A stretch of 64,000 bases of DNA, taken from assembly GCA_014238855.1 (NCBI GenBank), contig JABAAH010000012.1, forward strand, positions 440 to 64,439, read 5' to 3'. Origin of the DNA: Planctomycetota bacterium. Lineage in GTDB: Bacteria; Planctomycetota; Planctomycetia; Pirellulales; UBA1268. Both the position numbers and the translations under genes were made by a program. Shown here one piece after another: positions 1-64,000 of this stretch (position 1 is its first letter; each line of letters opens with the position of its first letter). The notes beneath the pieces are model-generated. The model saw only the letters and a list, made by a program, of their open reading frames with translations, had not been told where the DNA came from and made no database searches.

Positions 1-1
1 T

Positions 2-1336
2 GGTCGGGTGGCTTTTTATGACACCGGATCATTGCAATTGAAAAGCTCGGTCGAAGCCGGGGCGTTGCCTGATATGGTGACGTTTACGTCTGATGGGCAG
101 TGGGTTCTTGTAGCAAATGAGGGTGAGCCAAATGAGGATTACACCATCGACCCCGAAGGTACGGTTACGGTTGTCGATGTTCGTGATGGTTTTGACCAGC
201 TAAACACACGGACGGTGACATTTCGGGATTGGAATGCCGACGGAAAACACGCGAAGCAACTTCCAGAACTGAAAAAACGTGGGCTTCGTATTTTTGGGCA
301 GGTGTCTCAATCAGGTGATCTCAAACAGAAAACACCAGCCACGTTTGCACAAGATGCTGAGCCTGAGTGGATAGCCGTCGATCATGAGAGTCATTTTGCA
401 TATGTCTGCCTGCAGGAAGTGAATGCAGTTGCAGAAATTGACATAGCCAAAGCAACAGTTTCTCGCATTATACCTCTGGGGTATAAAAACTTTGGTGAAG
501 CTGACAGTGGAATTGATGCGAGTGACAAAGATGACCGCATCGACATACACCCTCGTTCAGGACTCTTTGGCATCTTGCAGCCTGATACAGTTCGAATCTA
601 TCAGCAGAATGGCAGGCGTCTGCTGGTAACAGCCAATGAAGGTGATTCACGTGTTCGTCCAACGTCAGACGATACAGTTCCAGGGCTTGAAGAGGGTGTC
701 ATCTTTCAAGATGAGGCAAGCCTTGAAGATTGGCCTACCGTGGGGACTCCGTTTGAGAAACAGACCGCTGATACAGAACTTGGCAGGCTCAAGCTTGTAC
801 GAGATTTGGTTGATGATCATCTTGATGAGAAGGGTCGGCCGACTCGACTTTTTGCGTTCGGTGGTCGATCATTTTCAATACTCGATCTCACAACAGGTGA
901 CCTTGTCTTTGATAGCGGTGATGACTTTGAACAGATAACGGCTCAGCATTATCCAGATTTTTTTAACGTGAGTAACGACTCATTAAAAAAAGAGAAGCGA
1001 AGCCGAAGTAAAGGACCAGAGCCAGAAGGACTCGTTCTGGGCACGGTCGGACAGAAGACGTATGCATTTGTTGGTCTTGAGCGAATTGGTGGCATCATGG
1101 TGTATGACATTACGCGGCCAGAGTCGTCCAAACATGTGGGCTATTTTAATAATCGACGGTTTGATGTACCTGCTACCCTCGGTGATGGAACAGCAAATCC
1201 AGAAGCCGGTGACAGCGGGATTGAAGGATTGATTTTTGTGCCAGCAGAAAAATCATCAACGTCAACAAATCTTGTTGTTGTTGGCAACGAGACGAGCGGA
1301 ACAACAACGGTCTGGGAAGTTGTGACAAGTCAGTGA
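2..1336 (+). CDS. Choice-of-anchor I domain / alkaline-phosphatase-associated beta-propeller protein (5' truncated by window edge)
   Basis: Motifs GALPDMVTFT..G..VLVANEGEP, EPEWIAV, LQE.NAVA, TANEGDSR, FGGRSFSI, RS.SKGPEPEG, GLERIGGIMVYD, GNETSGTT. The frame is open from position 2. Confidence 0.8.
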   Translation, partial: GRVAFYDTGSLQLKSSVEAGALPDMVTFTSDGQWVLVANEGEPNEDYTIDPEGTVTVVDVRDGFDQLNTRTVTFRDWNADGKHAKQLPELKKRGLRIFGQVSQSGDLKQKTPATFAQDAEPEWIAVDHESHFAYVCLQEVNAVAEIDIAKATVSRIIPLGYKNFGEADSGIDASDKDDRIDIHPRSGLFGILQPDTVRIYQQNGRRLLVTANEGDSRVRPTSDDTVPGLEEGVIFQDEASLEDWPTVGTPFEKQTADTELGRLKLVRDLVDDHLDEKGRPTRLFAFGGRSFSILDLTTGDLVFDSGDDFEQITAQHYPDFFNVSNDSLKKEKRSRSKGPEPEGLVLGTVGQKTYAFVGLERIGGIMVYDITRPESSKHVGYFNNRRFDVPATLGDGTANPEAGDSGIEGLIFVPAEKSSTSTNLVVVGNETSGTTTVWEVVTSQ

Positions 1337-1562
1337 GCGTGATGCGTCCCACGCAGATACATTTTCTACAGGTGTGTAGGAAATGGTCTAACAAAACGTG
1401 CAGAAATCAGGCATTCGGAGCACGTCATGGCACGAAATGCTGTTTTGCAAAAGAAATGACGATATAGTTAAGTAGGTATCCGCCGATCGACCATTGCAGG
1501 TCCGCACCAGAACATTGTGTAGTTATCTGGTGGCGAAGCGGTTGTTTCCATGGAGTGATCCT

Positions 1563-4040
1563 GTGGTTCACAACTTTGCAGGCTGGTGGTCGGTAGTCCC
1601 CAGTCGTTCCATCTTTGTTGGGTTTATACTTTCGTTGATTGCGTGGTCTTCGCTCTCGGCAGTACCAGCGATTTCGGCCGATCCGCTTTCATTTACCTGT
1701 GACATCAAAGGTCTTCTTTCGAATCGCTGTATCCGATGCCATGGTCCAGATGCCGAGGCTCGTCACGGTGGCGGTGAAGATGGGTTGCGGCTCGATACAT
1801 TTGATGGTGCAACTGAAGACCTTCGTGGGTATGCAGCGATTGTGCCTGGAGATGCTGACAAGAGTGAATTAATCATTCGTGTTACAGCAAAAGATACTGA
1901 TCTTGTTATGCCTCCGCCAGAAGCCGGCGAGACGCTCTCTGCTGATGAAGTGACATTACTTCGACGATGGATCAATGGTGGTGCAGAGTACGAACCACAT
2001 TGGTCATACACTCGCATCAGTCGTCCGATGATTCCAATGGTCTCTGATCTGTCTTGGCCGCGAAATCAAATCGATCGGTTCATCCTTGCAAAGCTTGAAG
2101 CAGAAGATCTTGAACCAAGCCAAGAAGCTGACCGAATGACGCTGTCTCGTCGACTTGCTCTTGATTTAACTGGTCTGCCGATAGCTCCGGAGCAAGTCGA
2201 TAAATTTGTGGCAGATGTATCCACGGATGCATTTAAAAAGTTTGTTGATACGTTGCTTTCTCATCCGGGTTACGGTGAGCATATGGCTCGCAGCTGGCTT
2301 GACCTTGCTCGGTATGCTGACAGCGCTGGGTATGCAGATGACCCACCACGGACAATATGGCCCTACCGAGATTGGGTTATTCGTGCTTTTGATACAAACA
2401 TGCCCTTCGATGATTTTACAGTTAAACAATTAGCAGGAGACCTCCTGCTAGATACGTTACCTGACAACCAGATTGCCACCGCCTTTCACAGAAATACGTT
2501 GACAAATAATGAGGGTGGAACAATTGATGAAGAATTCCGTTCAGTAGCTGTCGTCGATAGAGTGAATACGACACTGAGTACATGGATGGGCACGACAATC
2601 GCCTGTGCACAATGTCATGATCACAAATATGATCCTCTTTCTCAACAAGATTTTTTTGGTCTCTATGCAATTTTTAATAATACCGCTGATGCGGATCGAA
2701 AAGACGAATCTCCACTTGTTTCGATACCGTGGGAGCCAGTGGATGCCAAACGTAGGCCATTGGAAAAAGAGTTAGCTGCCATACTTAAGGCGGTGCCTGA
2801 GATGAAGAAGATCACTCCTAAAAAGCAAGTTCAACCACGAGGAGAGCCACCAGAGTTACGACCACTTCGCAAACATGTAGACGCACTGCGAAGAAGAATT
2901 GCCGGCGTGAAAGCAGTGACGGTGCCTGTTATGGAAGAGCTTCAGGATGATAAGCGGCGGGTAACGAAATTACAGTATCGAGGTAACTGGCAAGACCTCG
3001 GTCCAGTCATCGAAGAGCATATCCCTGCTGTTTTTCGACAACCAGAACTTGCTGATGGGCAAAGAGTTGGTCGCCTTAAGCTGGCAGAATGGCTCGTCGA
3101 TCAAGAAAATCCACTCACAGCTCGGGTGATTGTGAATCGATTGTGGGAACAGATTTTTGGCATCGGCATTGTGTCAACAAGTGAAGAGTTTGGGAGTCAA
3201 GGTGAATTACCAAGCCATCCAGAACTGCTTGATTGGCTGGCATGCGAATTCATTGATAGTGGTTGGGATATTCAAGCAATACAACGATTGATCGTTACAA
3301 GCGCTACCTACAGGCAGTCATCGAAGCCAACTCCGGAACTGCTGGAGCACGATCCAGAAAATCGTCTGCTTGCTTGTGGTCCTCGCGTTAGGCTTTCAGC
3401 TGAAGTGATACGCGATCAGGCGCTTGCAGCAGCAGGACTACTTTCTTTGAAGAAAGGAGGCCCTAGTGTCCATCCACCTCAGCCAGATCTGGGGTTAAAA
3501 GCAGCATTTGGAGCCGGTATTGATTGGAAGACGAGTGCGGGTGAAGACCGGTATCGGCGCGCAATTTACACAACATGGCGGCGGAGTAATCCATACCCTT
3601 CAATGGCTACCTTCGATGCACCCAATCGTGAAGTCTGTACGATCCGTCGGCCTCGAACGAATACACCACTACAAGCACTTGTCACGTTAAATGACCCAGT
3701 TTTTGTTGAAGCTGCACAGGCTCTTGCAAGGCGTATCATTCTTGAAAGTGAGGCAAATGCAGAAGCTCAAGCCACTCGAGGTTTTCGTTTGGTTTTGACA
3801 CGAGAACCACGTCCAAATGAAGTAGAGCGTTTAGTCAAACTCTATGAGGAGACGCATACTCAGTACATGACACAACCCGGTGCCGCGATGGCCATGGCAA
3901 CGAAACCACGAGGCCTACTGCCAGAAGAGATTCTGAAGCATTTTGATGGGAATATGAATGAAGCTCATATACATCTGGCCGCATGGACAGTTGTAGGAAA
4001 TGTATTATTGAATCTTGATGAGACATTTATGTGTCCTTAG
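1563..4040 (+). CDS. Planctomycete cytochrome c (PSCyt1) + DUF1549 + DUF1553 (PSD1) domain protein
   Basis: CxxCH motifs (CIRCH, CAQCHDHKYDP), WLDLARYADS, ARVIVNRLW, HPELLDWLA, RTNTPLQALVTLND. The ORF track starts at 1494; GTG 1563 follows a GGAG RBS. Confidence 0.9.
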   Translation: MVHNFAGWWSVVPSRSIFVGFILSLIAWSSLSAVPAISADPLSFTCDIKGLLSNRCIRCHGPDAEARHGGGEDGLRLDTFDGATEDLRGYAAIVPGDADKSELIIRVTAKDTDLVMPPPEAGETLSADEVTLLRRWINGGAEYEPHWSYTRISRPMIPMVSDLSWPRNQIDRFILAKLEAEDLEPSQEADRMTLSRRLALDLTGLPIAPEQVDKFVADVSTDAFKKFVDTLLSHPGYGEHMARSWLDLARYADSAGYADDPPRTIWPYRDWVIRAFDTNMPFDDFTVKQLAGDLLLDTLPDNQIATAFHRNTLTNNEGGTIDEEFRSVAVVDRVNTTLSTWMGTTIACAQCHDHKYDPLSQQDFFGLYAIFNNTADADRKDESPLVSIPWEPVDAKRRPLEKELAAILKAVPEMKKITPKKQVQPRGEPPELRPLRKHVDALRRRIAGVKAVTVPVMEELQDDKRRVTKLQYRGNWQDLGPVIEEHIPAVFRQPELADGQRVGRLKLAEWLVDQENPLTARVIVNRLWEQIFGIGIVSTSEEFGSQGELPSHPELLDWLACEFIDSGWDIQAIQRLIVTSATYRQSSKPTPELLEHDPENRLLACGPRVRLSAEVIRDQALAAAGLLSLKKGGPSVHPPQPDLGLKAAFGAGIDWKTSAGEDRYRRAIYTTWRRSNPYPSMATFDAPNREVCTIRRPRTNTPLQALVTLNDPVFVEAAQALARRIILESEANAEAQATRGFRLVLTREPRPNEVERLVKLYEETHTQYMTQPGAAMAMATKPRGLLPEEILKHFDGNMNEAHIHLAAWTVVGNVLLNLDETFMCP

Positions 4041-4050
4041 GAAGATAGCG

Positions 4051-5508
4051 ATGAATCCATGTGTTGAACACAAACTGCTTGCCACTCGTCGTCATCTTTT
4101 AGGAAGTATGGCTGGTGGCATTGGTGCAGCCGCACTTACTGATTTGTTATGGAGTGGTGCACATGCAGCGTCGCCGATACCTTCTATTTCCGATCCGCTT
4201 GCAATACGTCCCCCTCACTTTGCACCGCGTGCAAAACGGATGATTGTGATTCATCTCACGGGCTCTCCACCACATCTTGATATGTATGACCACAAGCCAC
4301 AGTTGGTTAAAAGAGATGGTGAGGAGTGTCCAGCAGAGACAATAGCAGGAAAAAAGTTTGCATTTACGAGTGGAACGCCAAAATTACTAGGCACACGAAG
4401 AAAATGGAAACGGTGTGGTCAGAGCGGCATGGAACTCTCAGATGCGATACCAAATTTACATCGTGTGGCGGACAAACTATGTCTCGTGAAAAGCATGCAC
4501 ACTGATCAGTTTAATCATGCACCAGCCGAATTAATGGTCTACACAGGGAGTCCACGAGCGGGTCGCCCGAGCCTTGGAAGTTGGGTTACGTACGGTCTCG
4601 GTAGTGAGAATGCAAACCTACCCGGTTTTGTTGTCTTGATATCTTCAGGTGTTCAGCCCAATGGTGGTACAAGTAGCTTTGGGTCAGGTTTTCTGCCAAG
4701 TGTGTACCAAGGAGTTCAGTGCCGATCAAAAGGTGACCCGGTACTGTATGTATCAAACCCAGAGGGTATGGATCGGAAGTTACGTCGAAAAAGTCTTGAT
4801 GCCCTGAACGATTTGAATCAGATGCAGGCTCAGGAACTTGGAAACCCTGAAACTCTCACCCGGATTGCACAATATGAATTGGCATATCGTATGCAAACAA
4901 GTGTGCCTGCGGTCATGGATATTTCACAAGAACCGAAGCATATTATTGATGCCTACGGTGCAGAGCCCGGTGGATCAAGTCTTGCCAACAACTGTCTTTT
5001 GGCAAGACGACTTGTTGAGGAAGGCGTACGATTTGTACATTTATTTGATTGGGGATGGGACTTTCATGGAACGAACCCGCAGCAAGATATTCGGGATGGA
5101 TTGACCAAAAAAGGTGCAACCTTTGATAAACCAGCCGCTGCTCTTATAGAAGATCTTGATCAAAGGGGTTTATTGGACGACACACTCGTTCTCTGTACTG
5201 GTGAGTTTGGTCGAACACCATTTCGTGAGGGGCGAACGTCTGGTGGTGGTGTGCTGGGACGGGACCACTATCCCGATTGCTATTCGATATGGATGGCAGG
5301 TGGTGGCGTCAAAGGAGGACTCACGTATGGGGCCAGTGATGAACTTGGTTTTCAAGTTGCTGAAAATCCAGTTCATATTCATGATCTGCAAGCTACGATT
5401 CTCTATCAACTTGGGTTTGATCACACAAAACTGACCCATCGTTTTCAGGGTCGTGATTTTCGGCTCACAGATGTATACGGTGAAGTTGTTCGGGAGCTAC
5501 TATCGTAA
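4051..5508 (+). CDS. DUF1501 domain protein (Tat-type signal), partner of upstream PSD1 protein
   Basis: TRRHLL twin-arginine-like signal, PRAKRMI, GRPSLGSWVTYGLGSEN.NLPGFVVL, YELAYRMQ, CLLARRLVE.GVRFV, GEFGRTP, GRDH. ATG at 4051 is 10 nt after the upstream stop. Confidence 0.9.
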   Translation: MNPCVEHKLLATRRHLLGSMAGGIGAAALTDLLWSGAHAASPIPSISDPLAIRPPHFAPRAKRMIVIHLTGSPPHLDMYDHKPQLVKRDGEECPAETIAGKKFAFTSGTPKLLGTRRKWKRCGQSGMELSDAIPNLHRVADKLCLVKSMHTDQFNHAPAELMVYTGSPRAGRPSLGSWVTYGLGSENANLPGFVVLISSGVQPNGGTSSFGSGFLPSVYQGVQCRSKGDPVLYVSNPEGMDRKLRRKSLDALNDLNQMQAQELGNPETLTRIAQYELAYRMQTSVPAVMDISQEPKHIIDAYGAEPGGSSLANNCLLARRLVEEGVRFVHLFDWGWDFHGTNPQQDIRDGLTKKGATFDKPAAALIEDLDQRGLLDDTLVLCTGEFGRTPFREGRTSGGGVLGRDHYPDCYSIWMAGGGVKGGLTYGASDELGFQVAENPVHIHDLQATILYQLGFDHTKLTHRFQGRDFRLTDVYGEVVRELLS

Positions 5509-5732
5509 TACCGTTGTATTTCAGCGGATTTCATAAAATCCGATAGTCACATCTTTGATTTTGAATACGATACAAAGAATAGGTATCGTGCATGCCTTTC
5601 CGGTTATATTTTCTGTAGCCAACGGCCGGTTATGCCATGAAGAAATAAAAACATCAGCTCGTAACCAAAGTTGATGGATAGCAGGTATGGTGAATGCATC
5701 GTCCATAATCTATATATAAATCAGGAGTGCCA

Positions 5733-7097
5733 ATGACTGCGGTGACTATTGTCTGGTTTCGGCATGATCTTCGGTTAGATGACAACCCAGCTTTTATCGA
5801 GGCATGCCGCCGCGGCAGTGTTCTCCCGGTCTTCATCTGGGCTCCAGAAGAAGAGGCTCCGTGGGAGCCAGGATCAGCTTCCCGTTGGTGGCTTCATCAA
5901 TCGCTAGAGAAACTTTCAGAGAAACTCGCGCAGGTAGGCTGTCCTCTTGTGATTCGTCGAGGCCCGACACTAAGGGCTCTTCAGCAGCTGGTGCAAGAGG
6001 TTCATGCAACGCATGTTGTCTGGAACCGACGATACGAACCTGCTGTTATTGAGCGTGATACCACGATCAAGAAAACGCTTTCTAAAGACGGCCTTCATGC
6101 TGAGAGTTTTGGTGGCAGCCTTCTGTGTGAGCCAGCACATATTGCAACAAAGCAAGGTAATCCGTATCAGGTTTTCACACCTTTCTGGAGAGCGCTACTC
6201 GCGCGAGATGAGCCGGCTGAACCAATTGCTGCACCAAGAAAAGTGAAGCCCGTTGCTATGAAAAGTGTGAAGACGCTGTCACTGGATGCATTAAATCTTC
6301 TTCCAGAACACGATTGGTCTGAAGTTATGAACACGTCGTGGAGTCCAGGTGAAGCAGGTGGAAAAAAACTTCTGAAGTCTTTTCTTAATAAAGGACTCGA
6401 TTCGTATGACGATGGGCGAAATCGCCCCGATCAACAAGGGACCAGCAGTCTTTCACCGCATTTGCACTTTGGTGAAATTTCACCACGACGGGTCTGGCAC
6501 GCTGTGCGAGAGGCCACCGGAGGGAAGCCAGCGAAAAGTATAGTTGGCAGTCCTGAAGTGTATCTTCGAGAAATTGGTTGGCGCGAGTTTGCAAACCATC
6601 TTCTGTATCACTTTCCTCACACGCCAAATGAACCACTACGCAAAGACTATAACCGTTTTCCGTGGGTGGATGATCCTGTTGGTCTTCGGGCTTGGCAGAA
6701 AGGGCGTACAGGATTTCCTATCGTTGACGCGGGGATGCAACAACTATGGAGGACAGGGTGGATGCATAATCGTGTGAGAATGATTGTTGCGAGTTTTCTT
6801 GTAAAGGATTTACGGATTACATGGCTTGAAGGTGCACGTTGGTTTTGGGATACGCTTGTCGATGCAGACCTTGCTGCGAACACGCTTGGCTGGCAATGGG
6901 CTGCTGGGTGTGGGGCAGATGCAGCTCCGTATTTTCGAATTTTTAATCCAACGAGCCAACAGCAGAAGTTTGACCCTCAGGAAGAATATATAAATCACTG
7001 GGTTGTTCGGGATGACACGTACCCAGAACCGATCGTCGACCATGCAGAAGCCCGCAAACAGGCACTGAGTGCGCTGAAGCAGGTTACTGGAAAGTAG
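5733..7097 (+). CDS. phrB: Deoxyribodipyrimidine (CPD) photolyase, class I/III-like
   Basis: WFRHDLRLDDNPA, SRWWLHQSL, TS.LSPHLHFGEISPR, GRTGFPIVDAGM, GWMHNRVRMIVASFL, GWQWAAGCGADAAPYFRIFNP. AGGAG RBS at 5723-5727 precedes ATG 5733. Confidence 0.92.
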   Translation: MTAVTIVWFRHDLRLDDNPAFIEACRRGSVLPVFIWAPEEEAPWEPGSASRWWLHQSLEKLSEKLAQVGCPLVIRRGPTLRALQQLVQEVHATHVVWNRRYEPAVIERDTTIKKTLSKDGLHAESFGGSLLCEPAHIATKQGNPYQVFTPFWRALLARDEPAEPIAAPRKVKPVAMKSVKTLSLDALNLLPEHDWSEVMNTSWSPGEAGGKKLLKSFLNKGLDSYDDGRNRPDQQGTSSLSPHLHFGEISPRRVWHAVREATGGKPAKSIVGSPEVYLREIGWREFANHLLYHFPHTPNEPLRKDYNRFPWVDDPVGLRAWQKGRTGFPIVDAGMQQLWRTGWMHNRVRMIVASFLVKDLRITWLEGARWFWDTLVDADLAANTLGWQWAAGCGADAAPYFRIFNPTSQQQKFDPQEEYINHWVVRDDTYPEPIVDHAEARKQALSALKQVTGK

Positions 7098-7182
7098 GCC
7101 AGTAAATCTTTCCATCATTGCGACGTAACAAAACTTCTGCAAAGACAAATAAAGAGTCATGAGAATGTTCAGTATTTGTCCT

Positions 7183-7208
7183 AAGCATGCGTATGGAGCA
7201 TGTTTTTT
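7183..7208 (+). terminator. Possible intrinsic terminator after photolyase
   Basis: AAGCATGC-gtatgga-GCATGTTT followed by a T run. Confidence 0.35.
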
Positions 7209-7312
7209 GAAGTAAATGCTTGCTTCTGAGCGAGTTGTAGGTTGAGGCTACTCAACGTCGTTCAAGGCATTCTTCTCTATCTGAACACCACTGAGTTGTC
7301 GGTAAACCCACT

Positions 7313-8383
7313 ATGAAAAGTGATTACAAGATGCACTATTCAGAAAATACATTGGTTAGTTTCGAAGTACTCGAACCAAAACTACCACTAACCGGTAGTC
7401 CCGGAATTTCACGAGGAGATATCACAGCGACTGAGGTCGTGATGATCAATAAAGATGTTGTTGGTCCAGCGCCAATAACGTTTGAAAAAGCTGACTTTTT
7501 TAATAACAATATCCCTAGTTTTATTGTTGCTCATGTTGCTCATGTTGCTCATGTTGCTCATGGTGTTGTTGAGAAGTATGACGAGGTAACAGATTCCTGG
7601 AAAAATATTTCAGCTGTTCCTACCACGTCACACCCGCGCGAACTAATAAGGCTTATGAAGTTAAGACTTATCGAAGCTGATGATGAGATCCGTTGGCGAA
7701 CGGAAAGCTTTCATGACATGCGAGAGGCTTTCACGGTTATTGGGTGGAACAACGGCGACGAAGTTGTTGAGGAAGCTCCCAATTATCAAGGGACGAATGA
7801 AGAAGAGTGGCCGAATTATGTTCCCGACCCAAAGCTAGGTTTTGGACAGCTTAATAATCTTGTTGTGCAACTAGCTAACAGTACGACTAACTTTGGCAGC
7901 AGCTTTGATCCTGCGTGGCTTTCATCGTTACCATCTGGTTCAAAAGTTGAACCAACATATTTTTATCCAGTCACAACAATTAATGGGCAGACGCTCCCCT
8001 GTGAAATGAAGCCTTTGCAGAATGTTATAGATCTGGTGCCATCAGGCTATATTGATTCCTTCGGGAGAGAAGTGGTTATCCATAGAGGTATTCGAGAAGC
8101 TGGAACACGAGTAGGTATTCATATTCACGAATATGGTGGATACACACTCGTTCTCTCTGGAACGATCACAGATTATGTTGAAGGAATGGACCCCATGGTC
8201 CACGGGCCTGGTGATTGGTACTACATGCCTCCGAACACTCCGATGTCGGCGGCAAACAATGATGAGTCTGAAGACGCAGAACTCATTGATATTTTCATTG
8301 TTCCACCGGGACAACCAGAGATTACGATTATCGAACCGGGTTGGCCGACTTCTGATGCTGATGGTGTGTCGGACGATCAGTAA
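7313..8383 (+). CDS. Hypothetical protein with C-terminal cupin domain and N-terminal LEPRxLL-like motif
   Basis: Cupin motifs RVGIHIHEYGGYTLVLSG and HGPGDWYYMPPNTPM. The N-terminal FEVLEPKLPLTG resembles the planctomycete LE.LEPR.LL motif. Confidence 0.65.
   Translation: MKSDYKMHYSENTLVSFEVLEPKLPLTGSPGISRGDITATEVVMINKDVVGPAPITFEKADFFNNNIPSFIVAHVAHVAHVAHGVVEKYDEVTDSWKNISAVPTTSHPRELIRLMKLRLIEADDEIRWRTESFHDMREAFTVIGWNNGDEVVEEAPNYQGTNEEEWPNYVPDPKLGFGQLNNLVVQLANSTTNFGSSFDPAWLSSLPSGSKVEPTYFYPVTTINGQTLPCEMKPLQNVIDLVPSGYIDSFGREVVIHRGIREAGTRVGIHIHEYGGYTLVLSGTITDYVEGMDPMVHGPGDWYYMPPNTPMSAANNDESEDAELIDIFIVPPGQPEITIIEPGWPTSDADGVSDDQ
7526..7561 (+). repeat. In-frame 9-bp tandem repeat (GTTGCTCAT)x4 encoding (VAH)4
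   Basis: Four exact copies read directly from the sequence. Confidence 0.95.
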
Positions 8384-8599
8384 GGAAAATCTTGAATTTC
8401 TCTACATTGTAGAGAACCCATAAGCCTAAGGTTCTGGCATTTAATATCTACGCAGAGGTGCGTACTCGGACTCATTGGTGGGCGATATTGAACTCAATGA
8501 CACACAGAAAAATTAGGTATGATCGTAAAAATATGGAATGCTAATAGGTGTTTCTTTTTTGCTCTCATGCATCAAAATAATGGATGTTAAAAAGTGTGG

Positions 8600-8634
8600 T
8601 GAAACAACATGTATGAATTTCAATTGTTTCATAC
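8600..8634. promoter_or_regulatory. Overlapping inverted repeats, candidate operator upstream of TRAP operon
   Basis: TGAAACAA(8600-8607)...TTGTTTCA(8624-8631) and GTATGAA(8611-8617)...TTCATAC(8628-8634). Confidence 0.35.
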
Positions 8635-8659
8635 GATAGATACTCCGTAGAATACGACG

Positions 8660-9769
8660 ATGGTAAATAAAGACGCTGTAACGATACTGACACTTGTTCT
8701 AGGATTTATTTGTATCGGATGTGAACCGGTAGGAAGTAGCGATATTCGTAATAAAAATTCAACATCTGGCGTAAAAGTTGAATTAAAAGTTGCTGCATGT
8801 CAGCCCACGAATTTGCCTGGTCTCGGTGACGCTATTCTTGGTGTAGCAGATCGTGTTCGTGCAATGACTTCAGGTCGCGTTGAACTTGACGTACAAGAAC
8901 CAGGTGCCCTTGTACCGGCGCTTGAAGTACTCGATGCAGTTTCGAGCGGCACTATTGAAAGTGGGTTTGGACCAGCTGGCTTCTGGGCTGGCAAAATGCC
9001 TGCAGCACCTTTATTTAGTGCTATACCGTTTGGACCGGAGGCCGGTGAATATATTGCCTGGATGTATCATGGTGACGGACTTGAACTTGAGCAACGAATG
9101 TATTCTGAGGCCGGTTTCCAAGTTGTGTCCTTGCCGTGCGCATTGCTAGCAGCTGAAACGAGTGGCTGGTTTCGGAAGCCTGTTGATACGGTAGAAGATC
9201 TTCGTGGATTGAAGATGCGGTTTTACGGACTCGGTGGACAAGTCATGCAAGAACTCGGTGTTGCCGTCACTGTGATGCCGGGAGGAGAAATTTATCAAGC
9301 GCTCGAAAAAAATATTCTTGATGCAACAGAATTTTCTATGCCGGCAATAGATGAAAAGCTTGGGTTCTCTCGTGTTGCAAAATACAACTACTATCCAGGG
9401 TGGCATCAGCAAGCAACTCTTCTGGAATTACTCATTAATAAGAATACTTGGGATTCTTTATCAAAAGTTGATCAATCAATTATTTCGAATGCTTGTCAGG
9501 CAGCTATGCTCGATAGTTTTGCAAAATCAGAGGCAATTCAGGCAGACGCGATCCGTCGAAATACTGATGAGAGAGGTGTTGAGAATCGCGTATGGTCTCC
9601 AGAGATGCTCGATCTCTACGAAGAGACATGGCACGACGTGGTATCCCGCGAAGCAGCTCAGGATCCGTTTTTCAAAGAAGTCTGGGAGAATTTGCAGTCC
9701 TTTCGGAGCCATTACCGAGAATGGGGTGGCCGAGCTTTTCTTCCTCGTAAAAAAACATCAGCTCAGTAA
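8660..9769 (+). CDS. dctP: TRAP transporter substrate-binding protein (TakP/2-keto-acid-binding type), probable lipoprotein
   Basis: EPGALVPALEVLDAVSSG, LFSAIPFGP, GWFRK...VEDLRGLKMRF.GLGG, PGGEIYQALEK..LDATEFS.P..D..LGF, YYPGWHQ. Lipobox-like CIGC. Confidence 0.88.
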   Translation: MVNKDAVTILTLVLGFICIGCEPVGSSDIRNKNSTSGVKVELKVAACQPTNLPGLGDAILGVADRVRAMTSGRVELDVQEPGALVPALEVLDAVSSGTIESGFGPAGFWAGKMPAAPLFSAIPFGPEAGEYIAWMYHGDGLELEQRMYSEAGFQVVSLPCALLAAETSGWFRKPVDTVEDLRGLKMRFYGLGGQVMQELGVAVTVMPGGEIYQALEKNILDATEFSMPAIDEKLGFSRVAKYNYYPGWHQQATLLELLINKNTWDSLSKVDQSIISNACQAAMLDSFAKSEAIQADAIRRNTDERGVENRVWSPEMLDLYEETWHDVVSREAAQDPFFKEVWENLQSFRSHYREWGGRAFLPRKKTSAQ

Positions 9770-9816
9770 ATTTATGAGAGAACGAACATGATTGCAGGCT
9801 GTCCAGAGGATCGGAC

Positions 9817-11949
9817 GTGAACAGAGAAGAGGCACTCGACAAGCAATCGCCAAATGTTTGCAACCAGGGCAATGTGGAGAAAAATTCTCTGAGTCTAATG
9901 CGTCGAGTCATAGGTTCAGCAGCTCTATTGTTTCCACTGCTTACCTTGACGATTTTGATTCACGTTGTCTTACGGTACACGCTGGGCATTAATTTGGTGT
10001 GGCTTGAAGAGCTACATTGGCAGTTGTATGCCTATCTTGGAACCTTAAGTGTAGCTTTTTCATTTATTACAAATGGCCATGTTCGATTAGATCTTCTACG
10101 CAATCGTTTCAGTCAGCAGACGCTGAGGACAGTCGAGGCATTTGGTCTAATGTTCTTTGTGGTTCCATTTACCGGACTCATCTCGTGGCATGGTTTCCGA
10201 TCAGTTATGCAATCGTATGTGATCGGTGAGCATTCGGTAAATGAGCAAGGGCTTCCTTGTACGTTTATTGTGAAACTGGCACTCCCGCTTTCTTGTGTAT
10301 GTATTCTCTTTGTGGCCTCTATACGACTGTTAGCGTTTTCATCACAACGCACCGACAGCACTCTGTTCTCAAGGAAGAAAAATGTTCAAAGCTCTTGGTG
10401 GAACTGGAGGTTGGGGGTAGGGTCGGCAATAATTATCTGTTTGGTGGGACCTGCTTGGTGGGTTGGGCAGATTGACCCAAGGTATGCTTTGGTCGTTGTG
10501 ATGTTTGGAAGCTTTGTGGCCCTTTTGTTTACAGGGTATCCAATTGCATTTGTACTGGGTGGCGTTGCTGTAGCTTTTATTGCCGTGGGTTACGTCACAG
10601 ACTATCTTGGGTACACACTTACTTTCGATCATGCAGGTACAAAGCTTTATCTCGGTAGTGCGGCTGGATTTGTAAATCGGATATATGGGGGACTTTTAAG
10701 AAAACCAGAACTTGTTGCACTCCCAATGTTCATTTTTATGGGTCTTCTGTTAGATCGTAGCGGCATGGCGAAGCGAATGATGAGAGCCATGCAACAACTG
10801 TTTGGAAGGGTTCGCGGCGGCTTGGCAATCTGTGTAGTTCTCATTGGAATTTTACTTGCTGCAAGTACAGGCATCATAGGAGCTTCGGTGGTTTTGCTTG
10901 GCTTAATTGGCCTGCCAGTGATGCTTCACCAAGGTTATGCAAAGTCGCTTGCTACTGGTACCGTTTGTTCTGCAGGTACGCTTGGGATACTGATGCCACC
11001 GAGTATCATGCTTGTCATTATGGCGGACCAAGCATCAGTGCCAGTCAGCGATCTCTTCATGGGAGCGGTTCTCCCGTGCGTTCTGCTAGCTGTTTTGTAT
11101 GTGTTCTATTTAGTTTTTATAGGAAACATCAGGCCGGAAGACGCACCACTTGGCAGCCAGCAAGAGGGTTCAGCAAAAGTATTTTTCGATATCATACTCG
11201 CGATTGTTCCGGCTTTTATGCTTATGCTTGTCGTCCTCGGATCAATTTTTGCCGGAGTTGCCACGGTGACAGAGGCCAGTGGTCTTGGTGTCGTTGGTGC
11301 AAGTATTTTAGCAATCACACATTGGTTATGCAGGACGGATCAAGAACACCAAGAAAAATTTGACTACCGTACAATTCTCAGCGAAGGATGGCAATGCTGC
11401 GTCGATGCCTTTTCTCTCACTGGCTCCATTGTCGGTATCCTTATTGGCGCGACATGCTTTGCATTTATTCTTCGTGAGTTGGGTGGTGATAAGCTCATTC
11501 AATACGGACTAGAAAGCTTGCCGTTTGGTCCGTTTGGTGTTGTTGCAGTTGTCTTGGGTATTATTTTTTTCTTGGGTTTCTTTCTCGACTGGATTGAGAT
11601 CACGATTATTGTTTTGCCTCTGGTTGTGTCGACCATTGGAACAATGGATTTTCAGCTTGTTGACCCAGTACTCTATGAGCGTCATGAAGATTTTGTCGCG
11701 GCCCGCACGATAGCGAATACGGTTTGGTTTTGTATCCTGATGGCAGTGTGTCTTCAGACTTCTTTTCTCACACCACCGGTTGGATTTGCGATTTTCTATT
11801 TAAAGAGTGTCACACCACAAGAAGTTGAACTGAAGGACATCTATCAGGGTGTTGTACCGTTCGTAATGCTTCAACTTGTTGGACTAGCCCTTGTTTTTTT
11901 CTTCGGGAAGTATTTTGTGCTCTGGTTGCCACACTATATATATGGTTGA
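9817..11949 (+). CDS. TRAP transporter fused small/large permease (DctQ-DctM)
   Basis: N-terminal DctQ motifs (EELHWQLY, GHVRLDLL) continue in frame into DctM motifs (ALPMFIFMG, AASTGIIGASV, GTLGILMPPS, LQTSFLTPPVGFA.FYLK). Confidence 0.88.
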   Translation: MNREEALDKQSPNVCNQGNVEKNSLSLMRRVIGSAALLFPLLTLTILIHVVLRYTLGINLVWLEELHWQLYAYLGTLSVAFSFITNGHVRLDLLRNRFSQQTLRTVEAFGLMFFVVPFTGLISWHGFRSVMQSYVIGEHSVNEQGLPCTFIVKLALPLSCVCILFVASIRLLAFSSQRTDSTLFSRKKNVQSSWWNWRLGVGSAIIICLVGPAWWVGQIDPRYALVVVMFGSFVALLFTGYPIAFVLGGVAVAFIAVGYVTDYLGYTLTFDHAGTKLYLGSAAGFVNRIYGGLLRKPELVALPMFIFMGLLLDRSGMAKRMMRAMQQLFGRVRGGLAICVVLIGILLAASTGIIGASVVLLGLIGLPVMLHQGYAKSLATGTVCSAGTLGILMPPSIMLVIMADQASVPVSDLFMGAVLPCVLLAVLYVFYLVFIGNIRPEDAPLGSQQEGSAKVFFDIILAIVPAFMLMLVVLGSIFAGVATVTEASGLGVVGASILAITHWLCRTDQEHQEKFDYRTILSEGWQCCVDAFSLTGSIVGILIGATCFAFILRELGGDKLIQYGLESLPFGPFGVVAVVLGIIFFLGFFLDWIEITIIVLPLVVSTIGTMDFQLVDPVLYERHEDFVAARTIANTVWFCILMAVCLQTSFLTPPVGFAIFYLKSVTPQEVELKDIYQGVVPFVMLQLVGLALVFFFGKYFVLWLPHYIYG

Positions 11950-11998
11950 TGAATATATGCAATTGATGGATGAATGGTTGATTGGCTACGTATAAGCA

Positions 11999-13231
11999 TC
12001 ACATATTGTTGTGAAGAGACGCTGTAATTTCGCGTGCTAATTTCTGTTCAACAAAAAATGAACCGATTGCAATTATAAAACACCAGACTGAGAATCCGAC
12101 GCACTGTGCTGTAAAGTCGACTCCCGAATCGATTAGGAGCCCGGTAAGTCCAGGCCCAATGGCTGTAGAAAAAACCATGATCGTAGTTGTGAGGGAACGT
12201 ATTGAGCCGAGGTGTTGAGTGCCATACAGTGCAGGCAATACGGCGCCCCAAAGAGCACTCGACATGCCCATCGTGACTCCCATTGAACCGAGTGCAATGT
12301 ACCAAGCCGTTACACTTGTCGCTTGACTAATGAGGGCCATACCAAAACCAATTGGTAGTAATAAAAATGGTATAAGTCGATAGCCTCCGAACCGATCGAC
12401 AGCCCACCCAGCCCAGAATGATGCCATCACACCAGACAGTGCAAAGCATGTAAATCCGGGTGACATTGCAACAAGATCCCATTGTTTTATTTCAGCAAGA
12501 TGAGTCTGGTTAAAGAATAGTACGGTGCCCATCAGACCAGGCGTGAGAAGTGTCGGCAGGAGTGCAGGAAGGAGCCAGTGACGAAGAGCTTCTTTACGGA
12601 CCCAGTGCCGTCCCTGAAGTCCGGACAGCACATCGTGTTCGGTTCGTTGTGCAGGCACCCGATTCGTTCGGAGAAGTATCGCTGTAAGTGGCATGAAGAT
12701 GAGGATCAAAAAAGAAGCGACACAGAGCCACAAGGCTCGCCATCCAAACGTTTGGATAACGATAATTGCTGGTGCCGCAAACAAAATCTCACTTGCGGGA
12801 TATCCAAGATTTGCCAGCGCTACTGCTCGACCTCGATGATTCACAAACCATCGACCCAGAGTGGTCATTGCAATATGTCCAAACATGCCCTGCCCACAGA
12901 ACCGAAGTAAAAATAATGAGCCACCTAGAATCCATGTGGATTGACTCCATGCCATACCGATAGCTGCGAGTGTGAATAAACAGGCTGTTACTAACGTCAC
13001 AATTCGCGGTGGTACACGATCCACAATTGAACCCTGCCAGAACATGATTACTGCTGAAGCAAGAGTCGCGAGGGTGTAGATGCCTCCCCAGCCTCCGTCA
13101 GAGAGATTAAACTGTTCTTTTATGGATGATGAGCAGAGAGAGATAAACCATGTCTGCCCACCGGTAGATGCAAACGTGAGAAGGAATCCCACGGAGAGCC
13201 AACGAATATTCTGGATTAAAAAGTGAATCAT
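11999..13231 (-). CDS. MFS transporter
   Basis: About 12 hydrophobic segments; GSIVDRVPP and GWAVDRFGG MFS motif-A repeats; RWFV.HRGRA. Confidence 0.85.
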   Translation of the reverse strand: MIHFLIQNIRWLSVGFLLTFASTGGQTWFISLCSSSIKEQFNLSDGGWGGIYTLATLASAVIMFWQGSIVDRVPPRIVTLVTACLFTLAAIGMAWSQSTWILGGSLFLLRFCGQGMFGHIAMTTLGRWFVNHRGRAVALANLGYPASEILFAAPAIIVIQTFGWRALWLCVASFLILIFMPLTAILLRTNRVPAQRTEHDVLSGLQGRHWVRKEALRHWLLPALLPTLLTPGLMGTVLFFNQTHLAEIKQWDLVAMSPGFTCFALSGVMASFWAGWAVDRFGGYRLIPFLLLPIGFGMALISQATSVTAWYIALGSMGVTMGMSSALWGAVLPALYGTQHLGSIRSLTTTIMVFSTAIGPGLTGLLIDSGVDFTAQCVGFSVWCFIIAIGSFFVEQKLAREITASLHNNM

Positions 13232-13640
13232 AAAAAATTGGAGTTTTAGGAAGAGTATCCGAACACCTTATGGTGTCGAATACAATGGGAACTCGTATCA
13301 CGCGTTTTTATGATAGAACGGCAACTACTATTCTTATGACAGCGAAGTGATTCACTAGCGGATCATCGAATGAAAGCTTAATAGATGTTAAAAATAAAAA
13401 TATTTTTTAGGATCTATTCTAAGCCTTATGCAGTTCTCGACGGCTGCTGTTGCAGAGCAACCTCTTTTTGAGCTTTCAAAAAATGAAACGGGTGGTGTTA
13501 CACAAAGGTCACCGAATCAAACTCCGGTATCGATTACTTTTTTGTGAAAGTGATGCAACACATATTTCAATCGAAGATCGTTACAGTATGCTTTCTCATG
13601 CAAAATCGCGAAGCCCGAGCGACTGAGTGCAGATGAAAAA

Positions 13641-15083
13641 TTACGCGAGAATGTCGTTCACAACATGCCCATGTACATCGGTAAGACGATATCGACGACC
13701 TTGGAATTTATAGGTCAGTCGTTCATGGTCGATTCCGAGTAAGTGAAGAAGTGTTGCATGGAAATCATGTACGTGTACAGCTTCTGATTGAATATTGTAT
13801 CCATACTCATCGGTTTTCCCCCAACTGATACCAGGTCGAATACCGCCACCCGCCATCCATGACGTAAAGCAGCGAGGATGATGGTCACGGCCAAAATCAG
13901 CACCAGGTTTGTAAAGTCCTTGGCAATAGTTTGTACGACCGAATTCACCACCCCAGATCACAAGGGTGTCATCAAGCATTCCATGATCAGCTAGGTCTTC
14001 GACAAGTGCTGCAGCTGGTTGATCAGTTTCTTGACATTGCTTTTGCAACCCACTTTGTAGTCCGCTGTGGTGATCCCATCCTTGATGATACAGTTGGATA
14101 AAACGGACCCCTCGTTCTGCGAGTCGCCGTGCAAGAAGACAATTGGCCGAGAAGCTTCCTGGGTTTGTGACATCCGGTCCGTATCGGTTGAGTACATGCT
14201 GAGGCTCGTCGCTTACATCCGTGACATCCGGTATGCTGGCCTGCATTCGATAAGCCATTTCATAGTGGACTATTCGGTCTGTAATTTCGTTATCAGATGT
14301 TTCATGAAATTGGTGTTCATGCAATCGTCGCAAGCCATCGAGCATAAGCCGGCGACTCTCTGGAGATACCCCTGGTGGGTTGTTGATATAGAGTACGGGT
14401 TCAGGTCCAGAACGAAAGCGTATCGCTTGATGTCTTGACGGCAGAAAGCCTGATCCCCAGAGATGACTTTGTAACGGCTGTCCACCTTTGTTCTTTGTGA
14501 GTAGAACAACAAACGATGGTAGATCATCAGTGATGTTACCCAATCCGTAGTCTAGCCATGCCCCAATACTTGGACGACCAGGAATCTGTGATCCACTTTG
14601 CATGAAACAAACTCCTGGACCATGATTAATACTTTCCGTAAACATGGCTTTGATAAAACAGAGTCGATCAGCAATAGCCGCAGTGTGTGGTAGTAGTTCG
14701 CTCAGGGTGGCACCACTCATGCCGTGTTGTGAGAATTTGAAGGGCGATCCAACGAGTGGTATGGAACTTTGGTTTCCACTCATGCCGGTTAGTCGTTGTC
14801 CGCGACGCACACTTTCAGGAAGTTGTTGACCGGTCTGTTGAACAAGAGTTGGTTTGTCATCAAATAAATCAAGTTGTGATGGTCCACCAGCCTGAAAGAG
14901 ATAAATGACCCGTTTTGCTTTGGGAGCATGATGCAGGTGCTGAAGAACACCATTGCTATGAGTATCTTGTGCCTCCGCGGATAGCATTTCATTGAGTGCA
15001 ATGCCTCCAAGGCCCATGCCAAATGTGTTGAGCCATTGTCTTCGGTTGATGGAAGAGGCCGTTCCATGAGGTAAACCACTCAT
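13641..15083 (-). CDS. DUF1501 domain protein (Tat-type signal)
   Basis: INRRQWL, PKAKRVIYLFQAGGPSQLDLFD, GRPSIGAW, YEMAYRMQ, GGEFGRT, GRDHHP. Confidence 0.9.
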   Translation of the reverse strand: MSGLPHGTASSINRRQWLNTFGMGLGGIALNEMLSAEAQDTHSNGVLQHLHHAPKAKRVIYLFQAGGPSQLDLFDDKPTLVQQTGQQLPESVRRGQRLTGMSGNQSSIPLVGSPFKFSQHGMSGATLSELLPHTAAIADRLCFIKAMFTESINHGPGVCFMQSGSQIPGRPSIGAWLDYGLGNITDDLPSFVVLLTKNKGGQPLQSHLWGSGFLPSRHQAIRFRSGPEPVLYINNPPGVSPESRRLMLDGLRRLHEHQFHETSDNEITDRIVHYEMAYRMQASIPDVTDVSDEPQHVLNRYGPDVTNPGSFSANCLLARRLAERGVRFIQLYHQGWDHHSGLQSGLQKQCQETDQPAAALVEDLADHGMLDDTLVIWGGEFGRTNYCQGLYKPGADFGRDHHPRCFTSWMAGGGIRPGISWGKTDEYGYNIQSEAVHVHDFHATLLHLLGIDHERLTYKFQGRRYRLTDVHGHVVNDILA

Positions 15084-18000
15084 CGTTTCATCACACTTTC
15101 GTCAAGCGCAAGCAAGCCAGATACGACTGTCGCAACAGCAGCTACATCAATAGGATCTAAAATTTTATTTCGTGCTTTCTGTCCAACAGCAAGAAGCTTC
15201 TTTGCATCTTTCGGATGAGACTCATACCAGTGTCGCTGGTTGTCTATCATTCGGTTCAATATTTCTTGTTCATCATCGTCAGGATGACGACTGGTCAGAA
15301 GATAAAAAGCTGCTTTGATTGCTGTTGATAAATTATTTGAATGTTCGAGGAGAACATTCTCCGCGAGCACACGAGACGCTTCCACGAACTGGGTGCCGTT
15401 AAGAAGAACAAGAGCGTGCAAAGGTGTGTTGGTTGTGTCACGTTTCGCAGTACAGACGACTCTATTGGGAAGATCAAAAGCCTCTAAGAGAGGAGCAGGG
15501 CCACTTCTACGCCAGTATGTGTAAATACTCCGACGGTACAGAGCCGTCCCGGAGTCAATTTTTTCCGGCTTGAATGATTCTGCAATGTCGTATGGCTTCA
15601 CCGGTGGCCCACCAGATTTTTTATCAAGCAGCCCACTGGCTGCGAGTGCGGCATCACGAATCATCTCTGCAGGTAGTCGATGTCTAGGACCTCGTGCAAG
15701 CCACTCATTGGCTGGATCGTTCACCATTGTTTCGTGCCGAGCCATGCTTTTTTGTTGATATACGTCTGAGGTCATGATGAATTTCATAAGTGCTTTCACA
15801 TCCCATGAAAACCCACCCTCTTCTTTTGCATGGGAAAACTTCCATGCAAGAAGATCAAGAAGTTCAGGATATTCAGGCTGCGTTGCCTGGCTGCCAAAGT
15901 CTTCTGAACTGCGGACAAGGCCATGACCAAAAAGTGACTGCCAAAAACGGTTCACAGTAACACGAGCCAAAAGAGGATGTTCAGGGTCAAGAAGCCACTG
16001 ACTTAATCCAAGCCGATTACGCGGTAGTTGAGTTGCAAAAGCAGGCAGCACGGGAGGCGTGTCTGGCTGAATGGCTTCGCCTTTTTTGTCGTACTCGCCT
16101 CGGAGGAGTACGAATGCTTTCTTTGGTGGTGATTGTTCTTTCATCACCATAATTTCTGATGTTTTTTCAACGAGTTTATTACGAGTCTTATATGCACTTT
16201 GAAGTTGTTTTTGATTTTGTAGGACATCTTTATCGATGGCTGTAAGATACTCACCCACTGCATGCACATTGGTGTTGGAGTGCATGACCTGCGCAAGCGT
16301 GCCAGGTTGGTAGCATTCTTGAATTTCAAGAGGCGAAAGAGCCCGATTGAAAACACGAAATTCATCAATAGAGCCGTTCTTGAGACCATGATCTCGCATG
16401 CGCTCTCCAATCGATATTGTGTTTCCTTTGCGGCTGGAAATGGTACGAGTAAGAGTATCGTGCACGACTTCCGTTTTTACTTGTTGACCATCAAGAAATA
16501 TCTTTAGCCCATCAGTTCGTCCTGTCCCATCACTGCTTACAGCAATATGCACCCAGCGATTCACTGGAATTTCGTCAAGCATCCGAATACTCGCAGCATT
16601 GCCTGGCCAAAAATGAATTAATGACCAACGAAGATGACCAAGGTCCACGATCAGTTCATACCCCTGACTTCCCGCATCAGTCCAGGCTTTTGATCGATGG
16701 AAGACAACAGCCCGTTCATAAGAGGTGGGAATATTGACCCAACATGACACGGAGAACGATTCACTTCTGCTGAAATTTCCTACGGGAGTCTTTACAGGGT
16801 GATCACCTGTCAATTTGATTGCCATCCCGGATTGTCCTGGAACTAAGGTATTGTTTGGGGGCGATGTTGCGGCAGTTTTTAAAAGTGTTCCGGACGCATT
16901 GGATGTTCTAGCTTCCTCAGATTCGAGTGTTTTCGAGCTCAATTTCTGATCAGGTTTTCTAGTGTCAATCAGGCATGGAAAACTATCGTTTTTTAAGCGA
17001 GCGTCAAATGAATAGTGAGCCACTTCACCAAGTATGGAAAAGTTTTCTGGATCAGATCTATCGCGGACTGACGTATTTTCGATGAGCAATTTTTGAATAG
17101 TTTCCTGCTTATGTTTCTTCAAATGTTGCAGGTCCCGTGCCTGTTTATGAATTTCTTGGTTAGCACAATTGATCTGTTCGTGAAGGTCTGCGTTCGCTAA
17201 TTGCAGCGTTGGCGTTGGCGTAGCTTGAGTAAAAAAGGAGTACAGGCCAGCCTCTTCAATATCATCAAAAAATGCAAAAAGGGAGTAGAAGTCTTTTTGA
17301 GAGATCGGATCAAATTTATGATCATGGCATCGACAGCATTCAAGGGTAAGTCCTAGAAATGCTGTGCCAAACGTCGTCACTCTATCGTTGACGTAACGGA
17401 TTCGATATTCCTCAGAAACGGATCCTCCTTCATTCTCTTGCTGATGCAATCTATTAAATGCGGTTGCAAGAATCTGATCGTCGGTGGCATCTGGCAGAAG
17501 GTCTCCAGCTATTTGCCAAAGTACGAAACGATCCCAAGACATGTTTTCGTTGAATGACGTAACGACCCAATCACGCCAAGGCCACATATTTGGTCGCGGA
17601 GTGTCTCGTTGAAATCCATAACTGTCTGAATAACGAGCTATATCCAACCAGTCTGCTGCCATTCTTTCGCCATACCCAGGACTCTGAAGAAGACGATCAA
17701 GCAGTTGTTCGTAAGCATGTGGTGAGGAATCTTTCAGGAAAAATTCAAGCTCAGCCGTGCTTGGTGGAAGCCCAGTAAGGTCAAAACTCGTGCGTCGTAT
17801 GAGTGTGGAATGATCTGCCTTTGGTTGAAGTTGGAGTCCACGATCATGAAGTCGATGAGTAAGCAATCCATCAATCGGGTGAAGTTCTGAGGAATACGTT
17901 TTTGGTACTTTGGCAGGAATGAATGCCCAGTGAGGTTCATAGATAGCTCCGCGAGCAATCCACGCTTTAAGAAGATCGATATCATCTGATGAAAGTTTGC

Positions 18001-18433
18001 CGAGTTTGGCTGATGGCGGTGGCATGACAAGATCAGGGTCGTCAGAACTCGTGCGAGCAATAACCTCACTTTTCTCAACTTCATTGGGAACAATCGCGTG
18101 CAGACCACTGTCAAGAAGTGCGGTTGCGCTATCAGCAAGGTCAAGTCGAAGGCCTGCTTCACGATTTGCTCCATCCGGTCCATGGCAGGCAAAGCAATGC
18201 TCGGAAAGAATCGGTCGGATATGGTGATTGAATGTAATTACCTTTTGTTTGGACGATTCGTTTTGTGCGTGTAGAGGTTCTGGATGAATGGTAAAAAATA
18301 TAAAAGTTAAGACTGCGCACACAAATCGAAAAAAAATAGTGGAAGAGTCTTTGTCCCAAATATATTTTTGGTGCGAATTTCTTGATTGATGACTTGTCGG
18401 GAAGAAAAAATTGGGAACCATATTCGAATCCAA
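15080..18433 (-). CDS. PSCyt1 + DUF1549 + LamG/concanavalin-like + DUF1553 domain protein
   Basis: CFACH and CCRCHDHKFDP; LamG-like WVHIAVSSDG...LKIFLDG...GSIDEFRVFNRALS; ARVTVNRFWQ; TNTPLHALVLLN. Overlaps the DUF1501 gene by 4 bp. Confidence 0.9.
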   Translation of the reverse strand: MDSNMVPNFFFPTSHQSRNSHQKYIWDKDSSTIFFRFVCAVLTFIFFTIHPEPLHAQNESSKQKVITFNHHIRPILSEHCFACHGPDGANREAGLRLDLADSATALLDSGLHAIVPNEVEKSEVIARTSSDDPDLVMPPPSAKLGKLSSDDIDLLKAWIARGAIYEPHWAFIPAKVPKTYSSELHPIDGLLTHRLHDRGLQLQPKADHSTLIRRTSFDLTGLPPSTAELEFFLKDSSPHAYEQLLDRLLQSPGYGERMAADWLDIARYSDSYGFQRDTPRPNMWPWRDWVVTSFNENMSWDRFVLWQIAGDLLPDATDDQILATAFNRLHQQENEGGSVSEEYRIRYVNDRVTTFGTAFLGLTLECCRCHDHKFDPISQKDFYSLFAFFDDIEEAGLYSFFTQATPTPTLQLANADLHEQINCANQEIHKQARDLQHLKKHKQETIQKLLIENTSVRDRSDPENFSILGEVAHYSFDARLKNDSFPCLIDTRKPDQKLSSKTLESEEARTSNASGTLLKTAATSPPNNTLVPGQSGMAIKLTGDHPVKTPVGNFSRSESFSVSCWVNIPTSYERAVVFHRSKAWTDAGSQGYELIVDLGHLRWSLIHFWPGNAASIRMLDEIPVNRWVHIAVSSDGTGRTDGLKIFLDGQQVKTEVVHDTLTRTISSRKGNTISIGERMRDHGLKNGSIDEFRVFNRALSPLEIQECYQPGTLAQVMHSNTNVHAVGEYLTAIDKDVLQNQKQLQSAYKTRNKLVEKTSEIMVMKEQSPPKKAFVLLRGEYDKKGEAIQPDTPPVLPAFATQLPRNRLGLSQWLLDPEHPLLARVTVNRFWQSLFGHGLVRSSEDFGSQATQPEYPELLDLLAWKFSHAKEEGGFSWDVKALMKFIMTSDVYQQKSMARHETMVNDPANEWLARGPRHRLPAEMIRDAALAASGLLDKKSGGPPVKPYDIAESFKPEKIDSGTALYRRSIYTYWRRSGPAPLLEAFDLPNRVVCTAKRDTTNTPLHALVLLNGTQFVEASRVLAENVLLEHSNNLSTAIKAAFYLLTSRHPDDDEQEILNRMIDNQRHWYESHPKDAKKLLAVGQKARNKILDPIDVAAVATVVSGLLALDESVMKR

Positions 18434-18735
18434 AAGGGATTACAATTTGCTCGGTTCCCGCATCGCCGAAACATGGTCATAAAGGCCGTAGAGTCGCGGA
18501 CTAAGAAAGTCGATCAGCGGGTTTTCTGTCGAAACAATCCAAAGATGCTTGGATGGCCTGTTGTAACAGTTGTTTCTTTAATTTAACGAAATTCAAAGAA
18601 ACTACAAGAAATTATTCAACATACGCTTGAGGGTAAAAGATTCATTGTTTTGGGCTTCAATGAGTAGTTTCAGACGAAAACGTACATGGGTAGTATAGAG
18701 ATTGATTTACAAGAGTTCTGGTCTTTGTTTTTTCG

Positions 18736-19884
18736 ATGAACGCCAAAAGGAGAAACCGGATGAACGTTTCGAAAATATTCAGTATCTCGTGGTGTTGGTG
18801 CTTATTGTGCGTTCCTCTATTTACATCGTTTCAGCCTTACTTTGTATTTGGGCAGGGGGACGTACGGGCGGCAGGAAAGTTTCAAACGTGGGATGTGAAT
18901 AAAGACGGTGTTCTCACTCGAGAAGAAGTTCCTGCGGGTCCCCGTCGTATGTTCGAACGCGTCGATACCAATAGTGACGGGAAAATTACCCTCGAAGAGC
19001 ATCGCTCGGGTGGTCGTCAACCAGATAGAAATACCCCAACTGACTTTGACAAGAAACAGAATGCTCTTCGATGTACCATTCGGCAGGCATGGGTGCAGGA
19101 GCCCACCGGTATTGAACGGGAGTATATTGTTCGTCCCGCAAAAAATGATACTCGTTCGTGCCCGATCACAATTCTTTTTCATGGAAACGGCGGTTCAGCA
19201 GAACCAATGATTCGTAATTGGGACAGAACGCTCACAGATCATATTCTTGTAGCGGCACAAGGGTATGAAAATAGCTGGAATATTACAAAAGAGAGATCGA
19301 AGGCCCCAGATGTAGATTTTGTAGAGATGATAGTAGAAGAGGTTCTCAAGCGTTATCCACAAGCCGACGAGTCTCAGATATCACTCATTGGCTCTTCAAA
19401 CGGTGCTGGCATGGTGTATCGATTGCTTATAGAAATGAATGACTCGGTTCGTATCAAGAACGCGATTGCATTTGTTTCATCATTAACTGAATCACAATAT
19501 CATGATGAACAATTTTGGAAACGGACTGATGAGACAACAAGTCGTTATGATCGGGCGGTTGAACTTTCTGAGAGGCGACGCATCATAACAGTCCACGGGT
19601 CTGCTGATTCTGTCGTTCCTTATGATGGGGGGCGAGGGCCTGGTGGTGCGCATTTATCGGCTCAAGGAAGTGCATATGCATGGGCAGTTGCTCAAGGATA
19701 CCGTGGAGACAAAAGGCCCGATGTTGAGGGAAAACCGTGTGGGGAAAAACTTTTCATGTATGACTATCCAGAAGGTGGCGTGACGCATATCAAAGTGCTT
19801 GATGGACGACACGGCCTTGGTCCTGGTGGAGCTTCTGTGAAACCACTACTTGTAAAAATGCTTGGCTGGTCAGCCGGTTCATAA
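18736..19884 (+). CDS. Secreted EF-hand + alpha/beta hydrolase (esterase / PHB-depolymerase-like)
   Basis: Two EF-hand loops DVNKDGVLTREE and DTNSDGKITLEE; FHGNGGS, nucleophile elbow GSSNG, HG.AD.VVPY, C-terminal GRHGL. Confidence 0.75.
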   Translation: MNAKRRNRMNVSKIFSISWCWCLLCVPLFTSFQPYFVFGQGDVRAAGKFQTWDVNKDGVLTREEVPAGPRRMFERVDTNSDGKITLEEHRSGGRQPDRNTPTDFDKKQNALRCTIRQAWVQEPTGIEREYIVRPAKNDTRSCPITILFHGNGGSAEPMIRNWDRTLTDHILVAAQGYENSWNITKERSKAPDVDFVEMIVEEVLKRYPQADESQISLIGSSNGAGMVYRLLIEMNDSVRIKNAIAFVSSLTESQYHDEQFWKRTDETTSRYDRAVELSERRRIITVHGSADSVVPYDGGRGPGGAHLSAQGSAYAWAVAQGYRGDKRPDVEGKPCGEKLFMYDYPEGGVTHIKVLDGRHGLGPGGASVKPLLVKMLGWSAGS

Positions 19885-20034
19885 ACAGAGTTTTACCGTC
19901 AGCGTGTATCAGTTTTGCAGGTTACGAGAGGCTTGTCAGTCATTCTTACCTATCTTCTTTCCTAGTGCCGATTCTTTTCCTAAGCGGAAAGGATTGCCTA
20001 AGCCGTAAGAATTCTAGACAGATTGGAGTGTACG

Positions 20035-20226
20035 ATGCGTCGAATGGTTCTCGTTGCCGTCATCATGACAACAATGTTTCTAGCTTCCAGTGGGGAGGCT
20101 TCTGCGGCTCGTTCTTCCCGGCAAAGTCAATCGGTAGCGACACGTCGTTTTCGTCCGTTTGCACGGCTCATTGAACTGGAGCGACGTAAGAATGAATGGT
20201 TACGGAGTGTCTTTTTCAATCGTTAG
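20035..20226 (+). CDS. Small secreted basic protein (63 aa), unknown function
   Basis: GGAG RBS at 20025-20028, signal peptide ending ASA-A, amphipathic Arg-rich C-terminus RPFARLIELERRKNEWLRSVFF. Confidence 0.65.
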   Translation: MRRMVLVAVIMTTMFLASSGEASAARSSRQSQSVATRRFRPFARLIELERRKNEWLRSVFFNR

Positions 20227-20372
20227 CGCAGCGATTATGTGCAAGAAGTAATGAGAAATTTCTAAGAGTGTTTTTGGTCGGGAGTATGAAGTGAAGTCCT
20301 CCCGGCCATTGATTCATTCTTGACAGTTTCGATTGTGGAGGTTCTCCTGTCCCTCGAGTCTTCGGAGGCAGA

Positions 20373-20951
20373 AGCCGTCGTGCTGGCATACTTGGGCCGG
20401 GTAGTGTTCTTACAGTGTCAGTGAACGGAATCGAGACATCACCAGTGACTCGTGGTGTTTAGATTTTAGAGCGGATTCTTGGAACACCCACTCCTCCCTC
20501 ATCGGATGATGTGCCTGCCATAGACCCGAATATTCGGGGTGTGAAAACTATCAAGTCCCAGCTTGAGAAGCATCGTTCCTCGGCTCCATGTAACGAATGT
20601 CATCACAAAATAGATCCACTCGATTTTGCCATGGAATGTTTTGATCCGATTGGGTGAACACGAACCGCATACGATTTGCGTGGAAAAAGAAAGGTTGATA
20701 CGGCGGGAGTCTTGCCGAGTGGTGAATCGTTCTTAAATCTTGCGGAACTAAAGGAAATATTGGTACGTCGCGGACCATTTTTTGTACGAACGCTTGTCAC
20801 ACATCTTTTGACTCGCGCTCTTGGACGTCATATCGAAGCAGAAAATCGATTTGATATAGATAATATAATGAAGACAGTAGAAGATGGCGCTTCCTGGTTT
20901 CGAGATCTTGTTGTAGCCGTTGTTACTTCAGATCTTTTCGATCGCCCATAG
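20373..20951 (+). pseudogene. Relic of DUF1592/DUF1588(PSCyt3)/DUF1585 planctomycete protein
   Basis: One frame reads RRAGILG.GSVLTVS.NG.ETSPVTRGV*ILERILGTP.P...DVPAIDP.IRG.KTI..QLEKHRS...CNECHHKIDPL.FAME.FDPIG*TR, continuing into the 20676-20951 ORF. Stops are TAG 20460-20462 (expected Trp) and TGA 20655-20657 (expected Arg). The 5' part of the gene is missing. Confidence 0.85.
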
Positions 20952-20963
20952 AGACCGTATGAA

Positions 20964-21629
20964 ATGATCATATTTCTTTCGGAGAGTTACAGAATGGTAC
21001 ACCATCAATTTATGTTATGTCTTCTTGCAATGTGTCCAGCAGTGATTGTTTCTGGAGGGGATATCAGAGATTCACTATCAACCGAAAAATTTGAAAATAG
21101 AGCAGCGGAGCGTGGCAACTGGTCATTTCAAGAAGGGATCGCTTCAGTTTTTTCTGATCCAGAGTTGTATAAAAAATACACAAATCACGGTCCAATATTA
21201 AAATGGGAAACGAATTGTTCTCAAGGTACGACAGCCTTTGACATGAAATCTACAGATTGTCAGCGGGTCGTTTTTACCCTCAATGGTGATGGTCATATCT
21301 TTAGGATTTCATTGATAGACCATGAAAAGGCAATGAATTCGTTCCAGAAAAAAAGTAAGTCGCGGATGATAGCTTGGGCTGAAAAATCATCAAAGGCAAA
21401 CAAAGGAGAATCACTTCAACCAGATGGATTTCCATCGCTTGGAGAACTCAATAATAAATGGACGCACATATCTGTTGCTGTTCGAGAAAATACAGCATCA
21501 ATCACAATCGGTGATTTTCAGACAAGCATTACACACAAAGCAATGCAGCGAGATAAAGAAGAGATTACTATCTCATTTGCATCTGGTAGTTTTCAGCTTC
21601 GCGACTTCACGTTTCAGGAAAATAAATAA
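20964..21629 (+). CDS. Secreted hypothetical protein, possible concanavalin-A-like/DUF1080-like beta-sandwich
   Basis: Signal-like N-terminus; GNWSFQEG, KWTHISVAV and ITISF...SFQLRDF beta-strand pattern. Confidence 0.55.
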   Translation: MIIFLSESYRMVHHQFMLCLLAMCPAVIVSGGDIRDSLSTEKFENRAAERGNWSFQEGIASVFSDPELYKKYTNHGPILKWETNCSQGTTAFDMKSTDCQRVVFTLNGDGHIFRISLIDHEKAMNSFQKKSKSRMIAWAEKSSKANKGESLQPDGFPSLGELNNKWTHISVAVRENTASITIGDFQTSITHKAMQRDKEEITISFASGSFQLRDFTFQENK

Positions 21630-21717
21630 GCCCGTTATGCATTTCTGGACACCAACGTCAACGGTATTGAGAAGTGAAGTTCCTAAAATTTTAAAACAGT
21701 TGAACTGTTGGTTTTGA

Positions 21718-22764
21718 ATGAAAGTAAGAGAAATGTCATTTCAATATGCACTGTCTGTATGCGCTCAAAGTATTCTTTTGTTGGTATTTATCATAAGGCC
21801 AATATACGCCTCTGATCCCGTTCGCATGGGCTGTGGTGTTATGACTTTTGATACCGTTCCGGGCTGGGGTCTGAATGCTGAGGGAAATCCACAAATTGGT
21901 CCGACACATGGAAGCGTTGTTGTAGACAGTCAAGGGCAGATTTACACAAGTTCCAATCTTGGAATTTTTGTTTTCTCACCAGAAGGAAAGATCGTGAAGC
22001 GGTATCTAGGGAAAGACTATACAGCAATTCACGACATGAAAATGCGAAACGAAGGTGGGCAGGATTTTATATATGGTGCACGAAATCAGGCTGGTGAAGG
22101 AATAAAGTTTGAAGCTGCAACAGGTACAATCGCACTACGTTTTGGAATTCCCAGTAAACAAGAGTGTGGACTTGAGATAGAGAAATGGGCTCCAACGGCA
22201 ATTACGGTTGGACCTGATCACGATATCTATCTTGCGGATGGCTATGCGAGCAATCGTATTTTTAGATTCAGTAAAGAAGGCAAGTACCGCTCTCACTTTG
22301 GAACTAAAGGGAACGGCTTAAAGGAATTTAATACTGCGCATGGCATGACTCTTGATGATCGATACGATCCGCCACGACTCTTAATTTGTGACCGAAATCA
22401 TAAGCCTAAGGGTCGATTGGTACATTACGATCTTGATGGTAGATATATCGAAGAGGTTATTACCGGGCTTGGTATGCCAACGTCCGTAGCCATTCTGGGT
22501 GACTATGTGGCAGTGCCAGATCTCCACGGACGAATTGTGATTCTCGATAAAAGCAACACGATCATAGCAGTGCTAGGATCGAATACAGATCCCAAGACTC
22601 GGGGCAATTTTAAGGTTCCACATGAGCATTGGAAGGAGGGGATATTTAGTGGAACGCACGGTTCATGCTGGGATGCCAGTGGCAATCTGTATGTTCAAGA
22701 CTGGAATAGCTCTGGCCGGATTATGAAACTTGTCCGAGTATTTCACGATCAGACCGAGATGTGA
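21718..22764 (+). CDS. NHL-repeat beta-propeller protein (peptidyl-alpha-hydroxyglycine lyase-like)
   Basis: PTAITVGPD.DIYLADGY...I.RF...GKY...FG.KG.G..EF.TAHG, ICDR.H, FSGTHG..WD..GNLYV.DW. Confidence 0.8.
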   Translation: MKVREMSFQYALSVCAQSILLLVFIIRPIYASDPVRMGCGVMTFDTVPGWGLNAEGNPQIGPTHGSVVVDSQGQIYTSSNLGIFVFSPEGKIVKRYLGKDYTAIHDMKMRNEGGQDFIYGARNQAGEGIKFEAATGTIALRFGIPSKQECGLEIEKWAPTAITVGPDHDIYLADGYASNRIFRFSKEGKYRSHFGTKGNGLKEFNTAHGMTLDDRYDPPRLLICDRNHKPKGRLVHYDLDGRYIEEVITGLGMPTSVAILGDYVAVPDLHGRIVILDKSNTIIAVLGSNTDPKTRGNFKVPHEHWKEGIFSGTHGSCWDASGNLYVQDWNSSGRIMKLVRVFHDQTEM

Positions 22765-22792
22765 TCGAGCATACGTCACCACGTGACGACAA

Positions 22793-24832
22793 CTATTGAT
22801 CGGGAACAGGGCCCCCCACATTCTCTTTCTGAGGCGGCTTACCGCCGGTCATGGTGAGATAGAAGGGTTCTGGTAAGGCTTCTTTGTCACTTCTTAAAAA
22901 TTGACTGAAGATGAGACCATCTTCAGGCCATTCTATTGTTGCAGTGAGACGTGCACGCACCCAGATTGTTTGGGATTCAGCCACGTATTCAGAAACATCA
23001 AAAAAATTACCACCAAACCCACCATGGTTCGCAGCACGGGTATCGAGATTTGTCCATAGTTTTCCATCAGGTGAAATATCGAGTGCAGCAATTGCTCCTG
23101 GGTCGTACGGCGAGGGATCGCCAGTCGTCCAAACTTTAATTGTTGCTTTGAGTGTCGCGTTTCGAATCAAAAAAGGGGCATCAAACTTAAAGATGACGAC
23201 ACCCTCTTTTTCCGACACTGTGGGACGAATAAATGTGCAGGCACCGGCGGAATGTTCGGTATAGCTTTCTACATCGTTCATGGAAACGAGATGTTGTTTC
23301 CATGAATCATCGAGAAGATTAAAACGGACATCTTTAAAAGGAGGCATTGTCCAAGTCGTTGTATATTCCTGTCGAAGGCGGTGCCCGTTGATGTTTTGAG
23401 GAGTGGACCGAGTCCCACACAATTTGAGGATGTACTCGCCTTCCTTTGACGTAAGTTCCTCAAGACCACTAATTTCCCATGCAGTTCGATTACCAGAGAC
23501 TGTGACATTCTTGAGGGGTACGTCACGGCCATCACGGAGCAGTTGGAAGTCAGCGGTTGTAAGACTGAGGATGGGCTCGTTGAATCCTAAATGCAGCCAC
23601 CTGAGCGGAGTCGTCCTATAGCTGGATACTCCAGCAAATTGGACTTCGAGTAATTTATTATTTATCGAAGCAGTAGGTGTTGGAGATACGCTAATTTTGC
23701 TCGCTTGAGGCAATACGTTCGAGAAATAAAATAGAGACAACATGACCAAGAGCACGGTAGTTGACGCTGTGATAGATGAATGTCTTTTAAAATAAAGGAG
23801 ACTTCGTTTCAGCAGTGTCTGCGGTTTTGCTGCGAGAGGCTGACCAGAAAGAAGAGCATCAATATCTTGTGCAATTTTTTCAGCATTCAGGTATCGATCG
23901 TGGGGGTTTTTTGAGAGACATTTTTCAGCAATGATATCAACTCCAGCACGGAGTTTTTTCTCAGAAACACGAAGCCTGTTTGGTGGCTGTTCGTGGATAA
24001 TCCGGGCCGTTTCGAGAAACGACGCATCCTTGAGATCATACGGGAGCTTGCCGGTAAGAATTTCGTGCAGTATGACGCCAAGAGAATAGACATCACTCCG
24101 CGAATCAACTTTCCGTCCGGCACATTGTTCGGGGCTACTATATTGGCGAGTTCCAAGAAACGTACCAGTTTCAGTTGTATCATCATCTTGCTCTATTCGA
24201 GCGATGCCAAAGTCAATAACCTTTGGATAGCCAGTGGAATCAACGAGTATATTACTTGGCTTGAGATCACGATGAATCACAGAACGTGCGTGTCCGTAGG
24301 CTACAGCTTTACATACAGATGAAAAGAGACGCAGGCGTTCTACATTTGACAAGCGATGGTAGTTGGCAGCTTTCACCAAAGGCATCGCATCTTGAACAAG
24401 TTCCATTACAAAGTATGGAAAAGTCTCACCATGCTGTTTGATAGATCCAGCGGTATAGATTTGCGCAATTCCAGGATGGGAAAGTTGTCCTAAGAGTTCC
24501 GTCTCGCGTTGGAATCGCTGGAATGCACGTGGTGATCGATGGCTTGGTCGCATGACTTTGACAGCGACGTCTCTCTCAGGCAATCGCTGTCGCCCTTTAT
24601 ACACACGACCCATACCACCTGATGCGAGGAGCGACTCTATAACGAAATCTCCAAGATCAATTCCAAGAAGAGAATCAGTCTGCTCGACAACAGTTTCTTC
24701 ATTACCTAAGCCAAAATCTGTGGTCCGTCTTGATAGTTCTTCAATCGAAGGGACGGTGTCATGATTATCAACAGGTAGTGATTCGTTGGGATTCTCAGCA
24801 CTTGGCAACTGTTGCTTTGGTCGGATTTCCAT
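22793..24832 (-). CDS. Membrane-anchored Hanks-type Ser/Thr protein kinase with extracellular C-terminal domains
   Basis: GGMGRVY, VAVK, HRDLKPSN, IDFGIA, GT.QYSSPEQ, SDVYSLG; TM segment VLLVMLSLFYF; beta-rich C-terminal region. Confidence 0.92.
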   Translation of the reverse strand: MEIRPKQQLPSAENPNESLPVDNHDTVPSIEELSRRTTDFGLGNEETVVEQTDSLLGIDLGDFVIESLLASGGMGRVYKGRQRLPERDVAVKVMRPSHRSPRAFQRFQRETELLGQLSHPGIAQIYTAGSIKQHGETFPYFVMELVQDAMPLVKAANYHRLSNVERLRLFSSVCKAVAYGHARSVIHRDLKPSNILVDSTGYPKVIDFGIARIEQDDDTTETGTFLGTRQYSSPEQCAGRKVDSRSDVYSLGVILHEILTGKLPYDLKDASFLETARIIHEQPPNRLRVSEKKLRAGVDIIAEKCLSKNPHDRYLNAEKIAQDIDALLSGQPLAAKPQTLLKRSLLYFKRHSSITASTTVLLVMLSLFYFSNVLPQASKISVSPTPTASINNKLLEVQFAGVSSYRTTPLRWLHLGFNEPILSLTTADFQLLRDGRDVPLKNVTVSGNRTAWEISGLEELTSKEGEYILKLCGTRSTPQNINGHRLRQEYTTTWTMPPFKDVRFNLLDDSWKQHLVSMNDVESYTEHSAGACTFIRPTVSEKEGVVIFKFDAPFLIRNATLKATIKVWTTGDPSPYDPGAIAALDISPDGKLWTNLDTRAANHGGFGGNFFDVSEYVAESQTIWVRARLTATIEWPEDGLIFSQFLRSDKEALPEPFYLTMTGGKPPQKENVGGPVPDQ

Positions 24833-24979
24833 AATTATGCTCGTTCATCCAACGTATAGAAGCACGCCCAGGCCCCAGCATTTGAGAGAATAAATTATCT
24901 TTGAGCTCTTTACCAGCATAAACACTGAGCAAATCGAAATATTCCAGGAAATCTGTTGGCCGGATAAACTACAAAGACT

Positions 24980-27900
24980 ATGCCACTTTCTATTCAATAT
25001 ATTGCCAGTTTGGATGCCATTGTTGATGAGGCCGTTGAATTTCTGTCTCAGCCAGTAGATTTTTTTACAGCCTACAAAATTGTATTACCCACGATCGGAT
25101 CTCGTAGTTGGCTTGCAGATGAACTAGCAAAAAGACTTGGATCGACATCAGGAGACCTGGGTGATGGCATAGTTGCCGGAGTAGACTTTTCTTACCCGGG
25201 TTCTTTGTCGCGACTGATTGGATCATGCAAAGATGCGGATGATCCATGGTCTGTGCAACGACTCACATTTACAGTGTTAGACATTCTTGCAGAGACGCCG
25301 CATTATGATTGGCTTGTCCAGCAAGCAGGGGGCCCGTTGCTTGCAGCCCGACGAATTGCTGACAGGTTTGACCGATATCATTTTCGACGGCCAGGTATGA
25401 TTCTGGCTTGGGAAAATGAAAAGCCAGTACTCGCGCCGATGGCTGGTGAAGTGAGTGCGTCTGGTGAGCAGATGCTTGTATCGTTAGGGCGGAGTGATCG
25501 TTGGCAATTTGATCTCTGGCAATTGGCTCGGGCTGCTATTGATCAGCCAAGTCCACCAACTCGGGATGCAAATGCCCAAGGACCGGTACCATCAGCAGTT
25601 TTGGTAGCAGGACTGGAAGGGCTGGCTTTTCATCAAATCGAACTCCTGAAGAAACTTGCAACGCTTCGAAGTGTGAAAGGAATTCAGTGCAATGTCAAAG
25701 TGTTGCTTGTGCATCCATCGTCTCCCCTTCGTATTCAATGGGAGCAAACAGCACCATCGGAAACGCTTGGATATCCACCGAAAAAGCAAGAAGTAGATGT
25801 GTTGCAGGCCGGTGATTCTCTGGTGACTTCGTGGTTGCGAGGAACACAAGAAGCTCAAATGCTTCTTGCATCTCAGGGCCTTACCCCTGCTCACATGGTT
25901 CAGAAAGAAAATGATAAAGAGAAAAAGCCAGCAACACTTTTGAAAATACTACAGCAAACAATTTCTGATGGTATCTGCAGCACGGAAAATGTTGATGTTC
26001 AAGACGAATCCGTACGGATTCATCGTTGTCATGATCTTAGCAGGCAAGCAGAGGTACTCCATGACGCACTTTTGCACTCATTTAAGCAATACAAAGATCT
26101 TTCTCCTCATGATGTTCTTATTGTGAGTCCCCGTATTTCTGAATTAGCACCCCACCTTGAAGCTGTATTTAGTAGGACGCTGAAAGGAAAAGGTCATGAG
26201 ATCGAACTTCCACTTGTGATAGCTGATCGAGGAATTCGTGAAGTGAGTGAAGGAGCAGAACTGCTTGTTGCTTTACTCAAACTGGTTGGTTCACGGTGTT
26301 CTGTTGAAGACATGTTGGCTGTGGCGACGCACCATCTGGTTCGCAATCATTATGACGTCGATGACAATACACTAGAAGTCTGGAAACGCTGTATCGAACG
26401 TACACGTATTCGATGGGGTATTGATGGGCCGCGTCGAAAGCGAGATGGACTTGATCAGCCAGAGTTAGCGGCGCATACATGGTGGCAAGGTTTAGAGAGA
26501 ATGTTGCTGGGCATTTTGCTTCCAGACGGTGCGCCAGAAGTGGTACTCGGTGGTATCGTGCCGTTAACTGGTGTGGATACCTCGGATATCGAATCACTCG
26601 CACCACTTTTATCAATTGTGCGTGTGATTGATGCCCTCGATCGTCTTGTTAGGAATACCCATTCAGTACGTGATTGGTGTGACCACATCGAACAAGCATT
26701 AATTCAGCTCGTTGGGGATGATACAGATGCATTGGAAGTTGCAGTCCATGAACTTGATCACTTGCGCCGATGTGCAACTGAAACCAGAGTGCCATATCAT
26801 GATATTAAAACTTTTTTGGTAACAACTTTGACGGCTGCAGTTGGTCACCAACCCCTGCGTACTGGTGCAATTACAGCAACTTCTATGATTCCACTTCGTG
26901 CAGTTCCGTTTCGGGTAATATGCGTTGCAGGATTTGACGAAGATGCTTCTGAATCGTCTGTCAATGATAGTGATGACCTTGTTGAACGGCAGCAACTGCT
27001 GGGCGATAGTAATCCACGAATCAATATTCGCCGTAGCTTTTTAGACTGTGTTTTGGCAGCCGGCGACCAATTAGTAATAACATGCACCGGTATGAGTGTT
27101 TCTACAAATGTGAGTTTGCCTCTGATAACACCGCTTGCTGAATTTGTTGATTTTGTCAGCCGGCATGGTGTGCCCATTCAGACAAGAGATGGTGAGGAAT
27201 ATAGCGATATCGAAGTGTTTCATCCTCGACATGCATGTAGCCATGAAAACTTTGTAATGAATGGTATCCGGCCAGACGCAGTATGGAGCCATGATCAAAA
27301 AGCTTTACATGTAGCAAAAGTATTGGGAGCAACGCCTCAACCTGTGCCGCTCAGGTGTACCTTACCACCACCCCGAACACTCCTTGAATTAACTGCACTT
27401 GCGGCATTTATGCATGACCCACTGTGGCCATTTGTACGTGAAACACTGGCGATTAATCCGTGGCGAAATGACAACATTGAAATTCCCGCGACTCTCCCAC
27501 TCGAGCTATCACAGTCTGAGCAACGTGAATTACGGGACAACTATATTCACCAGTTTCTCAACAGTGATCATAGTAAAGAATTCGAGCATACTTGGACGGA
27601 GTCTGTTCAAGCAGATGGTGATGTTCCGATTTGGGGCTTCGGTGAGTCTGCGATACGAGAAATCACAGCATTTGCTGAGGCTGTCGTTCAACAGACAAAT
27701 GACGATGGACTGTCGCTTTTGAATAGGCAGGCAGAAATGCTTCGTGTCGAAGTGAATAATGTACAGATTTCAGGAACACTTCAGGCCAGCAAGGACGACT
27801 CGACTTCACTTATTTTTCTTGTTCCAGGGGCAAAGACGACGGCACAATTTCAGAGGCCCAAGTATCTTGCGCTGGGACAATTACTCTTGGCGAAGGCTGC

Positions 27901-28336
27901 TGGTATACCAATAACTCGTGCCTGCGTTTACAGCCAGCATGAAAAGTGGTCACCCAATGCAGTTGATGCCAAGGGAAAACCTCGTAAGGCTGTTATGGTT
28001 CGTGAAGTTATTCTCGACACGAGTGTCAATAGCCAGACGGCCAAAGACCTTCTGGGAACTTTGTGTGATCTTTATCAGCAGGCAGCCGCAAGCGCTTACA
28101 GCAGTTTTGGCAAGGCTGCTGCAGAATTTCTAAATGATCAAAATAAATCGAAAAAAACTTTTAATTCTTTTGTTGCTCACAAATCTTTTGAAAAAAGTCT
28201 TGAAGTAGTTGTCCATGGTCGAGGTCCGGTGTTCGATAATGTCTTTTTAGATCATGAACGACATAGAAAATTCTTTAATTCATATGTTGCTCTTACCCAT
28301 TTCAAGCCACGAACAAACATGTATTCTCCAGAATGA
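24980..28336 (+). CDS. recC: Exodeoxyribonuclease V gamma subunit
   Basis: LPTIGSRSWL..ELA..LG....GDGI.AGVDF, FDRY...RP.M..AW, LL..LQ..I, D.SVRIH.CH...RQAEVL.D.LL, IRWGID, HTW..GL.RMLLG, IPLRAVPFRVIC..G, FHP. First gene of recCBD. Confidence 0.88.
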   Translation: MPLSIQYIASLDAIVDEAVEFLSQPVDFFTAYKIVLPTIGSRSWLADELAKRLGSTSGDLGDGIVAGVDFSYPGSLSRLIGSCKDADDPWSVQRLTFTVLDILAETPHYDWLVQQAGGPLLAARRIADRFDRYHFRRPGMILAWENEKPVLAPMAGEVSASGEQMLVSLGRSDRWQFDLWQLARAAIDQPSPPTRDANAQGPVPSAVLVAGLEGLAFHQIELLKKLATLRSVKGIQCNVKVLLVHPSSPLRIQWEQTAPSETLGYPPKKQEVDVLQAGDSLVTSWLRGTQEAQMLLASQGLTPAHMVQKENDKEKKPATLLKILQQTISDGICSTENVDVQDESVRIHRCHDLSRQAEVLHDALLHSFKQYKDLSPHDVLIVSPRISELAPHLEAVFSRTLKGKGHEIELPLVIADRGIREVSEGAELLVALLKLVGSRCSVEDMLAVATHHLVRNHYDVDDNTLEVWKRCIERTRIRWGIDGPRRKRDGLDQPELAAHTWWQGLERMLLGILLPDGAPEVVLGGIVPLTGVDTSDIESLAPLLSIVRVIDALDRLVRNTHSVRDWCDHIEQALIQLVGDDTDALEVAVHELDHLRRCATETRVPYHDIKTFLVTTLTAAVGHQPLRTGAITATSMIPLRAVPFRVICVAGFDEDASESSVNDSDDLVERQQLLGDSNPRINIRRSFLDCVLAAGDQLVITCTGMSVSTNVSLPLITPLAEFVDFVSRHGVPIQTRDGEEYSDIEVFHPRHACSHENFVMNGIRPDAVWSHDQKALHVAKVLGATPQPVPLRCTLPPPRTLLELTALAAFMHDPLWPFVRETLAINPWRNDNIEIPATLPLELSQSEQRELRDNYIHQFLNSDHSKEFEHTWTESVQADGDVPIWGFGESAIREITAFAEAVVQQTNDDGLSLLNRQAEMLRVEVNNVQISGTLQASKDDSTSLIFLVPGAKTTAQFQRPKYLALGQLLLAKAAGIPITRACVYSQHEKWSPNAVDAKGKPRKAVMVREVILDTSVNSQTAKDLLGTLCDLYQQAAASAYSSFGKAAAEFLNDQNKSKKTFNSFVAHKSFEKSLEVVVHGRGPVFDNVFLDHERHRKFFNSYVALTHFKPRTNMYSPE

Positions 28337-31300
28337 AACTTAACCTCGCGAATGATCAGATTCGTAATGGCATGATCGTTGAGGCGAGTGCTGGTACGGG
28401 AAAGACGTATGCCGTTGCTGCACTCGTGGCCCGGGAATTAGCTCTCCGTGATGACCTGCGGATTGGCAATATTCTCATAACAACGTTCACCCGTAATGCG
28501 GCAATGGAGTTGCGGCATCGAATCCGACAGCGGCTCATTTCAACGGTAGCAGATCTACGGGGTGCAGGTTCTCATTCAGCTGACGCGGTTACTGATGTAT
28601 TATTCGATATCGATGAGCCAGAACGACTGAAGCGAGCGTTCCGTCTCGAACGATCTTTGGTTGAATTCGACACAGCAACAATTTCAACAATTCACGGTGT
28701 CTGTAGTCGGGTGCTTAGGACAGCAGGTGTTGATCTTGAAACAGTAGTTGATGCTGAGGAAACGAATCGTATTGTAAGCGAAGTTGTAAACGATGAGATT
28801 GTGAGCGCTGCTGCATCGGGACTACGTTGGGACGAGGTGACATTACGATCATGTTTGACAACATTATTAAGTGACCCTTTTCTTGAAATGTGGTTTGATG
28901 AAAAAGAGATAACCGATCAATCTGTGATAGATCGTCTGCAGAACCTGAAGGAGTTGCTAGCCCAATGCGTACAGCGCGTTCACAATGTAATGGCAGCAAC
29001 ACCAGATTCAAATGATCTTTTGCGACGTGCATGTGACCTCGTAAAAGATCCACAATCTGTTGTAGTGAAAAGATTACGACAGCGTTTTTTAGTAGCGATT
29101 GTTGATGAGGCACAGGATACAGATCGCCTGCAGTGGGAGTTTTTTACACGGCTGTTTCCAGGCGATGATAAAAGATCATTAGTAAGTGTAGGCGATCCGA
29201 AGCAGGCTATTTATAGTTTTCGTGGTGCTGACGTGCAGGCGTACGTTAATTTTACGAAGAAAGGAAAAAATCATCGAACTCTTTCCACAAACTGGCGTTC
29301 CGATCAGCCTCTTGTGGAATGTCTCAATAAAGTATTTTCAGAAACAAGCTTTGGAGAAGGGATCACATATAGCCACGTTACTGCTTCGAGTAATCACCAG
29401 ACTTCATGTCTGGTAGGGGATGTAGAACCCCTCGAAATGATTCATGCAGGCGAGACAGACAGCCAACAATCACTCGTCGAGCCAGCTGTTAGAAAAGTCA
29501 TTCACTTGTTGGATCAGGTGCAATTAAATCTTCCTCATGCGACGGCAGCACGTGCTTTGGTGCCCAGTGATATTTGCATTCTGACTCGCACCGGAAGTGT
29601 AAGTCGTATGATTGAGCGGCGACTTGCTCAAGTAGGTATTCCAGCGGTGAGTGGTGGTACAAGCAGTGTGATGACGGGCCGTATGGCATTTGACCTAAGG
29701 CTTCTTTTTGAGGCTATTGAGAAGCCTGCCAGCAATGGTCATATACGGAGGGCGGCCGCGACATGTTTTTTTGGCTACGCTCTATCGGAGAGCGGTCTTC
29801 TCGATGATGCTGTAATGAATCAGGTGCAGGAAGAGCTTATGAAGCTCTCGGTTGTACTCGTGCGTCATGGTATTGCGGCTTTTGGCGTGGCGATTGAACA
29901 AGAAGTGTCCATGATGGAGCGTGTCGTTGCGGGTTCTGACGGTGAACGAAATCTCACAGATTTCCTTCATATTCTTGAAGCACTTGATGCGATTGGCCCA
30001 TCCGGAGGGTGTAGTCCCCAGCAGGCTGTCGAAACAATCGTTCGCCTGTCAAAGAAAGACCCAAGGCATGATCTTGTCAGTCGTCGCATTGAAAGTGATG
30101 CTGATGCAGTACGAGTACTCACAATGCATTCGGCGAAGGGTTTGCAGTTTCGATGCGTTATTGTGGCGGATCTTTGGAAGCCAGCGATAAAAAATGTATA
30201 TGCTAAATCCTATCCAACGATTTTTTATGATGATGATGGCAGACGTAAAGTAGATATAGGATTTGCTGTTGAAAGAGTATCAATAACCGCACGCCAGCGA
30301 CAGCATGAGGCAGAAGATCAGGAGGCAAAAAGACTTTTTTATGTAGCTGCGACACGTGCTGAACACTATTTAGGAATTCTGCTAGCTGATGGAAAAGTAC
30401 CGAGTATTATCAACCAATCATTTTCATTTCCGGATGTATATGTTTACTCAAGTGATCTACCAGCACAACTTGAACGCAATCTGAAGACAGTGACATCTGC
30501 AAATGGTATGACCAATGCTGCTTTGCCGCCTGTAGTGCGTTCTTCACGAAGGATGTCCTTTAGTAGCATCATCGCTACTCGTAGTTATGAAGATATCTAC
30601 CGACCAGAACGTGGTGGGTATGACGAGCACGCTATGCAAACTACGAGTCAACCATTGTTGTCTGAATCTGATGACACGGCAGGTCAGCAGGTCATAGATT
30701 TTCCAGCAGGTGTGGCTGTTGGTAGCACCATTCATCAAATATTCGAAGAGATAGACACGACGATTATACCTCTTGAGGAAGAAATCCAACGAATTGTAAA
30801 AGATAAAATTTCAAACGGGAGACTTAGGCATTTTGGTGAAAACCTTAGCAAGATGGTGCAAGAAACACTGACAACACCACTTGGTGGGCCCTTTGGAAAT
30901 GATCGTTTAGTAGATATCCCACCTTCACGCTGTATACCTGAGATGGGTTTTGAAATGGGGCTAGGGGGACAGCAAAAAAACATAAAAGTGTCTTCTGTAG
31001 GCAAAGTTCTTAAGGGCTGTTTGTCACCTCAGGACTCTCTCGCAAACTATGCTGAAATACTTTGTGGTCCAGCTTTTGAAATACCAATAGGGAGCCTTCT
31101 CACCGGATCAGTTGATGCGGTGCTCGGGCTACCGGACAGTCGATCGGATCATCCAAAATTGGCAATTTGTGACTACAAAAGCAATCGTTTGCATACGGCT
31201 GGAATGGAAAATCCTTTGCAAGCCTACGCACCAGAACGAATCGTTCAGGCGATGGAGATTCATCATTACCCATTGCAGGCAATTCTTTACGGGACAGCTC

Positions 31301-31512
31301 TCTATAGAATGTTGAGATGGCGACTGCCCCAGGCAGATCCAAATCAATGTATTGTTGGTATTGCCTATACATTTACACGTGGCATGAAAGGGGCAGGTAC
31401 ACCAATAGATAATGAAGGAAGAAGGTATGGTGTTTTTACTTGGAGGGCACCGGAAGGACTCTGGCAGGAACTCAGTGACCTGCTTGCTGGGAAACATGAG
31501 GCAACTCCATGA
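28333..31512 (+). CDS. recB: Exodeoxyribonuclease V beta subunit (SF1 helicase + RecB nuclease)
   Basis: EASAGTGKT, TFTRNAA.EL..RIR, VDEAQDT, VGDPKQAIYSFRGAD, TMHSAKGLQF, RLFYVAATRA. Nuclease motifs G..IH.IFE, GSVDAV, DYKSN, YPLQ..LY. ATGA overlap with recC. Confidence 0.92.
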   Translation: MKLNLANDQIRNGMIVEASAGTGKTYAVAALVARELALRDDLRIGNILITTFTRNAAMELRHRIRQRLISTVADLRGAGSHSADAVTDVLFDIDEPERLKRAFRLERSLVEFDTATISTIHGVCSRVLRTAGVDLETVVDAEETNRIVSEVVNDEIVSAAASGLRWDEVTLRSCLTTLLSDPFLEMWFDEKEITDQSVIDRLQNLKELLAQCVQRVHNVMAATPDSNDLLRRACDLVKDPQSVVVKRLRQRFLVAIVDEAQDTDRLQWEFFTRLFPGDDKRSLVSVGDPKQAIYSFRGADVQAYVNFTKKGKNHRTLSTNWRSDQPLVECLNKVFSETSFGEGITYSHVTASSNHQTSCLVGDVEPLEMIHAGETDSQQSLVEPAVRKVIHLLDQVQLNLPHATAARALVPSDICILTRTGSVSRMIERRLAQVGIPAVSGGTSSVMTGRMAFDLRLLFEAIEKPASNGHIRRAAATCFFGYALSESGLLDDAVMNQVQEELMKLSVVLVRHGIAAFGVAIEQEVSMMERVVAGSDGERNLTDFLHILEALDAIGPSGGCSPQQAVETIVRLSKKDPRHDLVSRRIESDADAVRVLTMHSAKGLQFRCVIVADLWKPAIKNVYAKSYPTIFYDDDGRRKVDIGFAVERVSITARQRQHEAEDQEAKRLFYVAATRAEHYLGILLADGKVPSIINQSFSFPDVYVYSSDLPAQLERNLKTVTSANGMTNAALPPVVRSSRRMSFSSIIATRSYEDIYRPERGGYDEHAMQTTSQPLLSESDDTAGQQVIDFPAGVAVGSTIHQIFEEIDTTIIPLEEEIQRIVKDKISNGRLRHFGENLSKMVQETLTTPLGGPFGNDRLVDIPPSRCIPEMGFEMGLGGQQKNIKVSSVGKVLKGCLSPQDSLANYAEILCGPAFEIPIGSLLTGSVDAVLGLPDSRSDHPKLAICDYKSNRLHTAGMENPLQAYAPERIVQAMEIHHYPLQAILYGTALYRMLRWRLPQADPNQCIVGIAYTFTRGMKGAGTPIDNEGRRYGVFTWRAPEGLWQELSDLLAGKHEATP

Positions 31513-33242
31513 TGCCACCTCATGAATTGCAAGATTATAGAAAGTTCGGAGTTATCGGACGTGAAGATATCGCGGCAGCCACTGTGCTGGTCTCAATAGC
31601 CAACCGAGATTATGAAGAACAGCTAAGTCTTCTTGCCTGGGTAGGGTTTTGTCTCGCACTTCGGACCGTTCGAGACGGTCACACATGTGTTGATTTTGAT
31701 AATATCAGAGAGTGGGCTGGTGGAATTGAAATAGGTGCCGCTAATGTACCGGACTGGCCATTGCAGCCCGACATTTGGATCGATTCTTTACAGGCTGTCA
31801 AATCGCTTGTTGGGTGCTCTGAAGATCGACGACCGTTCGTCATTGATGGTCATCGACTGTATCTTGCAAGAGCACTCTCGGAAGAGCAGGATATTGCATC
31901 GGTATTAATGCACGATTCATGCCGCCAAGTACGTGTTTTACTCGGTGGACCAGGCACTGGTAAAACAACAAAAATTGCTCAGGATTTAGTAGAGCGATTT
32001 TCTAATCTGAGTACAAAGGAATCTTGGCCGAGATTAGGCCTCGCTGCACCAACAGGTAAAGCGGCATCACGAATGACTGATGTGCTGCGGCACCGATGTT
32101 TAGAGGTCGGTGCTCCAGCGAGCGTCGTAGCTGCCGTAACAGCAGAACCAGCTCGTACGGTCCATAAGCTATTAGATTACAACCCATCTCGAGTACAACC
32201 ATTTCGGTATCATGCCGGGAATCGCCTACCATACGATATGGTTATTGTTGATGAAGCATCGATGCTATCAAGTTCGTTGATGTATCACCTGCTTACTGCT
32301 CTTGCAAATGATGCAGAAGTTATTCTTGTAGGTGATCCCGATCAGCTTGCCAGTGTTGATGCCGGAACAGTTTTAGGGGATATCGCTGGATTCCACTCAG
32401 ACCGTTTTAAGAAACACCCACTTCACAAAAAAATTGCAGAATTGACGACTGTCCATCGTGCGAAAGATGCACCGGGTATCAAGGCTTTGTCAGAGTCAAT
32501 TCGAGCAGGCGATGTCTCTCAAACACTAGCTGTTCTTGAGGCAGGTCATACAGACGTTCAATGGATTGAATCGACAAATGGGCGCGCAGTGGAGGGACTG
32601 GTAGCCGAGATTGTTGATCATGCAGAGCATTTGCGAAGTGTTGCAGAACATGGTGATCTCGATAACACACTAGCGATACAGCAGGAATTGCAAGTTCTTT
32701 GTGCACACCGAGAAGGGTTTTCAGGGGTGACGCAATGGAATGCTCGTGTCGAGACAAAACTTGGAATTACGCAGGCCATGCCTTGGTACATAGGGCAACC
32801 AATAATGATTACTCGAAATTGCCGGTCACTCGCACTTTTTAATGGTGATGTTGGAGTAATCGTAGCTTCATCCAGTAGGAACAATCATTTCGAGGCAATC
32901 TTTGGTCAACCTGGTCAACCTGTTCGGGTGCCAGTTTCAAGACTCGAGGATGTCGCAACGGTACACGCTCTTACGATTCATAAAAGTCAAGGTTCCGAGT
33001 ATCAACATGCAGTTGTTGTCTTGCCAGAACATCACAGCCGTATTGTCACTCGTGAACTTGTATATACAGCGGTGACACGAGCAATTAAAAAAGTAACACT
33101 TGTATGCCCTCGAAATGTACTCGAGGCTGCAATCAAAAAGCCTATTCGTCGCGCAACTGGTCTTGCAGAACGAATGACTTCATTGCGATATGAATCCAGA
33201 GTTACAATCGAAGCAAATCCGCTTGCTGTTCATGACAAGTAA
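31509..33242 (+). CDS. recD: Exodeoxyribonuclease V alpha subunit (5'-3' helicase)
   Basis: GHTCVD N-terminal motif, GGPGTGKTT, AAPTGKAA.R, T.HKLL, VDEASM, LVGD.DQLASV.AG.V, LFNGDVG, TIHKSQGSEY, RELVYTAVTRA. Confidence 0.92.
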   Translation: MMPPHELQDYRKFGVIGREDIAAATVLVSIANRDYEEQLSLLAWVGFCLALRTVRDGHTCVDFDNIREWAGGIEIGAANVPDWPLQPDIWIDSLQAVKSLVGCSEDRRPFVIDGHRLYLARALSEEQDIASVLMHDSCRQVRVLLGGPGTGKTTKIAQDLVERFSNLSTKESWPRLGLAAPTGKAASRMTDVLRHRCLEVGAPASVVAAVTAEPARTVHKLLDYNPSRVQPFRYHAGNRLPYDMVIVDEASMLSSSLMYHLLTALANDAEVILVGDPDQLASVDAGTVLGDIAGFHSDRFKKHPLHKKIAELTTVHRAKDAPGIKALSESIRAGDVSQTLAVLEAGHTDVQWIESTNGRAVEGLVAEIVDHAEHLRSVAEHGDLDNTLAIQQELQVLCAHREGFSGVTQWNARVETKLGITQAMPWYIGQPIMITRNCRSLALFNGDVGVIVASSSRNNHFEAIFGQPGQPVRVPVSRLEDVATVHALTIHKSQGSEYQHAVVVLPEHHSRIVTRELVYTAVTRAIKKVTLVCPRNVLEAAIKKPIRRATGLAERMTSLRYESRVTIEANPLAVHDK

Positions 33243-35607
33243 AAAAGATCACAGGATATCTTTTCGAAAATGATTTTAAAATCGAAATAGCCTCACCCAA
33301 ACGTTCTTTGTCTAGGTGCACTAGTGGATCATCGAGCATGACAAAACCGCTTGCAGATTTCAGATATAACTCAGCAAGGGCTAGGCGGACGGCGAGCGCA
33401 AGGGCCCCACGTGCACCCTGTGAAAGTCTCTCTGGTGAGACTGTTATCGTACCGCGAGTGATATGTGACGGAAGTGTATCAAGAAAACATAACTGTGAAT
33501 CACTTGAAGAAATAGTTGAAAATATTTCTGAAACGCGTTCGTTAAATTCATCAAGAGAGGTGTTATCAATCGGAGCAATGCTAGTAAGCATTTCTTTGAT
33601 TCGTTTATACGAGTTACCTTCATCAAGAACGTGATCAAATTGATTTTTTGCGTTTTCGGCTTCTTCTACAAGGTCTTCGCTACGACGGTCCCCTAGTTGG
33701 CCTTCAAGTCCTCCTCTTTGAGAGGCGAGTGTAGAACGCGGTTCACTATTTGTGTTCATTCGTTCCTGGGCAGAATCAAGAGAGTGTATAAACGCATCAC
33801 TCGACGGAAAGTTCGAGGGGACGTGTGGTAACGTTGTAAGTGTGGTCTCCGTGGTGTGAAGATCATGCTGAGCGGTAAGAAGCTTTTCTCCAAGTGCTTC
33901 AAGGTTTATATAAGATTTTTCCCACGATTGAATACGTTCTTGATGCGTTTCGAGAGATTGATCACCTGTAGAAACTGCATGACGTACAGCCTCGAGTTCA
34001 TGCTCTATGGTTGTACTATCCCGTGTTTTTCGGAGTCCTTCAATCTCTGCAAACCGCGTATCCCATTCTGCCCGATTTTTTCCTCGGAGAAGTGCTCGGT
34101 ACGTTTCTTGTTTTGATTCTGTGCGAAGCACAAGACTATTGTAGGAAGAAGCTTGTTCTTTTGCTTCAGCAACAGTTGAAACACCACAGCTTTCAAGCGT
34201 AAGACGTAAAGAAGTTCTTTTTTGGTGAAGATTTCGCAAGATTTCTTCGATATCTTGGCCACCACTGTCCACAGTGATAATCAGCCCGGATGACTCAAAT
34301 CGAATGCGGCCGGATGCTTTTCCAGTGACTGGAATTTCTTGAACATCACGCTGCTCTGGTGGTTCGTCAGAATGAGTGATCATGACCGATTGTGTAGAAT
34401 TCGAGGTCATAGAGTACGTCAACGACTGGGCGGCAAGTACGTTCTCGAGGTGAGTGACTTCATCATGAAGTGTTTCAATAGTGAAAAGTCTTGCTGGCTC
34501 CGGTGGGTGTTGTTTTTTCATGGCATCCTGAGTTTCCTGCAATTCTTTTTCTGCAGATTGAATGGCATGGTAGTGGTTTAGGATATCATCGGCCTGTTCC
34601 CGTAAACGTGCTGTACGGAGTTCTTCATTAAGATTCTTTGACTGCACGACAAGAGTATCTCGCTGCGTTTTCCATGCATCTACTGTCGCGTGCGCTATGG
34701 GCCAAGCAGCAAATACTTTTTTGAGGAGTTCCCGCTCACTCGTGAGCCTGGATACTCGCTCCTCCATGACGCTTCGCTCAGATAATTGATCACGTAATGC
34801 CCCAAACGTAGAAAGAAATTCCTGGTCTTCTTTTACTTGTTCTTCGATTGTGATGAGTTGGGACGTAATAGCATCAATTTCTTTCTCAAGGCGAAGAATT
34901 GTTTTTTGTTCCGCAATCAAGACTTGCCATGTGTACCAAGCGCCGAGTATTTCCCCCACGCCCTGCTTCCATTCGTTGCCAACTGATTTTTCTTGCCCGT
35001 TCTGTCGAATTGGTCGCTGACGCTCGTCCTCCCAACGACTAAAATATTTTTTAATACGCTGATCTAGTAATTCTTCGAATCTCCGTTGATCAATGTCACC
35101 CGCTGTCTCATTTCCTGTTTGAACAAGACTACGAATATCTCGAAGTTCTAATGAATTGGCCTTCAGTTTCGTTATCGTATTTTCTAATTCATCGTGGCCT
35201 GTGAAAAAGACATGGCGAAATGTCGCCTCGTTATGGCCGCAGAGCTTTTCAAGGATTCTTGCAATTGTTTCGGTGTCACTAAGAGCTGACCCATCGGGAG
35301 TCGTAAGGTGAGAAGTTGGCTGGGATCCCCATCGCTTTTTGAGCTGATAATGTTTGCCGTTATCGTCGATGTCGATGGTGATGGCTGCGTAATCACCTGC
35401 TGGAAGAGGCAGCCATGGTGCAATGATGGTTCGAAGACGAGATGGAGTAAGGTCGGTTGGAGTGAAGAGGATATGAAATATTGCCTGCCGCAGTGTTGAC
35501 TTACCAGTCTCATTTGGGCCACTTATGACAACAAGAGGATCAGAGAGGTCCCACGAAGTATCATGAAATTTTCCAAATGGATGTAGCCGTATCGACGTTA
35601 ACCTCAT
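33202..35607 (-). CDS. SMC/Rad50-like ABC ATPase (YhaN/AAA_27 type)
   Basis: Walker A GPNETGKST, long coiled coil, signature LSQGA, Walker B/D-loop VMLDDPLVHLD, H-loop FFTCH. Confidence 0.85.
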   Translation of the reverse strand: MRLTSIRLHPFGKFHDTSWDLSDPLVVISGPNETGKSTLRQAIFHILFTPTDLTPSRLRTIIAPWLPLPAGDYAAITIDIDDNGKHYQLKKRWGSQPTSHLTTPDGSALSDTETIARILEKLCGHNEATFRHVFFTGHDELENTITKLKANSLELRDIRSLVQTGNETAGDIDQRRFEELLDQRIKKYFSRWEDERQRPIRQNGQEKSVGNEWKQGVGEILGAWYTWQVLIAEQKTILRLEKEIDAITSQLITIEEQVKEDQEFLSTFGALRDQLSERSVMEERVSRLTSERELLKKVFAAWPIAHATVDAWKTQRDTLVVQSKNLNEELRTARLREQADDILNHYHAIQSAEKELQETQDAMKKQHPPEPARLFTIETLHDEVTHLENVLAAQSLTYSMTSNSTQSVMITHSDEPPEQRDVQEIPVTGKASGRIRFESSGLIITVDSGGQDIEEILRNLHQKRTSLRLTLESCGVSTVAEAKEQASSYNSLVLRTESKQETYRALLRGKNRAEWDTRFAEIEGLRKTRDSTTIEHELEAVRHAVSTGDQSLETHQERIQSWEKSYINLEALGEKLLTAQHDLHTTETTLTTLPHVPSNFPSSDAFIHSLDSAQERMNTNSEPRSTLASQRGGLEGQLGDRRSEDLVEEAENAKNQFDHVLDEGNSYKRIKEMLTSIAPIDNTSLDEFNERVSEIFSTISSSDSQLCFLDTLPSHITRGTITVSPERLSQGARGALALAVRLALAELYLKSASGFVMLDDPLVHLDKERLGEAISILKSFSKRYPVIFFTCHEQQADLLRL

Positions 35608-36731
35608 TCTTTTGAAATCTCCTTGATCAAATCATGAGCAAGTGCGACATCATTTGGATGATCTTTGTCAGCTAAAAGGTTTGAAAGAAGTTGCTCAGCG
35701 AGTGTTCCCTGTGGGTAATGAGTTCCGATAATATCCTCATCAATTTTTCTCTTAACATTCACGGTGAGAGAACAGGATTGAAACGCATCTTCAATTTCTC
35801 CTACCAATTGATTGAATGTAATTTGCTCATCACTTGAGAGTTGACCCGACAATTTCAAGTCAAGGATGACGTGATCTGGATCAAGGGCATTACAGGTCTG
35901 CTGGAGTTTGGAAATGTCATGCCCACTATGCAGATTTTGTTCAATTCGAATGAATTGTAATCTTCCGGGATGTAATTGCTTGTATTGTTTTAGCCGCAAT
36001 TCTTCAAAATCAAGAAGCCATGCTGAGCCGATGTGTCTGCAACGGACTGAGTCTGGCGTGTGTATTCCAGCCATAAAAAGTTGTGAGTCACATCCCAAAG
36101 AGGTTGTTGGGAAGGGAACATGGATATGTCCTAAGAGCCACGTAGTCAAACCAAGAGCTTCTAGATCTGGCATGGTCATCGTAAAATAACGATCATCAGC
36201 ATCGAGGCCGAGTCCTTCGACGTTGCCATGGGCAATGCCGACGCGTAGAGCCGCGAGGTTATGATCGACAGAGTGTATCCAACCTGTAACAGGCTCTTTC
36301 CCAGTCTTTGACGGGCAGGGGCAAGGGAAAAACTGCACAGTTTCCCCGCCGACGTCAAAGCTGACAGTAGCCGGAGTCACCAATAATTCGATATTTGAAA
36401 ATTCTGAAGAGGCCTTGCGAAAACGTTTCCATACTTCAGTATCTTCCCCACTATAGAAATCATGGTTGCCAGGAAGGACAAGGACGGAGTTTCCCGTGAA
36501 GTGGCGGAGCACATCAACGGTTCGTTCTATATATACATTTTTCACACGTGTTGAATCAAAAAGATCACCACTTATGACAAAAAAGTCAGCATGATTTTCA
36601 TTTGCTTCGCGAATCAGACGTTCAAGAGCTGTAAAGCGTTCTTCGAGAAGTCGTTCTCGAGTCTTATCGTCATGCTGTCGAAACGGCATGCCAATATGAT
36701 TGTCGGCGGTATGGACGATGCGGATCGGCAT
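35604..36731 (-). CDS. Mre11/SbcD-like metallophosphoesterase DNA-repair exonuclease (YhaO type)
   Basis: HTADNHIG, SGDLFD, LPGNHD, AHG, LGHIH calcineurin-like motifs. Overlaps the ATPase gene by 4 bp. Confidence 0.88.
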   Translation of the reverse strand: MPIRIVHTADNHIGMPFRQHDDKTRERLLEERFTALERLIREANENHADFFVISGDLFDSTRVKNVYIERTVDVLRHFTGNSVLVLPGNHDFYSGEDTEVWKRFRKASSEFSNIELLVTPATVSFDVGGETVQFFPCPCPSKTGKEPVTGWIHSVDHNLAALRVGIAHGNVEGLGLDADDRYFTMTMPDLEALGLTTWLLGHIHVPFPTTSLGCDSQLFMAGIHTPDSVRCRHIGSAWLLDFEELRLKQYKQLHPGRLQFIRIEQNLHSGHDISKLQQTCNALDPDHVILDLKLSGQLSSDEQITFNQLVGEIEDAFQSCSLTVNVKRKIDEDIIGTHYPQGTLAEQLLSNLLADKDHPNDVALAHDLIKEISKE

Positions 36732-36769
36732 ACGTGCTCATCTTTTATAAGTACGGAAGTGTCGCGGCG

Positions 36770-38029
36770 TTAGAATTTTAGGTGTGCCTGTGATAGGCGG
36801 GTGTGAAGATCAGCCATAAGTTCATTTTCAGCAGTTTCATCATGAGCTTCATATGTCACCGAGAATCTGGTGAAAGATCCACAGTCATCCCAAGGGACTG
36901 TGGAGATCGAAAGTTCTTTGATTAAGAACTGACCTGCCTCAGAAGCATTTGCAAAAATTCGATCGCCGGCAGCTTTTGGGCTTTTTGTATAGAGGAAATA
37001 GGTGCCCCCTGGCATCTCACACTCAAAGCCGACGCTCCGCAGAACACCAACAAGTTTTTCAAGTCGACGACGATATTTTTCCCGAACCTGATGGGGGATA
37101 TGAGGGTCTCCAAGTGCAGCAGCAGCAGCCTTTTGGATCGCAATAAACTGACCAGAGTCACAATTATCTTTTACATCTGCAAATGCCTGGACAATTTTTT
37201 CATGACCACAGACCCAGCCAAGCCGCCAGCCAATCATGTGGAAGCCTTTCGACATGGAATGAACCTCGACTCCAACATCTTTTGCACCTTCAATAGATAA
37301 GAAAGACAGAGGCGCTGTTTCGTAGGAAAGCATCATATGGGCAGCATCTTGAACAACAATAATTCGATTCTTCTTCGCAAACTCAACAACTTTCTCATAA
37401 AACTCTACAGTTGCAGTTTTACCAGTTGGACTATTTGGATAGCAGAGGACGAGAATTTTACTTCGAGAGAGAATGTCAGCTGGAATACCATCAAGATCAG
37501 GAAAGAAATTATTTTCAGGTAAAAGAGGAAGTTTATGGACTTCGCCTCCAAACCACTGTGTTGCAGTTCCAGCAACTGGGTAGCCCGGAACAGTCATGAG
37601 TGTGACATCGCCAGGGTTTATGAAAGCAGCAGGAAGCATTGCATAAGCAGTTTTCGATCCGATGCAATGATTAATTTCTTTGTTCGGATCAAGAATAACT
37701 TGAAATTCTCGCTCCATGAAGGATGCTACTGCTTCTTTGAATTCTAAAATACCGTTGTCGGCGTAGCCACGATTTTCCGGCCGATCAATCTCCCGCCTCA
37801 TGACATCTCGAACACCTTCTGGTGCCATTTCATCATTTTCACCAATACCAAAGTCAAGCATTTTCCGTTCAGGATGTTCAGCGAGTGCTTGACGTTTCGC
37901 CCGTTTGATAAGTTCGAATTTGTAGACTTCGGTACCTTTTCCATATTCCGCTCCACCAATCCGTTCTGCAAATCGGTCTTGAAACCAAGGATCAGTTGTG
38001 GGCGTAGTGGTGGGCCTGGCAGTCGACAT
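36770..38029 (-). CDS. dapL: LL-diaminopimelate aminotransferase
   Basis: Class I/II PLP aminotransferase: FAERIGG..YG....YKFE.IKRAK, YPNSPTG, VQDAAH, HSMSKGF.M.GWRLG, VKDNCDSGQF. Confidence 0.85.
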   Translation of the reverse strand: MSTARPTTTPTTDPWFQDRFAERIGGAEYGKGTEVYKFELIKRAKRQALAEHPERKMLDFGIGENDEMAPEGVRDVMRREIDRPENRGYADNGILEFKEAVASFMEREFQVILDPNKEINHCIGSKTAYAMLPAAFINPGDVTLMTVPGYPVAGTATQWFGGEVHKLPLLPENNFFPDLDGIPADILSRSKILVLCYPNSPTGKTATVEFYEKVVEFAKKNRIIVVQDAAHMMLSYETAPLSFLSIEGAKDVGVEVHSMSKGFHMIGWRLGWVCGHEKIVQAFADVKDNCDSGQFIAIQKAAAAALGDPHIPHQVREKYRRRLEKLVGVLRSVGFECEMPGGTYFLYTKSPKAAGDRIFANASEAGQFLIKELSISTVPWDDCGSFTRFSVTYEAHDETAENELMADLHTRLSQAHLKF

Positions 38030-38224
38030 AACAATCTTTCTGGTCAGAAGAGGAAATTACATGTTCTGGTGTTTTGTGGAATTAGCATGTATTCGTACTC
38101 TCGAAGATAAAATTTTCGTACAATAAAGCCAAGCAGTATGCTTAGATTTCCTGCAAAGATAGGTTTCACTATCAAATGCCGGCAAATGCCGGTGGGGTAT
38201 CATCAAGAGATACGAGGCCAAAAA

Positions 38225-38350
38225 ATGAATGAGGACTTCCGAATCTTTGCCAGCTATATCATTTTTGCGTCAGACTACGGCCCGTTGGATGGCTGTTTTG
38301 ATCCTTTTGAGGACGAAGATGCTATCGAGGAACTGATCACGTTTGAGTAG
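38225..38350 (+). CDS. Possible small acidic protein (41 aa; ORF could start at 38138)
   Basis: Fills the gap between dapL and usp; MNEDFRIFASYIIFASDYGPLDGCFDPFEDEDAIEELITFE; no recognisable family. Confidence 0.3.
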   Translation: MNEDFRIFASYIIFASDYGPLDGCFDPFEDEDAIEELITFE

Positions 38351-38370
38351 GTTTAGTAGACGACTCGAGT

Positions 38371-38808
38371 TTATTCCTGATCGAATCTACGAAGTACGAG
38401 AACACGACATGGGGCGTGACGTAAAACGCGTTCGGCGACACTGCCTAGAAAAAGTCGCTTGAGTCCATGGTATCCGTGAGATGGAATGATGATGAGATCA
38501 GCTTTTACACGTTGTGCGTAGTCAGCAATTTCAAGGCCTGGTGTTCCAATGGTCACGGCAAGATGAGCATCTGCTGCCTTGTGAGTTCCTGCAAGCTTTT
38601 TGAGGGCAGTCGTTACTTTTGCCGTTCGAGAGGCATCAGTAACATCCCCAAGTAAAACACCAGGCGACATTGTTTCTAACGGTAACATAACGTGAATGAG
38701 ATACAGCTGGGATGGATTTTCAACGATCTCAAGCGCGGTATTGATAGCACTAGCTGAAGCACTTGAAAAATCGATTGGTACAACAACTGTGGAGGCATGA
38801 AGTGCCAT
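38371..38808 (-). CDS. Universal stress protein (UspA family)
   Basis: VVVPIDFS..S, LIHV, G.P...I..YA...ADLIIIPSHG..G..R..LGSVAERVLRHAPC.VLV. Confidence 0.93.
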   Translation of the reverse strand: MALHASTVVVPIDFSSASASAINTALEIVENPSQLYLIHVMLPLETMSPGVLLGDVTDASRTAKVTTALKKLAGTHKAADAHLAVTIGTPGLEIADYAQRVKADLIIIPSHGYHGLKRLFLGSVAERVLRHAPCRVLVLRRFDQE

Positions 38809-38828
38809 GGTACACCTTTTTAGGTTGG

Positions 38829-40406
38829 TTACTCATATACGGTAAATTCATCCGCTTTGTAGCGACGCCAATAGTCTTGTAAGAGCACTTTGACGCGAGG
38901 GGCTAAAATGACACCCCCAATAATATTTGGAAAAGCCATTGATAAAATCATGAGGTCGGAGAATGTGATCACATTCTCTAAGGACGCAACAGCTCCAAGA
39001 ACAATAAATCCAAGGAAAAGAATTCGATAAATAATGATTGCTTTTTTTGTCGTACCGAAAATGTACTGCCAAGCTTTTTCTCCGTAATACGACCAGCTAA
39101 TCATTGTTGAATAGGCAAAGAGAAAAACAGATATGTTGAGTACTGTTGGAAACCAGCTAAGCGTTTCAGAGAACGCCCAACGTGTCATTTCGACACCCTT
39201 TCCGGCTTCTGGTGTGTTGTAAGCCCCACTGACAATGACGACCAGGGCTGTCATTGTGCAGATAACAACGGTATCAATGAATGGTCCAAGCATAGCGACC
39301 ATACCTTCACGAACAGGTTCGTCAGTTTTTGCGGCAGCGTGGGCAATAGCAGCAGATCCTACCCCGGCTTCATTGGAAAAAACTGCGCGACGAATACCTT
39401 GCACAAGGACACCGATAAACCCACCGTAGGCTGCCTCGGGTGACACGCAGGATCGAACAATTAGCACAGCGGCTTCAGGAATTTTGTTTGCATGCAGGAC
39501 GAGAATAATGATTCCAGCCAGTACATAGATGCCGCACATAAGAGGAATGATTTTCTCAGTAACCTGACCAATCCGCTTGATTCCTCCGATGATGACGAGG
39601 CCAACGAGAAAAGCCAGCAAACTACCAAAAAACCAATCGAGTCCAGGCCTATCACCGATCATTCCACGGACAGCTGAAGTGGCTTGGTTTGCCTGAAACA
39701 TGTTGCCACCACCGAAGGATCCACCAATACAAAAAATGGCAAAGACCAGACCGAAGCACTTTGCTATAGGAAACGGAAAGCCACGTTCCTGAAGACCAAT
39801 TTCAAGGTAGTGCATCGGTCCACCATCGACTGTGCCATCAGGACGAACTTTTCGATAGACCATTGCGAGAGTGCATTCATTGAATTTGGCAGTCATGCCG
39901 AAAAGGCCAATAAGCATCATCCAGACGACTGCACCAGGTCCTCCTGCCTGAATGGCAACAGCAACTCCAGCGATATTACCAAGTCCAACTGTGGCAGAGA
40001 GAGCTGACGTGAGAGCTTGAAAATGTGAGATTTCTCCAGGGTCGTTTGGGTTGTCATAGCGACCACGTGTTATATCAATGGCATGTTTAAAGCCACGAAT
40101 ATTGAGCCATTTGTGATAGATCGTGAAAAAGACAGATCCACAGAGAAGGATGGCGACAATCAGTGGAATTGGGACAGCTTTCACTGGTTTCCAAAAGAGA
40201 ACATTATCCATGTTCTCCACGATGATTCCAAACTGTGAGTCAATATTTGTGGCAATAGACGCTGCTTTTTCTTTATTCAGATCTCCATTATCGGTCTCCA
40301 TAGTCGAGCTACTGGGCTCAGGACCCTGTGCAAGGGCTACTCCGTTGTATCCAGTGAGACAGAAGCAAGTAAAAAAGAAAAAAAGTTTTAGAAAAAGGGG
40401 TGACAT
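38829..40406 (-). CDS. Alanine/glycine:cation symporter (AGCS/AlsT family)
   Basis: GEISHFQAL..ALSATVGLGNIAGVA.AI..GGPGA, GGPM.Y, GGGNMFQ.NQ, GGIKRIG, RAVFSNEAG.GSA.IAH, PFIDT..ICTMT, FAYST..SWSYYGE. Confidence 0.92.
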   Translation of the reverse strand: MSPLFLKLFFFFTCFCLTGYNGVALAQGPEPSSSTMETDNGDLNKEKAASIATNIDSQFGIIVENMDNVLFWKPVKAVPIPLIVAILLCGSVFFTIYHKWLNIRGFKHAIDITRGRYDNPNDPGEISHFQALTSALSATVGLGNIAGVAVAIQAGGPGAVVWMMLIGLFGMTAKFNECTLAMVYRKVRPDGTVDGGPMHYLEIGLQERGFPFPIAKCFGLVFAIFCIGGSFGGGNMFQANQATSAVRGMIGDRPGLDWFFGSLLAFLVGLVIIGGIKRIGQVTEKIIPLMCGIYVLAGIIILVLHANKIPEAAVLIVRSCVSPEAAYGGFIGVLVQGIRRAVFSNEAGVGSAAIAHAAAKTDEPVREGMVAMLGPFIDTVVICTMTALVVIVSGAYNTPEAGKGVEMTRWAFSETLSWFPTVLNISVFLFAYSTMISWSYYGEKAWQYIFGTTKKAIIIYRILFLGFIVLGAVASLENVITFSDLMILSMAFPNIIGGVILAPRVKVLLQDYWRRYKADEFTVYE

Positions 40407-40471
40407 GACAATTTTCCGTATGAAGTAGCGAATCCCCGTTGGGCAGAATACGAAGTTCTCATAGGTACTGA

Positions 40472-40501
40472 CAAGAACACTGTTTTCAAGAACACTGTTT
40501 T
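40472..40501. repeat. Exact 15-bp tandem duplication (CAAGAACACTGTTTT)x2 in divergent promoter region
   Basis: Copies at 40472-40486 and 40487-40501. Confidence 0.9.
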
Positions 40502-40601
40502 TTTAAAAAAGTACAGGCGAGAGGAATGGGAAAATCGGTTCATACCGATCCTTCAGTCCAAAAGGAAGAGAAGACGAAGATTCGTAAGTAGCCTAGAATA
40601 T

Positions 40602-40621
40602 TGTGTTTGAATATAAACACA
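40602..40621. promoter_or_regulatory. Palindrome TGTGTTT-N6-AAACACA immediately upstream of the second photolyase gene
   Basis: Perfect 7-bp arms ending 10 nt before the GTG start. Confidence 0.4.
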
Positions 40622-40631
40622 TGGATTTTTT

Positions 40632-42287
40632 GTGTCCCAAATTTCTCCACCGCTCTGTGTTTGGCTAAAGCGAGATCTCCGTGTAGTGGATCATGCAGCT
40701 TTGGCTGCCGCCATGGAGCAGGCTCAGGGTGGGGCTGTTTTTTGTGTTTTTATTTATGAGCCAGAGATTCTTTGCCAGCCTGAGATGCATTCGAGGCACC
40801 TTACATTTCAGAAAGAATGCCTCATCGATCTTGAAAAGTCATTACAAAACCTCAAAGTTCGGCTGATCACGAGGCAAGGAGACGCAGTTGTTATTCTTGA
40901 ACAACTGCGAGCAGAAACAGGATTTCGAAAGCTTTTTGCACACGAAGAGACCGGGACAGCAGTCAGTTACGATCGGGATCGGCGAGTTCGTTGTTGGGCA
41001 CGGACCGTTAGTGTTCAGTTTACAGAGTTTTCCCAAAACGGGGTCGTGCGACGTTTGAATTCTCGAGACGGCTGGAATAGTCATTGGGAATCGCGAATGG
41101 ATCAGCCTCAAGCAGTTGTTCATCCATTACCCAGAAGTCATATGAATAAGGTGGTGTCACAGTTACCATCTTTGGGTTTTCTTCAGCCAGCCGATCTTGG
41201 CCATGAAACAAGCCAGTCTGATTGCCAGACTGGTGGTGAATACAACGCTGAAGAGATCCTTAAAAATTTTGTTGAGCGTCGCGGTCAGTTCTATGCGGGT
41301 GGTATCTCTTCACCTGTTACAGCCCCTTCCTCCTGTTCACGACTATCAGCACATCTTGCCTTTGGGACAATTTCAATTCGACGAGTCTGGCAGGCAACAG
41401 AGCAGAGGCGATCTGAAGTCAGAGGTCTTGCAATGACAGAAAAAAATCAGTCTGTTCGAAAACAATTTCGAAGATGGCAAAAAAGTATTCAATCAATGCA
41501 ATCACGATTACACTGGCATTGTCATTTCATACAAAAACTTGAAGATGAGCCGGCCATAGAGCATAGAAACATGTGGTCGGCAGCGAATGGGCTTCGTGAG
41601 AATGAGTTTTCAGACAGATATTTTCAGGCTTGGAAAAGTGGCTGTACGGGGTATCCGCTTGTCGACGCCTGTATGCGAAGTCTGAACAAGACTGGCTGGT
41701 TACCTTTTCGAATGCGAGCGTTGGTTGTATCATTCGCGAGCTATTCTCTTTGGCTTCATTGGCGAGACACAGGTATTCACCTTGCAAAAAGTTTTCTCGA
41801 TTTTGAACCAGGTATTCATTGGTCTCAGATGCAGATGCAGAGCGGTACGACAGGAATAAATACACTACGTATTTACAATCCAACCAAGCAGGCAAAAGAG
41901 CAAGATCCACAGGGAAAATTTATACGTCAATGGATTCCTGAATTGGTGTCTGTACCCAATGTGTTTATCCACACACCATGGATGATGCCCGTTCATATCC
42001 AGCAATCATCTGGCTGTATAATTGGTTTGCTTTATCCGAAACCGATTGTGGATCATACACTCGCTTTGAGACAGGCAAAATCTCGTTTCACCGAGTTACG
42101 TCAGGATAAAAAAGCACGTGATGCAGCGAGTGCCGTAGCGGTGCGTCATGGTAGTCGTCGTGATCGGCGTGGTGCAATGAGACAAGATCGAGAGCGGAAA
42201 CACTTACGGAAAAAACATGTTGTGGATCAACGAAGTGATTCTGATACCGCAGAGAAACAGGCTTTGCTACCATTCGCTTATGACTAG
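40632..42287 (+). CDS. Cryptochrome/photolyase family protein (distinct subfamily from the CPD photolyase at 5733)
   Basis: W.KRDLRV.DH..L, H.ETG...SY.RD..V..W, CSRLSAHLAFGTIS.R, SRLHWHCHFIQKLEDEP, G.TGYPLVDACMR, GWL.FRMRA, FLDFEPGIHW.Q.QMQSGTTGINT.RIYNP.KQ. Confidence 0.88.
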   Translation: MSQISPPLCVWLKRDLRVVDHAALAAAMEQAQGGAVFCVFIYEPEILCQPEMHSRHLTFQKECLIDLEKSLQNLKVRLITRQGDAVVILEQLRAETGFRKLFAHEETGTAVSYDRDRRVRCWARTVSVQFTEFSQNGVVRRLNSRDGWNSHWESRMDQPQAVVHPLPRSHMNKVVSQLPSLGFLQPADLGHETSQSDCQTGGEYNAEEILKNFVERRGQFYAGGISSPVTAPSSCSRLSAHLAFGTISIRRVWQATEQRRSEVRGLAMTEKNQSVRKQFRRWQKSIQSMQSRLHWHCHFIQKLEDEPAIEHRNMWSAANGLRENEFSDRYFQAWKSGCTGYPLVDACMRSLNKTGWLPFRMRALVVSFASYSLWLHWRDTGIHLAKSFLDFEPGIHWSQMQMQSGTTGINTLRIYNPTKQAKEQDPQGKFIRQWIPELVSVPNVFIHTPWMMPVHIQQSSGCIIGLLYPKPIVDHTLALRQAKSRFTELRQDKKARDAASAVAVRHGSRRDRRGAMRQDRERKHLRKKHVVDQRSDSDTAEKQALLPFAYD

Positions 42288-42305
42288 AGAGGCAGTTTCA
42301 ACAAA

Positions 42306-42443
42306 ATGAACCGTGCACATTTGAAGAAAACTTGTGCGACGTGCGGGCGTCCATTTTCTTGGCGAAAAAAATGGGAAAAGTGCTGGGAGAATGTTCGATA
42401 TTGCTCTGTACGATGCCGCAATCAGAAAAATTCGAAGGCATGA
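42306..42443 (+). CDS. DUF2256 family small Cys4 protein (45 aa, not in ORF track)
   Basis: [45 protein letters not shown] matches the K.C..C.RPF.WRKKW...W..V.YCS.RC pattern; starts 18 nt after the photolyase stop. Confidence 0.9.
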
Positions 42444-42508
42444 TGAAAGCCATCCTGAGACAAGATTTATCTGTTAGGGATTAGTAGAAATAGCATTTCA
42501 CTGATCAA

Positions 42509-43609
42509 CTAGTTTTCAAACTCGATGACTTCGAGGTCATCGCGCGATTCAATCAATGTATCAATAGTATCGAATCCGATATCTGTGTTTGCGACATTAA
42601 TTTTTTCGAGTGATGGTATTTTCCCAAGAGCAAGAAAACTAGTGTCGGTCAATTGGGTTCCGGCGACATTCAGTTCGGCAAGTTGATCTAATTTCAATAG
42701 TATTGGCAATGAATCGTCGGTTACATATGTTGCTTTGAGATTCAAAACCTTCAGTTTTGTTAATCCACTGAACATTGCAAGTACGTCATCATTTGTTTTC
42801 GTTTCCCACAGATCGAGGTAGGTAAGCGTAGATGCCTTTCCTAGTTGGCCTAAGCCATCAGGTGTAGCAAGACGACATTCACTGATATCGAGCCAATCGA
42901 TGGCAGGTAACGCAGCAATGACTGCGAGGCCGGCGTCATCAAGTGATGTGTCACGAAGATTAAGACGACTAAGGTTTTTTAGTTGGGCAATATGAGCAAG
43001 TCCGGCACCAGTAACATCAACGCCACGAATACGGAGGCGAGTCAATCTGCTTGTTGTGGCAAGCACAGCCATACCAGCGTCATCAATTTTTGTGTAATCA
43101 AGCTGGATTTGCTCCATTGATGGCATTGCAGCGAGAACGGCCAGGGAACGATTGCTGATGCTTGTGCAGTAATTGGCATTAAAACTTTTCAGATTAAGCC
43201 CAGCAAGTCGTTGTATGCCAATGTCAGTAATCTTACTTTTCTCAAGTTGTACATCAACGAGACTTCTCATCTTGGCAAGATGAACGAGTCCATCATCAGT
43301 GATATTCGTATTCCTCAGGTCAATCATTCGCAATTTGAGTGTAATGAATTGACCTAATTGCTCATCGCTAATAGAGGTTCGTCGTAATCGAAGGACTGAG
43401 AGTTCAGGAAGTTTCGTGAGTGCCGTAATGAGTGGTTCACTGAGGGTGCGGTCACTTAAGTCAATATCAACAATTTCTCCATCCTCATTTGTTTTGATGA
43501 CACCACTTGCTTGAAGAATAATTTCTGGTGGATCAGCCACAATTACACTGGAGGAGCATGCTATGAAGATCGTAAGCAGAGAGCGGAGGTACAGTGATTG
43601 GTCTTTCAT
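42509..43609 (-). CDS. Secreted leucine-rich repeat protein
   Basis: Signal peptide plus about 12 repeats of L..L..L.L..T.I.D.GL..L (24 aa). Confidence 0.88.
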   Translation of the reverse strand: MKDQSLYLRSLLTIFIACSSSVIVADPPEIILQASGVIKTNEDGEIVDIDLSDRTLSEPLITALTKLPELSVLRLRRTSISDEQLGQFITLKLRMIDLRNTNITDDGLVHLAKMRSLVDVQLEKSKITDIGIQRLAGLNLKSFNANYCTSISNRSLAVLAAMPSMEQIQLDYTKIDDAGMAVLATTSRLTRLRIRGVDVTGAGLAHIAQLKNLSRLNLRDTSLDDAGLAVIAALPAIDWLDISECRLATPDGLGQLGKASTLTYLDLWETKTNDDVLAMFSGLTKLKVLNLKATYVTDDSLPILLKLDQLAELNVAGTQLTDTSFLALGKIPSLEKINVANTDIGFDTIDTLIESRDDLEVIEFEN

Positions 43610-43902
43610 GGAAATTTTTGATTCGATACTTGTGGGTAATATATTTTTAAGCTGTTACGGACCAATTTATAAGGAAAACAATTCATACAACATATTTGTA
43701 ATGAATAAGACCTTGATAGTGGAATCAACAGAGGCTCATATTTGATATAAAAAAGCCCAAAGTATTATACTAAAAGAGTATCACATTGGAAAAATACAGA
43801 TTTCTTTACTGAGCCAGTTTTCCCTAAAAGTCCAGAATCTAAAAAGTAGTTGAAGAAACTACATTAAGAAAAAATTTTGTAACGCCTAAGGAAATAGCAC
43901 AC

Positions 43903-45312
43903 ATGAGTTCAAATACATCCCGCCGACAGTTTCTTGGTCATACAGTTGCGGTAGGTGCCGGCTTTGGAGTTTGGTCCAGTAGAAGTCCATCTTTGCGAGC
44001 TGACGAATCTGCACTGCAAGGTCTTTCAGCAGCGTGTATCGGTGTTGGTGGTAAGGGAAGTAGTGATACCAGCCACATAGCTGAACAGGGTGTGAATATT
44101 CTTGGCTTATGTGACGTCGACGGAGGAACCCTCGATAAAAAGTCTCGAGAGTTTCCAAACGCCGGCAAGTTCAATGATTTTCGAGAAATGCTTGAGCAAC
44201 TCGGAGATAAGATCGATATTGTGACGGTCAGCACCCCGGATCACACTCATGCGGTTGCAGCATTAAAAGCAATGCAAATGAAAAAACATGTGTATTGTCA
44301 AAAACCACTGACATGGTCTATCCATGAGGCTCGATTAATGCGTGAGACAGCCGAACAGACGGGCGTAGTGACCCAGATGGGAAATCAGGGTACAAGTGAA
44401 AATGGACTGCGTGAGGCAGTTGAAGTCATACGAAGTGGTGCTATTGGAGACGTTGGAGAAGTACATATTTGGACTAATAGACCCGTTTGGCCACAAGGAA
44501 AAGGAAGACCTTCAGGCGAAGATCCAGTTCCGGAAAACCTCAACTGGGATGGTTGGATAGGACCAGCACCGATGCGTCCATTTAAAAAAGGAGCGTACCA
44601 CTCTTTCAATTGGCGAGGGTGGGTTGATTTTGGGACTGGTGCCCTTGGTGATATGGCTTGTCACACGACGAATATGCCTATTATGGCATTGAAGCTTTTT
44701 GATGCCGATGCAGTAACTGCGGTGGAAAACCCAGGTATTTTTGAAGGCGAGACATTTCCCGGAAGTTCGCACCTTCTTTTTGAGTTTGGCCAGCGAGACG
44801 GTCTGCCACCTTGTAAATTTCACTGGTACGACGGGGGTGCTTTACCACCAGGAGCGATCATTAAACAATTACCGGAATCATTCCAAAAGAAAGTGGATCA
44901 GCAGAAAGATGGTGGTCGGAAAACGAGTGGCGCGATTGTTGTTGGAAGCAAGGGTGTCCTCTTCTCTCCTGATTCCTACGGAGCACGATACTTCTTGTTG
45001 CCGGAAGAAGATTTCACAAACTTCAAACCACCAGCTGAGTCACTACCACGGATACCATTCAAAGGAAGTGGTGATCAGCGACAGAAGTGGGAATTTGTGA
45101 GTTCAATCAAAGGTGACTATGAGCCTGGAACTATGTCTAATTTTGGTTACGCGGGTCGTCTCACGGAAACTATTCTCATTGGCAATCTGGCACTACGATC
45201 AGACGAGGGGACACGAATTGAGTGGGACGCGAAGAACTTAAAAAGTCCAAATGTTCCTGCGTTAAACCAGTTTGTCAGTCGAACGTATCGCCAAGGGTGG
45301 GAATTGCCTTAA
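43903..45312 (+). CDS. Tat-exported Gfo/Idh/MocA family oxidoreductase
   Basis: SRRQFL, IGVGGKG, STPDHTH, HVYCQKPL, TQMGNQG, W.GPAP, WRGW.DFGTGALGDM.CH. Confidence 0.92.
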   Translation: MSSNTSRRQFLGHTVAVGAGFGVWSSRSPSLRADESALQGLSAACIGVGGKGSSDTSHIAEQGVNILGLCDVDGGTLDKKSREFPNAGKFNDFREMLEQLGDKIDIVTVSTPDHTHAVAALKAMQMKKHVYCQKPLTWSIHEARLMRETAEQTGVVTQMGNQGTSENGLREAVEVIRSGAIGDVGEVHIWTNRPVWPQGKGRPSGEDPVPENLNWDGWIGPAPMRPFKKGAYHSFNWRGWVDFGTGALGDMACHTTNMPIMALKLFDADAVTAVENPGIFEGETFPGSSHLLFEFGQRDGLPPCKFHWYDGGALPPGAIIKQLPESFQKKVDQQKDGGRKTSGAIVVGSKGVLFSPDSYGARYFLLPEEDFTNFKPPAESLPRIPFKGSGDQRQKWEFVSSIKGDYEPGTMSNFGYAGRLTETILIGNLALRSDEGTRIEWDAKNLKSPNVPALNQFVSRTYRQGWELP

Positions 45313-45435
45313 AACGGCTGCATCTAGCAGGCTATTCGGTTTTCGGGAAAACTCGTTGAAAACTCGCTTTTGATTTTATCGTTGGTATTATTGACGCTAG
45401 TTTCAATTCACTCGATATCGCGAAGGAGTTTCAAC

Positions 45436-45780
45436 GTGAAACCTTGGAAAACATGTTCGATAGCAGCAGCGCTGCTTTTCTTAGTTTTGGGTGCGAGTCA
45501 TGCTGATGCAGGGCTTTTTGGTTGCTGTGGAAAAGATCGTTGTCCACCACCACCTAAAGTAGAAGTTTGCTTAATCATTTGTAGCCCTTGTGATGGTTGC
45601 CCAGTACCCGTCACTCTGTGTATTCCGGAGTGCTGTGTTTGTGAGGAACCAAATATATCAACCCGATGCGCATTGATTGGTAATGGTGTCACACATGTCG
45701 ATTATTGTTGTTGTGGATTTAGTGCAACAATACGCTGGGACAGGTGCGGAGAGCCACATGTTGTTCGAACAAGAGATTGA
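45436..45780 (+). CDS. Small secreted cysteine-rich protein
   Basis: AAGGAG RBS before GTG 45436, signal peptide ending ADA, 16 Cys in the 89-aa predicted mature chain. Confidence 0.75.
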   Translation: MKPWKTCSIAAALLFLVLGASHADAGLFGCCGKDRCPPPPKVEVCLIICSPCDGCPVPVTLCIPECCVCEEPNISTRCALIGNGVTHVDYCCCGFSATIRWDRCGEPHVVRTRD

Positions 45781-45813
45781 TCGAGCAGATAATACGGACT
45801 TCGTAATATAAAG

Positions 45814-45862
45814 AGAAAACAGTTTCTTCAGATCAAGGGCGCTGAGGAAGCTGTTTTCTTTT
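45814..45862. terminator. Bidirectional intrinsic terminator
   Basis: AGAAAACAGTTTCTTCAG / CTGAGGAAGCTGTTTTCT stem between convergent genes, T run on the right and purine/A-rich tract on the left. Confidence 0.75.
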
Positions 45863-46083
45863 TAAAGATCAGTATCCATTCGATATTGTATTCCGTCGGC
45901 CAAAAGACCTGCTTGAATATCAAAGTCTTGGAGTGATTCAAAGTCTTGATTATCTCGAGCACGATGGGCAAGCCAGAGAATCTCTGCGGCATCCTCTCGA
46001 GCGATTTTTAGCCAGCCTGGTCGTGAGCTAAGAGGTTTGTGGATAAGCCTCTCAAGACGATCGAAGTTTGTGATATCCATCAT
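45862..46083 (-). CDS. Hypothetical small helical protein (73 aa)
   Basis: Sole ORF in the gap, ends at the bidirectional terminator, protein-like composition. Confidence 0.55.
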   Translation of the reverse strand: MMDITNFDRLERLIHKPLSSRPGWLKIAREDAAEILWLAHRARDNQDFESLQDFDIQAGLLADGIQYRMDTDL

Positions 46084-46198
46084 ACTCAGGATTCAAATTT
46101 AAAATCTGTAAATACGGTGCCTGATTGAAATTAATGAGGCAATCATGTGAGGAAATCGTAGAATCAAAACAGTCTATTGTACCGGCAGCTATTTTTGA

Positions 46199-46417
46199 TT
46201 GGTTTTTAATATGCGTATACTTCTTCTTTTATTAATCTATTTTATTCTTTGTCCGCTTGCGGGACATTATCTTGGTCTATTAATGATCCAGATGGCACTT
46301 TCTGGAGGTGCAGCTAGTCTTCTGACTATGTATGCCGTCCGAATAGTTGCAATGATTCTTTCATATGTGATTCTAGGCCCATTACTAAAAAGTTTTTTTG
46401 TTCCACGTCGTAACTAG
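46199..46417 (+). CDS. Hypothetical small membrane protein
   Basis: Two hydrophobic segments and a basic C-terminus; likely start ATG 46211. Confidence 0.5.
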   Translation: MVFNMRILLLLLIYFILCPLAGHYLGLLMIQMALSGGAASLLTMYAVRIVAMILSYVILGPLLKSFFVPRRN

Positions 46418-46454
46418 GGCCACGAAAGCACAATGGCATTAGAGGGATACGTTC

Positions 46455-47150
46455 ATGTATAGAAAAATGAAATCACTGGCAAAAGTTTGGCAGATTATGC
46501 CCGGCCTATTCGCAATCGCTGCTTTGCTTGGAGGAATAGACGTGCAAGCCGTAGCCTCTGAGAGCACATATGCTGTTGCAGAAGTTCAATTAGTAGAGAA
46601 ACCTGTGGAGCACGCAGTTCTCTTAGGGAATGCTCAGAATGGTCGACTCAGGAAAAAAATGCTTACCGGACCTACAGAGCTCGTTGTATCAGTCGTCAAC
46701 GATACTTGTCTTGTTGGATATTCCATAGCAAGTACTGAAGATGTTGATGAAAAGCAGTACGTAAAAGTATGGATTGCCGAAGAATCAAATCCTATCAAAT
46801 TGCTTGTTGGAGTGGCGCGGGTCGTTCTTCTACCAGGAAAAATCCTGAAAGATGGTCCTCCCCAAGGAGAGGACATAATAGAAGTTTATGAAGTTCGAGA
46901 TGTAATTGAAGATGCATCGATACATGGTAAGAAAATTGACAAGATATGTTTGCCCGTAGAGTATCGTCATCATTTTGAAAGATCAGAACCAATGCCGAAT
47001 GCAAAGGCATACGTATATCTTGAAGAAGAAATAAGTGAACGAATTTCATCAGAAATGAGTATTGTTGATGATTTTGGTGTGCATCGGCTCACATGCCAGC
47101 CAACTAAGAAATTCATGCAAACTCTTTCAAAGTATGAATTACATGATTGA
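46455..47150 (+). CDS. Secreted hypothetical protein
   Basis: 231-aa ORF with signal-like N-terminus, followed by a terminator; no confident family. Confidence 0.6.
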   Translation: MYRKMKSLAKVWQIMPGLFAIAALLGGIDVQAVASESTYAVAEVQLVEKPVEHAVLLGNAQNGRLRKKMLTGPTELVVSVVNDTCLVGYSIASTEDVDEKQYVKVWIAEESNPIKLLVGVARVVLLPGKILKDGPPQGEDIIEVYEVRDVIEDASIHGKKIDKICLPVEYRHHFERSEPMPNAKAYVYLEEEISERISSEMSIVDDFGVHRLTCQPTKKFMQTLSKYELHD

Positions 47151-47162
47151 CAATTGATAAAT

Positions 47163-47200
47163 AAAAAAGGTCACCAGTATGACCTGGTGACCTTTTAGTT
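47163..47200. terminator. Bidirectional intrinsic terminator
   Basis: AAAAGGTCACCAG-tatgac-CTGGTGACCTTTT perfect inverted repeat between convergent genes. Confidence 0.85.
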
Positions 47201-47221
47201 TTTTAAAGATTTTCTAAAGAA

Positions 47222-47722
47222 TTAGTTCTTTGGAAGAATCACTGCGTCGATGACATGAATTACACCGTTACTTGAAACTATGTCAGTCTTAATCACCTTT
47301 GCATTATCAACGCTGACAGAACCACCACTTACGGCAATGGTGACTTCTGATCCCTCTACAGTTTTTGCTTTTGTAAGTTTGACAACATCCTTTGCCATGA
47401 CTTTTCCTGGCACAACATGATATGTCAAAACTTTCACGAGCTGATCTTTATTTTCTGGCTTTAAAAGATTTTCAACAGTACCTGCTGGCAATTTTTTAAA
47501 TGCCTCATTTGTTGGCGCGAATACTGTAAACGGTCCACTTCCAGAGAGGGTTTCGACGAGGCCTGCTGCCTTGACGGCTGCCACGAGGGTGCTGAAATCC
47601 GCATTGTTCACGGCATTTTCAACAACGGTTTTATCACAGGTTCCACAGCCGGCTGTTGCAGTGCGACTTAAGAGCAAGGCACAAACAACGGTACAAATAA
47701 TTCCGAGTGATCGGTAGGACAT
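47222..47722 (-). CDS. Secreted fasciclin (FAS1) domain protein
   Basis: [53 protein letters not shown]; ATG at 47722 precedes the signal peptide. Confidence 0.93.
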
Positions 47723-47981
47723 AGAGTTTCCTTTCAAAAGAAATGACTGCCTTTTATACAGCCCTAAGAATACCAACAATCATCAACTGTAGTCGAGTCA
47801 TGCGTGTTGGGGAGCCGTAAATCCAACTTCTGCCCCTTTATGGCGTCTAGGAGCGTCTGTCGTTAGATGTCCGGCGAGCTTTTGTAAAAAAGTTTACGAC
47901 TGCCTAAGAATTTTTAGTTCTGTAACTTGGTAGGAGTTGTGAATCCTAAAACACCCTGCAGAGGGTTTTCATGATATCGAT

Positions 47982-48848
47982 TTAAAAAGACTTAAGACGG
48001 GTTTTCAATGCCGCTGGATTGTTTGTAGTAACACCAAAAGCGCCCTCTCTAATGTAAAAAATTGCATCTTCTGGATTATCGACCGTCCACACATGGAAAT
48101 CAGGCACACCCTCAATCCTAAGCTCTTTTAGAAATGTTGGTGTAACAACGTCACGGCGAGCTTGCAGGCCGACTCCATTCGCTCCAACATGATCAAGCAC
48201 CGAGGCAATCTGTTTAGGGGAGGGCATCCAGGAGTTGGCTTGATTTTTATGCCGTCGGAAAGATGTAAGCCAATGAATCTGAATGTCGGGGAGAAAAAAC
48301 CTGCATTTTTTTGCAGTCTCTTGATTAAATGTGATGAGTGTAATTTGTTTCTTCGAAAGCGATGACCTTTGAAGACACTCAGCGAGTGGTTCTACAATTT
48401 CTGGGCCCGTCTTGAGTTCGATAAAAAAGTGACCATGTGGTGGTACGGTCAAAAGTACCTGATTCAAGGTTGGACAGGTTTCTCCTGTAAAACAAACATC
48501 TTTCCAGGCACCAAAATCCAGTGACTGAAGTAAAGCTAGGGGCATTTTTGCCACTTCCCCGTCAGTACCGGTAAGTCTTTCAGTGTTTGCATCATGAATG
48601 CAGACAATTTGTTTATCACGAGTGAGCCTAAAGTCTCCTTCAATAGCATCGCAACCAATGTCCCATGCTTTACGAAATGCTGTTAAAGTATTTTCTGGAG
48701 CAACAAAAGAGGCTCCTCTATGTGCGGTGATAAGGCTGTGTGGTTGTTTCACTTGTGCTTTTATAAAATGAGGGAAACCTAATGATAAGGCAAAGCAAAA
48801 ACCAATCAGGGTTCGTACCAGAATCTTTAGAAGCATTATCAAGTACAC
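47982..48848 (-). CDS. Glycerophosphodiester phosphodiesterase
   Basis: AHRGAS..APENT..AF, IEGD.RLTRD..IV..HD, IELK, WTVDN, GVTTN.P. Confidence 0.9.
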   Translation of the reverse strand: MYLIMLLKILVRTLIGFCFALSLGFPHFIKAQVKQPHSLITAHRGASFVAPENTLTAFRKAWDIGCDAIEGDFRLTRDKQIVCIHDANTERLTGTDGEVAKMPLALLQSLDFGAWKDVCFTGETCPTLNQVLLTVPPHGHFFIELKTGPEIVEPLAECLQRSSLSKKQITLITFNQETAKKCRFFLPDIQIHWLTSFRRHKNQANSWMPSPKQIASVLDHVGANGVGLQARRDVVTPTFLKELRIEGVPDFHVWTVDNPEDAIFYIREGAFGVTTNNPAALKTRLKSF

Positions 48849-48908
48849 CTGATGGAGTAGTCTTCGTGTAACAACCTTGACTCAATGTATCGTAGTAAGG
48901 AGTACAAG

Positions 48909-49916
48909 ATGCCATCACAAAAAAGTGGTCAAGGCCCAATCTTTCTTTCGGCAACGGATTATGCACTTCCCAAAGTGATTCCCGAGGGTACTGAAAAATA
49001 TACTAATTACAGGGAAATGGCCCGTGGGGGTTCTGCAATTTTACGAGCCTGCTTTGATCAAATGACAGGTCGAACGGTTGTTATGAAGTCATTACATACA
49101 AAGTATTTGGTGGACAAGCAAGAAAATCGTCGACTGCTTCGAGAGGCTCGGATTACAGCTCAACTCCAGCACCCAAACACAGTTCCGGTGTATGAGATTG
49201 GGCGTGATCACCGTCACGGTCTTTATTTTACGATGAAGCGAATATCCGGTGAAAACCTATTTACGATTCTTTCCCGTGTTGCTCAGAAAGATCCTTTAAC
49301 GGTTTTTGAATTCGACCTTCGCCGCCGCGTAGAGATTGTGATGACAGCTGGACTAGCTCTTTTATACGCTCATGCCAGAGGAGTCATTCATCGGGATGTG
49401 AAGCCCGAGAATATATGGGTAGGAAATTTTGGTGAAGTTATTCTACTTGATTGGGGAGTAGCAAAAGTATGGGGACAACCTGATGATGCACCAGAACATC
49501 CACAAGTTATCAGGAAAGATGACGAAGCAATTCAGTCATTGACCATGGCGGGAGATCGACCAGGGACCCCGCTTTATATGTCACCCGAGCAGGTCAACAT
49601 AAACCGGGCCACGATCGATGAACGAAGTGATATTTTTAGTATGGGGGTTGTTTTATATGAAGCAATTGCTCTACGAGAGCCATTTCGAGGTCGCGTCATT
49701 CAAGAAACATTCGAAAATATCATTCACGATGATCCGCCCCCGCCATCCTCACTCGCACCCGAAAAAAATATTCCAAAGGAGCTTGATGATATTGTGATGA
49801 AAGCAATTGAGAAAAAATTAACAAATCGTTTTCAGACAATGCAAGAAATGCTTGATGCGGTACGACTTCTTGATTCAGCGTACAGCCTTCAGGTATTTAA
49901 AAAATTTAATAAGTAA
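48909..49916 (+). CDS. Cytoplasmic Hanks-type Ser/Thr protein kinase
   Basis: REARITAQLQHPN, HRDVKPEN, LDWG, GTPLYMSPEQ, SDIFSMG; no TM segment; AAGGAG RBS before ATG 48909. Confidence 0.9.
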   Translation: MPSQKSGQGPIFLSATDYALPKVIPEGTEKYTNYREMARGGSAILRACFDQMTGRTVVMKSLHTKYLVDKQENRRLLREARITAQLQHPNTVPVYEIGRDHRHGLYFTMKRISGENLFTILSRVAQKDPLTVFEFDLRRRVEIVMTAGLALLYAHARGVIHRDVKPENIWVGNFGEVILLDWGVAKVWGQPDDAPEHPQVIRKDDEAIQSLTMAGDRPGTPLYMSPEQVNINRATIDERSDIFSMGVVLYEAIALREPFRGRVIQETFENIIHDDPPPPSSLAPEKNIPKELDDIVMKAIEKKLTNRFQTMQEMLDAVRLLDSAYSLQVFKKFNK

Positions 49917-49958
49917 AATAAAAGGGTCTCCCAAAAATTATTCTGGGAGACCCTTTTC
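49917..49958. terminator. Bidirectional intrinsic terminator
   Basis: AAAAGGGTCTCCCA...TGGGAGACCCTTTT between the convergent kinase and glnII genes. Confidence 0.85.
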
Positions 49959-49985
49959 ATAGGCAACAGCGTGTCTCAGTAAGAT

Positions 49986-51011
49986 TTAGACCGCCGCTCC
50001 AGCAGCAGCTTTCACTGTTTTGATAATTGCTGCAGCGACTTTATACGGATCTGCATTCGAAGCAGGTCGGCGATCTTCAAGACGGCCTTTCCAGCCATCA
50101 TCGATAGTGCCAACTGGAATACGAATCGATGCGCCACGGTCAGAAACGCCGTAACTAAACTGGTCAATGCTTTGTGTCTCATGTTGACCAGTGAGGCGTT
50201 GATCGTTGTCTGCTCCGTACACCGAAATATGCCTTTCAATAACACCGGAAAAGCCTTCACAAATGGTTGTGAAGACCTCTTTATCTCCACATGTACGCAT
50301 CAATTCATTCGAGAAGTTTGCGTGCATGCCAGAACCATTCCAGTCAGTTTTGCCAAGTGGTTTGGGATGCCAATCAATTGCATACCCATATTTTTCACCG
50401 ATCCGCTCAAGTAGATATCGGGCAACCCATATTTCGTCACCAGCACGTTTTGCACCCTTGGCAAACACTTGAAACTCCCATTGGCCAGCAGCCACTTCAG
50501 CATTGATTCCCTCAACGTTAATTCCAGCTTCGAGACAGGCGTCTAGATGTTCATCAACACAGTCTCGGCCGTGTGCGTTGGACGCACCGACAGAGCAGTA
50601 ATACGGTCCTTGAGGCGCTGGGTAACCTCCGAGTGGAAATCCGGGAGGATTATTGTTGGAAGTACACCATAGAAAGTACTCTTGTTCAAAACCAAACCAA
50701 AAATCTTCATCGTCATCCGCAATGGTAGCCCGACCGTTGGAATCATGAGGAGAACCATCTGCATTCAAAACCTCTGTCATAACGAGGTAGCCGTTTTTTC
50801 GACCAGGATCTGGAAAAATGGCGACTGGTTTAAGAAGGCAATCAGAATCACCACCAGTTGCTTGTTCAGTACTACTACCATCAAAAGACCACATTGGGCA
50901 CTCTTCAAGAGTGCCACCAAAATCTGACTCAATTCGAGTCTTCGATCGAAGGCTTTGGGTTGGCTTATAGCCATCAAGCCAGATGTATTCCAGTTTCGAT
51001 TTCGTGCTCAT
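49986..51011 (-). CDS. glnII: Glutamine synthetase type II (GSII)
   Basis: 341 aa; KLEYIWLDG, W.FDGSSTEQA.G..SD, WFGFEQEY, PQGPYYC.VG, G.NAEV..GQWEFQ, HPKP...DWNGSG.H.NFS, N..RLTG.HET, RGASIRIP, EDRRPASN.DPY. Confidence 0.95.
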   Translation of the reverse strand: MSTKSKLEYIWLDGYKPTQSLRSKTRIESDFGGTLEECPMWSFDGSSTEQATGGDSDCLLKPVAIFPDPGRKNGYLVMTEVLNADGSPHDSNGRATIADDDEDFWFGFEQEYFLWCTSNNNPPGFPLGGYPAPQGPYYCSVGASNAHGRDCVDEHLDACLEAGINVEGINAEVAAGQWEFQVFAKGAKRAGDEIWVARYLLERIGEKYGYAIDWHPKPLGKTDWNGSGMHANFSNELMRTCGDKEVFTTICEGFSGVIERHISVYGADNDQRLTGQHETQSIDQFSYGVSDRGASIRIPVGTIDDGWKGRLEDRRPASNADPYKVAAAIIKTVKAAAGAAV

Positions 51012-51063
51012 AACTGAAGTTCGTCCTTAGTCTTGAGAGAGGATTAGAAAACATTGAAGCTAG

Positions 51064-51191
51064 TCGACTGCAGGACGACATAACATCGATCTGCATCTCC
51101 GGCAGAGCCGAGGAGGAGCCGAGGTATTCCAGTTGGATACAGCCGCTTGTTCGGTGCCTGGTAGAGCCGAAAGCAATCGCACCGTACACGG
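51064..51191 (-). ncRNA. Candidate structured 5' leader / cis-regulatory RNA upstream of glnII
   Basis: Three adjacent hairpins (51191-51143, 51142-51091, 51089-51064), GC-richer than the flanks, three UCGGCUC copies in loops, and a 7-nt anti-RBS. Confidence 0.45.
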
Positions 51192-51198
51192 AGCAAAC

Positions 51199-51207
51199 GT
51201 TATACCA
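51199..51207 (-). promoter_or_regulatory. Putative extended -10 promoter (TGgTATAAC) for glnII
   Basis: Minus strand reads TGGTATAAC; the implied start site (~51192) coincides with the base of the first hairpin. Confidence 0.45.
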
Positions 51208-51351
51208 TCTGAAAACTACTGATAAACATCTTAAAAAAAGGGATTCCTTCTGCAACACGTCTATGTCGAATGCCCGAAAATTTAGCATTATCTGTAGCCG
51301 GTGCTAGAAAATCAGCTTCGATTTCTAGCAATATACTGGGCTGGGGCTATG

Positions 51352-51753
51352 TCAGTAATCGAAGCGTTCTTGAATGTACTGGCCATAGTCGCCACTCGTA
51401 ATCGGGATGCCGGGTTTTGTATGGCGGTTATACAAGTAGATATAAGCAGGTACATAAAGGCCATTAGGCAACAGAGCGTTTATCCTTGAACGAGAAAAGA
51501 GGGGTGAGAGGCCACCGCATTCTTCGTAGTCATCAAGAGGAGTTAATTGTTCAGTATCCGACAGACGAAGTAAGTCACCATGAACAATGCCATTCCCATT
51601 TGTGACTCCAGGAAAATCACCAAAATCGTAAAGTTTTCCCTGAACGGTAGCTGATCCGACTACTTTCATTTCAACAAGAAGTTGTATCGCTTCACTGGAT
51701 GCAAGGTGTGGTCGAAGTGTCCCGTATACGAAAAGGTGTTGAGGTATCATCAT
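51352..51753 (-). CDS. Gamma-glutamylcyclotransferase (GGCT/AIG2-like) family protein
   Basis: LFVYGTLR, G.LYD.G.FPG, V.G.L, LD.YE, AYIY.Y, I.SGDY. Confidence 0.88.
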   Translation of the reverse strand: MMIPQHLFVYGTLRPHLASSEAIQLLVEMKVVGSATVQGKLYDFGDFPGVTNGNGIVHGDLLRLSDTEQLTPLDDYEECGGLSPLFSRSRINALLPNGLYVPAYIYLYNRHTKPGIPITSGDYGQYIQERFDY

Positions 51754-51975
51754 ATTGTGCCGAACAAAAAGATCTCCAAGAATAAATGTATTTGAAAAGC
51801 CAGATAGCTATTCCAAAAATAAACAGTGTGTCTGGTCGAATTTTCTCAATGAATGACACAATGTACAGATACAGGTTGTGGGAATGAAATGATTAGTGGC
51901 ACCATGAAGGACTATTTTACAAACTCCATCTATTTGGTTTCAAATTCGAAAGTTATTGTAAGAAAGGTAAGGAGA

Positions 51976-52191
51976 ATGCTCGAATTAGAATGTGGCCGCT
52001 ATCGACATTACAAGGGAAATGAATACGTCGTACTCGGCGTTGCTTTACATAGTGAAACTCTTGAAAAACTTGTTGTATATCGAGCAGATTATGGAGACAG
52101 AGGGCTTTGGGTACGGCCTTTGTCAATGTTTCTGGAAATGGTCGAAATATCTGGTGTGCAAAAAGCACGTTTTCAGTATTTGGAGGATTAA
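51976..52191 (+). CDS. DUF1653 domain protein
   Basis: G.YRHYKGN.Y.V.GVA.HSET.E.LVVYR..YG...LWVRP..MF.E.V...G....RF; AAGGAG RBS before ATG 51976. Confidence 0.9.
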   Translation: MLELECGRYRHYKGNEYVVLGVALHSETLEKLVVYRADYGDRGLWVRPLSMFLEMVEISGVQKARFQYLED

Positions 52192-52308
52192 ACTGATGCG
52201 ATAAGTCGTTAGAACGCTTATATTTCAATATTGATATCAAAGAAAGTGAGCGTTCTCAGAAATCAAGATAGGTTTCTTGTATGTCTCATTACAGCAGCAG
52301 GAATTATT

Positions 52309-53784
52309 GTGACGACAAAAGATACACAAGACGCAGGATGGTCTTTCGATAATTCTTTTATGCAACTTCCAGAAGCATTTTTTTCACGTACCAATCCTGA
52401 GCCTGTAAAACATGCAGTCAAAGTGCTTTTCAATGAAGATCTTGCCAATGATCTTGGGCTCGACGTGGACGTCCTTCGGTCATCAGGAGCACAGGTATTT
52501 GCAGGCAATGAAATACCGCCAGGTGCTGCTCCACTCGCTCAAGCCTACGCCGGACATCAGTTCGGGCATTTTACAAACCTCGGTGATGGCCGAGCTGTGC
52601 TTCTGGGCGAGCATGTGACGCCGAAAAAACACCGTGTCGATGTGCAGCTTAAAGGGTCGGGCCGTACGTGTTACTCGCGTAGCGGTGATGGTAGAGCCGT
52701 TCTTGGGCCAATGTTGCGCGAATATATCATCAGTGAAGGGATGTACTCATTAGGTGTTCCGTCTACTCGGAGTTTGGCGGTGACAGCTACTGGTGAAAAC
52801 GTGTTGAGAAATCTTCCGTTGCCAGGAGCCATTTTGACACGAGTTGCAGAGAGCCATATTCGTATAGGTACTTTTCAATACGCGGCAGCGCTTGGTGATA
52901 AGAACAATCTCTCTGAACTATTGAAGTATACGGTGGCTCGGCATTATCCAGAGTTGCCGAACACTCCAGATTTACCGTTTACATTTTTTCGTGCCGTATT
53001 AGATAAGCAAGCAAGTCTTGTAGCTCGTTGGATGTTTGTCGGCTTTGTACATGGAGTACTGAATACAGATAATGTCTCCATTGCTGGTGAAACCATTGAC
53101 TATGGCCCCTGTGCATTTCTTGATGTGTATCACCCTGAGACAGTTTTCAGCTCAATTGATCATCAAGGAAGATATTCGTTTGAAAAACAACCGATGATTA
53201 CCCAGTGGAACCTTGCTCGTCTTGCAGAAAGTCTTCTTTTGGTATGCCCTGGAGAACAAGATAAATCAGTTGAAAAATTTGTTTCAATTCTTGAAACATT
53301 CTCGGAGAGCTACGAAACGTATTATCAACATGGAACGAACGCAAAGTTAGGACTTCGAAATCAAGAAAAAGAAGATGCTATCCTCTATCAAGATTTGCTT
53401 GACATTATGAAATTTTCTCAAGCAGATTTTTCATCAACATTTGTTGCGCTATCACATGCATTAGAAAATGAACATGCAGATCCTGTGCTTATGAAAATGT
53501 CTGGCTTTGACAATTGGGTACAACGATGGCGAGAACGATTATCCCATGAATCGAGTTTATTGCCGGAGATTGCCAAAAGAATGCGATCAGTGAACCCAGT
53601 AATTGTCCCAAGAAATTTACAAGTTGAGGAGGCCCTTGCTGAGGCAGAGTCGGGAAACATTGAGCCAGCTCAGAGACTCCTTGGCGTATTGCAGGCACCT
53701 TTTTCTGAGACGTTAGAGAATGAACTGTATCGAAAAGGTGCGCCACCTGGCAGTGCATCATACTGTACATTTTGTGGAACATGA
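52309..53784 (+). CDS. selO: Protein adenylyltransferase SelO (YdiU family)
   Basis: AQAYAGHQFG....LGDGRA, QLKGSG.T.YSR.GDGRA, REY..SE, SH.R.GTFQ, GFVHGV.NTDN..I.GETIDYGPC, .NP...PRN, C-terminal TFCGT. The ORF track starts at 52231; GTG 52309 is more likely. Confidence 0.93.
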   Translation: MTTKDTQDAGWSFDNSFMQLPEAFFSRTNPEPVKHAVKVLFNEDLANDLGLDVDVLRSSGAQVFAGNEIPPGAAPLAQAYAGHQFGHFTNLGDGRAVLLGEHVTPKKHRVDVQLKGSGRTCYSRSGDGRAVLGPMLREYIISEGMYSLGVPSTRSLAVTATGENVLRNLPLPGAILTRVAESHIRIGTFQYAAALGDKNNLSELLKYTVARHYPELPNTPDLPFTFFRAVLDKQASLVARWMFVGFVHGVLNTDNVSIAGETIDYGPCAFLDVYHPETVFSSIDHQGRYSFEKQPMITQWNLARLAESLLLVCPGEQDKSVEKFVSILETFSESYETYYQHGTNAKLGLRNQEKEDAILYQDLLDIMKFSQADFSSTFVALSHALENEHADPVLMKMSGFDNWVQRWRERLSHESSLLPEIAKRMRSVNPVIVPRNLQVEEALAEAESGNIEPAQRLLGVLQAPFSETLENELYRKGAPPGSASYCTFCGT

Positions 53785-53864
53785 TCCCACTTTAAGCGAC
53801 CTATTCTTTTTGGATTATAAAGAGTCATTTCCTTCTTTTTTGTACGAGTTGTTGAGAAACGAGC

Positions 53865-54104
53865 ATGTTCCCAAAAAAATTTCATGGACTTGTCTTTTCA
53901 TTTGTGATGTCAATTTTGATGTCAGCACTGATGTCACTGGTGATTACACTTCTTCATATGGGTATAAGGCCGGGCGTCATCTTAGATTGGCTAAAGGCGT
54001 GGGGGCTTTCATGGATTATCGCCTGGCCAACAATTGTGGCAGTGTCTCCAATCGTGAATTGGATAGTGAAACGATTGGTTCGAGACGATATGTCAAATGT
54101 ATGA
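53865..54104 (+). CDS. DUF2798-like small membrane protein
   Basis: F.FVMS..MS..MS...T....G......WL.AW...W..AWP.....SP.V...V.RL pattern. Confidence 0.75.
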   Translation: MFPKKFHGLVFSFVMSILMSALMSLVITLLHMGIRPGVILDWLKAWGLSWIIAWPTIVAVSPIVNWIVKRLVRDDMSNV

Positions 54105-54110
54105 GCAGTA

Positions 54111-54770
54111 TCAGTCTCCATGACGGTGGCGAACAATTTCTCCTTCAACCATGTAGATGACATCTTCAGCAATATTTGTTGCCATATCTGCTACACGTTC
54201 AAGATGTTTCGAAACCGAATTAATTCGAAGTAAACTCTCAACATTCTGAGGGTCTTCCTGAATCTTCTGCATAACCAACTTACTTACCGCCTGTCTGCCT
54301 GCGTCAACCGCATCATCCTCTTCCCTTACCTGCCGTGCGAGGTCCGGATCACCTGTGACTACAGCATCCAGACTTTTTTTAACCATTTCTTCAGCCTGTT
54401 TCGCCATCACAGAAATTTCTTGGGGCATCTCAAAAGGGCCTGTCATTGCAAGTTGAGAAACCGTTTTTGCGATGTTGCTGGTGAGATCACCAATCCGCTC
54501 GAGATCATTGTTAATTTTTAGTACGGCAACTACGAATCGAAGATCAGCCGCAACAGGTTGATAGAGCGCAAGAACCTTGAGACATTCTTCTTCTAATTCT
54601 ACTTCCATTCGGTCGATTTCAGCATCATTAGCTATGACTTTTGTTGCGAGAGACAGATCTTGTTTGAAAAGCGCTATGTTGGAATGACTGATAGATTCTT
54701 CAACCATGGTGCCAAAGTGAAGAATTAATTCCTTCAGGTGAAGGATCTGACGTTCGATATGACGTGTCAT
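54111..54770 (-). CDS. phoU: Phosphate signalling complex protein PhoU
   Basis: D.EID..E..LEE.C..LAL.QPVA.DLR, DLERIGD, D..VD, LERVAD.ATNIAE.VIY.V.G..VRH. Confidence 0.95.
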   Translation of the reverse strand: MTRHIERQILHLKELILHFGTMVEESISHSNIALFKQDLSLATKVIANDAEIDRMEVELEEECLKVLALYQPVAADLRFVVAVLKINNDLERIGDLTSNIAKTVSQLAMTGPFEMPQEISVMAKQAEEMVKKSLDAVVTGDPDLARQVREEDDAVDAGRQAVSKLVMQKIQEDPQNVESLLRINSVSKHLERVADMATNIAEDVIYMVEGEIVRHRHGD

Positions 54771-54812
54771 TATGGAAAACCAAATTCAAGAAGTAAGAAA
54801 TGTCCTATGAGC

Positions 54813-55694
54813 CTACCCAAAACGACCAGTCACGTAGGATTCTGTCTCTTGCAGGACAGGATTCGTAAAGATGTCGGATGTTGGTCCATATTCAATCAGC
54901 CGTCCCAAATATATAAAAGCGGTATAGTCGCTGGCGCGACTAGCCTGTTGCATATTGTGCGTTACCATCAGGATTGAATACTGCCCACGAAGTTCCTGTA
55001 TGAGATCCTCAATTTTACCCGTTGCGATCGGGTCGAGGGCCGAGCAGGGCTCATCGAGCAAAAGCACCTCCGGTTCAGCAGCTACTGCACGAGCAATACA
55101 CAGACGTTGTTGTTGGCCGCCTGAAAGTTTGAGAGCACTGTCATTCAAGCAGTCTTTTACCTCATCCCATAATGCAGCACCACGTAGACTAATTTCGCAA
55201 ACTTCATCTAACACACTACGATTTTTCTCACCATCAATTCGTAATGAATAAACAACATTTTCAAAGATACTCATTGGAAATGGATTCGGCTTTTGGAAAA
55301 CCATTCCCATCCTTTTACGAAGATTAATTACATCCATGCGTGGTTCGTAAATCGAGTCACCATTTAATCGCATATCACCGGTGATCCGTATATTTTGGAT
55401 AAGATCATTCATCCGATTGACACTTCGAAGCAGTGTTGATTTGCCACAACCACTTGGTCCTATTAATGCGGTAACCTGTTTCCTGATAATAGGCATTGAG
55501 ATGTCATGGATAACTTGCTTGGAGCCGTACCATAGATTGAATCGGTCGATTTCAAGGACAGGTGTTTCTTCAAGAACTTTTGGATGAACTTCAGCACCGA
55601 CGTCTTTGCCTTGTGCAACTGCTTGAAGCCGATTAGTACCAGCATCGGGCTTGTTCCCATCAGAATACACTGATGGACCAATTCCTTTTTGCAT
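54813..55694 (-). CDS. pstB: Phosphate ABC transporter ATP-binding protein
   Basis: [68 protein letters not shown]. Confidence 0.96.
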
Positions 55695-55750
55695 AGATTC
55701 GGCTTCCTCGCTAGAGATATAAGAGTTGAAAACACAAAGGTACTAAAGTA

Positions 55751-57433
55751 TCAAAATTCTTGAAGCGCATAGCGTCGCTTAAGTCTTGATCGAAGATAAA
55801 TCGCAGCAATATTAAGTACAGCAATAATAGTTACGAGAAGTAACGTGATTGTGAATACCATTGGCTTTGCAGCTTGGCTATTAGAACTTTGGAAACCAAT
55901 GTCATACACCAAATATGCGAGATGCATAAATTCTCTTTCAGGATGAATAAATGGAAATGATGTATCGATAGGCAGGTCGAGTGCAATTTTTTTGACGCCA
56001 ACAAGCATGAGAGGCGCTACTTCTCCAGCTGCACGAGCCATTGCGAGAATGACTCCAGTCATAATTCCAGGTAATGCTCTAGGCAAGACAATCCGGTATA
56101 TAGTCTGCCACTTGCTTCCACCGCATGCATAAGATCCTTCTCTCATTGAATTCGGTACAGCGGCCAGAGCTTCCTCAGTTGCTACGATGACAACTGGTAG
56201 AGTCAGCAGTGCGAGTGTGAGTGAGGCCCACAAAAGACCACCGGTACCAAATGTTGGCTGATTATCTGCTAATAAACTGGCACTAAAAAAATTCTCATCG
56301 ATCCAGCCGCCGGCTCCGTAGCAGAAAAAACCAAGTCCAAAAGCGCCATAAACAATACTAGGGACTCCAGCTAAATTATTAATTGCAATCCGAATGGTTG
56401 CAGTAAGAGAATTGTCGGCGGCATATTCGCGTAAATAAAGTGCCGCAAGAACTCCAAATGGTGCAACTAGGAACGCCATAATCATGGTCATGCTGACTGT
56501 TCCACAAATGGCAGGAAAGACACCACCAGCACTGTTTGCCTCTCGTGGATTGTCCGAGAGAAACTCCCACCAACGTGTTCCATAAACAGATGACATGCCC
56601 AATAGACTGATATTATTCGGTTGCCACGCTTGTATAATTTCTTCCACAGGGAAAATAACAGACTGACCATCTACGGTTTTGAATTTGAATTTCCACGAGC
56701 TGTTGGCTTTTCTTAACGCAGCCATTTTTTTATCAAGGAGACTTGAAATTTCTGCAACTTTTTTGGATATCTCTTCTTCCTCATTTTTCACTTTTTCAAC
56801 AATCGGGTGGTCGTTGCCTTGCTTTAACCGAGCATCGAATAGTGCAAGTCGTGCATTTCGAAGACGTTTCTGCAAATCACCTCTCCGGAGTCTGTCAATA
56901 CGATTGGCTTCCCGAAATCGTTTTTGAATGGTTGGAGATATCTCTTGGTATTGTTGCCATGCAGCTTCCGGACTATCTCCTGTTGGGATACCATCTTTCA
57001 AAAGGCAGACAGGAAAACCGTGAAATAGACCGCCCTCAAACCGTTCAATGACAGTTGCGAATTGAGGTTGCTGTATAGAACTTATGTTCTGTTGATCAAA
57101 CCATGTGTAGCGTGTGCTGTCCGTTCTAAAATCCGCTGTTCGTACAAGGACACGGTCCTGAATGGTCTGATCGTCGGAGATATTTTTTAGTTGTCTTTCA
57201 CGAGATATCACTTCACCAAGACATCTCTCACCATTACGGAGGGTGACCTCATAGAGTGGACGGGGCCAAAAATGAATAGAACCGCGTACTGTAATAAACA
57301 GTAGCAGACCGATTACCATTGTTACCGCAACGGCAAGAGATCCTGACATCAGCCACACCCATGGCTCTCCATGAGCCATGAGGCTAGAAAATGGTGAGCG
57401 AGCGTTCTGTCTTTGATACCGACTAGAGTTCAT
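55751..57433 (-). CDS. pstA: Phosphate ABC transporter permease PstA (long form with soluble insertion)
   Basis: PREAN..GGVFPAI.GT, YL.EYA, NLAGVPSIVYG.FGLG, EEAL.AVP...REGS.A.G..KWQT, ARAAGEVAPL. Confidence 0.93.
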   Translation of the reverse strand: MNSSRYQRQNARSPFSSLMAHGEPWVWLMSGSLAVAVTMVIGLLLFITVRGSIHFWPRPLYEVTLRNGERCLGEVISRERQLKNISDDQTIQDRVLVRTADFRTDSTRYTWFDQQNISSIQQPQFATVIERFEGGLFHGFPVCLLKDGIPTGDSPEAAWQQYQEISPTIQKRFREANRIDRLRRGDLQKRLRNARLALFDARLKQGNDHPIVEKVKNEEEEISKKVAEISSLLDKKMAALRKANSSWKFKFKTVDGQSVIFPVEEIIQAWQPNNISLLGMSSVYGTRWWEFLSDNPREANSAGGVFPAICGTVSMTMIMAFLVAPFGVLAALYLREYAADNSLTATIRIAINNLAGVPSIVYGAFGLGFFCYGAGGWIDENFFSASLLADNQPTFGTGGLLWASLTLALLTLPVVIVATEEALAAVPNSMREGSYACGGSKWQTIYRIVLPRALPGIMTGVILAMARAAGEVAPLMLVGVKKIALDLPIDTSFPFIHPEREFMHLAYLVYDIGFQSSNSQAAKPMVFTITLLLVTIIAVLNIAAIYLRSRLKRRYALQEF

Positions 57434-60047
57434 GCGCTCTCCTTCGGAATTTTTGTCGAATGACTTCAGCTACAGTATTTATAAAAAATGTGAGAACAAA
57501 CAAAAGAACTGCCGCCAGAAAAAGAATACGATAATGAGTTGATCCTGGAGTTGTTTCTGGTAATTCAGTGGCAATGGCAGCAGATAAGGTTTGAAAGCCA
57601 CTGAAAATATTCCAGTCCATAATAGGTGTGTTTCCAGCTGCCATTAAGACAATCATTGTTTCTCCTACAGCTCTTCCGAGACCAATCATGACAGCGGAAA
57701 AGATTCCACCAGCTGCGGCTGGAATAATAACCCGAAGCGTTGTCTGCCATTGCGTTGCACCAGCACTTAGCGAACCACTTCGCAGATGATCAGGGACGCT
57801 TGATAAGGCGTCATCAGCAAGTGTAAATATGAGAGGTATAATTGCGAAACTCATACCAATAGCGACGACCATGGTATTCCGTTGGACATAGGTGCCAAAG
57901 ATGCCACCACGAGTTTCCCAGCGCAAAGCATCTAGGAACATTGCCGCTGCTGTCGAAATGGCACCGGCCAGAAAAAGCCCAATAAAAAGGAGAATGAGGG
58001 CTGCTGAGACAGTCTTTATATGCCCCCATTTCATACTTCGAATACGAATCCAGGGATGGATGAACCGGCCTATGAGAAATACGGAGACCATTGCTGATAG
58101 TGGAAATAAAGCAAGTGCCCAGCCTCCCCAGCCACTTCCACCCCGGCCGTGAAGCCATGCAAAAAAATCACCATTGAAGAGAAGAAACTCGGTCGGCGGT
58201 GCTGTTAGAAAACCTAATAGAATACCGATGGGGAGTGCGATGAAGAGTACGACAGGGAATCTCCAGAAAGATATTCGACTCCGTAATCCAGGTGACCAAA
58301 ATTGCCATAAAAAGGCGCAGATCAGGAGAGTAATCGGAACTGTAAAAATGCTTGTGATGAAAATCATTACACCACGTTCGATAACTGGTGCAAGGATCAG
58401 GCCAGCGATAAATCCTAGTACAACACTTGGCAGGCTCGCCATCATCTCGATGACAGGCTTGATGCGAGACTTCCATGCTGGAGTCATAAACTGACTAACA
58501 TAAATTGCTGCAAAAACTGAAATGGGTGTGGCGAATAGCATTGAGTAGAAGGTCGCCTTTATAGTGCCACACAGAAGGGGCACCAAACTAAATTTCGGTT
58601 CAAAAGAATTGTGCCCATTTGTTTCCCACACGTACTCACGATCTGGATAATTTTCATACCAAATTTTTCCGAAGAGTGAATGCAAGGAAGCCTCTGGATA
58701 GCTAAGGCTGATGTTCCAAGTGGTAAGCGTTTTGCCATCACAGGCAACAAGTTGTTGATCTCTTGAGCCAAGGAGAAGAAGCTGTAACTTCTGAGTTCGT
58801 GCAGTTTCTTGATTGCTGCGAAGTTCAGCAATTGTCGAGTGAGCTGTAGCTTGTAGGAGCCGAATCATTCCGTCTGATGAGGCGGCTGCAAAAAGGCGAG
58901 ACCTCGGTGAGGCGGAAATAGAAGTAATTTCCGTTCCCTGGTCCTGTGCATGACGTTTATTTGGTTGAGTAGAAAAAGTTGCAGTGACCTTAGTCGTTAA
59001 CCCATCATCTGTAGTGGGGTTTTTGTCCCTGGAGTTGAATAGAATTCTTATTGCGCCACTGTTGTCACCAATTACGAAAGAAGTTTCACCAAAGAGTCGA
59101 GTAACGTGGGTAAGAGAAGTTTTTTCTTGAAGTAGATCACGTTCCTCCATCAGTACGGGGTGATCGACATCTCGGATTGCAAAACGCTTGAAGGCTCCAG
59201 AAGAAGTGAAGGCGAAAAGCTGATCTCCGAGGCCCGATACTCGAATAAAATCAAGGCCTGACGGAATAATTTCTTCCTGAAGAGTGGTTCCAACATTGAT
59301 GACGGAACCGTCATCAGTTAAGAGATTGTTTTGAAAAGTGCTTTTTTCAAAACGTATATTTCCTTTATCGTCGAGTGCTGCAAAGCAGAATCCTCTATTT
59401 GTTATTGCCAGATCAATATCAGTGATTGGTCGAGTGAGAGTAGTAGATACATAGTCTTCTAATTCTGCTACGAGCTGAATTTTTTGAACTATTTTATTCG
59501 ATGATCGAAGATAAATGTCATTATTGACAGTGGTGAGTTCACTAATTTTGAGAGACCTTGCAGGCAGTGGAATTTCTGCTTCTGGAACATAGGACGTACT
59601 CAGTCCAAGTTTTCCGATGCGAATTGTGCCATTTTTAAAACCGACAGCCGATTTTAAGGTGTTTGGTAGATGGCAAATTGCAGAAGCGTGTTGAAGACCA
59701 CTGATTTTTGTTGATCGTGAGAGGAGTTTATTGCCACTTTTTAATTCAACAGCAGTCATTTCATCAGCATCACAAAACCATGCGACTAACCCAGACTCAT
59801 CGAGACCAGAGGCGAGGTATGAATGACCAGCCATTTCCCATGGAATAGATTGCTTCAACTGAACAGTTGTAGAGCGAAAGAGTGGAAGGGCTACCACGAA
59901 TAGGAAAACACCTACGAGAAGCACTGCAGCAATTGTTGCAAGGCCACCAAGTGTAATCACGATACGCGCAACAGTATCACTGAGTAATACTGTAGCTCGT
60001 GTAGCACTTCTTTTTTTACGACCAGTAAATGTTGCCGGTTGATTCAT
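57423..60047 (-). CDS. pstC: Phosphate ABC transporter permease PstC (long form with beta-propeller-like extracytoplasmic domain)
   Basis: WYE.YP...Y.W, K.SLVPL..GT.KA, KP.IE.MASLPSVVLGF, DDAL..VP..L..GS...GAT.WQT, GRAVGETMIVLMA.GN. Confidence 0.92.
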   Translation of the reverse strand: MNQPATFTGRKKRSATRATVLLSDTVARIVITLGGLATIAAVLLVGVFLFVVALPLFRSTTVQLKQSIPWEMAGHSYLASGLDESGLVAWFCDADEMTAVELKSGNKLLSRSTKISGLQHASAICHLPNTLKSAVGFKNGTIRIGKLGLSTSYVPEAEIPLPARSLKISELTTVNNDIYLRSSNKIVQKIQLVAELEDYVSTTLTRPITDIDLAITNRGFCFAALDDKGNIRFEKSTFQNNLLTDDGSVINVGTTLQEEIIPSGLDFIRVSGLGDQLFAFTSSGAFKRFAIRDVDHPVLMEERDLLQEKTSLTHVTRLFGETSFVIGDNSGAIRILFNSRDKNPTTDDGLTTKVTATFSTQPNKRHAQDQGTEITSISASPRSRLFAAASSDGMIRLLQATAHSTIAELRSNQETARTQKLQLLLLGSRDQQLVACDGKTLTTWNISLSYPEASLHSLFGKIWYENYPDREYVWETNGHNSFEPKFSLVPLLCGTIKATFYSMLFATPISVFAAIYVSQFMTPAWKSRIKPVIEMMASLPSVVLGFIAGLILAPVIERGVMIFITSIFTVPITLLICAFLWQFWSPGLRSRISFWRFPVVLFIALPIGILLGFLTAPPTEFLLFNGDFFAWLHGRGGSGWGGWALALFPLSAMVSVFLIGRFIHPWIRIRSMKWGHIKTVSAALILLFIGLFLAGAISTAAAMFLDALRWETRGGIFGTYVQRNTMVVAIGMSFAIIPLIFTLADDALSSVPDHLRSGSLSAGATQWQTTLRVIIPAAAGGIFSAVMIGLGRAVGETMIVLMAAGNTPIMDWNIFSGFQTLSAAIATELPETTPGSTHYRILFLAAVLLFVLTFFINTVAEVIRQKFRRRAHEL

Positions 60048-60205
60048 GGATCACGGCTATTAAATAGAGAAACACCCATTTGGCATACACGGTCTGCTCG
60101 TGATGATGAGCTAAAAATAATAAGAGGCAGCCTTTGTCAAAGAATCGGTTGTAATCGCTCTCTCACGGGCAGTCTACCGTGTTTTCATACTTCCTCAGAA
60201 AAGCA

Positions 60206-61231
60206 TTATTTCACTCCGTGTGCCGTAATAGTTTCAAGGCTTCTCTGAGATGTTTTGTAACTTACTGGGAGATAACCAGCTTTTAAAACATCTGCTTGAC
60301 CGGTAGCACTTAGAACATACTTCAAAAATTCTTTGCGAAGTGGTTCGAGTGTACTACCAGGCTTGTGATTCACACTTAGATAGAGAAAGTGAACAAGTGG
60401 ATATTCACCAGAGTAGGCATTTTCTGCATCAGTAGTAATATTTTTACTATCTGGCGTAGTACTCAGCGGGAGTGACCGAACATCAACGGTTTTGTAGCCG
60501 ATTCCACTGTAGCCAATCCCATAACGATCGTTCGCAATTGATTGCACTACGGAAGAGCTTCCAGGTTGTTCTATGACGTTGGATTTAAAGTCTCCCCGGA
60601 AGAGAGCGTGCTCTTTAAAAAATCCATAGGTGCCACTTGCTGAATTACGACCATAAAGACGTATTGGTTTATCTTGCCAGACACCTGTCAGTCCCAGTTG
60701 TCCCCATGTCACGATAGCTTTTTTCATTCCACCATTACGATTTTTCGAAAAGATCGCATCTAGCTGCTGAAGTGAAAGCCCTGCAGTCGGATTGTCTTTA
60801 TGAACGTAAACAGCAAGCATGTCGATTGCTGTTGGGATAACCGTAGGTGCATAGCCGAAAGAGTCTTTAAAGGAATCGATTTCATGTGCTTTCCAGGGTC
60901 GACTCATTGGGCCAAAAGTGCTTGTGCCTTCCGTGAGAGCTGGCGGTGCAGATGCAGACCCCTTACCTTCTATACCTTCACGGACAGCGGGATAGAATTT
61001 TTTGAATCCCTCAGCCCATAAGGCAACCAGATTGTTCATTGTATCGGAACCGATGTACTTAAGAGAGCCTGCGACTTCTCCGCTGACTGATTGATAAGGT
61101 TGTATAGCCGGGTCGATATTCTTCGGAAATGGCTGTGAGAAAACAACAGACCTGTGATTTCCTATTGAAAAGAAACTCCATAGAAAAAGTAGAACAGTAC
61201 AAAGGTATTTTTTGGAGCCAATAAGTTCCAT
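60206..61231 (-). CDS. pstS: Phosphate ABC transporter substrate-binding protein
   Basis: GSDTM.NL...WAE.F, GKGS..APPAL.EG, GPMSR, YGRNSASGTYG.FKE, EQPGS.SVV, IGYSGIGY, G.YPL. Start uncertain; the ORF could extend to 61306. Confidence 0.93.
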   Translation of the reverse strand: MELIGSKKYLCTVLLFLWSFFSIGNHRSVVFSQPFPKNIDPAIQPYQSVSGEVAGSLKYIGSDTMNNLVALWAEGFKKFYPAVREGIEGKGSASAPPALTEGTSTFGPMSRPWKAHEIDSFKDSFGYAPTVIPTAIDMLAVYVHKDNPTAGLSLQQLDAIFSKNRNGGMKKAIVTWGQLGLTGVWQDKPIRLYGRNSASGTYGFFKEHALFRGDFKSNVIEQPGSSSVVQSIANDRYGIGYSGIGYKTVDVRSLPLSTTPDSKNITTDAENAYSGEYPLVHFLYLSVNHKPGSTLEPLRKEFLKYVLSATGQADVLKAGYLPVSYKTSQRSLETITAHGVK

Positions 61232-61391
61232 GGAGTGAGAGCCTCGAAATGAACTACCTTGTGGATGGATGAAAACTTGTGAATGGATAAAAAAGATTTT
61301 CCACAAGCTCTTTAAGGTGCTTACTTGTAAATGTTTATGTATGTGGCTTATCGACAGCTATTTTGTAATAAAAAGTGCAGTTAAAGATTAA

Positions 61392-61426
61392 TTAGGACAC
61401 CAGTGCTTTTAGGACACCAGTGCTTT
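61392..61426. repeat. Exact 17-bp tandem duplication (TTAGGACACCAGTGCTT)x2
   Basis: Copies at 61392-61408 and 61409-61425; duplicates the last codons and the stop of the gene at 61409. Confidence 0.9.
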
Positions 61427-61702
61427 GATTTCTCGGTATCGTCCCCAAAAGTACCACCGCTCCCATAGTGTTGCTTTGCGAAGATTTGGATCATGAGGAT
61501 GAATGGTGTGTTGCTTGCCGGTACGAGTTATCAGGCGCAGGTTGCCGTCTTCAAGTACCTGTTGCACCACCCAAAACTTGTCCACGGTATAAGAATAGGT
61601 TTCTCCGCGAGATGCTGCGTCAACTTCCCGAGCTCGAGGGCCGGGAGAAGCACTGTGCTTCTGTTTACTGTAAACAACAAGATCAAGAGGTTCCCATTTC
61701 AT
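61409..61702 (-). CDS. Hypothetical protein (SH3-like beta-rich, planctomycete-type)
   Basis: VVY.KQK.S.SPGPRA......GETYSY.VDKFWVV......L.TR.GK.H.....DPNLR.A..WER; no named family recognised. Confidence 0.65.
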   Translation of the reverse strand: MKWEPLDLVVYSKQKHSASPGPRAREVDAASRGETYSYTVDKFWVVQQVLEDGNLRLITRTGKQHTIHPHDPNLRKATLWERWYFWGRYREIKALVS

Positions 61703-61821
61703 GAAATATGCCCAAACATTGTCCTTATAAAGACAACTATGCAAAGTTTTCTTTGTCTTTAAACTGTATTCTGTCAGTATACCTCTATTACGCTCACGAA
61801 ATAGCCATTTGGAATGCTCCT

Positions 61822-63504
61822 GTGAATCTCACATCTTTAGCGCACCTCCTTGGCGAACTGATTGGAGGTCTGGGTGTTTTTCTGTTAGGCATGAAATATA
61901 TGTCTGAGGGCATGCAGGCTGTCGCTGGGAATAGCTTACGTCGGCTTATTGGTACAGTGACTGGTAATCGTATTTTTGCGATTATCGTTGGGGTTATTGT
62001 CACGTGTATTGTTCAATCAAGTTCGATTACCACGGTTATGGTCGTTGGCTTTGTAAACAGTGGAGTGATGAGCCTTGCCCAATCAGTGGGTGTCATTATG
62101 GGCGCAAATATTGGCACCACAATTACTGGATGGATACTCGTTCTTAAAATTGGGAAATATGGTCTGCCGCTTCTTGGTTTCTCGGCGTTCGTATATCTAT
62201 TCTCAAGAAATGAACGCTGGCGATACTACGCGATGGGTCTGTTGGGCACGGGCATGGTATTTTTTGGTTTGGAACTGATGAAAGATGCGTGCGGCATCAT
62301 CAAGGAAACTCCTGATTTTGCTACATGGTTTCAAGCCTTTCAGGCCGACAGCTATTTGGGTGTCTTGAAGTGTTGCATGGTCGGTTGTGTTCTGACGACC
62401 ATGGTGCAGTCTTCTTCTGCGACACTGGGGATTACAATCTCGTTGGCTTACCAGGGAGTTATCTCATATGAAACTGCTGCGGCACTCGTCATCGGCGAGA
62501 ACGTCGGCACAACGATTACGGCTCTTTTAGCATCGATAGGGGCTACAACAAATGCCCGGCGAGCTGCCTATTTCCATGTTCTTTTCAATCTTACTGGAGT
62601 GTTTTGGATAACACTTGTTTTCCATTGGTACATCCAACTTGTACAGTGGATTATTCATGTAGATGTTCTGAAAATAGTGATGGTCGATGGTATTGCCACT
62701 TTTCCAAACACAACGCCGGCTATTGCTGCGACCCACAGTATTTTCAATGTAGTGAATGTTTTGCTGTTTATTCCATTTGTGGGCATTCTTGTGCGTGCTC
62801 TTGAGCGGATAGTTCCTGTAAAAGAAGTGAAAGAGAAGCCGCGACTCACCGAGTTAGACATTCGAATGTTAGATAATCCAGTGTTAGCAATAGAGCAGTC
62901 ACTCAAAGAGATAGAGCGAATGGGAGACAGTTGCACAGAGATGCTTCATGTCTTGACTGAGTTGAGAGGAAAAAAGAAATCGAACACTCAGCTCAGGAAT
63001 CAGTTAAGAGACTATGAGATATCCCTTGATGCGATTCAGGAAGAACTCACAGCATTCATGACGAATCTCTTCACAAATGCTTTACCTCATGATGTAGCAG
63101 ATGAAATACGCATTCAGTTGCGTATCGCTTATGAATATGAATCGGTCAGTGACTACATAGAAAATCTCGAAAGACTTGACAACAAGTTGCGGGACTATGA
63201 CGCTTCCCCTCCATCGTATTTTTGTGAGGGTATCGAAGAATTGAGTTCTCGTGCCCTGTCATTTTTGATAAAAATGAATGCAGCGATTCGTACCAAAGAT
63301 CAAAACATCTTTGAAGAGTTTGTTTCTGTGCGAGCAGATGTCCGGTCTCAAATAAAAGGACTTCGCCAGAAACAACTAGAAGAGCTTACAAGCACCGGTA
63401 TGAGCCCTTCAGTAAATTCTGTGATGTTGTCAGTTCTTGACAGCTACTCGCACTTATTTAGTCATCTCGAAAATATAGTTGAAGCGTTATCGGGACAAGC
63501 ATGA
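61822..63504 (+). CDS. Na+/Pi cotransporter family protein (NptA/YjbB type) with C-terminal PhoU-like helices
   Basis: GGLG.FL.GM..MS.G, duplicated QSSS motifs (VQSSSIT, VQSSSAT), GANIGTT / GENVGTT, A..HS.FN. Start uncertain (ORF from 61708). Confidence 0.9.
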   Translation: MNLTSLAHLLGELIGGLGVFLLGMKYMSEGMQAVAGNSLRRLIGTVTGNRIFAIIVGVIVTCIVQSSSITTVMVVGFVNSGVMSLAQSVGVIMGANIGTTITGWILVLKIGKYGLPLLGFSAFVYLFSRNERWRYYAMGLLGTGMVFFGLELMKDACGIIKETPDFATWFQAFQADSYLGVLKCCMVGCVLTTMVQSSSATLGITISLAYQGVISYETAAALVIGENVGTTITALLASIGATTNARRAAYFHVLFNLTGVFWITLVFHWYIQLVQWIIHVDVLKIVMVDGIATFPNTTPAIAATHSIFNVVNVLLFIPFVGILVRALERIVPVKEVKEKPRLTELDIRMLDNPVLAIEQSLKEIERMGDSCTEMLHVLTELRGKKKSNTQLRNQLRDYEISLDAIQEELTAFMTNLFTNALPHDVADEIRIQLRIAYEYESVSDYIENLERLDNKLRDYDASPPSYFCEGIEELSSRALSFLIKMNAAIRTKDQNIFEEFVSVRADVRSQIKGLRQKQLEELTSTGMSPSVNSVMLSVLDSYSHLFSHLENIVEALSGQA

Positions 63505-63571
63505 CATGTGTTAATAAATCGAACTGGGTTTTTACCACAGGACCGCATTCAACTCATTTTAAAAGCCCCTC

Positions 63572-64000
63572 TCATGGAGAAGCAATCGTCTGTAAGTCAA
63601 AGCGGTCGAGGTTCATCACTTTGACCCAAGCTTCAATAAAATCATCGAGAAACTGTTGCTGCCCATCTTCACTGGCATAGACTTCGCAGATTGCACGTAA
63701 TTGTGCGTTTGAACCGAATATCAAATCGGCTCGTGTTGCTGTCCACTCAACGGTGTCAGTCACACAATTGCGTCCTTCGAAAATATTTTCACATCCGGAC
63801 GTTTTCTGCCATGTAATATCCGGGCACAGCAAGGTGATAAAAAAATCATTGGACAGAGTTTCACGGTGCTTTGTGAAAACACCTAGATTTTCTTGGCCAT
63901 CAACTTCACTATTGGCTCCAAGCACTCGAAGGCCCCCGATAAGAACTGTCATGTCTCTTGCTGTAAGCGTCAGAAGATCGGCTCTTTCAAGTAATAGTTC
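63572..64000 (-). CDS. katG: Catalase-peroxidase, C-terminal part (gene continues beyond window)
   Basis: [22 protein letters not shown]....[30 protein letters not shown]....[15 protein letters not shown]; the frame is open to 64000. Confidence 0.95.

Follow-up and report, generated by a model that had tools for sequence, protein, structure and literature searches.

According to the available parts of two reports, the glnII gene of rhizobia, which encodes a glutamine synthetase of type II (GSII), is RpoN-dependent and NtrC-activated, and its promoters in Rhizobium leguminosarum and Sinorhizobium meliloti combine -24/-12 elements with an NtrC-type site upstream (PMC3616915; PMC10746234). A small rhizobial protein, GstI, is described in an accessible portion of another paper as being annotated as a glutamine synthetase translation inhibitor and encoded upstream of glnII, and provides a precedent for post-transcriptional control of GSII at the glnII mRNA (PMC3596328, citing Napolitani 2004). 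The glutamine riboswitches (the glnA RNA motif and the Downstream-peptide motif) are presented, in excerpts of the source, as cis-acting elements which are linked to the regulation of glutamine synthetase and control translation (PMC6212724). Finally, CT-rich anti-Shine-Dalgarno (anti-SD) insulators are reported within sigma-54 promoters, where, in the part of the preprint that was at hand, a short CU-rich motif just upstream of the SD base-pairs with the ribosome-binding site and so silences translation (Levy et al., bioRxiv 10.1101/086108).

Here we analysed a stretch of 64 kb of Planctomycetota DNA (referred to as the window), in which glnII is preceded by a predicted sigma-54 promoter and by a leader sequence. 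The features discussed are collected in Table 1. The glnII product has both Gln-synt domains (N and C), a length of about 340 aa and its best similarity to GSII, and is thus a member of this class. Its top NCBIfam model is GlnII (NF041605) with 386 bits, under the equivalog cut-off of 500, and the nearest solved structures (3fky, 4bax and others, with E values of ~1e-96 to 1e-82) are all deposited simply as glutamine synthetase. Other genes of the window are typical of Planctomycetota (PSCyt1/PSCyt2/PSD1, DUF1501).

Table 1. Features of the glnII locus, in window coordinates.
Feature	Sequence or content	Position	Strand	Remarks
glnII	Glutamine synthetase type II, 341 aa	49986..51011	(-)	Pfam Gln-synt_N PF03951 and Gln-synt_C PF00120
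Shine-Dalgarno region	AGGACGA	51021..51027	(-)	AGGAC in 9/11 leader-bearing sequences
Pyrimidine-rich tract	AUCCUCUCUCAAGA	51031..51044	(-)	Possible second SD partner or ribosome standby site, from ensemble folds
H3 of the original prediction	UCGAU/GUCGA	51064..51089	(-)	Possible alternative conformer; competes with lower rod
Anti-SD at 3' foot of rod	UCGUCCU	51072..51078	(-)	GUC also pairs with GAC/GGC in P0
Block B, 3' strand of rod	UGCAGAUCGAUGUUAUGUCGUC	51074..51095	(-)	15/17 consensus pairs possible in the window
Hypervariable rod tip	Two UCGGCUC copies and inner part of H2	51096..51137	(-)	Identity 0.27
Block A, 5' strand of rod (P0/P1, internal loop, P2)	GGCACCGAACAAGCGGCUGUA	51138..51158	(-)	Conserved in alignment
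5' terminal hairpin position	CUGAA/UUCAG in most relatives	51158..51171	(-)	Degenerate in the window, 3/5 pairs possible
Predicted transcription start		51181 (about +/-2 nt)	(-)	12 nt downstream of the -12 C
Predicted sigma-54 (RpoN) -24/-12 promoter	TGGTATAACGTTTGC, TGGTAT-N5-TTGC	51193..51207	(-)	Aligned in close sequences
Putative activator site, NtrC-type	TGCTAAATTTTCGGGCA, TGC-N11-GCA, T-rich centre	51271..51287	(-)	~100 nt upstream of predicted start
Imperfect second enhancer-like site	TGC-N11-GCT, one mismatch to TGC-N11-GCA	51314..51330	(-)	Putative function
GGACT (gamma-glutamyl cyclotransferase-like) gene, upstream of glnII		51352..51753	(-)	Same strand as glnII

For comparison, genome contigs were scanned with the GSII protein, and the best 80 of at least 594 confirmed loci were used. 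Among these 80 loci, which come from Planctomycetota, Gammaproteobacteria, Acidobacteriota, Bacteroidota and others, the GSII protein is 76-91% identical. A leader of 150-180 nt, on which blastn, nhmmer and a covariance model (R1) agree, is common to 11 of the 81 sequences, namely the window and the loci L001-L009 and L034; this distribution, like the covariation statistics given below, refers to a small sample of related genomes. For the promoter, a set of 12 sequences was used, which also includes L012. The leader is syntenic with the GGACT gene: all 10 leader-bearing loci have this gene upstream in the same orientation, 0 of the 70 remaining ones do, and the GGACT proteins of the leader-bearing loci are just 40-51% identical. 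Run over 518 kb, made up of the window and the 80 loci, nhmmer and model R1 recovered the 11 glnII leaders and nothing else; no second copy was present in the window nor elsewhere in the loci. Since the element was found solely before glnII, nothing in these 518 kb points to a wider regulon or to a family of sRNAs. In the gammaproteobacterial glnII leaders, a MAFFT alignment followed by RNAalifold gave 0 pairs and no analogous structure.

As for known RNA families, a cmscan of 50500-51900 against Rfam 15 at E <= 10 returned only two irrelevant eukaryotic matches, and at gathering score nothing was obtained in the whole window nor in 18 related loci. Therefore, the element is not a glutamine riboswitch by that family's own model. 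No description of it was found in the literature searched, which was covered mainly at the abstract level and outside subscription journals. The original prediction, made from the window sequence alone, of an unrecognised structured leader on glnII was borne out by the Rfam scans, in which this 5' leader has no counterpart, and by the conservation and the pairing described below. We conclude that the leader is a real, apparently undescribed and clade-restricted cis-regulatory element, for which a mechanism and an effector are proposed here.

The sequence YGGYAY-N5-TTGC was present at the aligned position in 12 out of 12 close sequences (the window, ten loci and L012), with predicted leaders of 148-181 nt. 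Of the 80 loci, 36, belonging to several phyla, have it no more than 300 nt before glnII, and its single match in the whole 64-kb window is the one at 51207-51193. With a GG at -24, a GC at -12, a fixed spacing and a site for an enhancer-binding protein upstream, the sequence has the features expected of a sigma-54 promoter. The element TGGTATAAC (51207-51199), formerly read as an extended -10, is actually the -24 half of this promoter and aligns with TGGCACG-type sequences in the relatives. About 100-150 nt upstream, TGC-N11-GCA with a T-rich centre was found in 11 of the 12 close sequences, versus a background of 0.09 per region; the activator binding there would be of the NtrC type. The imperfect TGC-N11-GCT of the window lies within an inverted repeat, TGCTAGAAA...TTTCTAGCA, roughly where relatives have their TGC-N11-GCA site. 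Transcription from sigma-54 promoters begins some 12 nt past the -12 element, and the start at ~51181 was computed from this standard geometry. Neither rpoN nor an activator gene was found among the annotated genes of the 64-kb window. The pattern of promoter and activator site in the window agrees with that of rhizobial glnII, as given in the available parts of the reports (PMC3616915; PMC10746234).

When the leaders were aligned from the predicted start to the start codon, two conserved blocks were obtained, block A (AGACACCGAC.AGGCGGCUGC, window 51158-51138) and block B (UGCAGAUCGAUGUCGCGUCGUCCU, window 51095-51072). Over the 11 leaders, mean pairwise identity was 0.75 in block A and 0.76 in block B and 38% of the columns were invariant, compared to an identity of 0.46 and 0.8% invariant columns at 120 four-fold degenerate glnII sites, and to an identity of 0.27 for the sequence between the blocks. 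Since the identity of the blocks is far above the synonymous level, they are under purifying selection. The spacing from block A to block B ranges from 25 to 47 nt, and the length of the intervening tip differs by non-multiples of 3.

RNAalifold paired block A with block B, giving one long rod, and GUCCU with AGGAC. For the 17 pairs of the rod, which form P0 (GAC/GUC), P1 and P2, 92% of the cells were paired versus 26.6-41.5% when the partner was slid; none of 500 shuffles reached this pairing and 1 of 500 reached the covariation score, values which refer to 11 related sequences and to shuffles not corrected for phylogeny. Covariation was concentrated in upper P2 and the tip. The helix extends into the tip with differing sequences, as 6.18 of 8 pairs could be formed within sequences versus 5.07 across sequences, and the sum observed for this in-register pairing was reached in 24 of 10000 permutations. 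The lower rod is near-invariant including its unpaired bases, an indication that a ligand or a protein recognises its specific sequence. The consensus rod was at most 4.4 kcal/mol from the minimum free energy in 6 of the 11 leaders and, by manual reading, visible in the single-sequence folds of 7-8 of them. In the window it lies 12 kcal/mol above the minimum, and P1 is degenerate (CCGAAC and UUAUGU versus the consensus CCGAC and UCGCGU); among the 11 leaders, that of the window ranks with the more degenerate ones.

A second, shorter helix was found at the 5' end of the leader, 8-12 nt from the predicted start. In this hairpin 83% of the cells were paired and 4 of the 5 pairs were changed on both sides, with none of 500 shuffles scoring as high. 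A long-range closing helix, CUGAAGC/GCUUCAG, was tried as well and rejected: 79% of its cells were paired, no more than in shuffles, and the window lacks it. It is the minimum-energy fold in 4 of the 11 leaders and was kept just as a possibility. For a riboswitch, a conserved aptamer with covariation upstream of one gene class is expected; what was seen in this small set of 11 related leaders is a location upstream of glnII throughout and, for the rod, pairing and covariation above shuffles.

The original prediction had drawn the leader as three back-to-back hairpins, H1 to H3. By direct reading, all of its sequence elements were found on the minus strand of the window: the arms CCGUGUACGGUGC and GCACCGAACAAGCGG of H1, CUGUAUC and GAUGCAG with an inner CUGG/CCGG for H2, UCGAU and GUCGA for H3, the heptamer UCGGCUC at 51170-51164, 51122-51116 and 51111-51105, and UCGUCCU (51078-51072), which is complementary to AGGACGA (51027-51021). 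The 196 nt of 51012-51207 gave -51.7 kcal/mol versus a mean of -52.24 for dinucleotide-shuffled sequences (z = +0.13), and 108 of 200 shuffles were as stable or more stable. Taken singly, H1 had a z of -0.94 (34 of 200 shuffles equally good), H2 a z of -0.83 (39 of 200), with a minimum-energy fold differing from the H2 drawn before, and H3 a z of +0.08 (99 of 200). The structure of the window sequence by itself is no better than chance.

The comparison with relatives changes this layout to a large extent. The consensus is one long rod instead of three hairpins in a row, and the 5' arm of H3 pairs in it with sequence located 5' of H2. The 5' arm of H1 (51191-51179, CGGUG) is missing in 10 of 10 relatives and the predicted start at ~51181 falls inside it; H1 therefore falls outside the element that is conserved in the clade, and is probably transcribed only in part in the window. 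The base of H2 (CUGUAUC/GAUGCAG) was retained, with compensatory changes, as upper P2 of the rod, and H2 as a separate hairpin was not. H3 was paired in 77.8% of the cells with zero covariation, equal to shuffles, and its arms are intact in 5 of the 11 sequences. Since H3 and the lower rod are mutually exclusive, it would be at most an alternative conformer. The triplicated UCGGCUC, presented as a loop motif, exists in the window and in 0 of the 10 leaders of relatives. As a DNA word, TCGGCTC occurs 12 times in the window versus 5.39 expected, a number that 0 of 100 shuffles reached; three of these copies are in the leader, and two of the three are an 11-nt tandem duplication in the hypervariable tip. 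Two of the outcomes that the original prediction had itself named as refuting were obtained for the window, namely a folding energy that does not surpass shuffles and a UCGGCUC motif that relatives do not conserve. The comparative data largely refute the three-hairpin model, and the original prediction is partly supported: the element was found correctly in outline and misread in detail.

The anti-SD was originally placed in the loop of H3. GUCC is invariant, 8 of the 11 leaders keep all 5 bp of the GUCCU/AGGAC core, 85.7% of the cells are paired, and the SD is AGGAC in 9 of the 11 leader-bearing sequences versus GGAG in 9 of 10 other loci inspected. The anti-SD and its SD partner are conserved, but the GUCCU:AGGAC helix showed no informative covariation and shuffles reached the observed value in 78-500 of 500 cases depending on the measure. 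In 9 of the 11 leaders the native SD was less accessible than with a shuffled leader (mean unpaired 0.22 versus 0.38); the SD of the window was more accessible (0.42 versus 0.32). In the ensemble of the window transcript from its predicted start, the SD was not paired with the anti-SD and its probability of being unpaired was 0.55. The anti-SD was the main partner of the SD in only 2 of the 11 ensembles (L009, 0.88; L007, 0.97), and in most others this was the pyrimidine tract or the linker, the tract being the partner in 3 relatives. A read-through insulator, in which the 5' arm of H1 in longer transcripts frees the anti-SD, was considered and discarded, since lengthening the 5' end by 10-150 nt did not shift SD masking in any consistent way across the 11 sequences; the idea is also weakened by the H1 arm being specific to the window. 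A 104-aa ORF across the leader (50974-51288) was discarded too, its only match, not a significant one, being PF03300 with E = 0.062 and 13.3 bits versus a cut-off of 27, and NCBIfam giving none; tip lengths that differ by non-multiples of 3 likewise speak against long ORFs across the leader.

With somewhat more confidence than doubt, we propose that a sigma-54/NtrC-type promoter directs the synthesis of a ~170-nt leader with an undescribed, clade-restricted RNA element which controls glnII. Transcription of glnII would proceed from the promoter at 51207-51193, driven by the NtrC-type site at 51287-51271, and start near 51181. The resulting leader would carry, in this order, a short 5' hairpin, a long rod with a near-invariant lower half and a variable tip, GUCCU, a pyrimidine-rich spacer and the unusual AGGAC SD. 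The GUC of the anti-SD could pair either with GAC at the base of the rod (P0) or with the SD. Since this GUC is common to both, a simple toggle can be envisaged, with a closed rod and a free SD on one side and an open rod and a masked SD on the other, so that whatever stabilises or opens the lower rod would set the masking of the ribosome-binding site. The effector may be a small ligand or an RNA-binding protein reading the invariant internal loop, and translational control would in this way be layered on nitrogen-limited transcription. The proposal builds on the motifs of the promoter and activator site, the conservation above the synonymous level, the pairing of A with B and some covariation; the toggle and its effector, the point at which transcription starts and whether control is positive or negative are inferences that go beyond these data. 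In a narrower version, the invariant lower rod would serve as aptamer in an orphan class of riboswitches not described before, sense a metabolite of nitrogen status (glutamine, glutamate, 2-oxoglutarate or ammonium) and gate GSII translation through the choice of GUC between P0 and the SD, in a lineage where this enzyme is without adenylylation control; this version seems rather unlikely to us.

Other explanations of the same data have to be weighed. The rod and the 5' hairpin might just stabilise or process the sigma-54 transcript, by protecting its 5' end from decay or by offering an RNase III site, with a fixed, moderate translation and no sensing at all. The covarying 5'-terminal hairpin so close to the predicted start, the modest and inconsistent masking of the SD and the lack of a ligand-like multi-stem junction all speak for such a passive leader. 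However, a hairpin with a purely structural role should drift in a compensatory manner, like the tip does, and the lower rod, 75% identical, has its invariant columns also among the unpaired bases of the internal loop and the bulge, for which reason we hold this explanation to be unlikely, though worth keeping in mind. The sequence of either block varies little, and this conservation could also reflect recognition at the DNA level, the blocks then being operators bound by a transcription factor downstream of the sigma-54 promoter, as a roadblock or repressor, rather than RNA elements; the short palindromes ATCGAT and GTCGAC, in block B and after it, would fit with this. Nevertheless, the blocks are complementary to each other and show compensatory changes at the junction with the variable tip, and their variable spacing of 25 to 47 nt can be accommodated by a hairpin but would put DNA sites out of phase, which makes DNA operators highly improbable.

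Hardly credible is a leader peptide or uORF that would start at the AUG of block B (AUCGAUG) and couple its translation to glnII expression. This AUG is at the same column in 8 of the 11 leaders and opens an ORF of 8 codons in the window, but it is absent in L001, L003 and L006 and no SD precedes it; by manual reading, neither length nor frame is conserved, and variation affects first and second codon positions (UCG/UUA; CGU/UGU/AGU). The uORF was rejected on the missing AUGs, the lack of an SD and the unconserved length and frame. As for the layout first drawn, with an extended -10 at 51207-51199, independent hairpins H1-H3, a functional triplicated UCGGCUC and the H3 loop as anti-RBS, all of its elements do exist in the window, an RNA started at 51207 has a minimum-energy fold with H1 and the anti-SD:SD helix, and almost half of the sequences keep the arms of H3. 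It is nonetheless very unlikely, given that TGGTATAAC aligns with -24 elements of the TGGCACG type, which cannot be a -10, that relatives lack both the H1 5' arm and the heptamer, that H3 does not covary and that no hairpin beats its shuffles in stability.

Ammonium enters cell material through glutamine synthetase. To our knowledge, GSII enzymes do not have the adenylylation switch of enteric GSI, and how GSII output is quickly trimmed is therefore an open question outside rhizobia and actinomycetes. If the leader proposed here is functional, Planctomycetota would gain a second, post-transcriptional layer of control on glnII, and the short list of RNA elements related to nitrogen status a new candidate. 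Blocks A and B, GUCCU and P0 are supplied as targets for mutation. The locus also illustrates that reading a single sequence misjudged the class of promoter, H1 and the repeated motif, and that the relatives alone revealed the real parts.

Compared with the glnII promoters of rhizobia, which belong to the same class of GSII genes, the locus described here is from Planctomycetota, carries a conserved structured leader of 150-180 nt downstream of its promoter, and has a putative activator. A gene of the gstI type would be small and transcribed divergently from glnII. No candidate for it was found at glnII of the window, where the upstream neighbour, the GGACT gene, has the same orientation as glnII; a single small ORF is divergent, 51301-51489(+), which overlaps this neighbour and, in the family searches by which it was judged, has no Pfam or NCBIfam match. 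Glutamine riboswitches are compact, three-stem pseudoknotted aptamers, and those of cyanobacteria control factors that inactivate glutamine synthetase, not glutamine synthetase itself; in contrast, the present element, which has no match to these families in Rfam at E <= 10, consists of one long rod whose internal loop is conserved. The motifs of the sigma-54 insulators, according to the part of the preprint available, are at most 25 bp from the SD and act on read-through transcripts (bioRxiv 10.1101/086108). Here, the anti-SD precedes the SD by ~45 nt and follows the predicted start, so that, unlike the insulators, it would be contained in every transcript. Some riboswitches, for example the NMT1/xanthine and folE/THF-II motifs, are likewise rod-like hairpins in which an internal loop is conserved; the leader is not known to be similar to them in sequence or model. 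What it shares with them is a general resemblance only, in the long hairpin, the invariant internal loop, the variable tip and, for the mechanism proposed, a control of the ribosome-binding site through the lower stem.

Leader-bearing glnII loci also share a neighbouring gene. A same-strand gene for a GGACT (gamma-glutamyl cyclotransferase-like) protein lies upstream of glnII in all ten of these loci besides the window (L001-L009 and L034); the remaining 70 among the best 80 of at least 594 loci all lack it there. Identity is just 40-51% for the GGACT proteins, whereas it is 87-91% for GSII. In the aligned columns of the leader alignment, 9 of the 11 leader-bearing sequences have AGGAC as the Shine-Dalgarno (SD) sequence of glnII; of the 10 other glnII loci whose upstream sequences were compared, 9 have GGAG. 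At clade level, the SD has thus changed together with the G of the GUCCU anti-SD.

Of the three UCGGCUC copies in the window leader, part of the original prediction, two are due to an 11-nt tandem duplication in the tip of the rod, the long hairpin of the leader. The same duplication accounts in part for the non-consensus minimum-energy fold of this leader. Upstream of the promoter, the A/T-rich element TTTTTTAAGATG is found in 4 of the 12 close sequences (window, L009, L007 and L012) and may be a DNA-bending (IHF-like) site, and an inverted repeat, which overlaps the imperfect TGC-N11-GCT site, may serve as a second activator-binding site.

Features of the window and of the gammaproteobacterial leaders
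Feature	Position	Strand	Location
GGACT gene	51352-51753	(-)	upstream of glnII
Inverted repeat TGCTAGAAA-N11-TTTCTAGCA	51301-51330	(-)	centre about 134 nt upstream of -12 element
A/T-rich element	about 51240-51225	(-)	between activator site and -24 element
11-nt tandem duplication CCUCGGCUCCU CCUCGGCUCUG	51105-51127	(-)	hypervariable tip of rod
glnII SD	51021-51027	(-)	
Gammaproteobacterial leaders	example L019:1999-2226		about 200-285 nt upstream of glnII

Over the same best 80 of at least 594 loci, GSII identity is 76-91%, and the record titles name Planctomycetota, Gammaproteobacteria, Acidobacteriota, Bacteroidota, Myxococcota and Alphaproteobacteria. Such identity across differently titled groups suggests that the gene was transferred laterally or that the protein is extremely conserved. 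Among the closest MAGs, several bear the title 'Candidatus Kuenenia sp.', perhaps through a labelling problem.

The gammaproteobacterial glnII genes (L019, L053, L072, L041, L011, L036 and L044) have a sigma-54 promoter of their own and a long leader. These leaders gave no Rfam match, and RNAalifold found no consensus pairs in their MAFFT alignment. Only two parts are conserved in them, the 5' end CACAAGGCAAGCC and a palindromic element, AGUCGAUAUCGAUUAGGAG, which directly adjoins the SD.
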